A stretch of 64,000 nucleotides of DNA, from NCBI GenBank assembly GCA_964016885.1, contig OZ024743.1:205282001-205346000 (forward strand), written 5' to 3'. The number at the start of each line of letters is the position of its first letter. Position 1 is the first letter of the stretch. A model generated the notes under the pieces. The model was not told the DNA's origin and ran no database searches. It worked only from the letters and a program-made list of their open reading frames with translations. The DNA is from Eledone cirrhosa (taxonomy: Eukaryota). Position numbers and translations under genes: made by a program. Of this stretch, positions 1 to 64,000 are shown in pieces.

Positions 1-44
1 TGTATTTATTTGTCAGTATGGTGAATGAAAGGATCCACTGAACT

Positions 45-315
45 CAGAGCCGGATTTAATGAGGGAAGGGGTGGGGGCACCAGCGACAGCCGTAACAATT
101 TATTTGTGCCCTCAGCTGTTTTTTTTAGTTTTAGGATGGTTAGAATTTTTGAATTAAATACCTGTATGTATAACATTTTCAATTCCAATTACTTGTGCCA
201 AGCTAACTTTGATATGAAAAGTTGGGGGTTTGCTGTGTATTCTAATTTTTTTGTGTATGAGGGGCACCCCAAACATAAAGTGCCCCGGACTCCCCAAGGT
301 CTAAATCGAACCCTG
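45..315. mobile_element. Non-autonomous DNA transposon (MITE, hAT-like termini)
   Basis: Imperfect TIRs CAGAGCCGGATTTA / TAAATCGAACCCTG; related copy at about 6030-6313 and a split fragment at 37829-37864/38895-38936; no intact TSD seen. Confidence 0.6.
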
Positions 316-324
316 CGTATGATT

Positions 325-530
325 TGGCAGAATCGGAAGAGTGCCACCCAAAATGCTTTGTGGTATTTAGTTAGGATATTCTAACGTTCTGAGTTCAAAT
401 CTCGCCGAGGTTAGCTTTGTCTTTCATCCTTACCGGGGTGGGGGGTTCGATAAAATAAAATACTAGTAACGCACTACTTTCCCATCCCCCTAAAATGGTT
501 GGCCTTGTGCCTAAATCAAAAACCATTAAA
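325..530 (+). mobile_element. tRNA-derived SINE (family A)
   Basis: B-box-like GAGTTCAAATC followed by body GCCGAGGTTAGCTTTG.CTTTCATCCTTAC..GGTCGATAAAATAAA.TAC.AGTAA; many copies in the window (about 2825-2995 minus, 5195-5290, 8100-8470, 8630-8815, 9620-9810 minus, 30050-30180 minus). Confidence 0.75.
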
Positions 531-1005
531 CAACCCCGTGTGGTTAGAGTGTTCGGCTCACGACCGTAAGGTCATGAGTTCAATTCCCTGTGACGCGTTG
601 TGTCCTTCAGCCATGATAAAACTGCATCAACTCCACCCTGTAATGTGGTAGTGCTGGTGCCATGATAAAATTGCATACAGAACACCCTGTAAAGTGGTTG
701 GTGTTAGGAAGGTCATCCTGCCATAGAAACCTACCAAATATGGAATGTATGATTAAGACGTGGTTACTTGACTGGGCTAGCTTCAGAACATGACAACCCA
801 GCCAGCCTATAGCAGTGTGGAGAGCAGATGATGATGATGCAATCGTATATGACTAGAGGGAGAGAAAAAAAAAAGAACAAAATAGGGGGAAGCCAAAACA
901 AAAAACAAAAACAACCATCAATTCGCCACTAAGTGCGACAATCGGCCACATATCACACCACAAGAGTCAACAGAATATTTTGACGCAAGCCAACAAACTA
1001 GCAAC

Positions 1006-1300
1006 GTGATGGTGAGGCTAAGATCCTGAAACAACCAGGCACCCTTATGGGCATCACCTGACATCACAGTAAGGCTGGGTGATGGCGAGGCTAAGACACT
1101 GAAACAACAAGGTACCCTCACGAACATCACCTGACATCACAGTAAGGCCAGGTGATGGCGAAGCTAAGGCGCCGAAAGAATCAGGCACCCTCACGGGGAT
1201 CATCTGACACCTCAGTAAGGCTAGGTGATGGATGGCGAGGCTAAGGTGCTGAAACAACCAAACACCCTCGCAGGCATCTCCTGACACCTCAGTAAGGCAA
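1006..1300 (+). repeat. 73-bp tandem repeat (about 4 copies) of a dispersed repeat family
   Basis: Unit GTGATGGCGAGGCTAAGACACTGAAACAACCAGGCACCCTCACGGGCATCACCTGACATCACAGTAAGGC.. starting at 1006, 1079, 1152, about 1227; single units recur at about 4203, 4500, 5947, 7102. Confidence 0.85.
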
Positions 1301-1521
1301 GCTGCCAATTTTCATGTCCGAAACTACAAATATTATATAAATGATATTATGAAAACATTTATAGTCCTTTCCTATACAGCCAGATCTGTCCTTCTTTACC
1401 CTTCCCCGCTTCATTACTTAATTTTGTTTTTATCTTTTTTTAAAATATTTCCATCGTTGTATAACTTCTGTTTGTAAAATATAGTTGACATAATTTAAAA
1501 ATAAAATTTCGAATGTGGATG

Positions 1522-1780
1522 AGACGTGGCCGAATTGTTAAGGCGCTCGCTTCGCAATCATTAGATTCCTAGTTCGATCTCACTACGTAACATTTGGGTG
1601 TCATTCCCTAAGCCCCGTGTTGACCTACGTATATACCTGGTGAGTGACGGAGCATTTTCTTAGAAACCTGTCGGACTGTCCGTGTAATTCAAAGAGGCCA
1701 GCCTTATGTCAAAGTGAATCTCCCTGAGACTACGACAATGGTACACATGTTTATGAAATCCTTACCTATTTATACGTGAT
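1522..1780 (+). mobile_element. tRNA-derived SINE (family B)
   Basis: A-box-like GTGGCCGAATTGTTAAGGCG, B-box-like AGTTCGATCTC; body GTAATTCAAAG.GGCCAGCCTT..GTGAATCTCCCTGAGA shared with copies at about 25760-26180, 55370-55545, 63640-63810 (minus). Confidence 0.7.
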
Positions 1781-2297
1781 TTGTTTCGTTGGACCTTACA
1801 TCTAACCAGTACAGATTTTCTTTTTTATTTGTAGTGGTCAGCATTATTTTTATTTATTTAAGTTTTCATAATTAATTATATAAATAATGAAAAAGAAGGG
1901 GGGAGGGGTAAAGAAGGGCAGATCTGGCTGTATAGGAAAGTAAAGGAAAGGAATTTAAATACCACAAATGAGAAGAAAAAGAAGGAAAAAGTGAGGGGTA
2001 TTAGGCGTACACATTAATTCCATGAGCTGGCTGTTCAGTTAATCAAACTAGTGGAACATTTATCGTCGAAACTGACGGAAGTCCATGCACAGCCGCCAAT
2101 AAAATACTGCTTATTACAGAGTCGTGCCAGCTTAACACCCAGTCGAATAGCTACACGTCAGTTTCTCTTAATGTTTCATTTTAAATAGCTACGTATACGA
2201 AAACGAGAGGGTTGCTACGTGGCTGTTCGACCTGCTAGATATAGCAGCCAACATTCTCCTCAAATATTATGCTATCATCTTAACAGAGGGAGTGAGT

Positions 2298-2342
<45 letters not shown>

Positions 2343-3365
2343 TTGGATCCTGTAGTTCTAGATACATTATACCTGAAAATAAGAAGGGTTGGTCACGGCT
2401 GGAGCACAGGTCTGCTCGATAGGAGCAGACTTAGGGTTAAACAACAACAACGTGTAAGGAAGATAACGAACTTCATAGACAATTGAGACGTTTGGTGAAG
2501 AATAGTTTTTCAATTTTTGGAACCAAGTTACCATTATTTATCTTCATAAAACAATGAAAAATATATTTCGTTAAAATTATTTCCGTATAATTCCTTATTT
2601 TATGTTTCTATCTTTCTTATAAATGTTTTGAGAAAGAAAGAGGGTAAGTGATATGAATACCAACCATTTGTTTGGGAAGAAGAGGTTTGACTCCTATTTT
2701 TAGCAGGTCGAGCGACAATACATATTTCCTAATACAGCACGTTAAAGTAAAAGTAAAAACCGAAACGTAAATGGCGAAAAGTAACTTGGTTTACGGTGCT
2801 AGGTTGCGTGTATGTAATTGTTTCTACTTTTGGAACAAGGTCAGCAATTACCTCAGCACATCACTGGTACTTTATGTTATCGACCTCGTAAGGATGAAAG
2901 GCAAAGCTCGGTGGGATTTGAACTCAGAACGCAAAGGGTTATAACTCTATGCTGCAAAGCATGGTGTCTGACGCTCTAACGATACTGCCAATCACTTGTG
3001 TAAGGTGCGTGGCTTAGTGGTTACGGTGTTCGATTGTTGATCATAAAGTCGCGAGTTCGATTCCCAATAGCGCGTTGTGTCCTTTATTAACACAATTTAC
3101 GTCACGTTGTTCTAGTTCACTCAAACCGTCCCTATGTTTATATTTATTTTTTAAATCTTTCAATCATAATTAAATATAACAACTTTGATGAAGTTCGTTA
3201 TTTTATTAAATCCTTCCAAATTGTTGATAGTTTTCAGAAATTATTGACAATATCTTCAATAACCGGCTGTGTTTGTGTCATCGACCCCAGATGACCAGAG
3301 TTACAGTCGTTCAAATTAAAGTACAACTGACTAAGTATTCCAGAGACACGTGTAACCTTAACGTA

Positions 3366-3766
3366 CTCTCGGGTTTCCAATAATCCTCCCACTCCGCTTA
3401 TTAATCTTTTAGATTTTTTTCCCAGCCCCACCACCCGCTCTTATTTTAAACCCCGCTTATTAAATTTTGTTCATCTATCTTCGGCAAAATTCTATTTTAA
3501 ATGGTAACATTCCTGCAACAATTCATTTTCTTTATACATAAAAAAAACATTATACATGACAAAAAAGTACATTACTAGAAATCCCATAGGTTATAAAATA
3601 AATAGGATGGGTTGGGGTCTTAATATCTCAACTAAACAACTAATTCTGTTTTTTTTTTAAATCAACGGAGACAACCTAGAAAAATTACTGATTTTCCACT
3701 CCACACCTGTAGCTCCGCTACACACCTGCTTATTCTCCCTATCCCCTATTATTTGGGACCCGAGAA
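3366..3766. mobile_element. MITE with CTCTCGGGT termini
   Basis: TA|CTCTCGGGTTTCCAATAAT ... TATTATTTGGGACCCGAGA; same termini as 5362-5631. Confidence 0.55.
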
Positions 3767-4089
3767 AAGGTCTTAGAGAGATTGAGCATGACAATGTATG
3801 ACAAGACTGTCCCTCGGAATTATAGGAACAACTAATTTTTTTTCCAAGCTGAGTGGACACGAAGAACAAGATTGTCTCATTAAAGGGCACAACATGCCAC
3901 AGAGATTCGAAATCACAGCCCTACGATGGCCAGACAAACATTTTAACCACTAAACTACATACCTTCATAGCATCTATAAACCGTAGAGCAAATATTTATT
4001 ATTAACACAAATTAAAATTTTAAGCGAACAATTTCTGCTTTCACCACTTTAGGGTGAAGGCAGAAATTGTTTAAAAAAAAAAAAAAAAA

Positions 4090-4830
4090 AAAAAAGGCGG
4101 GCGGGACAAAAACAAAAATGACCATTAATATTAACCACCAAGTGCACAACACTCCACAAAGGTCAACGGAATATTTTGTGGCAAGCTGGCAGCATTACCA
4201 CGGATGATGGCTAGGCTAAGACACTGAAACAACCAGGCACCCTCACGGGCATCATCTGAAACCTCAGTAAGGCGAGTCACCAACGATGAGAAGAACTTCG
4301 CTGTCAGCGGCCGAATCATGAAGTTTCACATAAAAATAGAATCCACGGAACCTTATAAATATAACACACAAAAATATAGAATCAAAGCGAAAAAAAAAAA
4401 AAGAAGTCAATTTAACACTAAGTACGTGAACCACAATGGTCACTGGAACCTCCCTCTAATACTTTTGAAGAAATACAACACAATGGCAGCATTGCTACCG
4501 GTGATGGCGAGGCTAAGGCGCAGAAATAACCAAGCGCACTCACGGGCATCATCTCATACCGTGAGGGTGTCTGGTTGTTTCAGTGTCTTAGTCTCGCAAA
4601 CACCTTGCCTTACCGAGGGATCAAGTGATGCTCGTGAATGTACCTGGTTATTTCAGCGCCTTAGTCTCGCCATCACCCGTGGTAATGTTGCGAGCGTATT
4701 GGCTTACTTTTGAAATATTCCGTTGACCCTTGTGATGTGATGTGTGACCTATTGTCACATTTGGTGGTGAATTGATGGTCGTTTTTGTTTTTGCTTCCCT
4801 TTTTCTTCAATCTCTCACTCAGGTCATATA
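4090..4830. mobile_element. Fold-back-like element with long imperfect inverted arms containing the 73-bp unit
   Basis: About 4110-4275 forward and about 4600-4800 reverse complement of the same family seen at 850-1300. Confidence 0.5.
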
Positions 4831-5361
4831 TTTTTGGTCTTATATATATATATTATTTAATAAAAAAAATGTCCAAACAGTAAAATATGTTAGACTTGGT
4901 ATGATTTTTAAAAGAATGAACGATAACTAAAACATCAAATAATGAAAGTTACTAACGGAAATATGTATTCAATAAAAAAAAAAAGGCTTGTTTTTTTTAT
5001 AGGTATTATTATTTACGACATTAAAAGTTAACAACTTCCATTAATGCTGACATTACAATAACGAAAGACAAATCTTCCACAAAACTTTCTACCCCCCCCC
5101 TCCCCCAAACATCCCAGTTAAAAGAAGCACTGTGCATGTCAAGGGAAGTAACCCTGTTAATACTTTTAAATCGACCAGAAGGTTCTTTTCATTATCGTTC
5201 CGAGGTTAACTTTGCCTTTCATCCTTACGGGGTCGATAAAATAAAGTACCAGTAATGTACTGGGTAATTGCTGGCCTTGTACCAAAAAGTATGCACAGCA
5301 CACCCATAGGTGAATTTAGCTATCTTCTGACTAGATTTTATTGCATGTAGTTACCGATATA

Positions 5362-5631
5362 CTCTCGGGTCTTAAATAATAGGGAGTTGGGGTAGAATAA
5401 ACGAGTTGTAGACATTTATGGAATAAACGGGGGGTGGGGGTGGAATAAACGGGAGTAGACATGTGTGGAATAAGCGGGAGGAGCGAATAAACGAGGAAGT
5501 TGGAATAAGTAGGGGGGGGGGGGAACTCGGTAATTTTGCTAGTGTGTTTTTTCTTTTTTTTTCTTTTTTATAAAATTAGACTTAGTCGTTTAGTTTACAT
5601 ATTGAGACCCCTATTATTTAAAACCCGAGAG
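5362..5631. mobile_element. Tc1/mariner-type MITE
   Basis: TIRs CTCTCGGGTCTTAAATAATAGGG / CCCTATTATTTAAAACCCGAGAG flanked by TA on both sides; internal GAATAAACG repeats. Confidence 0.75.
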
Positions 5632-5644
5632 TATCTCAGTAACT

Positions 5645-5862
5645 ACGTGACACTGCATCCTTCAAAACTTCCGTGCTTCCGAAATTTGCCAACACTACAC
5701 CTGATATTCCTCCTCCGTACACATGCATGTGTCCGCGTGTATATCATGACTTATATACTGTTCACTTTCCTGACATTTGTACATTATTCTATGTACTATA
5801 CATGCACCTTTGAAGAGTTGTGGTGCACCCGAGCACTGTACACAATTTTCATTATTATTATC
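5645..5862 (+). mobile_element. CR1 LINE 3' end fragment
   Basis: Matches the 3' UTR of the CR1 at about 44722-44940 and ends in (ATT)n. Confidence 0.8.
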
Positions 5863-6647
5863 TAAAATAAGAGGAAAAATAAATAGCAGAATATATGTGC
5901 ACTGGAGCTGGAGTTTCCCTTTAATAATTCCTTTGCAGCTTGACTGTGAGTGATAGCGAAGTCAAGACGCTGGAATAACCAAGGTAGGTATCAATTGATA
6001 TATTGATAAGGTGTGCCACCAATCACGGCTGTGAGGGGCACCACCATCGACAGCCATAGTAATTTATTTGTGCCCTCAGCTGGGCTTTTTAGTTTTAGGA
6101 TAGTTAGAATTTTAAAATTTAATACCTGTATGTATAACTTTTCACTACCAATTACTTGCGCCAAGCTAACTTTGATATATAAAATTAGGGTGGTGGGGTA
6201 CTGTGTATTCTAATTTTTTGTGTATGACCCCCCCCCCCCAAAAAAAAACTGAAGTGCTCCAGGCCCCCAAACCTGAAGTGCCCCGGGACCCCCAAGGTCT
6301 AAATCCAAACCTACCGCCAATACTGACAAGGACCTAATCAGGCCAAGCTCCCTCAAATGTCACAAACTGGAAAAACTAGTTAGCTGATAATTCCTTATAT
6401 TTTAGAATTTTTCTCCATTCTGTTACAGATATAGGGATCTTTATTTTTACTGCAGAATTTGTCCATGTTACTAAATCAAGACTGTACAGAAGCTATGGTA
6501 GCATCTGTGGTCTCTAGGTCTTTCATTAATCTACTTGGAGAGTTATATTCTTTAACAGAAAGAAAGTATGCAGTTCATTCTGTAAGATGGTCATACTGGT
6601 GACATGATATGATGATGATGATGATGATGATGAAATGATGTTAATGA

Positions 6648-6845
6648 ATGTGGACTGGGTACTTTTTGTCGTGACACCTACACGACCACTATACAGTGTG
6701 GACTGGGCACTTTTTGTCGTGACACCTACACAACCACTTTACAGTGTGGACTGGGCACTTTTTGTCGTGACACCTACACAACCACTTTACAGTGTTGACT
6801 GGGCACTTTTTGTTGTGACACCTACACAACCACTTTTCAGTGTTG
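6648..6845 (-). repeat. 48-bp tandem repeat derived from the RTE 3' UTR
   Basis: About 4 copies of ACAGTGTGGACTGGGCACTTTTTGTCGTGACACCTACACAACCACTTT, matching the RTE 3' UTR motif. Confidence 0.8.
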
Positions 6846-8889
6846 GCTTGGAGGTAGATCTAGAGGCATGTGTGATGGGGCAGGGTGTTTAGAAATATAA
6901 ATATAAAAATACTTTAGTTCTCAAGCAATTTAACAACTTCAGGCTATATGAAATACAACAAAAGGCCTGCAAAGTTTTATTTCAATAGAAATAAACACAA
7001 TTTATATTAAAATGTAGAAGACACACTTAATCACATACCACGAGGACGTTAGAGCTCTAATAAGTTTTGATGCAAGCTAACACATGAGCAGTATTAGCGT
7101 GGGTGATAGTGAGGCTAAGATGCTGGAATAGTCAGGTACCATCACCAGGAGCATCACCCAATACAAACCACCAACATTGGCAAGAAATGTGTCAGAGGCC
7201 CAAATCCCCCCTAAACGTCTTTCAAACACCATAAGTTGAACAAAAATAATTTTCTAATAAATTCTGGTATTTTAGAATTTTATTCCTTTTTGCTATAAAA
7301 TGTGGGAAGGAGCAAAAGAGTTGCTGTGACATCTTAAATGAGACATTTATCTCTTACCCTGAGGCAAATGGTAAAACCATCTTGTTTCTTACAATGAACC
7401 ATGTATATTGCAGGGGAGGTAACTTATATCGAGTAACTTCCCTTTAATTGGCAATAGAAAAAAATAATTTTCATGGCTTACATATTCTTTGATTCTATAC
7501 AAACTTTAATTTAAATTATAGGATCACGTATTTGGTTTAAATGGAGGTCAATTCAAGTTAAGTGTGTGTTTTTTTCAAATTTTATGTCTGATGTCTGATG
7601 ACACGTTTATGTCATTTTCAAGGAGATTCAGCGTGCACAATGTGTGAGGAAGTTGGCCCTTTGAATTTCAGCTATGGTTCATCTGATGGGCTTCCAAAAA
7701 GTTTCTGTCTACCCAATACATCTCACAAGACTTGTGTTAAGATGAGGCTACAGCAAATGACACTTTACCAAGATGCCACACTTCAAAATAATTGTTTCGT
7801 TTGAAAATAACTTTGGGTCGTGTTTGAAGGCTACTATGACCACCACTGTGGTAAGAAACCATTCCTTTTAATTCTGAGGTTATTTTAAATTCTGGGTCAT
7901 GTTTGGGGGTTACTACAATTACCACTGTGGTAAGAAACCCTTCTTTTAATTCTGAAGTTATTTTGAATTTATGCTTAGTGGTAAAGTTGCTTGACTCATG
8001 ATAATAGGGTTGTGGGTTCAATTCATTGTGATCTTGACTAAAATAGGTTATTTCATGTTGCTCCTTCAACCAGTTATTACCTGTAGATATTATTAGCAAT
8101 CGATGAATTGGCAGTATCGGTAGAAGGTCGGACATGCTTTCCAGCATAGTTACGTCCCTTTACGATCTGAGTTCAAATCCGGCCGAGGTTAACTTTGCCT
8201 TTCATCCTTACGAGGTCGATAAAATAAAGTACCAGTAATGTACTGGGTAATTGCTGGCCTTGTGCCTAAAATAGAAACAATTATTAGCAATCGGTAGAGG
8301 GTCGGACGCCATGTTTTGAAGCATAGAGTTACCTCCCTTTATGATCTGAGTTCAAATCCCACCGAGGTTAACTTTGCCTTTCCTCCTTACGGCGTAGATA
8401 AAATAAAGTACCAGTAATGCACTGGTGAATTGCTGGCCTTGTGCCAAAAGTAGAAACAATTATTAGCAATACTATTTACTTGGTCTAATCTGATAATCAG
8501 TTCCTTTTTTTTTGGAAACATGAATAACAATATAACTGACAATACACTTTATAGGCTGTTGGGTGATAGGGTAGAGGCTCACACGACCTGGAAACCTTCT
8601 TTTATCACAGTAAATGGGTGGTGGATTAGCAGTAATTGGTGGAGTGTCGGACACCTTACTTCGTGGCATAAAGTTACGACCCTTTATGTTCTGAGTTCAA
8701 ATCCCACCGAGGTTAGCTTTACCTTTCATCCTTACAGTGTCAATAAAATAAAGCACCAGTAATGCGCTGGACCTTCCCCAAAAATTGTTGGCATTGTGCC
8801 TAAATCAGAACCAATTATCATAGTAAAGCTTGAATAAAATTCCCTCTTTTTTCTCCCCAAAAGTAATTGAGTCAGTTAAAAATAACTTT

Positions 8890-9596
8890 CCACTGAGCTT
8901 TGCCATGGATGTCTGTCCACTGAGCTTTGCCATGGATGTCTGTCCACTGAGCTTTGCCATGGATGTCTCTCCACTGAGCTTTGCCATGGATGTCTCTCCA
9001 CTCAGCTTTGCCATGGATGTCTGTCCACTGAGCTTTGCCATGGATGTCTCTCCACTGAGCTTTGCCATGGATGTCTCTCCACTCAGCTTTGCCATGGATG
9101 TCTCTCCACTCAGCTTTGCCATGGATGTCTGTCCACTGAGCTTTGCCATGGATGTCTGTCCACTGAGCTTTGCCATGGATGTCTCTCCACTGAGCTTTGC
9201 CATGGCTGTCTCTCCACTGAGCTTTGCCATGGATGTCTCTCCACTGAGCTTTGCCATGGATGTCTCTCCACTGAGCTTTGCCATGGATGTCTCTCCACTG
9301 AGCTTTGCCATGGATGTCTGTCCACTGAGCTTTGCCATGGATGTCTCTCCACTGAGCTTTGCCATGGATGTCTGTCCACTGAGCTTTGCCATGGATGTCT
9401 CTCCACTCAGCTTTGCCATGGATGTCTCTCCACTGAGCTTTGCTATGGATGTCTGTCCACTGAGCTTTGCCATGGCTGTCTCTCCACTGAGCTTTGCCAT
9501 GGATGTCTCTCCACTGAGCTTTGCCATGGATGTCTCTCCACTGAGCTTTGCCATGGATGTCTCTCCACTGAGCTTTGCCATGGATGTCTGTCCACT
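8890..9596. repeat. 27-bp minisatellite, about 26 copies
   Basis: Unit CCACTGAGCTTTGCCATGGATGTCT(C/G)T, near-identical copies. Confidence 0.97.
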
Positions 9597-9921
9597 TTTA
9601 CAACAACAACAATAATGATTTCTGATTTAAACACATGGCCAACAATTTTGGGTTAGAGGAAAATTGATTAAATCAACCCCTGTACATTACTGGTACTTTA
9701 TATTATCGACCCTGTAAGAATAAAAAGCAAAGATAATCTCAGTGGGATTTGAACTTAGAACGTAAAGGGACATAACTCCCGACCAATTACTGCCAAACCA
9801 CTGCCCTAATAATAATGACAATGAGAAGAAGATAGAAAGAAGCAATTATCACTGCTTGTTACAAACAATATTCTCAATGGCAACCTATTGCCTATTAGCC
9901 ATACCATCTGTGTCAGGTGTC

Positions 9922-10777
<856 letters not shown>

Positions 10778-11039
10778 TAGATAGATTCAAAATAAACAAA
10801 TACCACCTACCTCCCACTATACTACCACTACCCACTACACTACCACTGCCACCAACACCACACTACTACCAACACCACCACAACCTTCCACCCCCACATA
10901 TTTTAAACTCCTGTCAAATAATTCAACAAAAAAAAAGAAAGATCTCCTCCATACCCCAGGTGTTCAAAAGGTTGAGGAAGGGATGGAGAATTTTGTCTTT
11001 CTTTACAGAAGATGAACACATTTGTTGTTTCAAAGTAAA

Positions 11040-11495
11040 AAAGTATTGTAGTGGGATATAGAGAGGGTAAGAGAATTGGTAGTTTAATGAGAGAGGGGAA
11101 ATTGTGAGAGAGAATGAGGTATGTAGTGGGATATAGAGAGCGAGAGAGAATTTGTTGGTTTAGTGAGAGGGTATTGTGAGAGTCCTAGAGAGTGAGGTAT
11201 GTAGTGGAATATAGAGAGGAGAGAATTTGTTGGACTAGTGAGAGAGGGGGAATTAAGAGAGTGAAAGAGAGTTAGTTATTTAGTGGAATATAGAGAGGGG
11301 GAGAGAATTTAGTGGTCTAGTGAGAGAGGGGGAATTGTGAGTGAGAGGGAGGTATGTAGTGGGTTATAGAGAGGTGTGCGTGCTTATTAACCTAGTGAGA
11401 GAGGGGGAGTTAAGAGAGTGAGGTATATATTGGAATATAAAGAGGGGGAGAGAATTTGGTGGTTTACTAAGAGAGGGGGAATTGTGAGAGAGTGT
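11040..11495. repeat. Degenerate purine-rich tandem repeat of about 75 bp
   Basis: Recurrent GTATGTAGTGGGATATAGAGAG..GAGAGAATT...AGTGAGAGAGGGGGAATT, about 6 copies. Confidence 0.7.
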
Positions 11496-11711
11496 GTTGT
11501 ATGTAAACCACCAAACTCTCTCCCTCTCTTTATGTGTGTGTGTGTGTTTACATATATGTGTGTCATATATATATATATATATATATATAAATATATTTGT
11601 GTGTGTGTTATTATGTGCGTATGTGTGCGTACCTGTGTGCTAGTATATGCATGTGTGCGTTTGTATATATGTATGTGTGAGTGTTTGGGTTTGTATATAT
11701 ATATATATATA

Positions 11712-12993
11712 CAGAGTGCGGACGATATTTGTTCCCAAGATTACTGTCTAGGAAAAAATAACACAGTAGTTTTATTTTTTAAGATATATTTATCAAACTT
11801 GGGTCAATTTGTCTTCATGACTTGTTCTTTCAATCTCACTCGATAAACCTGCCATTGGCTTTGATGACGGCCTCAAGGCGGCCTCGGAACCGGCTACAGG
11901 CCTTCGTCACTGTCCCCCAACTTAGGCCCCTAAATGCACTTGTGATCCTGGCCTTCAGATCGTCTTTCGTATTGCAGCTAGATCTGTTGGTGTCTCGTAC
12001 CACTGCGCCCCACACAAAGAAGTCGAGGGGGTTGCAGTCAGGTGAGCTGGGAGGACATATGTCCGGTGAAGTGTGGTTGACGAAGTTCTCTGACAGCCAG
12101 GCTTGGGTCTTTTGGCTGGTATGGCAGGGTGCTGAGTCTTGCTGCCACACATACCTGGTCGATCCAGGACTTTACTACTTTGCTCAGAATGCGGATGTAG
12201 CCATTGGTGTTCAGCTTGAGGCCCTCAGGGAAGAAGTGAGGTGGCATGATGTCACCTTGACTGCTGACAACACCTAAGATCAATGTTGTCGCTGGAAACT
12301 TTGTCTGCATGATTCTGGGCATGTCTTTGGATGAAACAGTGAGCCACCTGTTGTTCTGGGAGTTGATCTTCTGGTCTTGGCAGAAGTTTTTCTCGTCGGA
12401 GAAAAACCACAGCATGTCTGGCTCCAGTGGGTGTTTCAACTTGTTGATTAGCTTCTTTGCGTGCTTCAGTCACTTTTCTTGCATCACCTTTGACAGAAAC
12501 TGTCCTTTCCTCATCTTGTATGAAACGTAGCGAATGTCTTCATGTACCACCAGCCTAATGAGCTTTTCATCCACGCCTTTCTCCCTTGCAATGGCACGCA
12601 TCGACTTGCTAGGTTCATTGTTGATGATATCCTGAACTTCAGCGACGAACCCGGACGTTCTGAAGGCGTCAGATCATCGATCATGTGTTTTCCTCTCTGA
12701 TGTTGCTTCGTAGTTGAATCTTCCAATTCCTTTCTGATCTTTTCCACCATTCTCCTGCTGACGCTGAGAAAGTCTGAAATTTCCTTATTTGTCCCCCCGG
12801 CGCAAATTCCAAGAAGAACTCCGTGTCTCTTCCACAAATTTGGAGGTTCAAAATTATTCATAATCAATTATTCTAAAAATAAAAAATGGAAATATAGTCA
12901 CTGTTTTTATGAAGACAAGAGTGACAACGGAAGTAAAAAAATTTGCATAAAATTAGCAGTTCAAAATTGCGAACAAATATCGTCCACACCCTG
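11712..12993 (-). mobile_element. Tc1/mariner superfamily DNA transposon, DD37D (maT) family, full length but frameshifted
   Basis: 27-bp TIRs CAG(A/G)GTG(C/T)GGACGATATTTGTTC(C/G)CAA with TA on both sides; transposase fragments FFSDEKNF, WQQDSAPCH, SPDCNPLD with 37 residues between the 2nd and 3rd D. Confidence 0.93.
11836..12867 (-). pseudogene. DD37D transposase pseudogene
   Basis: Coding sequence split over several frames (12511-12867, 12038-12439, 11836-12150). Confidence 0.88.
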
Positions 12994-13134
12994 TATGTGT
13001 GTGTGTGTGTGTGTGTGGATGTGTGTGTGTGTGGAATGCTCAGCCACTTGCACGTTAATTTCAGTAGTAGGCTGTTCTGTTGATAGTATCAACTGGAACT
13101 CTCATCGTTGTAACTGACGAAGTGACTCCATTTA

Positions 13135-14072
13135 TATGTGTGTGTCTGTGTGTATACATATATATATATATATATGTGTGTGTGTGTTCATAGATATATA
13201 TATATATGAGGGTGCCTGTGACTTGTATACACTGGTCACATACATGAATACACACACACACACATGTATACACACACACATATATATATACACACACACA
13301 CATATACACACAAACTTAGAAACCCTTCCTATTTAGCAGGAAACATTCACTACACACTGTGATTATGTGCTTGTCTGTTACTTAATACAGCCAAAACAGT
13401 GCATAGTGGGAAAATACTTTGAAAGGAAGTTGTCCTGAAATGGACAACTTCCTTTCAAAGTATTTTCCCACTATGCACTGTTTTGACTATTAAATCACAG
13501 AGTTTTAGTAATATATTAGACCACCCATGACCCGTTGTGTCACGTTCACTTCAAAATATTTTTAAAAAATCATGTTCACTTAAAAACAATTTTTAAATAA
13601 TTAAATTATACACAGATATGTATATAAACTGGAAGCCCCATATATATATGTGTGTATGTCATCATCATCATCATCTTCGTTTAACGTCCATCTTCCACGC
13701 TAGCATGGGTACATATATAAATGTGTGTGTGAAAGTACATATATAAATGTGTGTGTGTGTATACATATATATATATGTATGTGTGTGTGTTTGTCATCTA
13801 TATACACTGGTCATAGACACACACACACACACACTCATATATATATACACAACAACACCATCAGCTCTTTCTCTCTCTCTGTTTATGAAGGTACCTGGAA
13901 AAGCCCCATATCTCAGGAACCCATGCCCCGATTTATGCGAAACGTGTTTTATTCCATTTGTACCCCCATTTCATGGTCAACTTCCTTTCAAAGTATTTTC
14001 CCATTATGCGCCCTTTTGGCTGTATTACATTACAGATAAGCAAGCAAGCAATCACAGAGTTTTAGTATTATA
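13135..14072 (-). mobile_element. Two adjacent partial copies of the Helitron family at 9980-10777
   Basis: AATCACAGAGTTTTAGTA termini at about 13493 and 14050; TAGACCACCCATGACCCGTTGTGTCACG terminus at 13517. Confidence 0.65.
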
Positions 14073-14089
14073 TACATATATATATATAA

Positions 14090-14313
14090 CACAGTCCACT
14101 CTGTAATGTGGTCATGTAGGTAACACGGTAAAAAGCTCCCAGTCCAAATTGTAAATGTGGTTGGTGTTAGGAAGGGCATCCAGACATAGAAAACCTGCCA
14201 GATAGTCCTATACGAGCGAGACAAGGTCACCCGACCAATCTTGCTTCAAGTGGGATAATTCCTGTCTAACCCATGCTAGCGTGGAAGATAGACATTAAAC
14301 GATGATGATGATG
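14090..14313 (+). mobile_element. Short RTE-tail retroelement (truncated RTE or RTE-dependent SINE)
   Basis: GTGGTTGGTGTTAGGAAGGGCATCCAG...AACCCATGCTAGCGTGGAAGAT.GAC.TTAAAC(GAT)n; further copies at about 685-838, 23395-23517, 23540-23720, 33765-34040, 45020-45192, 45230-45478. Confidence 0.8.
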
Positions 14314-14726
14314 ATATATATATCATCATCATCATCATCACCGTATACCTTCCTGTCAGTTGATTGAACATTTGAAAGTATATACTTTCCTTATGCATAT
14401 TAACGGCTGAGCAGCCTAATTTGCATATCGAGTGAGATAGTCGGCTGGGCGCACCGAAAACGATAAATGGAAAAAATGAAATTTCATTTCTCACTCTTAG
14501 TACGGCTGATACTTAAATGTAAGTATGTATACGTACATACATATATTTATACAGACGTACAGTAGTATGTATATACATACATGCACACATATATATATAT
14601 ATGTACGTATATATATATATGCACACATATATATGTGTGCATGTACGTATGTATATACATACTACTGTACGTCTGTATACATATATGTATGTACGTTTAC
14701 ATACTTACATTTATATATATATATAT

Positions 14727-15580
14727 ATACAAAAAGTTATGAAACGAAAGGAGCTGGTTGGTTACTAAAAACAAGGTTTAGGATGGTGGTTAGGATGGAA
14801 CAGGAGGAGAAAGGAAGAAAGGAGTTTCCATCGTCAGCTGTAAATGTTTCCCGAACCAATGTTTCGGCGCTGAATTACAGGACATTGGTGTAGTTTGGGT
14901 GCGCCCAAGGCCTTTTATTAATCAAAAGGCCAGGTGGAAAAGGGGAAGAGAAAGAGAGAAAAAAAGGAGAGAGAAAAGGAAAGCGAGGGAAAAGAGGAAG
15001 AACAGGGGGGAAAAAGATGAGGAGAGAGGAAGAAAGGGAAAAAATAGGAAAGGAATAGAAGAAAAAAAAAGTGTACAGGTCCCATCGTGGAAAGACACAG
15101 GTGAAAGAAACATGCAAAAAGGTAACCGTGGAAAAATAGGGAAAGTAAGTTGTGGCCAACCTGGGAGACTTTAGCCTGGTGGTCAGCTACAACTCAGACC
15201 TCGTATAACCGTGCTGCATCTCACATAGACAGGAGAAAGTGAGAGAGAGACACGGGCAGCGTAAAGTGAGGAGGAGAAGAGAAAGGGAGATAATCCAGAA
15301 GGGTTTTTTTTAAACGGTGGTAAAACGTGCCGCAAAGATTGTGGACAGAGAGGTCACCACGGCATGTGTAAACAGGTCAACAATCAAAACCGAACGGATG
15401 GATAGAGAGAGAGAGGGAGAGAGAAAAAAAACGAGAGTGAGGAGGAGAAGGGAGGGTCGATGTGAAAGTGTGGAGGGTACACAGATCGACCAAAGCAGGT
15501 AGGGTCACAGCGGTAAATACAAAAAGTTATGAAACGAAAGGAGCTGTGTGGTTACTAAAAACAAGGTTTAGGATGATGGT
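14727..15580 (-). mobile_element. Non-coding, terminally redundant element (790-bp unit plus 64-bp direct repeat) in (TA)n; Penelope/retrozyme-like
   Basis: Direct repeats 14727-14790 and 15517-15580; hammerhead core motifs on minus at 14828-14889. Confidence 0.6.
14828..14889 (-). ncRNA. Candidate hammerhead ribozyme with permuted strand order
   Basis: ACCAAUGU-C-CUGUAA...CC-GAAA-CAUUGGU...UUACAG-CUGACGA-U-GG; 8-bp stem III, 6-bp stem I, 2-bp stem II. Confidence 0.5.
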
Positions 15581-15613
15581 ATGTATATATATATATATAT
15601 ATATATGCATATA

Positions 15614-15649
<36 letters not shown>

Positions 15650-15654
15650 CATAT

Positions 15655-18640
15655 ACCTTAAAGGGTCGCTCTAACGAGGTTGTAGAAATGCTTGAACGTA
15701 AGGAGGTCGATGTTTGTTGTATTCAAGAGACCAGGTGGAGGGGAGGGTTGGCTAGATTCATCATGGGTAAAGAACGATGCTATAAGCTTTTCTGGGTGGG
15801 AAATGACAATGGGTTGGGTGGGGTAGGAATCATGTTAGCAGAAAAATGGGTGGATAAGATAATAGACGTAAATAGAGTGAACGACAGAATAATTAAAATA
15901 AGACTTGTCCTCAATAAAACTACGGTGACAGTAATATCTGCGTACACACCCCAATCCGGACTGCCCGGCGCTATAAAAGACAGATTCTACGAGACACTGA
16001 TGCTCGCTACCTCCCAAATAACCGACAGTGACTATATAGTTATTGCAGGCGACCTAAATGGTCACGTTGGACAACATTGTGACGGCTATGACGGAATCCA
16101 TGGAGGCTATGGGTTCGGTACTAGAAATGAAGAAGGCTCCAGAATCCTGGAATTCTGCGACGCAAATAACTTAACTATCTGTAACACTAACTTCAAAAAA
16201 CGAGACAATCACTTGATCACCTATAGATCGGGGGAACACACAAGCCAGGTAGATTATATCCTTACCAGAAGACGTGACAGAGTGTCTGTTGTTAACACTA
16301 AATCCCTCCCCCATGAACAATTCACCTCCCAACATAGACTGATAATTAGCGACCTCATAGTCAGGACGAGACGTACTAGACAGCGGAAGAGGACTATCCT
16401 CAGGAGAAAAATATGGAAGCTAAAGGACCCCATAGCCAGAAATAAATTTCAAAGCATATTACTTGACGCTTTCGACAGTAAGGAAGAGCAATTAGAGTCG
16501 TATAATATAGAGGAACAGTGGGAATTCCTGAGAGCAAACCTGCTGATGGCGGCAGACGAAGTCTGTGGCTGGAGCAGGCCTGTAGGTAGGAGGAGAGTAA
16601 CATGGTGGTGGAACAGTAAGGTAGAGGAGTCAATTAAGGCCAAAAAGCAGGCTTGGAAAGCATGGCGGGATGGGGGAAGTAGAGAAGACTATCAAGTGGC
16701 CAGGAGGGAAGCTAGGAGACAAGTGTACTTCGCAAGAAGGGAAGCAGAGGAAAGAAAGTTCAAGCATGTTCTACAACGTGAGGACCAAAAACGTGAGGTG
16801 TTCAGGATTGCCAGGCAATGTATCAAGGAAAACCGTGATATTGTCGGGGAGAAGTGTGTACTTAACGATGATGGCATACTTGCCATCACCGACACTGATA
16901 AGAAGGTAGCTTGGAAGTGTCACTACGAAAGGCTTCTAAATGAGGAGAACAAATGGGAGAAAGACAGTCTCCCCCACATCGACCCAATAGAGGGACCAGC
17001 AGCAAGGCAATCAAAGATATGAAGACGGGTAAGGCGGCTGGTCCTTCGGAAATAGTTGCTGAGATGCTGAAGGCATCTGGTTCGGTAGGACACACCATGG
17101 TCACCCGGATAGTTAACCAAGTCGTACAGAATGAGGTTGTTCCGAAGGACTGGCGTAGCAGCATCATCGTTAACTGCTATAAGGGAAAAGGAGATGCCCT
17201 AGATAGGAGTAACTATAGAGGCATTAAATTAATCGACCAGGTCATGAAGGTCACGGAAAAAGTAATAGCGCAACTAATCGGAGAGAGAATTGATCTAGAT
17301 GAAATGCAGTTCGGGTTTGTGTCAGGCAAAAGTACCACAGACGCTCTTTTCATTGTACGACAACTACAGGAGAAGTACCTAGCTAAAAGTAAACCCCTAT
17401 ACTTAGCTTTCGTCGACTTGGAGAAAGCCTTCGACAGAGTCCTCCGTTCCATTATCTGGTGGTCTCTTAGAAAACTAGGTGTTGACGAATGGCTTGTGAG
17501 AGCTATACAAGCCATGTATAAAGAAACAGTCAGTAAGGTTAGAATTAACAACGAATATAGTGAAGAAGAGTTTAGCGTAAAAGTTGGTGTCCATCAGGGC
17601 TCTGTTCTTAGTCCCCTACTATTTATTATTGCCCTTCAGGCTATAACAGAGGAGTTCAAGACCGGCTGCCCATGGGAACTCCTATACGCAGATGATCTAA
17701 CGCTCATAGCTGAATCAATGACCGAACTAGAGAAGAAATTCCAAACATGGAAGCACGGCCTAGAATCAAAAGGCCTTAAAATTAACCTGGCTAAGACTAA
17801 AGTTCTAGTTTGTAGGAAAGAAAATAAGGCGGCAGTCCCATCTGGGAAATGGCCATGCTCAGTGTGTAGGAAAGGCGTAGGTAGAAACTCCATTTTATGT
17901 CCCAAATGCAAAGTATGGGTGCATAAAAGATGTAGTGGGATCACAGGTAAGCTAACTAAGAACATAGATTTTACATGTGGCCGGTGCTCTGGTGCAATAA
18001 GTAGCAGCAAGTGCCCACAAAATACTAGCTCCTTCAACTGTGCAGAGGGTTCTATAGAAATAGTGGACAGCTTCCGTTACCTGGGTGATAAAATCAGCAG
18101 TGGGGGAGGGTGCTCTGAAAGTACAGTAGCTAGAGTCAGAACTGGATGGAAAAAGTTCAGAGAGCTTATACCACTATTAGCCGCTAGAGGGTTCTCCCTA
18201 AAAATGAAAGGCAGGTTATACGATGCCTGCATACGAACAGCAATGCTGCATGGCAGTGAGACCTGGGCATTGTGTGCAGAGGATATACGCAGACTAGAGA
18301 GGAACGAAGCTTGCATGCTCCGCTGGATGTGCAATAGTAATATACGTGAACGGCAAAGCATAAACGAACTAAGGAAAAAATTAGAAATAAGAGGGATCAG
18401 ATGTTGTTTACTCGAGAGAAGGCTACGTTGGTACGGTCACATGATGCGCATGAAAGACGACAGCTGTATAACAAAGTGAAGGGCAATAAAGATAGACGGT
18501 AGCCACGGAGTAGGCAGACCCAGAAAAACATGGGACGAGCTGATAAATTCCGACCTCACACGCTTACACCTCTCCAAGACAATGTCACTGGACCGAGACC
18601 TTTGGCGGTACTCAGTAATAGAGAAGACCCGCCTTACCTA
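15655..18640 (+). pseudogene. RTE APE-RT polyprotein pseudogene
   Basis: 25-nt deletion at about 17001 (relative to the copy at 20860) shifts frame; premature TGA at 18477-18479. Confidence 0.92.
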
Positions 18641-19148
18641 AATACAAAGTAAAAACCTACTACAGTCAGTAGGCATCTCTATCAAAAGACACCCCCGTCC
18701 CACCACCTCCACCCCATCCACACCGCCCCTTTCAATGTAAAGTTATGTTGGTCCCACAACATCCAGGCCGAAACAAATGAGATCGTGTAGGTGTCACGAC
18801 AAAAAAACACACAGTCCACGCTGTAAATGTGGCCGTGTAGGCAACAAGGTAAAAACCTCCCAGCCCCACACTGTAAATGTGGTTGGTGTTAGGAAGGGCA
18901 TCCAGCTGTAGAAAACCCGCCAGACAGTCCACGCTGTAATGTGGCCGTGTAGGCAACACGGTAAAAACCTCCCAGCCCCACACTGTAAATGTGGTTGGTG
19001 TTAGGAAGGGCATCCAACTGTAGAAAACCCGCCAGACAGTCCTATGCGAGCAAGACAACCACTCTTGCCTCAAGTGGGAAAACCCCCGTCCAAACCCATG
19101 CAAGCGTGGAACACGGACGCTAATCCTGATGATGATGATGATGATGAT
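15655..19148 (+). mobile_element. RTE-clade non-LTR retrotransposon, nearly full ORF, slightly 5'-truncated
   Basis: APE endonuclease (CIQETRW, AGDLNGH, QVDYIL), RT (QFGF, DLEKAFD, GVHQGSVLSP, YADD), 3' UTR ending in (GAT)n. Confidence 0.96.
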
Positions 19149-19218
19149 ATACATATATATATTTTTGTATAAGTTTTCCAGAGTCCTCGCTTTGCCTGGA
19201 TACTTAGCTGAGAATAGT

Positions 19219-19298
19219 CTTCCCTGACGACGAAATGATTCTCTATATTTTCTTCGGAAAGTATATTTATTCCATTTCAGAAACTAATTAGTTGGGAG
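19219..19298 (+). ncRNA. Type I hammerhead ribozyme motif (copy 1)
   Basis: Stem I CUUCC/GGGAG, CUGACGA, long stem II capped by C(UUCG)G, GAAA, palindromic stem III ACUAAUUAGU, site GUU (after 19293). Confidence 0.7.
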
Positions 19299-19740
19299 TG
19301 AAATTTTAGTAAGTAAGTTAATTTTATAATTTTCTTATTTTACGTCTCTCATATTATTGTTCTGCAACCCCATGCATTGAACCACAAAGTTACTAAGACA
19401 AAACCTATATATTTGCTAGCATTGATATGCATCTGTATGTATATATATGTTACTAGATATTAATTCTTTATAATTATCTCCAAATTATTTGTCGAGCAAT
19501 ATTGGCCAAGACTGCTGCTATGGTAGCAGGCAGGCCGCTGTCTTATTAACAAACCACTTTCCACTGATTGACCTCGATGTCACGTGATTGATTCTTTTTG
19601 AATTTGCCACCGACGCAGAGGCAGTGATTTTCTCAATGGCTAGGAATTCAGTCCACGCTTTGCTATTTTCTATCCACTGAATTATTTTTGTATAAGTTTC
19701 CAGAGTCCTCGCTTTGCCTGGATACTTAGCTGAGAATAGT

Positions 19741-19820
19741 CTTCCCTGACGACGAAATGATTCTCTATATTTTCTTCGGAAAGTATATTTATTCCATTTC
19801 AGAAACTAATTAGTTGGGAG
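19741..19820 (+). ncRNA. Type I hammerhead ribozyme motif (copy 2)
   Basis: Identical to 19219-19298; predicted site after 19815. Confidence 0.7.
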
Positions 19821-19878
19821 TGAAATTTTAGTAAGTAAGTTAATTTTATAATTTTCTTATTTTACGTCTCTCATATAT

Positions 19879-19995
<117 letters not shown>

Positions 19996-20309
19996 CATAT
20001 ATATACATATATATATATATAGATATATACATATATATATCATGTTGCTTGTTTATTTCCTTTCTTTGGTTTGCTTTTATCCTTCTATGTTGTTCACTTG
20101 TCCCCCTCGCTTTACGCGATTTACTGGACCCAATAACTTTTTTTAGTTATTGCTCGCACCAACCTGAGGTATCTGATTTTTATTGCGATGAAATACCAAT
20201 GATGGTTGGAAAATCACTGACGAAGGACTATTTTTATCATATGTAACCTATGTGCAACCACGCAGTATTCTTCTTTCTTCTCATGTTTTTTATATATATG
20301 CATATATAC

Positions 20310-20718
20310 ATACATGGTGACTGCCAACTCGTTTTCGAGTACGGCCACTACTTTATATCCATGTAGGAGAACCCCTACTGATGCGCTGAACGAGTGTGAC
20401 TTTTTAGTCCAGCCAGCGACTTGAAAACTCTGGTACAAACACTACACTTGTGACAATTATTGACACATAGTGCTGGGCCCATGGTACCATGTGACGACAA
20501 GTGCAGAGATCTCCAGATATAAAGCAATACCTGTGCCGTGAAGCTTTTATAGTGAGCAAAGGCACTGCACAAAGCCAGTCCCACTCTCTTAACCAAGATG
20601 ATATTTACCAAAAAGAAGAACAAGTCAACATCATTGGATACCATCAGGGTTGCAGGTGTTATATCAGAGTTTTCCTTCTCCTAGAATTCTGCCTTGACAA
20701 AGGCTAAGGGGTCATCTG
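20310..20718 (-). mobile_element. Degraded LINE 3' end with C-terminal C2H2 zinc finger (RTE/BovB-like)
   Basis: HKCSVCTRVFKSLAGLKSHTRSAH followed by stop and a short 3' UTR ending in (ATGT)-like repeats. Confidence 0.55.
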
Positions 20719-20757
20719 ATACATACATACATACATACATATATACATATATATATA

Positions 20758-22934
20758 TGCTGGTCCCTCTATTGGATCGATGTGGGGGAGACTGTCTTTC
20801 TCCTATTTATTCTCCTGGAGGAAAGACAGTCTCCCCCACATCGATCCAATAGAGGGACCAGCAATGCGAGTTGAAGGTAGTATAATAAGTAAAGCAATCA
20901 AAGATATGAAGACGAGTAAGGTGGCCGGGCCTTCGGAAATAGTTGCTGAAATGCTGAAAGCATCTGGAACGGTGGGACACACTATGGTCACCCGGATAGT
21001 AAACCAAGTCATACAGAATGGGGCCGTTCCGAAGGACTGGCATAGCAGCATCATCATTAACTGCTACAAGGCTAAAGGAGATGCCCTAGATAGGGGTAAC
21101 TATAGAGGCATTAAATTAATAGACCAGGTCATGAAGGTCACAGAAAAAGTAATAGCGCAACTAATCAGAGAACGAATTGATCTAGATGAAATGCAGTTCG
21201 GGTTTGTGTCAGGTAAAAATACCACAGACGCTCTTTTCATTGTACGACAACTACAAGAGAAGTACCTAGCTAAAAGTAAACCCTTATACTTAGCTTTTGT
21301 TGACTTGGAGAAAGCCTTCGACAGAGTCCCCCGCTCCATTATCTGGTGGGCCCTTAGAAAACTAGGTGTTGATGAATGGCTTGTGAGAGCTATACAAGCC
21401 ATGTATAAAGAAACAGTCAGCAAGGTTAGAATTAACAACGAATATAGTGAAGAGTTTAGCGTAAAAGTTGGTGTTCATCAGGGCTCCGTTCTTAGCCCCC
21501 TACTATTTATTATTGCCCTTCAGGCTATAACAGAGGAGCTCAAGACCGGCTGCCCATGGGAACTCCTATATGCAGATGATCTAACGCTCATAGCTGAATC
21601 AATGGCTGAACTAGAGAAGAAATTCCAAACATGGAAGCATGGCCTAGAATCAAAAGGCCTTAAAGTTAACTTGTCTAAGACTAAAGTTCTAGTTTGTAGG
21701 AAGGAAAATAGGGTACCGGTCTCATCTGGGAAATGGCCATGCTCAGTGTGTAGGAAAGGAGTAGGCAGAAACTCCATTTTATGTCCCAAATGCAAAGTAT
21801 GGGTGCATAAAAGATGTAGTGGGATCACAGGTAAGCTAACTAAGAATATAGATTTTATATGTGGCCGGTGCTCTAGTGCAATAAGTAGCAGCAAGTGCCC
21901 ACAGAATACTAGCTCATTCCATTGCACAGATGGTTCTATAGAAATAGTGGACACCTTCCGTTTCCTGGGTGACAAAATCAGCAGTGGGGGAGGGTGCTCT
22001 GAAAGTACAGTAGCTAGAGTCAGAACGGGATGGAAAAAGTTCAGAGAGCTTATACCACTATTGGCCGCTAAAGGGTTCTCCCTAAAAATGAAAGGCAGGC
22101 TGTATGATGCCTGCATACGAACAGCAATGTTACATGGCAGTGAGACCTGGGCATTGTGTGCAGAGGATATACGCAGACTGGAGAGACACGAAGCTTGCAT
22201 GCTCCGCTGGATGTGTAATAGTAATATACGTGAACGGCAAAGCATAAACGAACTAAGGGAGAAATTAGGAATAAGAGGGATCAGATGTTGTTTACCCAAG
22301 AGAAGACTACGTTGGTATGGTCACGTGATGCACATGAAAGACGACAGCTGTATAAAAAAGTGCAGGGCAATAAAAATAGACGGTAGCCACGGAGTAGGCA
22401 GACCCAGAAAAACATAAGACGACTTGATAAATTCCGACCTCACACAGTTACACCTCTCCAAGACAATGTCACTGGACCGAGATCTTTGGCGCTACACAGT
22501 CATGCAGAAGACCCGCCTTGCCTAAGTACAAAGCGAAACCTACAGTCAGTAGGCACCTCTAACAAAATAACCCCCCCCCCCCCCCCCTCAATAAAAAAAC
22601 CACACACACACACTACCCCCACCCCATCCACCCACCCTTAAATGTGAAGTACGACAACATCCAGTCCGAAACAAATGAGGTCGTTTAAGTGTCACGACAA
22701 AAAAACACAGTCCACGCTGTAATGTGGCCATGTAGGTAACACGGTAAAAACCTCCCAGTCCACACTATAAACGTGGTTGGTGTTAGGAAGGGTATCCAGC
22801 CGTAGAAAACCCGCCAGACAGTCCTATACGAGCAGGACAACAAATCTTGCCTCAAGTGGGAAACCTCCCGTCCAAACCCATGCAAGCATGGAAGATGGAC
22901 GTTAAACGATGATGATGATGATGATGATGATGAT
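20758..22934 (+). mobile_element. 5'-truncated RTE copy with 5' fold-back inversion
   Basis: RT ORF closely similar to the 15655 copy; nonsense codon at 22415-22417; (GAT)n tail; 20758-20816 is inverted element sequence. Confidence 0.95.
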
Positions 22935-23048
22935 ATATATATATATATATACACACAGTTCAAGAGTAAGCAATCTTAAAGAGAGAGATGTGAAATTTGT
23001 GGTCTTGTTTTGCTTAACTAATGAATATATATATATATATATATATAT

Positions 23049-23188
23049 ATACAAGTTAATATAAATTAATATACACAAATACCAACATATAAGTGTTTGT
23101 ATTGTAAATGACTAAGTCATTTACAATACAAACACTTATATGTTGGTATTTGTGTTTATCATATATATTAATTTATATTAACTTGTAT
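23049..23188. repeat. Near-perfect AT-rich palindrome centred at 23114
   Basis: ...CATATAAGTGTTTGTATTGTAAATGACT-A-AGTCATTTACAATACAAACACTTATATG... Confidence 0.9.
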
Positions 23189-23855
23189 TACACAGCTCAG
23201 AAATACTTCTTTCTTTGAGCTATTTCATTGTAAAGGACTGTTTGAGTTTAGAACTCTTTATTTCCTTGAGGAAGACACTTTATTTCACATTGCTCCAGCT
23301 TACTCAGCTGTAGAAATGAGATGATAGGGACTGGGATCCATATTATTCCACTACAAAGTGGTCTTGGAGGTGCCATGGCAAAAAAGCACCCAACACTCAC
23401 TGTAAATGAGGTTGGTGTTAGGAAGGGTATCCAGCTGTAGAAATCAAGCCAGAATCAGTTCCCATCCCACCCTTGCAAGCAGGGAAAAAGCGGACGTAAA
23501 ATGAAATGAAATGATGATATACTGTATATATATATATATACTGTAAATGTGGTTGGTGTTAGGAAGGGCATCCAGCTGTAAAAAACCTGCCAGAGACACT
23601 TCCGTATGAGCAAGACACGGTCTCCCGACCATTCCTGCATCAAATGGAACAAAACCATCTAACCCATGCTAGCATGGAAGATGGACGTTAAACGATGATG
23701 TTGATGATGATGATGATGATATCCATACCATGTGTATCCGGTGTCTCCAACTTGCAGGTCCTGTCATGAGAGGCAAGGAACCTGCTGCAAAACTTTTTAC
23801 TATTGAAACCCACTAATGTAAAAACATAAACATGGAAGACCTTTCATAATATTAA

Positions 23856-24075
23856 CCCTTTAATGTTGAAACCGGCCAAAACCGACCAGAATTCTCTACC
23901 TCTTTCTGTTGAAACTGGCTGTAACTGGTCGCTCAAACTGATGTTAAGGTATTGTTCTCAAAATAAATACTTTCAAAATCTCATAGATTCGATATTATGT
24001 GAGATAATTATGCGAGGTAAAGCCTTTACCATGAACATATAATAGTATATATAGAGTAATGTAAATGCTAAAGGG
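23856..24075. mobile_element. piggyBac-type MITE
   Basis: TTAA|CCCTTTA ... TAAAGGG|TTAA. Confidence 0.8.
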
Positions 24076-24193
24076 TTAAAGAGAGTCATTGAGGAAGATA
24101 CAGGATATATCTGGTGAAGAACTGAGGCAGTTCATGTTGTATCCTGGGAGATGGAAAGGTTTTATCATGACACCACAAAGAAGTGGATGGATT

Positions 24194-25160
24194 TAGTAGT
24201 AGTAGTAGTTGTAGTAGTAGTAGTTGTTGTTTTAGTAGTAGTAGTTGTAGTTGTAGTAGTAGTAGCAGCAACAGTAGTAGTGGTGGTGGTGGTAGCAGCA
24301 GCAGCAGTAGTACTAGTAGTAGTGGTGGTGGTAGTTGTGGTAGTAGTAGTATTGGTGGTGGTGGTAGTAGTAGTAGTCGTTGCAGCAGTAGTATTAGTGG
24401 TGGTGGTGGTAGTAGTAGTAGTAATAGTAGAGTAGTAGTAGTAGTAGTAGTAGCAGCAGCTGCAGTAGCAGCAGCAGTAGTAGTAGTAGCAGTAGTAGTA
24501 GTTGTAGTAGTAGTAGTAGTAGCAGTAGCAGTAGTAGTATTTGGAGTAGTAGCAGTAGTACTAGTAGTAGCAACAGCAGTAGTAGCAGTAGCAGCAGTAG
24601 CAGCAGTAGCAGTCGTAGTAGTAGTAGCAGCAGTAGTGGGAGTAGTAATAGTAGAAGCAGCGGCAGTAGTAGTAGTAGAAGTAGTAGTAGTAGTAGCAGC
24701 AGCAGCAGTAGTAGTAGTAGTAGCAGTAGTAGTAGCAGAAGTAGTAGTAGTAGTAACAGCAGCAACAGTAGCAGCAGCAGAAGAAGAAGCAGCAGCAGTT
24801 GCAGTAGTAGTAGTAGTAGTAGTGATAGCAATAGTAGCAGTGATAGTAGTAGTAGTAGCAGCAGGAGCAGCAGCAGCAGCAGTAGTAGTAGTAGTGGTGG
24901 TGGTGGTGGTGGTGGTGGTGGTAGTGGTAGTAGTAGTAGTAGTAGTGGTGGTGGTGGTGGTAGTGGTGGTGGTGGTAGTAGTAGTAGTAGTGGTGGTGGT
25001 GGTGGTAGTGGTGGTGGTGGTGGTAGTAGTAGTAGTAGTGGTGGTAGTGGTGGTGGTGGTAGTAGTAGTAGTAGTAGTGGTGGTAGTGGTGGTGGTGGTA
25101 TTAGTAGTAGTAGTAGTGGTGGTGGTGGTGGTGGTAGTAGTAGTAGAACCAGTAGTAGTA
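24194..25160. repeat. Compound trinucleotide microsatellite (GTA/GCA/GTG)n
   Basis: About 1 kb of mixed triplets. Confidence 0.97.
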
Positions 25161-26519
25161 TCATTAGTGTAATATTATTTCATGTCAACAACACAGAACC
25201 AATATGAAATAAATCTTGAAAGAAATCCGATTGTCAGAGCTTATGATGAGGTGTGTCAGCATAAACCAGTGATAGCAGGAAAGACAGGTTTAAATCTCAA
25301 AGATTAACTCAATTGTCTAGAAAACATGTGGCCTTGTGGTTACAGTGTTGAACTGTGGCCACAGTGTGAACTTGTGGCCTAGTGATTATGGTGTAGAACT
25401 CATTATAATAAATTTGTGTTCTGTTTGATTTGTGGATTGGACGGTGTGTTGTGTTCATCATCATCATCGTTTAAATTCTATTTTCTACGTGAGCATGGGT
25501 TTGACAGGTTGTCCTGTTTGAGGAAGTTGGATCAGATGACAGTGTCTTGTTCATACCGAAATGTTTCTGACTTGGTTTCTACAGCTGGATGCCCTTCCTG
25601 TCACCAACCACATTACAGTGGGTACTGTGTACCAGCACTAGGGAGGTTGTCATGTCCTTGACACAACTTAGGGCCCTCCTGGCCCTTTGTCTGGCAAGTC
25701 TTCTATGACAGGATGCCCTTCCTATCATCAACCACAAGGAATATTCACCATGCCATCATTAATCCTTGGGTTCAATCCTGGTGCATGGTACCTTGAGCAA
25801 GTGTTATTTGCCCTAGCCTGGGGTTTGAACCATGTTTTGTGAGTGAAACTAGGTCAGTGGTGACTGGAAGCCTCTCACATGGACTGTACCTTTAATTCAA
25901 GGGGTCAGCCATATCACACACTGTGTCATGCTGAATCTCCCTGAGAATTACATTAAGGGGACACATGTTTGTGGAATACTCAGCCACTTATATGTTAATT
26001 TCATGAGTAGGATGTTCTGTTGATCAAAACAACTGGAACACTGATCTTTTAAACTGACTGAGGTCCATTCCATGATGGTACACATGTCTGTGGAATACTC
26101 AGCTACTGAGACTTTAATATTGTCAGTAGGTTGTTCAATTGATTGAACAGCTGGACTACTCATCTTCACATCTGACTGAGATCCATACCACTGTGAAGTA
26201 TGTATAGTAACACTAGACTAGAAGTTCCATATTGATGTCTTCAGGTTTAGAAAGAGAGTGAAAGGAAAGGTTAAAATGTTAGGAATACTTAGAATAGTAT
26301 GTTAATATGTAATTAGGGGATGGAGGAATTTCTATAAATAGTTGATTACATATCATCATCATCATCATCACTGTCATCATCATCAACAACATCATCATCA
26401 TCGTCATCATCATTGTCATATAATAACAGACATCACTCACCCATACATTATATTGGAGGTAATTCATAGTATAATGAGAGTTCAGTAGAAGCTAAGATAA
26501 TTCATTGTTTGCAGTTTAC

Positions 26520-28020
26520 TAAGTCTATATCAATATGTAAGTCTATAGTCTATATCAATATGTAAGTCTATAGTCTATATCAATGTGTAAGTCTATATTA
26601 ATGTGTAAGTCTATAGTCTATACCAGTGGTTCTCAACCTTTTTTTACTCATGGACCCCTTTTCCCTTATTTTTTGGGGGGTGGACCCTTCATAGCTATTT
26701 GACATAAGAAAAGCTTATTCTATTTTTCACTAATAAAAAGTAAAGGGATTATATTAATAATCAAAGAAATAGTAACTGATTATGCTTTAATTTGAATGAA
26801 AACTAATTTAATGCAAATAAATTATTCTACAATTAAATTCTATGGAGCCTTTATGCACACTGGTAAATAATTCATAATAAACCATTTTAAGATAAGTGTG
26901 TGATTAGAAAAAAGAATGCAGATTTATTAAATGAGATCCCTGTGGTTGATGCTGCTCAGCGAGTTTCTTTATATCTGGTTTCATCGATGTTAATGATAAT
27001 CGAAGATCACCTTTTTTCACAATGTCAAGTCTATTGTGAACTTTTGATAACAAGTGAGAAACACGACTAAATCCTGATTCAACCAGGTAAGACGATGGAA
27101 AAGCAATAACGTAGAGCTGTGCTTTATCCCAGAGTAATGGGTACTTTGTAGCAATATCATTTGTTTTCTATATATTATACTTCCCATCTTTCATCACTTT
27201 GGAATTATTTCATCACTTTGGAATTCAATGGGGGCCCCTGCAAAGAAATGTCTATATCGGCAACATTAACTTGGAAAGGAATTGTCACCCAAGTTGGTAT
27301 ATCCATCATGAGTAGGTCACTAAACAGAGTTTGCATATCTTCGTGCATATTTTAATACCTCTTACCTTGCCACGATGGAGTTCAACATAAAACTGAAGTG
27401 AACTGCTTGGGTCATGTCGATTTTTATAGGCACTGAGAGTTAATAGTAGTATCGGAAATCATCCCTGCTACTGAAGATGTTAATGCCATTAATCCTTCCT
27501 CGATAAGCGCGGTCTCTTTGACCTTTTTCGTTGCCGATCAAAGGTCAGTGACTGTGCTAAGGAAGGTAGATATTTTCCCTAAAAATAAACATCAAATGTC
27601 ACCGCCTGCACCCTGAGAAAAGATAAGAGATTTTCACCTTCGTTTCTTCTTGCTACTGACCAATGGGTGAGTAGCTAGGTCAAAAGGAAATACAAAAGCA
27701 ATAAAGTTAGGAAGAATCATTCATATATATTCTCTTTATTTCAATATGGTGTAAATTACAGTATAAATTTTATTTTTAGGAATAACAACCGTTTTGAAGT
27801 GGAATTGCTCCATGGACCACCAAAATATCACTGTGGACCCCCAATTTGTTATTTTTTGCCTGTGGACCCTGGTTGAGAACCACTGGTCTATACCAATGTG
27901 TAAGTCTATATCAATATGTAAGTCTATAGTCTATATCAATATGTAAGTCTATAGTCTATATCAATATGTAAGTCTATAGTCTATATTAATATGTAAGTCT
28001 ATAGTCTATATCAATATGTA
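26520..28020. repeat. 25-bp minisatellite split by a hAT insertion
   Basis: Unit AGTCTATAGTCTATATCAATATGTA at 26520-26623 and 27886-28020. Confidence 0.85.
26624..27885 (-). mobile_element. hAT (Buster/Charlie-type) internal-deletion derivative
   Basis: 15-bp TIR CAGTGGTTCTCAACC; 8-bp TSD GTCTATAC; minus-strand transposase C-terminus KYPLLWDKAQLYVIAFPSSYLVESGFSRV...RLDIVKKGDLRLSLT at about 26975-27160. Confidence 0.93.
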
Positions 28021-28124
28021 ATCACTGGCTACCATTAGACAACTTGGCTTGGTTTGCTTGAAAAGATTGTAATTAACTGTTTTAATTTTTTGCTTCCCAT
28101 CTCAGATTCAATTCCTCTTTGAAG

Positions 28125-28405
28125 GTGTGTGGCCTAGTGGTTAGAGTGTTTGGTTAGGGTGGTTGGGCTTTCAATTGTAATACTGTGGCTTAGGGGTTAG
28201 GGTAGTTGGGCTTTCAATTGTAATATTGTGGCTTAGGGTACTTGAGCTTTCAGCTGTATTATTGTAGCTTAGGAGTTAGGGTAGTTGAGCTTTCAATTGT
28301 AATATTGTGGCCTGGGGGTTAGGCTGTTGGGTTTCAACTGTAATATTGTAGCCTAAGGGTTAGGGTGATGGGTTTCAACTGTAATATTGTGGCCTAGGGG
28401 TTCAA
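28125..28405 (+). repeat. About 42-bp tandem repeat amplified from a SINE head
   Basis: Recurrent GGGTTAGGGTAGTTGGGCTTTCAATTGTAATATTGTGGC within a SINE-like copy. Confidence 0.65.
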
Positions 28406-30299
28406 TACATGTGTCAAGTTCAATACCTGGGTTAGGTGGTGCTTTGTGTTCTTCAATTCTTCAACAAAAACCCTTTGTTTCACATTGCTTCAGTTCACTC
28501 AGCTGAAAATGAGTACCAGTGATAGCTGGGAGTTTACCCTGTAATGGACTGGTGTCATGAACAGGGGAAAATTTTGTACTCTCAGTCTCTTAACACCAAT
28601 GAAACTGGAACACACTCTGTTCTAATAGACTTCAAGGCTTGAGACAGACTTTAAAAATGTTTTCAATAATTTCTGTATCTTCATATATTAGAGACTTTCA
28701 TGGTATTCTATTAGAACAGCATGGTAACAACTTCACATTTTCTGTTTCCCTCTCAAAAATAAAGGTCTGTCCCTATTCTAAAGAAATACTTTCTCACCGA
28801 ACTTAACAGACCATCAGGTTTGACATCACCATGTACCATTAATTTTTGGATGCCATAAAGCTTTTTGTTAAGAAAAATTAAGGCTGACTGACAAAGCTAA
28901 GTGTGAAATTTGAAATTTGAATTAAGGAAATTTTTGACATTACAAGCCAGGACGTTCTCGAATGAAAGGATGTCCCATCTGAAGACAAAGCTTTCCTTGA
29001 GACACAGCAGGACGATCGGATGTCATCATTTATGGCTGGTATTGAGACAGTGAGACAGTCAGAAGGAAAAAAAAAAAAAATTCATGATATGAAAGTAGAA
29101 AAGTTAAAGTAGGATGAAGAAGTCAAGAAGATGTCCAAGAAAGTTTTTCTATTTAGCCCCCAAATTCCTCTTGCATATTCTCATTTCATTTCATTCTGTT
29201 GTGTGGTTTTCTCATTGGATTAAATAAAGTGAACCGAAAAGACAATATATCACCAGCAAGATCCCAAAAATTGTCACGATAAAAAGATGTGAAAGTGTGC
29301 AACCTCTAAATATTATTCCATTGACCTATAATTCAACACACTTCATTATTTCATCAACACGAACACAGGCGTAATTGACATGAGGTGAGTGGTGAATAGT
29401 TTGTAAAATGTAACATCCGAATACACATACACACACATACACACACATATACATGTACACACACATATACACGAACACACACATTCACATGTACACACAC
29501 ATACCAGACATACTCATGAATCTGAAACAAGACTAAGGATTTAGTCAATATACATTATTTCTCAGAAATTATCACTTAACTTTTTAAAGCTCAAGTACCA
29601 GTTTTCCGTTTTATTTTAACAACACTTGCTATAAAGGACCTAAAAGAATTTCTCTTCTTCATCTTTTCTTTCTTTCTTCTTGTTTTATTGTTGTTCTATT
29701 AACTCTTTCATGACTTCATTTCTAATGAAATACACTCTATTTTAATTAATTAATGAAGAATTTCGAGGGATTTACTAAAATTATTATTAATTATTTCATT
29801 ACTAAGATGGTTACTTTATGTAAGGTTCCTATATAAAATTGTATAAAATCACCACCCCATCATCATACCCCCCCCCCCATTATCATCATCACCCTCACCA
29901 CAACCACCCTATCACCCCCCACCACTTTTAAAACCTGGTGGAGCCCATCTCTTCTCTCCAGGTTTGAATACAGCAGATTTCTTCCAGAAAAGAGTAGTGA
30001 ATGAGAGAATGGAAGTGAGAAAGAGTTATAGAAGAAGAATAGACCCCAGTAGTAGGCTAGTACTTTTTTATTGACCTCAAATGGATGAAAGGCAAAGTTG
30101 ACCTGGACAGGATTTGAACTAGAGAGCAGAGAGCCAGATTGAATACCACAAAGTATTCTATCAGATGCTTTAACGACTATTTGATAGATTATGTAGTCTT
30201 AAATACACTGTCTGAGGAAACAAAACAGGCTAGAAGGTCATTTGTGGATTGGCAGTGATCTCAGGACTGCTTAATGTGTGAGATAACCTGTGGTTAAAC

Positions 30300-30575
30300 A
30301 ATCACAGCAATAACAATAATAATAACAACAATCACAACAACAACAATAACAATAACAACAATAACAGCAATAACAACTATGTCTCTCACATACAGCAGGC
30401 CATAGAGTACCTATGAAGGAGGAGAAGGAGGAGGAGGAGGAGGAGAAGAAGAAAAGAAGAAGAAGAAGAAGAAGAAGAAGAAGAAAAGAAGAAGAAGAAG
30501 AAGAAGAAGAAAAGAAGAAGAAGAAGAAGAAGAAGAAGAAGAAGAAGAAGAAGAAGAAGACCAACAACAACAACT
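30300..30575. repeat. (ACA/ATA)n and (GAA)n microsatellites
   Basis: Direct reading. Confidence 0.9.
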
Positions 30576-31427
30576 GAAGTAAGGACTTTAAATGTGATAC
30601 AGTCATAGTTAGTTTTCTACTTTTCAAGAATGTCTTGCTAATGCTGTTTGATGTGGTACAGAATGTTAAGAGTTTGCCTCAAACCTGGAAAGATAAAATG
30701 TTCAGATGTCTTTGGTGAATTCTGAAGAACTCAAAAGAAGAAGATGAAGAAAAGATGAAAGATATTGTGTGTGTCATACTAAATATTTTGTCACTCGTCT
30801 GACCTCCATCTTATTGGAAAATATATTGATTGAAAGACATCAATGTAGAAGTAAATACAATGAATGTGCTGTACTAATATTTAGACTACTTTTGTCATAC
30901 GTTATCTCAGAAATAAAGACACTGTCTTGTTATATGACAGACGTAAAGACTAACTGATATTCTGTACTACAGATAAGTAACCAAAACACCACCTTAACTT
31001 AGGCACACAGAATATGTCACCCTCTCCCCTTCCCCCTCTCTTTCTTCCAGTGCCCAATAAGTCCTTGCTTTTTCCTTCCTTTTCTTCACATTTGTGGCAT
31101 TTATAGTTCTTTCTTTTACTTTCCTATACAACCAGATCTGTATGTATATACATGTATTTTTCTGTTTTACTATTTCTCTCTTTTCTATATTTTTCTCCTT
31201 TGGTTAAGCCCTTGCACACTCTATATTTGTGTAATTTGCCTAAAAGCATAACTTGTCTCTGCCTGTTTTGTTGTCACCCAATATGCACACGAATGAATGG
31301 TTTTGACCTTAATTTACCGAAACTGTAGTGATTTCCAGAGGTTGACTGAGGAGATGGGACTGCCCGTCTTTCTGTTGTTTTTTCCATTGCCTTTGTCCTG
31401 TGTGCTCCCCACTTTGAATATAACATA

Positions 31428-31711
31428 TCTTACAGAGCAGAGTATAATATCACATAAGAAATGGAGAATCAGTGGTGCGATGAATAAAATTTATTATACA
31501 TATTACAATCGTTTCTCTGGCGACCGGTTTGAGGCACAATCGATGCAATGATTGAACCTGACTCTGAAATCGCAAGATCCTCAGATACGTCTTGATTCTT
31601 TGTGCCTCGAGCTGGTTGCCAGAGAAACAATTGTAATATGTCTAATAAATTTTATTCATTGCACCACTGATTTTCCGTTTCTTATGTGATATTATACTCT
31701 GCTCTGTAAGA
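31428..31711. mobile_element. MITE with about 110-bp TIRs
   Basis: TCTTACAGAGCAGAGTATAATATCACATAAGAAA... / ...TTTCTTATGTGATATTATACTCTGCTCTGTAAGA. Confidence 0.8.
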
Positions 31712-32109
31712 GCATCAAGTGCTCAAACAGCCTACCGCATACGGACACTTTAAGCATCCCACACCAGTTATATATATAAAATTATAATATAAAATTATCT
31801 GTAAGTCCTCAACATAAATCGAGCCTTATAACATAAGTACTTGCTCTTTCGCTCCCTTACTTCACATTGATGGCATTTACAGTCCTTTACTTTACAGCCA
31901 GATCTGCCCTTCTTTACCCCTTCCGCTTGTTTTTTCATTGCTTAATTTTGTTTTTATCTTTTTTTTTCACATTTCCATCCTTGTATAATTTTTTTTGTAA
32001 AATATAGTTGACATATCTACTATATAAATTGGAAGTGGTCGGACGTTGTATATGTAGGTGTAGACAGATAAACGACGAAACGGCTTGGTGGAATGCAGCG
32101 AAAATTTAC

Positions 32110-32460
32110 ACAGTTATGCAGAATGACCCGAGGAGGCGTTGGGTCGACTTTCAAGCTACAAGCTTCCATGGTTACAGAGAAAATCGATGAAACAGGAATT
32201 TCCCTTTCAAATTGAACTGAGAGTAATCTGTGAACGCAGAAGTAAATATTTCGAGAAACGTTGCAACCAAAGGAAAACAGGAAGACGATATTTTGGTTCG
32301 TGAAGACGTTCCCTGGCAATGAATGGAAAAAAAGCAAGGATAATACGTCGTTATGTGGAGCGAGAAGAACAATTTCATGCAAAGACAAGACAAAGGTTAT
32401 GGTATAAATGGAGTCGTTAGACTAATATTCTATTTAAAATAACCGAAGGATTTCCAGCCC
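32110..32460 (-). mobile_element. Diverged relative of the Penelope-like element at 40417-42195
   Basis: AATCTGTGAACGCAGAAGT...AAACGTTGCAACC...GGTTCGTG..GACGTTC.CTGGCAATGAA shared with 40501-40740. Confidence 0.65.
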
Positions 32461-34472
32461 CGGAGTTTAAGAATGATGTAAATAAAATTGAAAACGAAAA
32501 TGACAGAGGTTATTAAAATAGTAAAAGTAAATAGTGAAGATTTAGGCCAGTACATACGTATGCCCCGACGGACATACACATACACACACACACGCACGCG
32601 CGTGCGCGTATGTATAAACCTTATGCATTTCTACAGTATTTTCACCAAACTTAAGACATAGGTTACTTATGTACTCCGGATGGTCATGGCCACTTTCATT
32701 TTTCCAGATATTGATTATAGGGCCTCCCGGTAGATAACCCCCTTTAACCACTTCCTTGGAGTCGACTGAAGAACTGCAGTGCAATGCAACAAAATGTCAT
32801 AACTTCTGGAGTTCGCAACCGATTTTCACAAAACTTGACACATGGGCTACGTTTGTCCTACAGATGAATGTGAACTCCCAGAATTGGCACATATTGAGTA
32901 GGGGACCCCTGGGGGCAGGAACCCCCTTTTGGAAAATGCCGATGATTTTGTAAAAGTATAGTTTTCGAAGCAGCACTGAAGTATTGACATAAATGGTATA
33001 CATAACTGCTATTTAATACCCGAGCAATGCCGAGTACCTCTGCTAATGTTTATATATAACAGATAACAAAATATTTCCATCATTGTATAACTGCTGTCTG
33101 TAAAATATAGTTGTTATAATATGTCTATATATAACAGATAAAATATTTCCATCATTGTATAACTTTTGTCTGTAAAATATAGTTGACATTATAAAAACCA
33201 TAGCTATTTGAAGTAACTTGCTATAAGATAGTAGGAAAACTAACACATATTTATTTGGTTGTTAATTCTATTGTTTAAGAAAAGAATTAAAACTATTCTT
33301 AATCTTACTTCTTAGCAGTCTGTAGGAAAGGATTAGTTTCTACTATATCAGCTTACAGTCTTTGATAATTAGATAATATTTGTCGCATCTTAAAATAATA
33401 ACAAAAATAAACAACTTAAACAAAACAAAACAAAACAGCTAAATCTCTCTATTTAATAGAAGAAGCTTTTGAAAAGTGAGTCTGGACTTGTATTTTCTAG
33501 AGTGATTTAGAATCAAAGTCACTTTTTCTCTCTTTCTCTCCCCCTCTCTCTATCCCCTCCTCTATCTCCCACTCTCTATCTTTCCCTTACAGCCTTCTCT
33601 CAATCTCTCCCCTCTCTCTATCTCTCCCTCTCTTTCTATCTCTCCTTCTAACCACCCTCTCTTTTTCCTCACTTCCTTCTTGGGAGGGTTGGGAGGGCCC
33701 TTCAGTCATATCAAGGACATCGCAACCTCCCTAGTGTTGGTGATCTACACGATAAAAACACCAGTACACTTTGTAAAGTGGTTGGTGATAGGAAGGGCCT
33801 CCAACCATAAGCTTGCCAAACAAAGGGTTAGGAGGACCCTTCAGTTTGTGTCAAAGATATGACAACATCCCTAGTGCTCTTGGTAGAATATGAGACCATA
33901 TGTAAGCAAGATAACAGACCCCTAGCCTGTTTGGGTGGTCAGTAGCCCTGCTTTAGTACTGACTTGGTCTATGTAGACCTGTCCAACCCTTGCTAGCAGG
34001 GAAAGTGGACATTAAAACGATGATGATGATGATGATGATTATCTCCACCACCCATCACACCAACTTTGACAACCAAAAATTTGAAAAAACAATAATAAAC
34101 ATAAAAATAAGGTCCTGGTACTTTGGGTTTTGTTATCTAATTTTTTATGATTTTTTGTTTATTTACTTCTTTAACTAAGTATAATTTATACACTTCATTA
34201 AGAGGTCATGTTCAGATTACTGTCTAGCAGAGACAATTTTCCTCTGGGGTTAGGATATGTCTACAACCTTCAACCTCCAAGACGCATGGTAGATTTTTGA
34301 GACTTATTTTAGGATAGAAATAGCGCCTTCGACTGGGAAATACAATAGTTTTTATGTGATGTAATTCAGTCATGTGATGTAATTCAGTTTTGTAATTTTA
34401 AATAATGTCTTTCATGTAGTTTGTTAATTCAAATATTTATAGTATCTTTACTGTGGAAATGTGCACTATTAA

Positions 34473-36789
34473 GCCTTTCATGACCACAGTTCTAATGAAA
34501 TACACTCTATTTTTATTAACTAATGAAGAATTAATGGACATGTGGTTAGAAAGTCTCAGGAAAGAATTGCTGGACAGATTTTACGGGTAAAACCAACTGA
34601 CAAGAGACCCAGGGGTGGACCCTGAGCAAGATGGTTGGATAAAATCCATCAGCTCAGCTGGTCTCATTTGGCGATCCTGCCGGATCAGTTGCTTCTGACA
34701 GTACCTGCTGGAAGAAGAAGAAGAAGAAGAAGAATCTTCTTCTTCTTCTTCTTCTTCTTCTTCTTCTTCTTCTGCCACTTATTCCTGACAGGACTATGGG
34801 GTGGAAGAATCCTCAAACATTTTTCAGGGTGACTCTTTATCACCGCTTTTATTCTGCATCGCACTTATACCATTAAGTAAAATGCTCAATGAAACAAAAC
34901 ATGGATATAAAGTCTATGACAAAACCATTAATCACTTGTTCTACATGGATGACCTGAAACTATTTGCAAAAAATGATGAACAATTGCAAGAGCTATTATC
35001 CACTGTGGAGCAGTTCAGTGATGACATTAAAATGGAGTTTGGACTAGACAAATGCGCCAAAGCAACGTTCACCAGAGGAAAGCTGCTGAAGAGTTCAGAC
35101 ATTAATCTTGATCGGGGGAACGTGATAAGAGAACTTGATCAAGAAAAAACTTACAAATATCTAGGTGTTTGTGAAGGAGACGGAATCAAGCACTCGACAA
35201 TGAGGGAAAGGATAAGGAAGGAATGTTACCGCAGAGTAAGAGCAATCTTAAGAACGGAATTGAATGCAAGGAATAGGATCGATGCCATAAACACGCTTGC
35301 CATACCAGTAGTAACCTACAGTTACAATGTCATCAACTGGTCAAGCACAGAGATCCGTAGGCTCGATACAAAAATTCGAAAACTCTTAACCATGCACAGA
35401 ATGCATCACCCTAAGGCAGATATAGATAGAATATATCTCCCTAGGAAAGAAGGAGGACGTGGGTTAATCCAGTTAGACATTGCGTTGAAAACTGCAACAA
35501 TTGGATTATCTACATATCTATGGGAATCACATGATTGGATGATCAAACTCGTTTTGAAACACGAAAGCATCAAAAGATCATATTCCATTACAAAAGATGC
35601 ACAAAGATACAGTAATGGACTACAAATTTCAGAAGTCCCATTTACTGCTGAAATGGAAAACACAGAAAAAGCAAAGCAGGTAAAAGTAACTGCAAAGAAA
35701 GAACTGCTACAGAAACTGGCTAAGAAATGGCAAGAAAAGCCTCTGTATGGAAAATACCCAGAGCGAGCTAACAATCCTGATGTTGACAAAACTTTAACCC
35801 ATCAGTGGTTGGCATCCTCTGGACTGAAATCGGAGACTGAAGGACTGATTATATCAGCACAAGGTCAGTGTCTGCCAACAAAAAATTACCAAGCCAACAT
35901 AATAAAAAATGGATGCAGCCCATTATGCCGTGTATGCAAAAAACAACCAGAGACCATTGACCATATAATTTCAATGTGCAGTCCTATAGCTCCAACCGAA
36001 TACCTAAACAGGCATGACAGAGCTGCACAATACATACATTGGATAATGTGTAAGCATTTTGACCTGCCCCATCAAAAGAATTGGTGGGAGCATCAACCAC
36101 CTCCCATACTGGAAAAAGATCACATCTCAATCTTGTGGAACTTTAGCATCCAAACAGACCGAAAAATAGATGCAAATAGACCTGATATAATATTGAAGGA
36201 CTTCAAAAAGAGGGTATGCCTGCTAATTGATATGTCTGTTCCAATAGACAAGAATGTATCTATAAAAACATTTGAAAAATTGAGCAAGTATAAGGACCTG
36301 GAGATAGAAATTTGAAAAATGTGGAAATTGAGAACTAAAACAATACCAGTGGTTGTAGGCGCTCTGGGAATGATACCTAAGGGGTCTAATGATTACTTAT
36401 CGCAAATCCCAGGAAACCCGCGTATAGGAGAAATACAAAAGATAGTACTAATGGGAACTGCCCATATACTAAGGAAGATTCTGTCAATATAAGTACATCA
36501 CAAGTCTAAACACTAAAGATGCATGTGTGAGTATGTATGTTCTTTCTTGAACATGGCGGACCTTGTTGTCTCTTGAGGTCACTGGTTGTGACTTGGTGAT
36601 AACTCGTATGAACATAAAGCAAGATAAATGGAACTGTAATAATAATAATAATAATTTCAATGGATTTATTAACAATATTAATTATTTCATTACTAAGATA
36701 GTAACCTAATGTAAGTGGAAAACCTTTAAAATGGGTGATTTTATTTCATAGAACCAGAGCTGGTTTTGACTGGTTTGGCAACAAAAAGG
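34473..36789. mobile_element. piggyBac-type MITE interrupted by the block 34533-36655
   Basis: TTAA at both ends; halves align with the uninterrupted copy at about 29700-29825 and with the end of 23856-24075. Confidence 0.55.
34818..36655 (+). mobile_element. 5'-truncated R4/Dong-like non-LTR retrotransposon (RT plus restriction-like endonuclease)
   Basis: IFQGDSLSP, YMDD, KEGGRGL, CCHC (CRVC..ETIDHI..C), RHD, RPD..D, EKLSKY; premature TGA 36313-36315; (TAA)n tail. Confidence 0.92.
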
Positions 36790-37152
36790 TTAAAGTAAAA
36801 ACTTTAATTATCAATGCTGTTTTATAATTTTCAATAATGTTTTGCTAATGTGGTTTCATGTGATACAGGACATGAAGTGTTTAAGTGTATCTAGGACTAG
36901 ATTAACTAATGTACCTGTTATGTTTTAAAGATACCACTGGAAGGGATTTGGCAGCTATTTCTAGCACAGTAACTAACCAGAACTGGCTGTAAATACCCAT
37001 TCAGCATTAGTAACCTCCAGGCTATGTTGATTGTTCACAATATAATAAGTAGCCGAGACACGGAAAGTTGGTCTTAAGAAAATATCTCATATATTTCTTA
37101 GTTGTAACACGTCACTGGGGAGTTTGGTTTCGATTTTTAAAAATAGTTTTTA

Positions 37153-37179
37153 CTGCTGCTGCTGCTCCTGCTGCTGTTC

Positions 37180-37228
<49 letters not shown>

Positions 37229-37318
37229 CACTGCTGCTGCTGCTGCTGCTGCTACTACTACTACTACTACCACTGCTGCTGCTGCTGCTGCTGCTGCTGC
37301 TACTACTACTACTACTAC
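37153..37318. repeat. (CTG/CTA)n microsatellite
   Basis: Direct reading. Confidence 0.95.
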
Positions 37319-37864
37319 GTGAGTTAAGGCATTACTCTAAAACTTCTCCGATGAAGGGCATCACCCCAAAACGTTACCCGTCCCCTTAGCCTCTCATCAC
37401 ATTTTCTTATTTCTGAAATGCTTCATGCTAAATATAAACTATCTTTGTATTTTGAGGGGCGAAGGGGGGGGGGGGGGGCGTTATTATTATTGATGAGCTG
37501 CAGGTCAGCTCTCATTGACCAAACCTATCATCAAAGCCAGTGCTGGATTTACCGTCAGGGCAAATAAACTATAGCTTAGGGCCGCACACCATTGGGACCC
37601 TTATTTAATAGAATATACCCAGTTAACTGTGTAAAGTGGTTGTGCTGGTATCACAAAAACACTGTACTCAGTAAACACTCTAAAGTGGTTATGTTAGGAA
37701 GGGCATCCAACCATAGAAATCATGCCAGATATGTAATGTATGAACAAAATGAGGTCACTCCGATATGTCTGGTCTTGGATTGTGACAACCCTTCCAACAC
37801 ATGCCAGTGTGGAAAGTGGACGTAAAATGAGGATGGTTAGATTTTTTAAATTTAATACCTGTAA

Positions 37865-38894
37865 CATCATCATCATCATCATCGTTTAACGTCCATATTC
37901 CACGCTTGCATGGGTTTGGACGGGAGGTTTCCCACTTGAGGCAAGAGTGGTTGTCTTGCTCGCATAGGACTGTCTGGCGGGTTTTCTACGGCTGGATGCC
38001 CTTCCTAACACCAACCACATTTACAGTGTGGAACTGGGAGGTTTTTACCGTGTTACCTACACGGCCACATTACAGCGTGGACTGTGTGTTTTTTTGTCGT
38101 GACACCTACACGACCTCATTTGTTTCGGCCTGGATGTTGTGGTACCAACATAACTTTACATTGAAAGGGGCGGTGTGGATGGGGTGGGGGTAGTGGGACG
38201 GGGGTGTATTTTGTTAGAGGTGCCTACTGACTGTAGTAGGTTTCACTTTCTACTTAGGTAAGGCGGGTCTTCTCTATTACTGAGTACCACCAAAGGTCTC
38301 GGTCCAGTGACATTGTCTTGGAGAGGTGTAAGTGTGTGAGGTCGGAATTTATCAAGTCATCCCAGGTTTTTCTGGGTCTGCCTACTCCGTGGCTACCGTC
38401 TATTTTTATTGCCCTACACTTTTTTATACAGCTGTCGTCTTTCATGCACATCACGTGACCGTACCAATGTAGTCTTCTCTCGAGTAAACAACATCTGATC
38501 CCTCTTATTTCTAATTTTTCCCTTAGTTCGTTAATGCTTTGCCGTTCACGTATATTACTATTACACATCCAGCGGAGCACGCAAGCTTCGTTCCTCTCTA
38601 GTCTGCGTATATCCTCTGCACACAATACCCAGGTCTTACTGCCATGTAACATTGCTGTTCGTATGCAGGCATCACACAGCCTGCCTTTCATTTTTAGGGA
38701 GAACCCTTTAGCGGCTAATAGTGGTATAAGCTCTCTGAACTTTTTCCATCCAGTTCTGACTCTAGCTACTGTACTTTCAGAGCACCCTCCCCCACTGCTG
38801 ATTTTGTCACCCAGGTAACGGAAGCTGTCCACTATTTCTCTAGAACCCTCTGTGCAATTGAAAGAGCTAGTATTCTGTGGGCACTTGCTGCTAC
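37865..38894 (-). mobile_element. 5'-truncated RTE copy, nested in a MITE fragment
   Basis: Reverse complement of the RTE C-terminus and 3' UTR with (CAT)n; flanks match the MITE at 45-315. Confidence 0.93.
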
Positions 38895-38934
38895 AACTTA
38901 ATTACTAGCATCAAGCTAACTTTGATATGTAAAA

Positions 38935-39695
38935 TTTTGATTTGGATTTCGCCAATGATTTGGTATTATTGGGAACAACATTGGACAAGTTCAAACAATG
39001 ACAACACAGAAGACTCTGCAGCAAAAATAGGACTCAGAATTAACAGAGAAAAGACCAAAGTGATGCAAGTTGGCCAGAAAGTTGCTGAGAAAGTACATAT
39101 TGAAACATAGGCAATAGAAGAGGTCAACCAATTCACCTATTTGGGCAGCATAGTCTCCAATGAAGACCTCACTGAGCTTGATGTAAACTGCAGAATTGGA
39201 AAGGTATCAGGAGTATTTCAGCTCATGAGAAGCATTTAGTCATTGCAAATAATCACAACTGTCATATATGGTAGTGAAACCAGGAAAATGACTGTAAAAA
39301 TTTTGAAGAAGCTCAATGATTTCCAACAAAGATGCCTAAGAAAAATCCTGAAAATTAGTTATTCAGACCGGATTATTAATGTAGAGGTGCTGAATAAAAG
39401 TAAACAGAGGCTACTGACTGACACCACTGCTGAATGGCACCTGAAACTGGCTGGACATATTCTGCGTATGTCTGAATACCAGAACCCCTCTCTAGCAATG
39501 AGATGGATCCCAGTCGGTGGTAAGCAGAAAAAAGAGAGTCCAAGAAAACCTGCACTCAACTTTCAAAGAAGATCTCAAGAAGATTGGACTGAATTAGGAA
39601 ATTACACAAGATGCTGCAGCTGATTATGTAAATTGGAGAAGACTCATTGCCCAATATGTCCCAGGGCATAGGAGGACCTAAGATTAAGCCTAAGA
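38935..39695 (+). mobile_element. Degraded RTE-like LINE of a different family
   Basis: AAKIGLRINREKTKVM, FTYLGS, IYGSET, FQQRCLRKIL, LAGHILRM fragments with stops. Confidence 0.75.
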
Positions 39696-39705
39696 TATAT
39701 ACATG

Positions 39706-39777
<72 letters not shown>

Positions 39778-39782
<5 letters not shown>

Positions 39783-40392
39783 TGCAGTGTGCAGGAAGGA
39801 GATTGCGTTGGTATGGACATAGGATGTGTATGAAGGATGACAGCTGTATAAAAAGGTGCAGAGCGCTCAAAGTTGATGGAAGTCATGGAGTGGGGAGACC
39901 CAGGAAGACTTGGGATGAGGTGATAAAAGCTGTCCTTGCCCAATTGCACCTCTCAAGGGCGATGACACAGGATTGAGATTTTTGGCATTATGTGGCAATA
40001 CAGAAGACTTGACATCCCACAGGCATAGGTCAAAGCTGAAGCATATATATAGCATGTACCACCCCCACTCCACCCTCCCATGCATCTCTTATGAGGACAG
40101 TCTGAAGCATACAGTCAGTGAAGCCACCAGCCCACACTGTAAAGTGGTTGTGATGGTGACATGACAAAAAGCATCCAGTCCACATTGTAAAGTAGTCGTG
40201 TATGTGTTATGACAAAAAGCTCCCAGTCCACACTGTAAAGTGGTTGGCATTAGGAAGGGCATCCAGCTGTAGAAACCAAGCCAGAATCAGTTCTATATGA
40301 GCAACACGTGGTCACCTGACTTGGCATTGCACACAACTCGTCTAACCCATTCTAGCATGGAAAAATGGACATTAAACAGTGATGACGATGAT
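39778..40392 (+). mobile_element. RTE 3' fragment (related subfamily)
   Basis: [25 protein letters not shown] then RTE-type 3' tail. Confidence 0.85.
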
Positions 40393-40416
40393 ACGCATAT
40401 ATATATATATATATAT

Positions 40417-42193
40417 ATATTTATTAAAATAACAGATTAAAGTTTAAGCAAAGAATCGCTGCTTTCACCCTTAACGGGATCTTCTGAAACTAACAAAGTC
40501 AATCTGTAAACGCAGAAGTGGATATTTCAAAAAACGTTGCAACCGGAGGAAGACAGGAAGATGATACTTTGGTTCGTGGAAACGTTCGCTGGCAAAGAAC
40601 GGGAAAAAACGAATAAGATACGTCATTAATAGGAGCGGTGAAAAACAATTACGCGCAAAGACAGAACCACGTTTATGGTATAAAAGTGGTCGTAGACTAA
40701 TGTTCTCTTAGGTGGTTCATAGAGACGTTCTCTGGCAATGAACGAAAAAAACGAAGATAAAACGTCATATGTGGAGCGTGGGGAACAATAGCACGCAAAG
40801 ACAAAACCACGTAAATGGTATAGCAGAAGTCGTAGACTAAAATTCTAACTAGGAGACCGAATGAATCTCCGCTACAGAGTTAAGAACAAAGTAAATAAAT
40901 ACAATACAGAAGTAATAGAAATAAATAAATACATACCCGCAAACAAATACGTACATACACAAGCATACGCAAAACACTTACCATAGGTGTACAAAACCAC
41001 GCACATATAAATATGTGTGTGTGTATGCGTGTATACAAATAAATAAATAATTAAATAAACGTATATAAATAAATAAATACGTATATAACAAGCGCACACA
41101 CATACCTACATGTTAATACACGAATGTTCGGAGACGTAAGTCAACCAAAACATGAAATACACATATACACACACCCTACATACGTACGAACCTGCATACT
41201 CACACAGACGCAAAACTCCCGTATACACATAGCCAAACCATATGTACCAAACCATAATTTTTTAATTTTTTTTATTCTGGTACATATGGTTTGGCTATGT
41301 GTATACGGGAGTTTTGCGTCTGTGTGAGTATGCAGGTTCGTACGTATGTAGGGTGTGTGTATATGTGTACTTCATGTTTTGGTTGACTTACATCTCCGAA
41401 CATTCGTGTATTTACATGTAGGTATGTGTGTACGCTTGTTATATACGTATTTATTTATTTATATACGTTTATTTAATTATTTATTTATTTGTATACACGC
41501 ATACACACACACATATTTATATGTGCGTGGTTTTGTATACCTATGGTAAGTGTTTTGCGTATGCTTGTGTATGTATGTATTTGTTTGCGGGTATGTATTT
41601 ATTTATTTCTATTACTTCTGTATTGTATTTATTTACTTTGTTCTTAACTCTGTAGCGGAGATTCATTTGGTCTCCTAGTTAGAATTTTAGTCTACGACTT
41701 CTGCTATACCATTTACGTGGTTTTGTCTTTGCGTGCTATTGTTCTCCACGCTCCACATATGATGTATTATCTTCGTTTTTTTCGTTCATTGCCAGAGAAC
41801 GTCTCTATGAACCACCTAAGAGAACATTAGTCTACGACTTCTTTTATACCATAAACGTGGTTCTGTCTTTGCGAGTAATTGTTTTTCACCGCTCCTATTA
41901 ATGACGTATCTTATTCGTTTTTTCCCGTTCTTTGCCAGCGAACGTTTCCACGAACCAAAGTATCGTCTTCCTGTCTTCCTCCGGTTGCAACGTTTTTTGA
42001 AATATCCACTTCTGCGTTTACAGATTGACTTTGTTAGTTTCAGAAGATCCCGTTAAGGGTGAAAGCAGCGATTCTTTGCTTAAACTTTAATCTGTTATTT
42101 TAATAAATATTTGCTCTACGGTTCTTATATATTTGATATATATTTATCCTTATCGAGCCCTCTTTGGATTTTAGTCTTGAAATTTATTATTAT

Positions 42194-42195
<2 letters not shown>
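40417..42195 (+). mobile_element. Penelope-like non-coding element forming an 833-bp-arm inverted repeat
   Basis: Arms 40417-41249 and 41278-42110, 28-bp spacer; hammerhead-like motif at 42036-42086 (mirror 40441-40491); (TA)n on both sides. Confidence 0.7.
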
Positions 42196-42239
<44 letters not shown>

Positions 42240-42346
42240 CGAAGGAAATGTGGTAAGGAACCAGGTGGACCATAACTCACCAAAGTACTCAATACTTAGG
42301 GTAGTAGAGTGGGTAATTTGTTCCTATATATATATATGTATATATG

Positions 42347-42383
<37 letters not shown>

Positions 42384-42459
42384 GTATACATGTACATGTA
42401 TATATATATATGTATATATATAAATGTATATATATATATATGTGTATATATGTATATAT

Positions 42460-43062
42460 ATACGTGAACGACAAAGCATAAATGAATTGAGAGAGAGACT
42501 GAGCATAAGAGGAATCAAATGCTGTGTGCAGGAGAGGCGGTTGCGCTGGTATGGACATGTGATGCGTATGAAGGATGACAGCTGCATAAAAAGGTGCAGA
42601 GCACTAGAAGTTGATGGAAACCGCGGAGTGGGGAGACCCAAGATGACCTGGGATGAGGTGATAAAAGCCGACCTTACCCAATTACACCTCTCAAAGGCAA
42701 TGACACACGACCGTGACTTCTAGCGTCACGCAGTAATACAGAGTACCCGACCTCCCATGGGTACAAGCTGAAGCATATAGACAATATGCCCCCCCCCCTC
42801 CACCGCAAGGTGGTCGTGGAGGTGCCACGGCAAAAAAGCACCCAGCCCACACTGTAAAGTGGACGTGTAGGCGCCACGAAAAAGCACCCAGCACTCACTG
42901 TAAATGAGGTTGGTGTTAGGAAGGGCATCTAGCTGTAGAAATCAAGCCAGATCAGTTCCTGTATGCGCAAGGCATGGTCAGCCGACCAGACACTGCCCAC
43001 AACAAGACAACCCGTCTAACCCATGCTAGCGTGGAAGAACGGACGTAAAACGGTGATGATGA
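42460..43062 (+). mobile_element. RTE 3' fragment
   Basis: [14 protein letters not shown]...[13 protein letters not shown]...; RTE tail with (GAT)n. Confidence 0.88.
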
Positions 43063-43277
43063 TATATGTATATATATAAATGTATATTTGTTTTGCAAGG
43101 TTTTTGATATGAAATCGTGTGTCGAAACAAATATTGTTATACTTGGGGAGGGTCATATTGTTGTAATAATATTGCCAGAATTAATAACAGAACACACTCA
43201 CTGTTTGGCTGGTTTTCGCTTCTGTATATTTTATATCTACATAGTTAATTCATTTGGCAATCAATGATTGATTGACC

Positions 43278-43781
43278 AACGGTCAAAAATACAGATATAA
43301 ATACATATATATAATCTAACAAAGTTCTTTCGCTGCACATCTGCAACATCATCAGTGGTACTATTATCACGTTTCCCTTGCTGTATTGTATGTATTGTAA
43401 TGTCTACGCAAATTTTTATTTATCTACTTATTTATTTATTTTTGTCCTCATCTCTGCGCATGCGTTTGCATGTGTGTATAGTGTTTGGTGTGTGTGTTCG
43501 CGTTTGGGTGACTGTTGTCATTGTTGTAATAATATTGCCAGAAATAATAACAGAACACACTCACACACACACCAAACTCTATACACAGACACAAATGCAT
43601 GCTCAGAGACGAGGACAAAAATAAATAAATAAATAGTTAAATAAAAATGGCGTAGACATTATAATACATACAATACAGCAGGGGAAACATGATAATAGTA
43701 CCACTGATGATGTTGCAGATGTGCAATGAAAGAACTTTGTTAGACTATATATATGTATTTATATCTGTATTTTTGACTGTT
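43278..43781. repeat. About 220-bp-arm inverted repeat with degenerate hammerhead motif (Penelope-like)
   Basis: Arms about 43278-43497 and 43563-43781; CTGATGA-stem-GAAA at 43704-43731 and its mirror. Confidence 0.7.
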
Positions 43782-43784
43782 TTG

Positions 43785-44940
43785 ACTGTTAACTGGTTGA
43801 AGTCCTTCATTCTCAGTCGAAGAGAGGTAGTCATGGTTCTAGGACAGCATTCCTCACCATATGAGATGTCATCTGGTGTACCACAGGGATCTGTTCTTGG
43901 CCCCTTTTTGTTTGTGGAATATATTAATGACATAGATGCCAACTTAAAGAATGCCACAGTACTGAAATATGCAGATGACATCAAGCTGTACCTTGAGATA
44001 AAAAGGACAGATCCTGAACACTATAGATCTTGCTTGCAGTCTGACCTGGACACAATGCAACAATGGATTACAGACTGGCAACTCAAGCTGGCTGTGGACA
44101 AGTGTACCACCATGCATTTTGGGAGTAAAAACCCAGCGTCCACATACTCCCTTCACAACACTAATATCAAGAAGTCTTCTTGCGAACGTGATCTGGGCAT
44201 TACTGTCAGCAGCGATTTGTGTTGGACGAAGCACGTCTCTAAAATTGTCAAGAGGGTTGAGGGTGTCTTAGCATCACTCAGCAAGACCTTTGTCAGCCAC
44301 TCTCCAGCTATCTATTTAAAGCTGTATATAGCTATGGTGCGGCCACACTTAGAATTTGCATCACCAGTCTGGAACCCTTATCTTGCTCAGAACATTGACC
44401 GCCTGGAAACTGTTCAGAGACGTGTGACCAAGCGAATACTCTCCATCAGGCATCTACCATACTCTGAATGCCTTGCTTCCCTGGGCATAGATACATTGAA
44501 TCTCCGACGTCTGGCAACTGATTTGGTAAACACCCACAAAACTATTAACCATCTTGCCAACAACAACCCTGAGTACCTTTTTGATTTCCACGTGTCTAAC
44601 ACACGTGGGCATGCCTACAAAGTCGGAAAACAGCACAGCTCCCATGACTTTCAGATACATTTTTTCACACTCAGAGTTGCTGAAGCATGGAACAAACTCC
44701 CTGCATCAGTTGTTAGCTGTTGAGACACTGCATCCTTTAAAACCTCTATGCTTCCTGAGATTCGCCAACACTACACCTAATATTCCCCCTCCATACACAC
44801 GCACACATGTATATCATGACTCATACACTATTCACTTCCCTGATATTTGTATATTATTCTATGTACTATACATGCACCTTTGATGAGTTGGAGTGCACCT
44901 GAGCACTGTACACAATAATTTCATTATTATTCATTATTAT
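43785..44940 (+). mobile_element. 5'-truncated CR1-clade LINE
   Basis: SGVPQGSVLGP, YINDI, YADD, VRPHLEFASPVWNPY, TRGH, WNKLP; (ATT)n tail. Confidence 0.92.
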
Positions 44941-44945
44941 ATCTG

Positions 44946-45001
<56 letters not shown>

Positions 45002-45472
45002 AAATATATATATATTCCTCACTGTAAATGTGGTTGGTGTTAGGAAGGGCATCCAGCCGTAGAAAACCTGCCAGATAGTCCTAAATGAGCGAGACACGGT
45101 CACCCGACCAGCCTTGCCTCAAGTGGGACAACTCCCGTTTAACCTATGCTAGCGTGGAAGATGGACGTTAAACGAAGATGACGATGATGATGTATATATA
45201 TATATTTAAATGAGAAAATGAGATCGAAATCGTGTAGGTGTCACGACAAAAAACACACAGTCCACACTGTAATGTGGTCGTGTAGGTAACACAGTAAAAA
45301 GTTCCCAGTTCACACTGTAAATGTGGTTGGTGTTAGGAAGGGCATCCAGCCGTAGAAAACCTGCCAGATAGTCCTATCTGAGCGAGACACGGTCACTTGA
45401 CCAGCCTTGCCTCAAATTTGGGACAACTCCCGCCTAACCCATGCTAGCGTGGAAGATGGACGTTAAACGATG

Positions 45473-45506
<34 letters not shown>

Positions 45507-45590
45507 CGCACACATACATATATATATATATATACACATGTATATATATATATACACATGTATATATATATATATACATATATATATATG

Positions 45591-45646
<56 letters not shown>

Positions 45647-45744
45647 TATGTTAAAATAAAAAAATAATTATATGAGAAATAAAAAAAACCCAGCCCAAAT
45701 AAGCAATTACCTTAGAATGGAGACCTACTTTTTGTTTTTGTTTT

Positions 45745-45910
45745 CGGCGGAAGGTTATACGGTGTAGTGTTGTAGGTCTGGTACGTCAATGTGCGTGATT
45801 AGGAAGAGAAGGAGAAACCTGCTTGACATTTCTTTTAGTTGATGTAGCAGAAGCTTGCTGATATGGCAGCGGCAACTTGTTACACACGTTCCGCTCCTAA
45901 CCCGCGGTTA
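45745..45910. promoter_or_regulatory. Candidate promoter region
   Basis: Non-repetitive, locally CpG-richer segment with GGCGGAAG (ETS-like), TACGTCA (CRE-like) and ATATGGCAGCGGC (YY1-like) about 300-450 bp upstream of the candidate first exon. Confidence 0.3.
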
Positions 45911-46105
45911 TTTAATCTACACACTACAACAATAACAACGATTTTGTTGAGTTGGTGGCACCAGTAAACCAAATATTGTGCCAAGAAACGTACACAAACG
46001 CATACAAACAGACAGACACACAAACTTACAGACACATACACACAAAAGAGAAAAAGCTATTCATAAAACAACAACAAAAAACACCAACAACAGGACAAGT
46101 TGTTG

Positions 46106-46137
<32 letters not shown>

Positions 46138-46198
46138 TACCGTGTGACCGTCGTCAGTGCTTTATACATATATATTACAGTCTACCTTCACTATCAAG

Positions 46199-46267
46199 AT
46201 GGGTGGTGGAAGGTGTTCATTATCGCCGACTAACACGGCAATAATGATTATTTTTGCCCTACAGCTG
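46199..46267 (+). CDS. NKAIN: Probable first coding exon of an NKAIN-family (Na,K-ATPase interacting) gene
   Basis: AAG-ATG-G start context, MGGGRCSLSPTNTAIMIIFALQL, phase-0 donor CTG|GTAAGT; resembles the MG.C...hydrophobic..LQL first exon of vertebrate NKAIN genes; exon 2 not found in the window. Confidence 0.5.
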
Positions 46268-46639
46268 GTAAGTTGGCACATATTTATTTATTTTGTTTCA
46301 CTAAAAAATATAAAATGTCTTTTCAGTATTTCATTTTAGATTTTTATTATATGTATTGTTTATCTCGACTTGAAACAAACACTCAAAATAACCCTCGTCT
46401 TCACTCAATGTTGACCCCCCCACACTTGGTTTCTTTCTTGTCTTAAAAAGGTGTGGTGGTAACAACAGTCACCCATGACTGTTATTATTGTCAGACTGTT
46501 GGTTTAACAAAATATAACAAATTTGACTATTTTCTTTTCCCTGTATAGTCTCTGTTGTTTTCCTATTCGTCCCACCTCCTATCTTACTAATTACTAATTC
46601 ATTAGGATAACACACGCGTACACGTGTTTGTATTGTAGG

Positions 46640-46673
<34 letters not shown>

Positions 46674-46784
46674 TATATAGTTCAAGAATCCACGAGACAA
46701 ACAAACAGATACAAAAACAGTCTTATTAGGTTCACGCTTGTGACTGTGAGTCGCCCTTAGTCCGTCTGCTTGTGTGTGTGTGTA

Positions 46785-46819
46785 TATACTGTGTATATTA
46801 TATATATATATATACTGTG

Positions 46820-46859
<40 letters not shown>

Positions 46860-49800
46860 TGTGTATATTATATATATATATATATATACTGTGTATATTA
46901 TATATATATATATATATACTGTGTATATTATATATATATATATATATATACTGTGTATATTATATATATATATATATATACTGTGTATATTATATATATA
47001 TATATATATACTGTGTATATTATATATATATATATATATACTGTGTATATTATATATATATATATATATACTGTGTATATTATATATATATATATATATA
47101 TACTGTGTATATTATATATATATATATATATATACTGTGTATATTATATATATATATATATACTGTGTATATTATATATATATATATATACTGTGTATAT
47201 TATATATATATATATATACTGTGTATATTATATATATATATATATACTGTGTATATTATATATATATATATATACTGTGTATATTATATATATATATATA
47301 TACTGTGTATATTATATATATATATATATATATATACTGTGTATATTATATATATATATATACTGTGTATATTATATATATATATATACTGTGTATATTA
47401 TATATATATATATACTGTGTATATTATATATATATATATACTGTGTATATTATATATATATATACTGTGTATATTATATATATATATATATACTGTGTAT
47501 ATTATATATATATATATATACTGTGTATATTATATATATATATATATACTGTGTATATTATATATATATATATATACTGTGTATATTATATATATATATA
47601 TATACTGTGTATATTATATATATATATATACTGTGTATATTATATATATATATATATACTGTGTATATTATATATATATATATATACTGTGTATATTATA
47701 TATATATATATATACTGTGTATATTATATATATATATACTGTGTATATTATATATATATATATATACTGTGTATATTATATATATATATATATACTGTGT
47801 ATATTATATATATATATATATATACTGTGTATATTATATATATATATATATACTGTGTATATTATATATATATATATATACTGTGTATATTATATATATA
47901 TATACTGTGTATATTATATATATATATATATACTGTGTATATTATATATATATATATATACTGTGTATATTATATATATATATATATATACTGTGTATAT
48001 TATATATATATATATATATACTGTGTATATTATATATATATATATATATACTGTGTATATTATATATATATATACTGTGTATATTATATATATATATATA
48101 TATACTGTGTATATTATATATATATATATATACTGTGTATATTATATATATATATATATACTGTGTATATTATATATATATATATATACTGTGTATATTA
48201 TATATATATATATATACTGTGTATATTATATATATATATATATACTGTGTATATTATATATATATATATATACTGTGTATATTATATATATATATATATA
48301 CTGTGTATATTATATATATATATATATACTGTGTATATTATATATATATATATATACTGTGTATATTATATATATATATATATACTGTGTATATTATATA
48401 TATATATATATACTGTGTATATTATATATATATATATATACTGTGTATATTATATATATATATATATACTGTGTATATTATATATATATATATATACTGT
48501 GTATATTATATATATATATATATACTGTGTATATTATATATATATACTGTGTATATTATATATATATACTGTGTATATTATATATATATACTGTGTATAT
48601 TATATATATATACTGTGTATATTATATATATATATATATACTGTGTATATTATATATATATATATATATACTGTGTATATTATATATATATATATACTGT
48701 GTATATTATATATATATATATACTGTGTATATTATATATATATACTGTGTATATTATATATATATACTGTGTATATTATATATATATATACTGTGTATAT
48801 TATATATATATATACTGTGTATATTATATATATATACTGTGTATATTATATATATATACTGTGTATATTATATATATATATATACTGTGTATATTATATA
48901 TATATATATACTGTGTATATTATATATATATATATACTGTGTATATTATATATATATATATACTGTGTATATTATATATATATATATACTGTGTATATTA
49001 TATATATATATATACTGTGTATATTATATATATATATATACTGTGTATATTATATATATATATATATACTGTGTATATTATATATATATATATATATACT
49101 GTGTATATTATATATATATATATATATACTGTGTATATTATATATATATATATATATATACTGTGTATATTATATATATATATATATATACTGTGTATAT
49201 TATATATATATATATATATATATACTGTGTATATTATATATATATATATATATATATACTGTGTATATTATATATATATATATATATACTGTGTATATTA
49301 TATATATATATATATATACTGTGTATATTATATATATATATATATATACTGTGTATATTATATATATATATATATATACTGTGTATATTATATATATATA
49401 TATATATACTGTGTATATTATATATATATATATATATACTGTGTATATTATATATATATATATATATACTGTGTATATTATATATATATATATATATACT
49501 GTGTATATTATATATATATATATATATACTGTGTATATTATATATATATATATATATACTGTGTATATTATATATATATATATATATACTGTGTATATTA
49601 TATATATATATATATATACTGTGTATATTATATATATATATATATATACTGTGTATATTATATATATATATATATATACTGTGTATATTATATATATATA
49701 TATATATACTGTGTATATATATATATATATATACTGTGTATATTATATATATATATATACTGTGTATATTATATATATATATATACTGTGTATATTATAT

Positions 49801-49908
49801 ATATATATATACTGTGTATATTATATATATATATATACTGTGTATATTATATATATATATATATATATATACTGTGTATATTATATATATATATATATAT
49901 ATACTGTG

Positions 49909-49939
<31 letters not shown>

Positions 49940-49970
49940 CTGTGTATATTATATATATATATATACTGTG

Positions 49971-50018
<48 letters not shown>

Positions 50019-50022
50019 TGTG

Positions 50023-50060
<38 letters not shown>

Positions 50061-50064
50061 TGTG

Positions 50065-50102
<38 letters not shown>

Positions 50103-50106
50103 TGTG

Positions 50107-50144
<38 letters not shown>

Positions 50145-50148
50145 TGTG

Positions 50149-50179
<31 letters not shown>

Positions 50180-50184
50180 CTGTG

Positions 50185-50228
<44 letters not shown>

Positions 50229-50232
50229 TGTG

Positions 50233-50272
<40 letters not shown>

Positions 50273-50534
50273 TGTGTATATTATATATATATATATATAT
50301 ACTGTGTATATTATATATATATATATATATACTGTGTATATTATATATATATATATATATACTGTGTATATTATATATATATATATATATATACTGTGTA
50401 TATTATATATATATATATATATATACTGTGTATATTATATATATATATATATATATACTGTGTATATTATATATATATATATATATATACTGTGTATATT
50501 ATGTATATTATATATATATATACTGTATATTATG

Positions 50535-50575
<41 letters not shown>
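46785..50575. repeat. About 3.8-kb compound satellite CTGTGTATATTA(TA)n
   Basis: Well over 100 units with variable TA length. Confidence 0.98.
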
Positions 50576-50578
<3 letters not shown>

Positions 50579-51326
50579 CAGTCCCCCCCCCCCCCAAAGA
50601 AAATGTATACACACTTCAGCATTCTAATCGAAATATGTATACATTTTTGGGGGCCAACCTGTGTAAATATATATGGCTTGTATGTTCCGCCCATAAACAA
50701 CCTTTTACACATTCTCAATACAAATGTTATTCTTACAACTAAATCTTCATTCAATCTGTCTTTCCTTCCGAAACAAACACAATTATAACGGACACACTAT
50801 TTCATTTTACCAATCACCGTGACATGGTTTCAATCCTGGTCGAAACAGTTTCACTTGACTCAGTAATACTCTTAAAGAGAGGCATGAATGCCACACAACC
50901 TCACTTTCCTCTATAATTCTGAAATTGTTCCTTTGTAAATTACTACTAATATCGTATCTTTTTCAACAAGTGTTTGTGGATGTGAAGTTGTGACGTTCAT
51001 GTACTGCTCACCAAGGAATTTAAAGATTTTTTTTTTTTTGTTTAAGGGGCTAGAAAAACTATATCTACTTTATTTAAATAGTAAAGAGATTAAGAAAACG
51101 AACATTTAACATGTAATGTTTAAGTTAGATTTAATGTTAAATAATTGTTTCAAATGGGAAGAATCAAGTGTCTAATAGATTTTATTTTAAACCATATTTC
51201 TGGTTATGGGAAAAGCATCAATGTCACACAATCTCGTTAATACCTGGTTTGTCAAACGGATCCATATTTTTTTCCGAACAGGTCCTCCGCTTTCTCTGTC
51301 TCTCTTTCTCGTAACTTCATCGTTTT

Positions 51327-51388
<62 letters not shown>

Positions 51389-51392
<4 letters not shown>

Positions 51393-51585
51393 TTAATATA
51401 GAAGAGATTCTACAGGACTAGAACTGTTTCATTCATTAGAAATCATCAGGAGATTCCTGATGATTTCTAATGAATGAAACAGTTCTAGTCCTGTAGAATC
51501 TCTTCTATATTAAAACTGTTATACTCTGCTATGTATTGAGTACCTTACTTACTGTGGTTACCTCCGATTCAACCCGGAATAACAT
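51389..51585 (+). mobile_element. Penelope-like terminal fragment with perfect 63-bp fold-back
   Basis: Arms 51389-51451 and 51455-51517, 3-nt spacer; in (TA)n; contains a hammerhead. Confidence 0.7.
51448..51504 (+). ncRNA. Type I hammerhead ribozyme motif
   Basis: Stem I GAGAUUC/GAAUCUC, CUGAUGA, U-UUC-UAAU-GAA-U, GAAA, stem III ACAG/CUGU, site GUA (after 51495). Confidence 0.75.
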
Positions 51586-51762
51586 ATATATATATATATA
51601 TATATATGATTAAAATACTAGAGTGCATTGGAGTTAAACACACTCGTCGTATTAGAGAAATGACAGTATAGGATATAGCTCAATGTAATTTTATAATTTT
51701 TAATTTTTATAATGTTTTATAATTTTTTTTATTTTTTATTTTTATAATTTTTATAATTTATA

Positions 51763-51797
<35 letters not shown>

Positions 51798-52346
51798 TTA
51801 AGGCCAGTTACTACAGCGGCGCCATACCAGGTATATACACTTCGTTGGTCCCGAGGATCAACTTGTTCAAACTGTGCCAATGAAAATGAACCGTATATCG
51901 GTGTCTGAGGGTCCAACAGTTTTCTCAGTTCATTGTGTGTGTGTGTGATAAGAGATCTAAGGCAGCATTTACGTTAGAGACGTTATAGAAAATATTTTTC
52001 TTTTTATATTCCTTTGTTGAATATTTTCCTTGTTATGAAGCCGAGAGAGAGACACACCAGACACACCAGACACACTACACTCTCTTTCTCTTACACACAC
52101 TACCTGTATTTCACTACTAAGTTATATCTAGTATACAGAACTACAGTAATTGGAATGACACCGAATAGTTTAATGGACAATCTCCCTTCTTTTCTCTACT
52201 TCCCCATATAGCTAGATCTGCCCGTTCTTTAACCCTTCCCCAATTTCTCATTACTTAATTTTACTTTTATCTTTCTTTCTCTTATTTATTTATCTTTTGA
52301 AAATAAAATTAGAGTTTTATCTCCCTTATTGTTTTTCTTTTCCGCC

Positions 52347-53896
52347 CACCCCATGTTGAGCAGGTAGTCCCTTACCTAGACACCACATCTCACCCCATGT
52401 TGAGCTGGTAGTCAGGCAGTCCCTTACCTAGACACCACATCTCACCCCATGTTGAGCTGGTAGTCAAGCAGTCCCTTACCTAGACACCACATCTCACCCC
52501 ACGTTGAGCTAGTAGTCAGGCAGTCCCTTACCTAGACACCACATCTCACCTCATGTTGAGCTGGTAGTCAAGCAGTCCCTTACCTAGACACCACATCTCA
52601 CCCATGTAGAGCTAGTAGTCAGGCAGTCCCTTACCTAGACACCACATCTCACCCCATGTAGAGCTAGTAGTCAGGCAGTCCTTTACCTAGACACCACATC
52701 TCACCCCATGTAGAGCTGGTAGTCAAGCAGTCCCTTACCTAGACACCACATCTCACCCCATGTAGAGCTAGTAGTCAGGCAGTCCCTTACCTAGACACCA
52801 CATCTCACCCCATGTAGAGCTAGTAGTCAGGCAGTCCCTTACCTAGACACCACATCTCACCCCATGTAGAGCTAGTAGTCAGGCAGTCCCTTACCTAGAC
52901 ACCACATCTCACCCCATGTAGAGCTGGTAGTCAGGTAGTCCCTTACCTAGACACCACATCTCACCCCATGTAGAGCTGGTAGTCAGGCAGTCCCTTACCT
53001 AGACACCACATCTCACCTCATGTTGAGCTGGTAGTCAAGCAGTCCCTTACCTAGACACCACATCTCACCTCATGTAGAGCTGGTAGTCAGGCAGTCCCTT
53101 ACCTAGACACCACATCTCACCTCATGTAGAGCTGGTAGTCAGGTAGTCCCTTACCTAGACACCACATCTCACCCCATGTAGAGCTGGTAGTCGGGCAGTC
53201 CCTTACCTAGACACCACATCTCACCTCATGTAGAGCTGGCAGTCAGGCAGTCCCTTACCTAGACACCACATCTCACCCCACGTTGAGCTGGTAGTCAGGT
53301 AGTCCCTTACCTAGACACCACATCTCACCTCATGTAGAGCTGGTAGTCAGGTAGTCCCTTACCTAGACACCACATCTCACCCCATGTAGAGCTGGTAGTC
53401 AGGTAGTCCCTTACCTAGACACCACATCTCACCCCATGTTGAGCTGATTAGTCAGGTAGTCCCTTACCTAGACACCACATCTCACCTCATGTAGAGCTGG
53501 CAGTCAGGCAGTCCCTTACCTAGACACCACATCTCACCCCACGTTGAGCTGGTAGTCAGGTAGTCCCTTACCTAGATACCACATCTCACCCCACGTTGAG
53601 CTGGTAGTCAGGTAGTCCCTTACCTAGACACCACATCTCACCTCATGTTGAGCTGATTAGTCAGGTAGTCCCTTACCTAGACACCACATCTCACCCCATG
53701 TTGAGCTGGTAGTCAGGTAGTCCCTTACCTAGACACCACATCTCACCTCATGTTGAGCTGATTAGTCAGGTAGTCCCTTACCTAGACACCACATCTCACC
53801 CCATGTTGAGCTGGTAGTCAGGCAGTCCCCCACCTAGACACCACATCTCACCTCATGTTGAGCTGGTAGTCAGGCAGTCCCTTACCTAGACACCAC
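52347..53896. repeat. 52-bp minisatellite, about 30 copies
   Basis: Unit CCCCATGTAGAGCTGGTAGTCAGGCAGTCCCTTACCTAGACACCACATCTCA. Confidence 0.97.
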
Positions 53897-56624
53897 TTCC
53901 TTCTTGGTCAGTCTGTAAACCAATCACCTACTCTGTCTTCCATTATTAATCACACACTATGACACTAACGTAAATACTTTCTCTAAATAGCCTAAACACC
54001 TACAATTTTCTTTATTCAGTCCCTTTGTTGTTGTTTAACCCCAAGCTAGTTGTAACCCTGCTGGTTTAGGTTTATGATCAAAAGCATTCCAGTTGACTAA
54101 CACGTCTTATTTTTTAAATCGAAAACATTATTCAGCCTGTTTCTTTTTTTTTTGTTTTCTTTAAGACGGTAGGTGAGTAATTGGAGAGAGGTTTTACTGC
54201 TATTTCTAGCTATTAAAGTGACCACGTACAATCAGGTATGTTGTGTACGAGGTAGATGTGTGTAGGAGACATACTTGACTCTCCTCTTCCCTTCTTTCTG
54301 TGGCTTTAAAAAATACATGTCTATGGATGTTCCAGTCGCATTTTAATTTCACGAGCAGGTAGTCCCGTTGATTGAATCAACTGGAACACTCGCGTCGGCA
54401 CCGACGGAAGTCCAACACATACAGGTAGATTAATATCACCGCTCCGACCTCGGCGTAGTCTGTCATCCTCTTCCATTCCCACTTTCTTTCTTCCTCTTTC
54501 ACTCCTTTCTTTTCATTTATGGCATTTATAGTCCTTTGTTTTACTTTCCCATACAACCAGATCTGCCCTTCTTTACTCCTCCCCTATTTTTTCATTACTT
54601 AGTTTAGTTTTTACCACTTCAATTCATTGTTGACTATTTGATGACATTTCAAATTCTCACGTCGTTAAATATAGAAATATAGATATTTGATTATAGCCGA
54701 AATAAAAAGCTGGTTTTAATTCTAGTTGCTAAACGTTTTTCTGTTGACCCTTGTGTTGTGATGTGTGACCCATTGTCGCACGTGAATTCAGGATAGTTTT
54801 TGTTTTTTGCCCCACCACTTTTTTTCTTTCTTTCTCTCGTACTGATCGTATATTTTGGTGTGTTGTAATTGTAAGGTTCCTACCAATAGTTAATTGTATT
54901 TATATTTTCATTCTGAAAGAATTGTGAACAATTTGTAATGTTAGTTATACAACTGTAATAAAATAATGTATTTTACTTATGTAGCTAATAAATCAGATTT
55001 ATGATATCACAATTTTATTTCTTTCTCTTTTATAGGTATATACAGTAGTTTATTAATAACATTAGAAATTGTTTATAATTCTAACAGAATGAAAATATAA
55101 ACATATACTAAATACAATTAATTATTGCTAGGAACCTCGCAAATATAACGCATGATCAATGCGAGAGAAAGAGAAAAGGAAAGAAAAACAAACACAGAAA
55201 CAACTATCGATTCTCTTTGATAAATGTGAAAACCTTGTACTTATGTAAAATATCAATATTTTCAGATAAAACTTTTAATTCTATAATTTTCTACAATCAT
55301 CCCTTCTAGAATGTTTTGACAGAATTTGTCGTTCTGCTCAGAAGGTTCAACACCTTTCCTCATAGCTCCATTCCACTCAACTGGCAAAAATGAGTTGTAC
55401 CTGTAAATCAAAGGACTAGCCTTGTCACACACTGTCACATTGAATCTCCATGAGAACTACCTATGTTACAGGAACACGTGTCTGGAATGTTCAATGTTCA
55501 GTTACATGTCATGTACTAGAATATTCGTAACCGACGAAAGTCCAGCGCGCACGCACACGCACGCGCGCGCGCGTGGATTGATACAACAGAGTTGAAACTC
55601 CACTGTGATCAATTTTACCATTCATCCTTCAAGTATTGGCTTGATTTGATATTCTAATAATTGTTTCTACTTTTGGCACAAGGCCAGCAATCGCCCAGTA
55701 CATTCTAATAATGCATCCTAGATGTGAATGGAATAATAATAGACTTTGTTTTTTAGTCACAAACCTTCAGCTGTTCTGGTAGAGAAACAGGTCGCAGGTG
55801 GCGGATAGCGATACACCCATCAGATATTATGGTTAAGTTGCGATAAAAGCAGGCACCTGCCGGACCAAACAGCGGTTAAACTATTAGGGGATATGGAGCA
55901 AGAAAACTTTCAGAACCCAGTGATATAGCTACAAACCTTCAGCCTTTGTAAACGGACGACCACATTGTAATCGTGATATAATTTGCTTGAGGAGGAGAAC
56001 AAAGGTGAAATGGCTCCGCGCGCGCGCGTGTGTGATGGGGAGGATACGAATCCACTATTTTGCTTACCCTTTTTTCCTCTCTCTCTGGTCATATATTTTG
56101 TTGTTTTTGTAAGGTTTCTAGCAATAGTTAATTGTATTTGTTATATGTATTATATTTGTAATGTTATTCTGAAAGAATTGTGAGAAATTTGTAATATTAT
56201 TTATGTATATATTTATTACTTAATAAAATCAAATCGAGTAACAAGAAAAAAAAACAAAAAAACTACTATTTATACAAAGATAATTTAACCGATTTTATCA
56301 AATACTTTGGGTTTATAGTTTTAAGTAAATAGTGTAGTCTTAGCGATATAACTAAAACAATTAGTTTACAACAGGTGATACAGTCCAAGTAAGGGATTCG
56401 GCTTACCGGTAGCTTTACCTTTGTTATATATTCTAACACTATTAATATATCACCTGAAATAATAGTTGTTACATTTTCAGTGTTTAATGTTTCGTTTATT
56501 TGGTCAATCGCCGTTGATCAACATTTATATATATATAATAAGGGTTGATTTATATATAATTTATATATATATAGTAATTAGTTGATTATTATATAATTTA
56601 TATATAATTAGTTCATTATATATG

Positions 56625-56675
<51 letters not shown>

Positions 56676-57184
56676 ACTGATAAATACACTCCTAGAAATT
56701 AATTCACATAATAAAATGAATGAAAACTGACGGAAGGTAAAGATTATGATTAGTGTAAGAGTGAAACTAGGCGGGATTTACTTCCCGAAAAACTTCCTAT
56801 GTAAATATACTTTAGTTGACGTCCGAACGAGTATTCTCTACTAAACTACTCTCCGCCACTACGTCTCGGTTGGCAAGATTGAGAATGTATTGTCCCGGAA
56901 GACGGCGAGGGAGACGCGTTGAAACAGTCACTACACCTGACAGTGCTCGCACCTGCAGGCACGGCAATTAGTAAAGTGCTTTGAATATCATGAAGCCTTG
57001 TGTTTAGATCCTCCCTACCTCCTCTCACAAAAAAACCTTATGATTTTCTTTAGCCCCAAATCGACCCCGATGAAGTAGCGCAGTATATACTTTGAACAAC
57101 ACTATCTAATGTCTCTCTTTTTTTCTTTTGACAGTAGTGTAATATTTTTTATATTTATATTGAAAGATTTTATTCAGTTGTATT

Positions 57185-57232
<48 letters not shown>

Positions 57233-57234
<2 letters not shown>

Positions 57235-57760
57235 CATAGGTAAAATATAACGTTCGAGAAAGTGAAACTAATTTTTATGACAAGTGAATGTTTGTTTTTT
57301 AGCATTGCGTGTGTGATTATTTTTTCTTTTTCTTTTTTTGTGTATTGTGTGTACGGAAAACTAGACGTACCTTATCAACATCCTTATTAGACCGTATAAA
57401 TAGCTGAAATACAGTTGATCATCTCGCCAAATTTGTTGGCACCAACTCTCTGCCGCCAAAGAAATTCAGCTAAATACGAGGGGAATAAATCGTCGCTTGT
57501 CCCATGTTGTCGACGGAGCTTTTTCTTCGCACGGCTCCAAGTGTTCTCTATGAGTTGTGTGTGTACATTAGGTTGGCGAGATGATCAACTGTATTTCAGC
57601 TATTTATACGGTCTAATAAGGATGTTGATAAGGTACGTCTAATTTTCCGTACACACAATACACAAAAAAAGAAAAATAATCACACACGCAATACTAAAAA
57701 ACAAACACATTCACTTGTCATAAAAATTAGTTTCACTTTCTCGAACGTTATATTTTACCT

Positions 57761-57765
<5 letters not shown>
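57233..57765. mobile_element. MITE with about 195-bp TIRs inserted in (TA)n
   Basis: GGCATAGGTAAAATATAACGTTCGAG... 57233-57430 and its reverse complement 57573-57765. Confidence 0.88.
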
Positions 57766-57799
<34 letters not shown>

Positions 57800-58197
57800 G
57801 AAAAGTATAGAAATTATTGTGAGCAAGAAGCCAACAGTATTTCATAATATATATAATATATATATATGAGAGAGAGTGTAGGTCTCTTCGTTTTCTTGTC
57901 TAAATAAATAAGTACAAAACAGTTACAGGTCCAGAGTATTTAAAATGGCCAACTCTGACCTTATAAATTTGTATTGGATAATTGTACTCAACCATGCGAG
58001 GTTTTGTGTTATTTTTGCTTATTTTGAGCTTAAATGGACTATTTCTTAACTACAAATAGTGGTCTAACACATGATCAAATACAACTGTTGTTTCTGTAGA
58101 CGACAGCTAAACAAACCCATGAGCTGTTTTATGCAACTGGTGTTGCCTGTCACTTTGAGTTGCTAGAAATAGCAGTCAAATCTCCCTTAGATCATAT

Positions 58198-58800
58198 CTT
58201 TCTTCTTCGCCCACTTATTCTTGAGAAGGTCGTGGGGACCGAGTCCTCAAACACTTCTTCCAGTAGGTCCTGTCAGAAGCAACTGTCTCCAACTGATCCG
58301 GCTGGATCCCCAAGTAAGAACAGCCAAGCTCATAGATGTTATTCAGCCATCTTCCTCGGGGTCTACCCCTGGATCTCATGCCAGTTGCTTTTGCATGTAA
58401 AATCTGTCCAGCAATTCTTTCCTGAGATTCTAACTACTTGTCCATAGTATCAGTGCTGTGATTTCTCAATTTAGAGAAGTAGTGGCTCTACCTGAAGTGA
58501 CTCTCTGATCTCTGAGCTACCCACTCTATCAAGTAACATCACTCCGAAAACCCTTCAGAGGAATCCTATTTCTGTCGCAAGATTCATGACCATAAGTAAG
58601 GGTTGGCATGAATACCAAATTGAAGATAGAAAGTTTGGCTTTTATATCTAGCTCTTTTCTGACTGCTGAAGCTGGCTCATCACTGCACCAGCTCTTGCAA
58701 TTCTTCCACTTAATTCAGCCTCCTGCTTCCCATCAGCTGGCGGAGTCCGACTCCCACATTGAATAGTTTCGATTTAGCACCATCTATCTGAACACAAATA
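58198..58800 (-). mobile_element. Degraded RTE-like LINE 3' end with (GAA)n tail
   Basis: Minus-strand remnants (LTYGHES, GQVVRISGKN..GRPRGRW-like); homologous to 34535-34819. Confidence 0.7.
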
Positions 58801-59492
58801 CCTGGGCATTTGTATAGAGACATCAGGGTCACAAAAAGCGATGGTAGGTGTAATTTGAGGGAGATTTAGCTGCTATTTCTTGCAGGTGTCTTTCTTCTTT
58901 GATATTTCCGTCATCTGACAGCAATCTCTCAACTTATTTAATGAGGAAATTTCTCAATTTTTTCATGATGTATATAATTTGAATGTTGTTTCAAAATAAA
59001 CAGTATTTAAAAAAATATTCTTGTTTCTATTTTAATCTCAGCTTAATACTTTTCTTCTCTCATTTTAATTTAATCTTAATTAGACAGCAATAAATCTGTG
59101 TGTGAAAAGACTTTTAATGGGGATTCCATTATCCTTTCTTTACCAAATTTCTAGTGAAAGACACTTCCTATCATTTTCCCATAATATTGAATATCAATAA
59201 TTTGGAGAGGGATTTAGTTATATAACTTTCTTATTATTTGGCTGATGTGTGGAACATAACTTAACATAGGTTCTTACATAAAATTATGATGGAAGGTTGT
59301 TTCATAAATATAAACACTTTAAAATAATGAAAAAATTGAATTATAGACCAGTAGCAGTTTCAAGTGTTTTGGTATCAAAAAGGTGTTTCTGGTATCAAAA
59401 AGGTGTTTCTGGTATCAAGAGGTGTTTCTGGCTGTCTACATAGCTTGGATTGATTACCTGCAAACTAATATTATAGTAATACCTGTAGTATG

Positions 59493-59748
59493 TGTAGTTA
59501 GAAAAAGCTATCTCACTTACCGCTTTTCACAGGCGCCGCTAAATTCCACTGCAGGTACTCCTCTTCCACGTGCGTCCGACTGCTTAACACCGGGAGCTGC
59601 CCAAAACTCGCGTCCACACCGTGTGCTGGTCGCCACTAGAGAGAGACCCTCTCCTGGCCCTTCCGGTCGAGCATCATTCCGGCCAAAGACCCCTTCCGGT
59701 CGAGCACTCCCCCCGCCTCCGGCCACCGCACGCCACACCATACCCACA
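59493..59748 (-). repeat. 3' LTR
   Basis: 256 bp, preceded on minus by the polypurine tract. Confidence 0.95.
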
Positions 59749-59761
59749 CGCCCCCCTGATC

Positions 59762-62443
59762 TCAAGGATCAATTTCCCCCTCGTCCCTCTGCATATGAAA
59801 GTCTGCCGTCCAGATTGGTGGTCTACGACTTCGTTGCGATCTTCGTAGTATTGGGGCAGAGCTCTGGGTTTCCACCTCATCTTGGGTTTCCTCTTCCTCG
59901 GAGTCCGTCGACACAGTGATTCTTCTTACATCCAGGACATGACGTGGTACCCCGTCCACGGACACATTGTTCTTTGAATTTACCGCCGTCACCGTTCCCC
60001 TTCCCCATTGAGATGTGCAACGTGCATCTGGGGGCTTAACCCAGACTTCTTTGCCCACCTGCACAAATGCACTCTCTCTCCCCACTGGCCGGTGTGGTGG
60101 CGTGCACGGGTGCCGCCACTCGTATTTGAATACTGCTCTATGTGGCACCGATTCCTCGACCTGTCCAATCCGAGGGGACATATTGTACCAGAACACTGCC
60201 TCCATTGGTGAGATATGGCCCCGCTCCGCCATTGCCTTGATCGTCCGGTGGTGTCGCTCCACGATTCCATTCCCGCTCGGCCTGTGCGGCGCTCTGAAGA
60301 AACGATCCACCTTCCATCCATCGAGCATCTCCCTCAGTGCCTCCGAGCGGAACGCTGCGCTGTTGTCCATCAGCAGTTCATCCACAGGGCCCCGCTCCAA
60401 GAACACCTCTCTCAACGTCTGCACGATTTCCTCGGCCGTTCCAGTCTTCATCTCCCTCCATATCGCCATTCGACCTGGTCCACAGTCGACCATCGAGAGG
60501 TACGTTCCCTGCCGGTAGTGCGTCACATCCACCGCTAATCGCTTCCAGTCGCGATCCACCGGGAGGCTTCCCGTTTCGTGTACACCTGGGGCGGGATCAA
60601 TGGACTGACATCGGACGCAGCCTCTAACCACCCCCCCGATCACTGTGTCTGCTAACGTCCGAGTCGATTCTCCTGGCTAGGAACAGGCTCCTATCCACCC
60701 CATGCGGTGCATGTCATGCAACCCCTTCAGGTCTAACTCGGTCAGCCGACATACGGCAGCTATCTCATCCTCTACCTCCTCCGGCGCTTCACATCCAGGC
60801 TTTCTTCACTCTAGTTAAGATGTCCGCCCTATTTTTCTCTGAGGGCACGAACACTACGCTCAGCTTCAGGTCGAACTCGGTGGCCAGCTCTCCTAACGTT
60901 CCCAGGCGGCGCTTTATCAGCATCTCCGCCACGCCTCTCTTCTCACTGGTGAGCACTGATCTTACCCATCCGAGTACAGTAGCTGAGTCGGTGCGTATCT
61001 CGATGGTGCGCAGCCCCCACTGCAGGGCGAGGTTCACCCCTCTCAACACCGCGTCCAGCTCGGCCACATTGATGTGGCTGCAGTCGTCCTTTTTTCTAAG
61101 CCAGGCTGCATCCTCGACCTCAACACCTCCTATCTCCGTGACACCCAGCGCTATGCTGCTGGCATCGCACCATACGGTCCCGCTCCGTGATTTGGGAACG
61201 TACCAGCGTCCCCGCACTGGGTCGTCGGCCTTCACCCTCCCCATGATCTCCTGCATCATGGCCACCGTTCTCTCTCCCACTCTGTCACTCCAAGTCACCC
61301 CTCCCGCTCGTCTCTTGACATAGCTGCATGCCGTCCGGAGCCACACAGCGATTGGGTAGTGACCCACCAGCTTTCCACACACCGAGAAAAGCTCCTGCCT
61401 ATTCATACTTGGGCCCAGTTCCGGAACTTCGTTTCCCCTCTGGAACACCAAAACGCCCGTCTTATCTCGCCGTAGCCTAAGTCCTAGCGCGGCTCCTCCC
61501 TCCAATGATCTTCGGTGCGGAGCTCAGCCCGAAACCGAGCCTGGTCAGGCAATATGTCCGGCCCTTATACCTGACCAGCTGATACCGCCAGAGCTTCTCA
61601 TCTATATGCAACTGCAAGTAAGCCGACTTTAGATCCACGATCGCTGAACCCCCCCCGTCATAAGTCTCCACTCACGCAGGGTTTCCCCACAGACATCTGT
61701 GACCTCGCCACCCGTGTGGCATGACACGTGCTCGTTCAGCTCTCGATAGTCCAGCACCGGCCTCACCTTGCTCTTCGTGGGTTGCACCACCGCCATCAAC
61801 GGCAATACTCCGCACTTCACCTCCTCCTTCCAGGGAAGCAGTATGCTCTCTTCGATCCATCTCTCTACTTCTCGCTCCTAGCGTTTCCATTCAATGTGTG
61901 TTGATAGCAGCCCACTTTGGTCTTCAGTGTTGGTGGTTCTCCCTTCCAGTACCACTCAACAACCCATCGCTGCCCATCAAACACGGCCTTGAAGTCTTTG
62001 TCCTGTACAGTGTAAGCGGGGTATTCCTCCTCGTGGGCCTTCTGGTTCTCATGACGTGCACTCACAGCGCATACCGATGCAGCGCCGCCAAACGACACAC
62101 CGACATTGTTCACCGTGACGCCCCCTAGACGGCCAATCACGTCCATGCCCATAACCACGCCGATCCCATCCACCACGATGGCAGAAAGCCTTATCGTCCT
62201 TCCCCGTACCGCTATTTCCATCTCGCTGCGACCTCGGCATTCAATTTTCCTGCCGTCGACTGCCCTTACGCTGCTCTTCCCTCCCCACCTCTGTGCCACC
62301 CCCGCGGTCACCAGTGTCGTCGTACAGCCCGTATCCACGAGGGCTCGCTGTGGCTTCCCCCTCACGAAGACTTCCACCATGGGCAGCGCCGCTACTCGTA
62401 AGGGGCAACTACCGGTGCAGTAGTTCCCCTTGGATCGTTTCCC
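59762..62443 (-). pseudogene. pol pseudogene (protease, partial RT, RNase H, integrase)
   Basis: ALVDTGC; VRPVLDYRELN, DLKSAYLQ, LGFGL; WCDAS, HINVAEL, TDS; H..H/CVRC, DVTH, DN, GIVER; several stops and frameshifts, and the YxDD segment is missing at about 61505. Confidence 0.9.
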
Positions 62444-63150
62444 TGGTCGCAGTTAGTAGCGATGTGGCCTGGTCGCTTACACCGGTAGCAAATTATCTCC
62501 GGCTTCGACTCTCTACAGTCTCTAGCCATATGCGGGCCCTGGCACCTAAAACAGCGCCCCCTAAATTCGCGCGGACGGCCTCCCGAGGTTGCCTCCCTTT
62601 CACCATTTCGCTGCCAGGTGTCCTGAGCCTCCGTAGTTGCTATCGCCGCAACACTCTTTTTGGCATCTTCCTCTATGATCCGGGCTTGTTCCACCAGTGA
62701 ACGCATTTCCATCTCTTTATACACCGGGACTTGCTGCAGTTTCACCGCTATGTCGTCCGGAAATCCATTGATGAACGCCAACCGCACCGTGCGTTCGCAT
62801 TCCGCCTGGTAACCGGCCAACATAGCCAACCGCCTTATTTCCGCTGCGAAAATGTCGACGCGCTCACCATTCCACCTGATTCTCGCCAGCTTAGCAAAAG
62901 CCGCCAACGGTCCCTCGGCAAATGCATCCATCAGACGCCTCTCAATCTTCTGCACATCTCTTTGGCTGTGCTCGTCCAACTCAAGGAAGAGTACCAGAGC
63001 GTCGCCCTCGAGGTACAATGCCATGAAGCCGGCCACGTCTTCTATCTTCTGCAAGCCTGCGATCAGCCGAACCTTCCGCAGCCAAGCGACAACATCACCT
63101 TCCCCGGTGAATGCCCTGTTAGCTTCGTTCATCCGTAGTCTTGTCGCCAT
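62392..63150 (-). CDS. gag: Gag with two CCHC zinc knuckles
   Basis: Intact 252-aa ORF; CFRCQGPHMARDC and CYRCKRPGHIATNC. Confidence 0.88.
   Translation of the reverse strand: MATRLRMNEANRAFTGEGDVVAWLRKVRLIAGLQKIEDVAGFMALYLEGDALVLFLELDEHSQRDVQKIERRLMDAFAEGPLAAFAKLARIRWNGERVDIFAAEIRRLAMLAGYQAECERTVRLAFINGFPDDIAVKLQQVPVYKEMEMRSLVEQARIIEEDAKKSVAAIATTEAQDTWQRNGEREATSGGRPREFRGRCFRCQGPHMARDCRESKPEIICYRCKRPGHIATNCDQGNDPRGTTAPVVAPYE
62400..62443 (-). promoter_or_regulatory. -1 ribosomal frameshift signal
   Basis: G GGA AAC in gag phase at 62443-62437, 5-nt spacer, hairpin AAGGGG-AACUACU/GGUAGUU-G-CCCCUU; the -1 frame is open into the protease. Confidence 0.8.
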
Positions 63151-63178
63151 CTTCTGATTTGTTTTGCGGCAAGTGTTT

Positions 63179-63212
<34 letters not shown>

Positions 63213-63221
63213 TATTCAGTC

Positions 63222-63233
63222 GCCGAAATAGCT
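63222..63233 (-). other. Primer-binding site complementary to tRNA-Phe nt 1-12
   Basis: AGCTATTTCGGC directly after the 5' LTR; reverse complement GCCGAAATAGCT. Confidence 0.7.
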
Positions 63234-63498
63234 TGTAGTTAGAAAAAGCTATCTCACTTACCGCTTTTCACAGGCGCCGCTAAATTCCACTGCAGGTACT
63301 CCTCTTCCACGTGCGTCCGACTGCTTAACACCGGGAGCTGCCCAAAACTCGCGTCCACACCGTGTGCTGGTCACCACTAGAGAGAGACCCTCTCCTGGCC
63401 CTTCCGGCCAAAGACCCCTTCCGGTCGAGCACTCAAAAACCCCTTCCGGTCGAGCACTCCCCCCGCCTCCGGCCACCGCACGCCACACCATACCCACA
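63234..63498 (-). repeat. 5' LTR
   Basis: 265 bp, near-identical to the 3' LTR apart from an internal repeat rearrangement and one substitution noticed. Confidence 0.95.
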
Positions 63499-64000
63499 GT
63501 ATGTATAGTGTGAGTGGGTGTCTGTCTGAGTATGTATGTTGAGTGTGTAGTGTCAACTCCAGCAGGAACCAAATCCAATATACTACATTAACGTACACCC
63601 AGACTTAACATTTTGTTTTCTTTCTTCTTGCCGTATTTCTAGATAATTGCTATATGGAATGAGTATTCCAGTTGTTTGATCAGTGGAACAGCTTGCTCAT
63701 GAAATTAGCTAAACATTCCACAGACACGTGTACCTTTAATGTAATTCTCAGGGAGATTCAGTCTGACAGTGTGTGACAAGATTAGCCCTTTGAATAACAG
63801 GTACGGTTCATGTGATGGGATTCCAAACAGTCTCTGTCGACCAAGGTTCACTTACAAGACATGGGTTAACCTGAGGCTATGGTAAATGACACTAACACAA
63901 GATGCCCTACAATGGGATTGAGGAACAAGTTTCTTAACCATTTAGCCAACTAGATTATATGATGAAATATTTTTTTTGCGTATGTGTTCATTTAAGGATA

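Follow-up and report, generated by a model that had tools for sequence, protein, structure and literature searches.

An apparent primer-binding site for the 5' end of tRNA-Phe in an unplaced lineage of LTR retrotransposons

The window, i.e. the whole stretch of DNA that we analysed, comprises 64,000 nucleotides of the Eledone cirrhosa genome (contig OZ024743.1, positions 205,282,001 to 205,346,000, forward strand). It contains a compact (4 kb) LTR retrotransposon of 4,006 bp, which lies on the minus strand and runs from 63498 to 59493 (Table 1). Direct LTRs, a target duplication, a polypurine tract (PPT), gag, protease (PR), reverse transcriptase (RT), RNase H and a DDE integrase were all found, as expected of an LTR retrotransposon, and the two LTRs are 93% identical, with 9 mismatches and 2 gaps. 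Frameshifts, a stop and a deletion disrupt the pol of this copy. Its RT is affected by frameshifting, and the segment carrying YIDD in the intact relative P0002 is missing from it. In the structure model, DUF7047 is predicted to form the thumb region of RT. A splice-donor-like motif, GGTAAGT, is located close to the U5 end (window 63256-63261, minus strand), and similar motifs occur there in other families of the same genome.

Table 1 Features of the LTR retrotransposon in the window.
Feature	Position	Strand	Evidence or remark
5' LTR, TG...CA, 265 bp	63234..63498	-	repeat pair with 59493-59748
3' LTR, 256 bp	59493..59748	-	
Target-site duplication, CATAC, 5 bp	left 63499..63503, right 59488-59492	-	
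Apparent primer-binding site, complement of tRNA-Phe nt 1-12	63222..63233	-	flush with the LTR
U5 arm	63247..63255	-	can pair with 9 nt at the start of the site; hairpin specific to the family
Leader A-tract	63181..63210	-	length varies from copy to copy
gag, 252 aa	62392..63150	-	ORF and zf-CCHC match; zinc knuckle(s) at C-terminus
Aspartic protease, start of pol	61865..62452	-	ORF and domain match; frame differs from gag
Reverse transcriptase pieces	61477..61877	-	ORFs compared with intact relative P0002
DUF7047 and RNase H	60789..61523	-	terminated by in-frame stop
DDE integrase	59762..60676	-	rve match; C-terminal to RNase H
Polypurine tract (G run)	59749..59763	-	followed by 2-nt spacer, then 3' LTR

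Read on the minus strand, the 5' LTR ends in ...AACTACA and is followed directly by AGCTATTTCGGC, with the CA of the LTR abutting the site without a spacer. The LTR boundary at 63234 is secure because the LTR pair and the CATAC duplication fix it, and a mis-set LTR end is further ruled out by an unrelated relative, L084, which possesses both LTRs. The site is the exact complement of nt 1-12 of the host tRNA-Phe(GAA) (12/12), in an orientation in which a 3' end at tRNA U12 would point into U5. Since tRNA C13 would face the terminal A of the LTR, the pairing ends there. The original prediction had placed a 12-of-12 match exactly between tRNA nt 1 and the LTR boundary, and this was borne out on the minus strand of the window. 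The 12-mer is present once in the window, where the chance expectation is 0.11 even with one mismatch allowed. When the whole 4-kb element was compared with tRNA-Phe plus CCA, the site was the only Watson-Crick match of at least 9 nt, and among 100 shuffled elements the longest match to tRNA-Phe was 11 nt, never 12. A Hemivirus-type site, complementary to the anticodon arm of tRNA iMet or Ile, was ruled out, the only match being to tRNA-Phe nt 1-12.

In the folded RNA, the U5 stretch GAGATAGCT (63255-63247) pairs with the site, in a fold no more stable than those of shuffled sequences (z 0.05). A conserved U5 hairpin was not found in the metagenome relatives described below, with p <0.05 in 1 of 30 junctions tested. 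The earlier suggestion of a U5 hairpin competing with the primer thus stands for the main family of this genome only and not for the rest of the lineage, whose members lack the hairpin.

The host genome (3.0 Gb searched) supplies the matching tRNA. Its tRNA-Phe genes start with GCCGAAATAGCTCAG; the 19-mer start has 234 exact genome matches, against 0 for a reversed control, and ARAGORN calls tRNA-Phe(GAA) from the first G of that start. Both results agree with the 5' sequence given in the original prediction. Because the base before the gene is A while the element base facing position -1 varies, pairing is limited to mature nt 1-12, and pairing with a pre-tRNA leader is ruled out. A long tandem array of tRNA-Phe and tRNA-Asn genes, many of them slightly defective, occupies G000:C4:117.36-117.56 Mb (L034-L042) with a period of about 1.26 kb.

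To keep the site itself out of the selection, copies of the element in the same genome were picked by their match to the DUF7047 profile (40 of 150 scored matches), and the site count was anchored on the LTR end, de novo LTR calls having mis-set several ends. The 5' LTR end was kept in 34 of the 40 copies and missing from the other 6. Among these 34, 25 carry the exact site, 9 carry it with one mismatch and none carries TGG. The motif CA plus 12-mer occurs 527 times in the genome, compared with once for the reversed control, and the exact site stands at 26 of 27 5' junctions among the best 30 matches to an LTR-plus-leader query that itself contained the site. Several families are present in the host genome, and across 30 of the 527 loci, a set found by the 12-mer, only the 12-mer is common to them, their LTR ends and leaders being unrelated. 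Conventional Gypsy loci of this genome (12 of 150 scored) carry the 12-mer in 0/12 cases and a TGG at most 9 nt from the repeat end in 9/12. In one conventional Gypsy family (L377, L378, L381, L382, L384), a spacer of 6-8 nt separates the LTR end from TGG. The base that follows the site in 68 copies of the element is G, A or none. This heterogeneity might reflect non-templated addition after run-off, and CpG decay together with subfamily structure explains it equally well.

Regarding classification, the order gag, PR, RT, RNase H, integrase resembles that of Ty3/Gypsy, and Ty1/copia was ruled out by an integrase that is C-terminal instead of upstream of RT. A DIRS-type element was likewise ruled out, since rve is present in 31/31 Pol proteins and no recombinase family was found; the RT and RNase H motifs have what we take to be a DIRS-like appearance. 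Gypsy-type RNase H (PF17917/PF17919) was detected in 0/31 Pol proteins at E 0.01, and the conventional Gypsy elements of the same genome score 102-120 bits with the Gypsy RNase H profile. The BEL/Pao RNase H profile, Peptidase_A17 (PF05380), also gave 0/31. DUF7047 was recovered in 31/31 Pol proteins, with the RT profile score only near the cut-off. Identity to conventional Gypsy elements of the same genome is 19-35%, mostly over the integrase, and BEL and tyrosine-recombinase references sought in the host genome were not found. Atlas gave weak look-alikes (0.91 and 0.88, 134 shared features) and did not place the lineage; nor did sequence searches or an AlphaFold model (pLDDT 74) built for an intact relative, for which Foldseek returned retroviral and pararetroviral Pol at 10-20% identity. 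Judged by these profiles, we regard the lineage as unplaced, marked by DUF7047 and neither Gypsy nor BEL by its RNase H. Named relatives come from a sea spider, crustaceans, an argonaut, Aplysia, a leafhopper and Hydra, while the site counts cover own-genome and metagenome copies. A sister lineage (P0318, P0319, P0323, P0330, P0334) has DUF7047 within a single gag-pol ORF of 1,340-1,420 aa and is about 34% identical over PR-RT-RH; it is named in the sponge Sycon, its other records being unnamed.

An alignment of 31 Pol sequences retrieved 75 metagenome loci at 27-56% identity, and a collection of viral contigs yielded no relatives. Across these loci, matches to the site with at most two mismatches number 43 on the coding strand (14 exact, 29 near) versus 3 on the other strand (0 exact). 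With site-bearing loci and the window as gag seeds, a gag start plus upstream DNA was found in 35 loci. A 12-nt site is present in 34 of these, in most cases no more than 50 nt from the gag start. The 35th, L122, carries the site with a 1-nt insertion, hence all 35 informative loci have the site or a variant. No listed variant was seen in 38 loci: L122 itself, 35 that stop short of the LTR-gag junction or have no gag start, and 2 with room for a site and no gag homology. At the 32 distinct junctions, which represent 25 gag families at <70% identity, the six positions facing tRNA 7-12 are invariant, and 30 junctions have CA as the end of the LTR. Conservation falls off past tRNA nt 1, where +13 is mixed, and the flanks are unrelated. 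The median gag identity between families is only 34% (four own-genome families included). The 12-mer is therefore conserved both in copies and in distant relatives, as the original prediction required, and the genome copies and the conservation rule out an artefact or a single-copy accident. The proposal of priming by the tRNA-Phe 5' end is supported, in that the host sequence, this conservation and the TGG counts all failed to overturn it.

A primer other than tRNA was also considered, either self-priming of the Tf1 type or a different host RNA with the 12-mer at its end, with the tRNA match a coincidence. The U5 arm of the window family, which pairs with 9 nt of the site, would suit self-priming, but the site stays constant while the LTRs are unrelated, and Watson-Crick complements of the site extend over at most 6 nt in the LTR of the window, over 5-7 nt in those 28 relatives that have at least 200 nt upstream and over no more than 8 nt in 32 relatives. 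Coincidence is opposed by a match that begins exactly at tRNA nt 1 and by site variants that fit other tRNA 5' ends. We consider this explanation very unlikely.

These variants differ mainly at tRNA positions 5-6. The common forms of the site imply partners that start with GCCGAAA, GCCGCGA, GCCGTGA or GCCGGGA, with TAGCT next in each case. For the two commonest variants, real tRNA-Phe(GAA) genes with the complementary start exist (GCCGTGATAGCT and GCCGCGATAGCT); the pattern used for the tRNA gene scan preselected a Phe-type D-loop, most of its matches were archaeal, and it found no gene beginning GCCGGGATAGCT, the fourth form (GCCGGGA). A few matching genes came from bacterial bins, on contigs that are short or tandemly repeated, and were taken for eukaryotic contamination. 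On one such contig (L272-L276, L287, L288), a eukaryote-type tRNA-Phe recurs every 3,738 bp, and contamination is probable. An unselected scan of viral sequences with the same 12-mers gave tRNA starts in 28 of 124 matches and no tRNA in the other 96; the starts were mostly Thr, with 3 Phe, and Thr, Ile or Arg were commoner than Phe. From these matches, we read the variants as tRNA 5' ends, the amino acid being less certain in the metagenome hosts. Three sites are imperfect matches to tRNA-Phe, with L117/L118 matching at 10/12, L123 at 11/12 and L122 carrying its extra base. The site of L133 fits the 5' end of a tRNA other than Phe, presumably tRNA-Lys(UUU).

The distribution of variants also bears on whether the site follows the host. 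Distinct gag families from the same sample have a variant in common in 11 of 16 pairs, against 3.6 expected (p 0.001), including some pairs at 30-40% gag identity; this sharing is partly due to kinship. On the gag tree, the variants need 10 changes versus a minimum of 6, i.e. they recur on several branches and are nonetheless clustered. One family (gag identity >=70%) holds two variants. L084 1727, L119 539 and L100 217 are close relatives (gag identity >=70%) with differing site variants, which suggests a recent primer switch. The overall pattern would fit a site that follows its host, although for the metagenome elements it speaks only indirectly for co-variation with the tRNA-Phe of the individual hosts.

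The opposite end of the tRNA was examined as well. In a bipartite arrangement like that of Ty3 or Ty1, the site would serve as an anchor, and an intact tRNA-Phe would prime from its 3'-CCA end paired elsewhere. Such sites are on record (PMC5371799). However, complementarity to the tRNA 3' end reaches 6 nt at most, both across the 4-kb element and in the stretches up to 60 nt from the 32 junctions. This search used tRNA-Phe, and any CCA end would require TGG. Moreover, the start of DNA synthesis, marked by the LTR end, is already occupied by the 5'-end pairing, and we regard a bipartite site as extremely improbable. Pairing with the tRNA 5' end is very probably the function of the site.

The site, its boundaries, its conservation and its variants that match other tRNA-Phe 5' ends can be read directly from the DNA. 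On this basis, the element and its lineage, whose site complements tRNA-Phe nt 1-12, likely prime their minus strand from a 12-nt 5'-terminal tRNA fragment. Because the LTR end records the start of minus-strand DNA, the extendable hydroxyl should lie at U12 or at most 2 nt away. We propose that, inside the particle, the zinc knuckle of Gag helps to melt the acceptor stem together with the D-stem on its 5' side, which would allow nt 1-12 to anneal. The tRNA would then be cut after U12, most likely by the RNase H of the element acting on an RNA:RNA duplex, as in Tf1, and RT would extend the resulting 3'-OH into U5. Plus-strand synthesis would finally run off the 5' end of the primer, and the regenerated site would stop at tRNA nt 1; such a run-off would account for the sharp boundary there. 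Re-templated by the tRNA of each host, the site could follow its host after transfer.

Three routes to the hydroxyl were weighed, namely a short fragment made by the host, a cut made by the element and a branch from a 2'-OH. By analogy with known systems, we favour a cut after annealing, because the geometry would be that of Tf1 with a host tRNA and because known internal primers arise by cleavage. That the element's own RNase H makes this cut, on an RNA:RNA duplex, is a tentative assignment, with a chance somewhat short of even. In a crude energy sum for unmodified RNA, invasion of the intact tRNA comes to about 0 kcal/mol, compared with -9 for the free fragment. Annealing of an intact tRNA before cutting would therefore need a chaperone (Gag). 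Since a free fragment would bind unaided, a short 5' fragment made by the host and trimmed back to U12 stays in play as a less likely alternative.

The exact end of the primer leaves room for another reading, in which a 5' tRNA-Phe fragment ends at G10 and the site bases AG are copied as DNA and later removed by integrase. In the window family and in two relatives, 2 nt separate the G run from TG, which agrees with this, as do the short spacers before TGG in conventional elements of the same genome. On the other hand, AG is invariant at 32/32 unrelated junctions and pairs with C11-U12, and a duplex of 12 bp exceeds one of 10 bp in strength by about 5 kcal/mol. The 2-nt overhang could equally stem from two ribonucleotides of the primer that were not removed. 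We consider a primer ending at G10 improbable, and a 12-nt fragment is the probable primer.

Alternatively, an intact tRNA might anneal by its 5' end and RT might prime at the 2'-OH of U12, which would give a branched RNA-DNA similar to retron msDNA. This route requires no nuclease, the same site fits it, and 12 nt is below the size of the known classes of 5' tRNA fragments, which are 14 nt and longer. To our knowledge, no LTR element has been shown to prime at a 2'-OH. Where LTR elements use internal primers, the sources, as far as their available text goes, describe cleavage, by RNase P in Ty5 (PMC5371799) and by RNase H in Tf1 (PMC7175516). We consider 2'-OH priming quite unlikely, and cleavage of annealed tRNA-Phe after U12 is retained as the favoured route.

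Compared with known systems, the arrangement combines familiar parts. A 2019 survey lists, in its available sections, three types of primer for LTR retrotransposons, i.e. the entire tRNA, a tRNA half produced by a cut in the anticodon stem, and a self-primer (PMC6317226). The half-tRNA type (Drosophila copia, Ty5, Osser, Bryco and Bianca; Hemivirus type) is alike in its TGG-less site and, on the reading proposed here, would also be alike in its cut host tRNA with an internal 3' end, as described in the portions available of PMC6317226 and PMC5371799. It differs in an anticodon-arm cut, in the use of tRNA iMet or Ile and in being found in copia-type elements; here the site complements tRNA-Phe nt 1-12, is anchored at the 5' terminus and belongs to an element with integrase after RNase H. 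In Tf1 of Schizosaccharomyces pombe, RNase H cuts the element's own annealed transcript after nt 11 to yield the self-primer, and in Tf1/sushi elements a 5'-terminal RNA of 11-12 nt likewise pairs beside the LTR and needs a cut for its 3'-OH (available text of PMC7175516). Unlike Tf1, which is primed by its own transcript, the present lineage would use a host tRNA and shows no self-complement, with an RNase H cut that is only surmised. Canonical 3'-CCA priming (Ty3/Gypsy, BEL/Pao, retroviruses) also relies on a host tRNA, a site beside the 5' LTR, a PPT before the 3' LTR and a 5-bp duplication, whereas the opposite tRNA end would be used here, with TGG in 0/34 copies. TG...CA LTRs and the domain order are common to the Ty3/Gypsy superfamily, but the Gypsy RNase H profile is missing.

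A search of full-text literature found no description of 5'-end tRNA priming or of such a site; Repbase Reports, GyDB and most subscription papers lay outside that search, and a prior description in one of them is rather unlikely though by no means negligible. The literature consulted included PMC7773854, and the atypical primer site in the accessible part of PMC3286476 is unrelated. LTR surveys of molluscs and annelids (PMC6238403, PMC8556966) name no PBS or tRNA in their main text, and those supplements that were searched do not hold the motifs of this site. At least one large recent screen, according to its available text, sought primer sites with the last 12 nt of tRNAs only (PMC13524379), and 5'-end sites would be scored absent for this reason. 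The lineage-wide primer site is real and its geometry apparently undescribed. A fuller reading, which we hold only tentatively and at less than even odds, is that an ancient, unplaced DUF7047 lineage has a fourth LTR priming mode, undescribed in print, in which the tRNA-Phe 5' end would be captured and cut after U12 by the element's own RNase H (Tf1 chemistry in trans), the 12-mer would be re-copied in each cycle and the site would follow the host tRNA.

If true, this would add a fourth type of LTR primer, and a host tRNA used with the 5'-end geometry of Tf1 would link the other two oddities. It would also give very short 5' tRNA fragments a testable role, and it predicts that the elements could be blocked by fragments from the 5' side of tRNA-Phe but not by those from its 3' side. 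The site further provides a 12-nt marker for a lineage that has hundreds of copies in the host genome, with relatives named from molluscs, arthropods and Hydra.

Other repeats were observed elsewhere in the window. An inverted repeat at 40417-42110 has 833-bp arms that are 98% complementary and separated by 28 bp. Two LINE-like ORFs on the plus strand (16944-18479 and 20720-22417) encode a PHD finger directly after the RT domain, and an endonuclease ORF at 15577-17022 lies upstream of the first of them.
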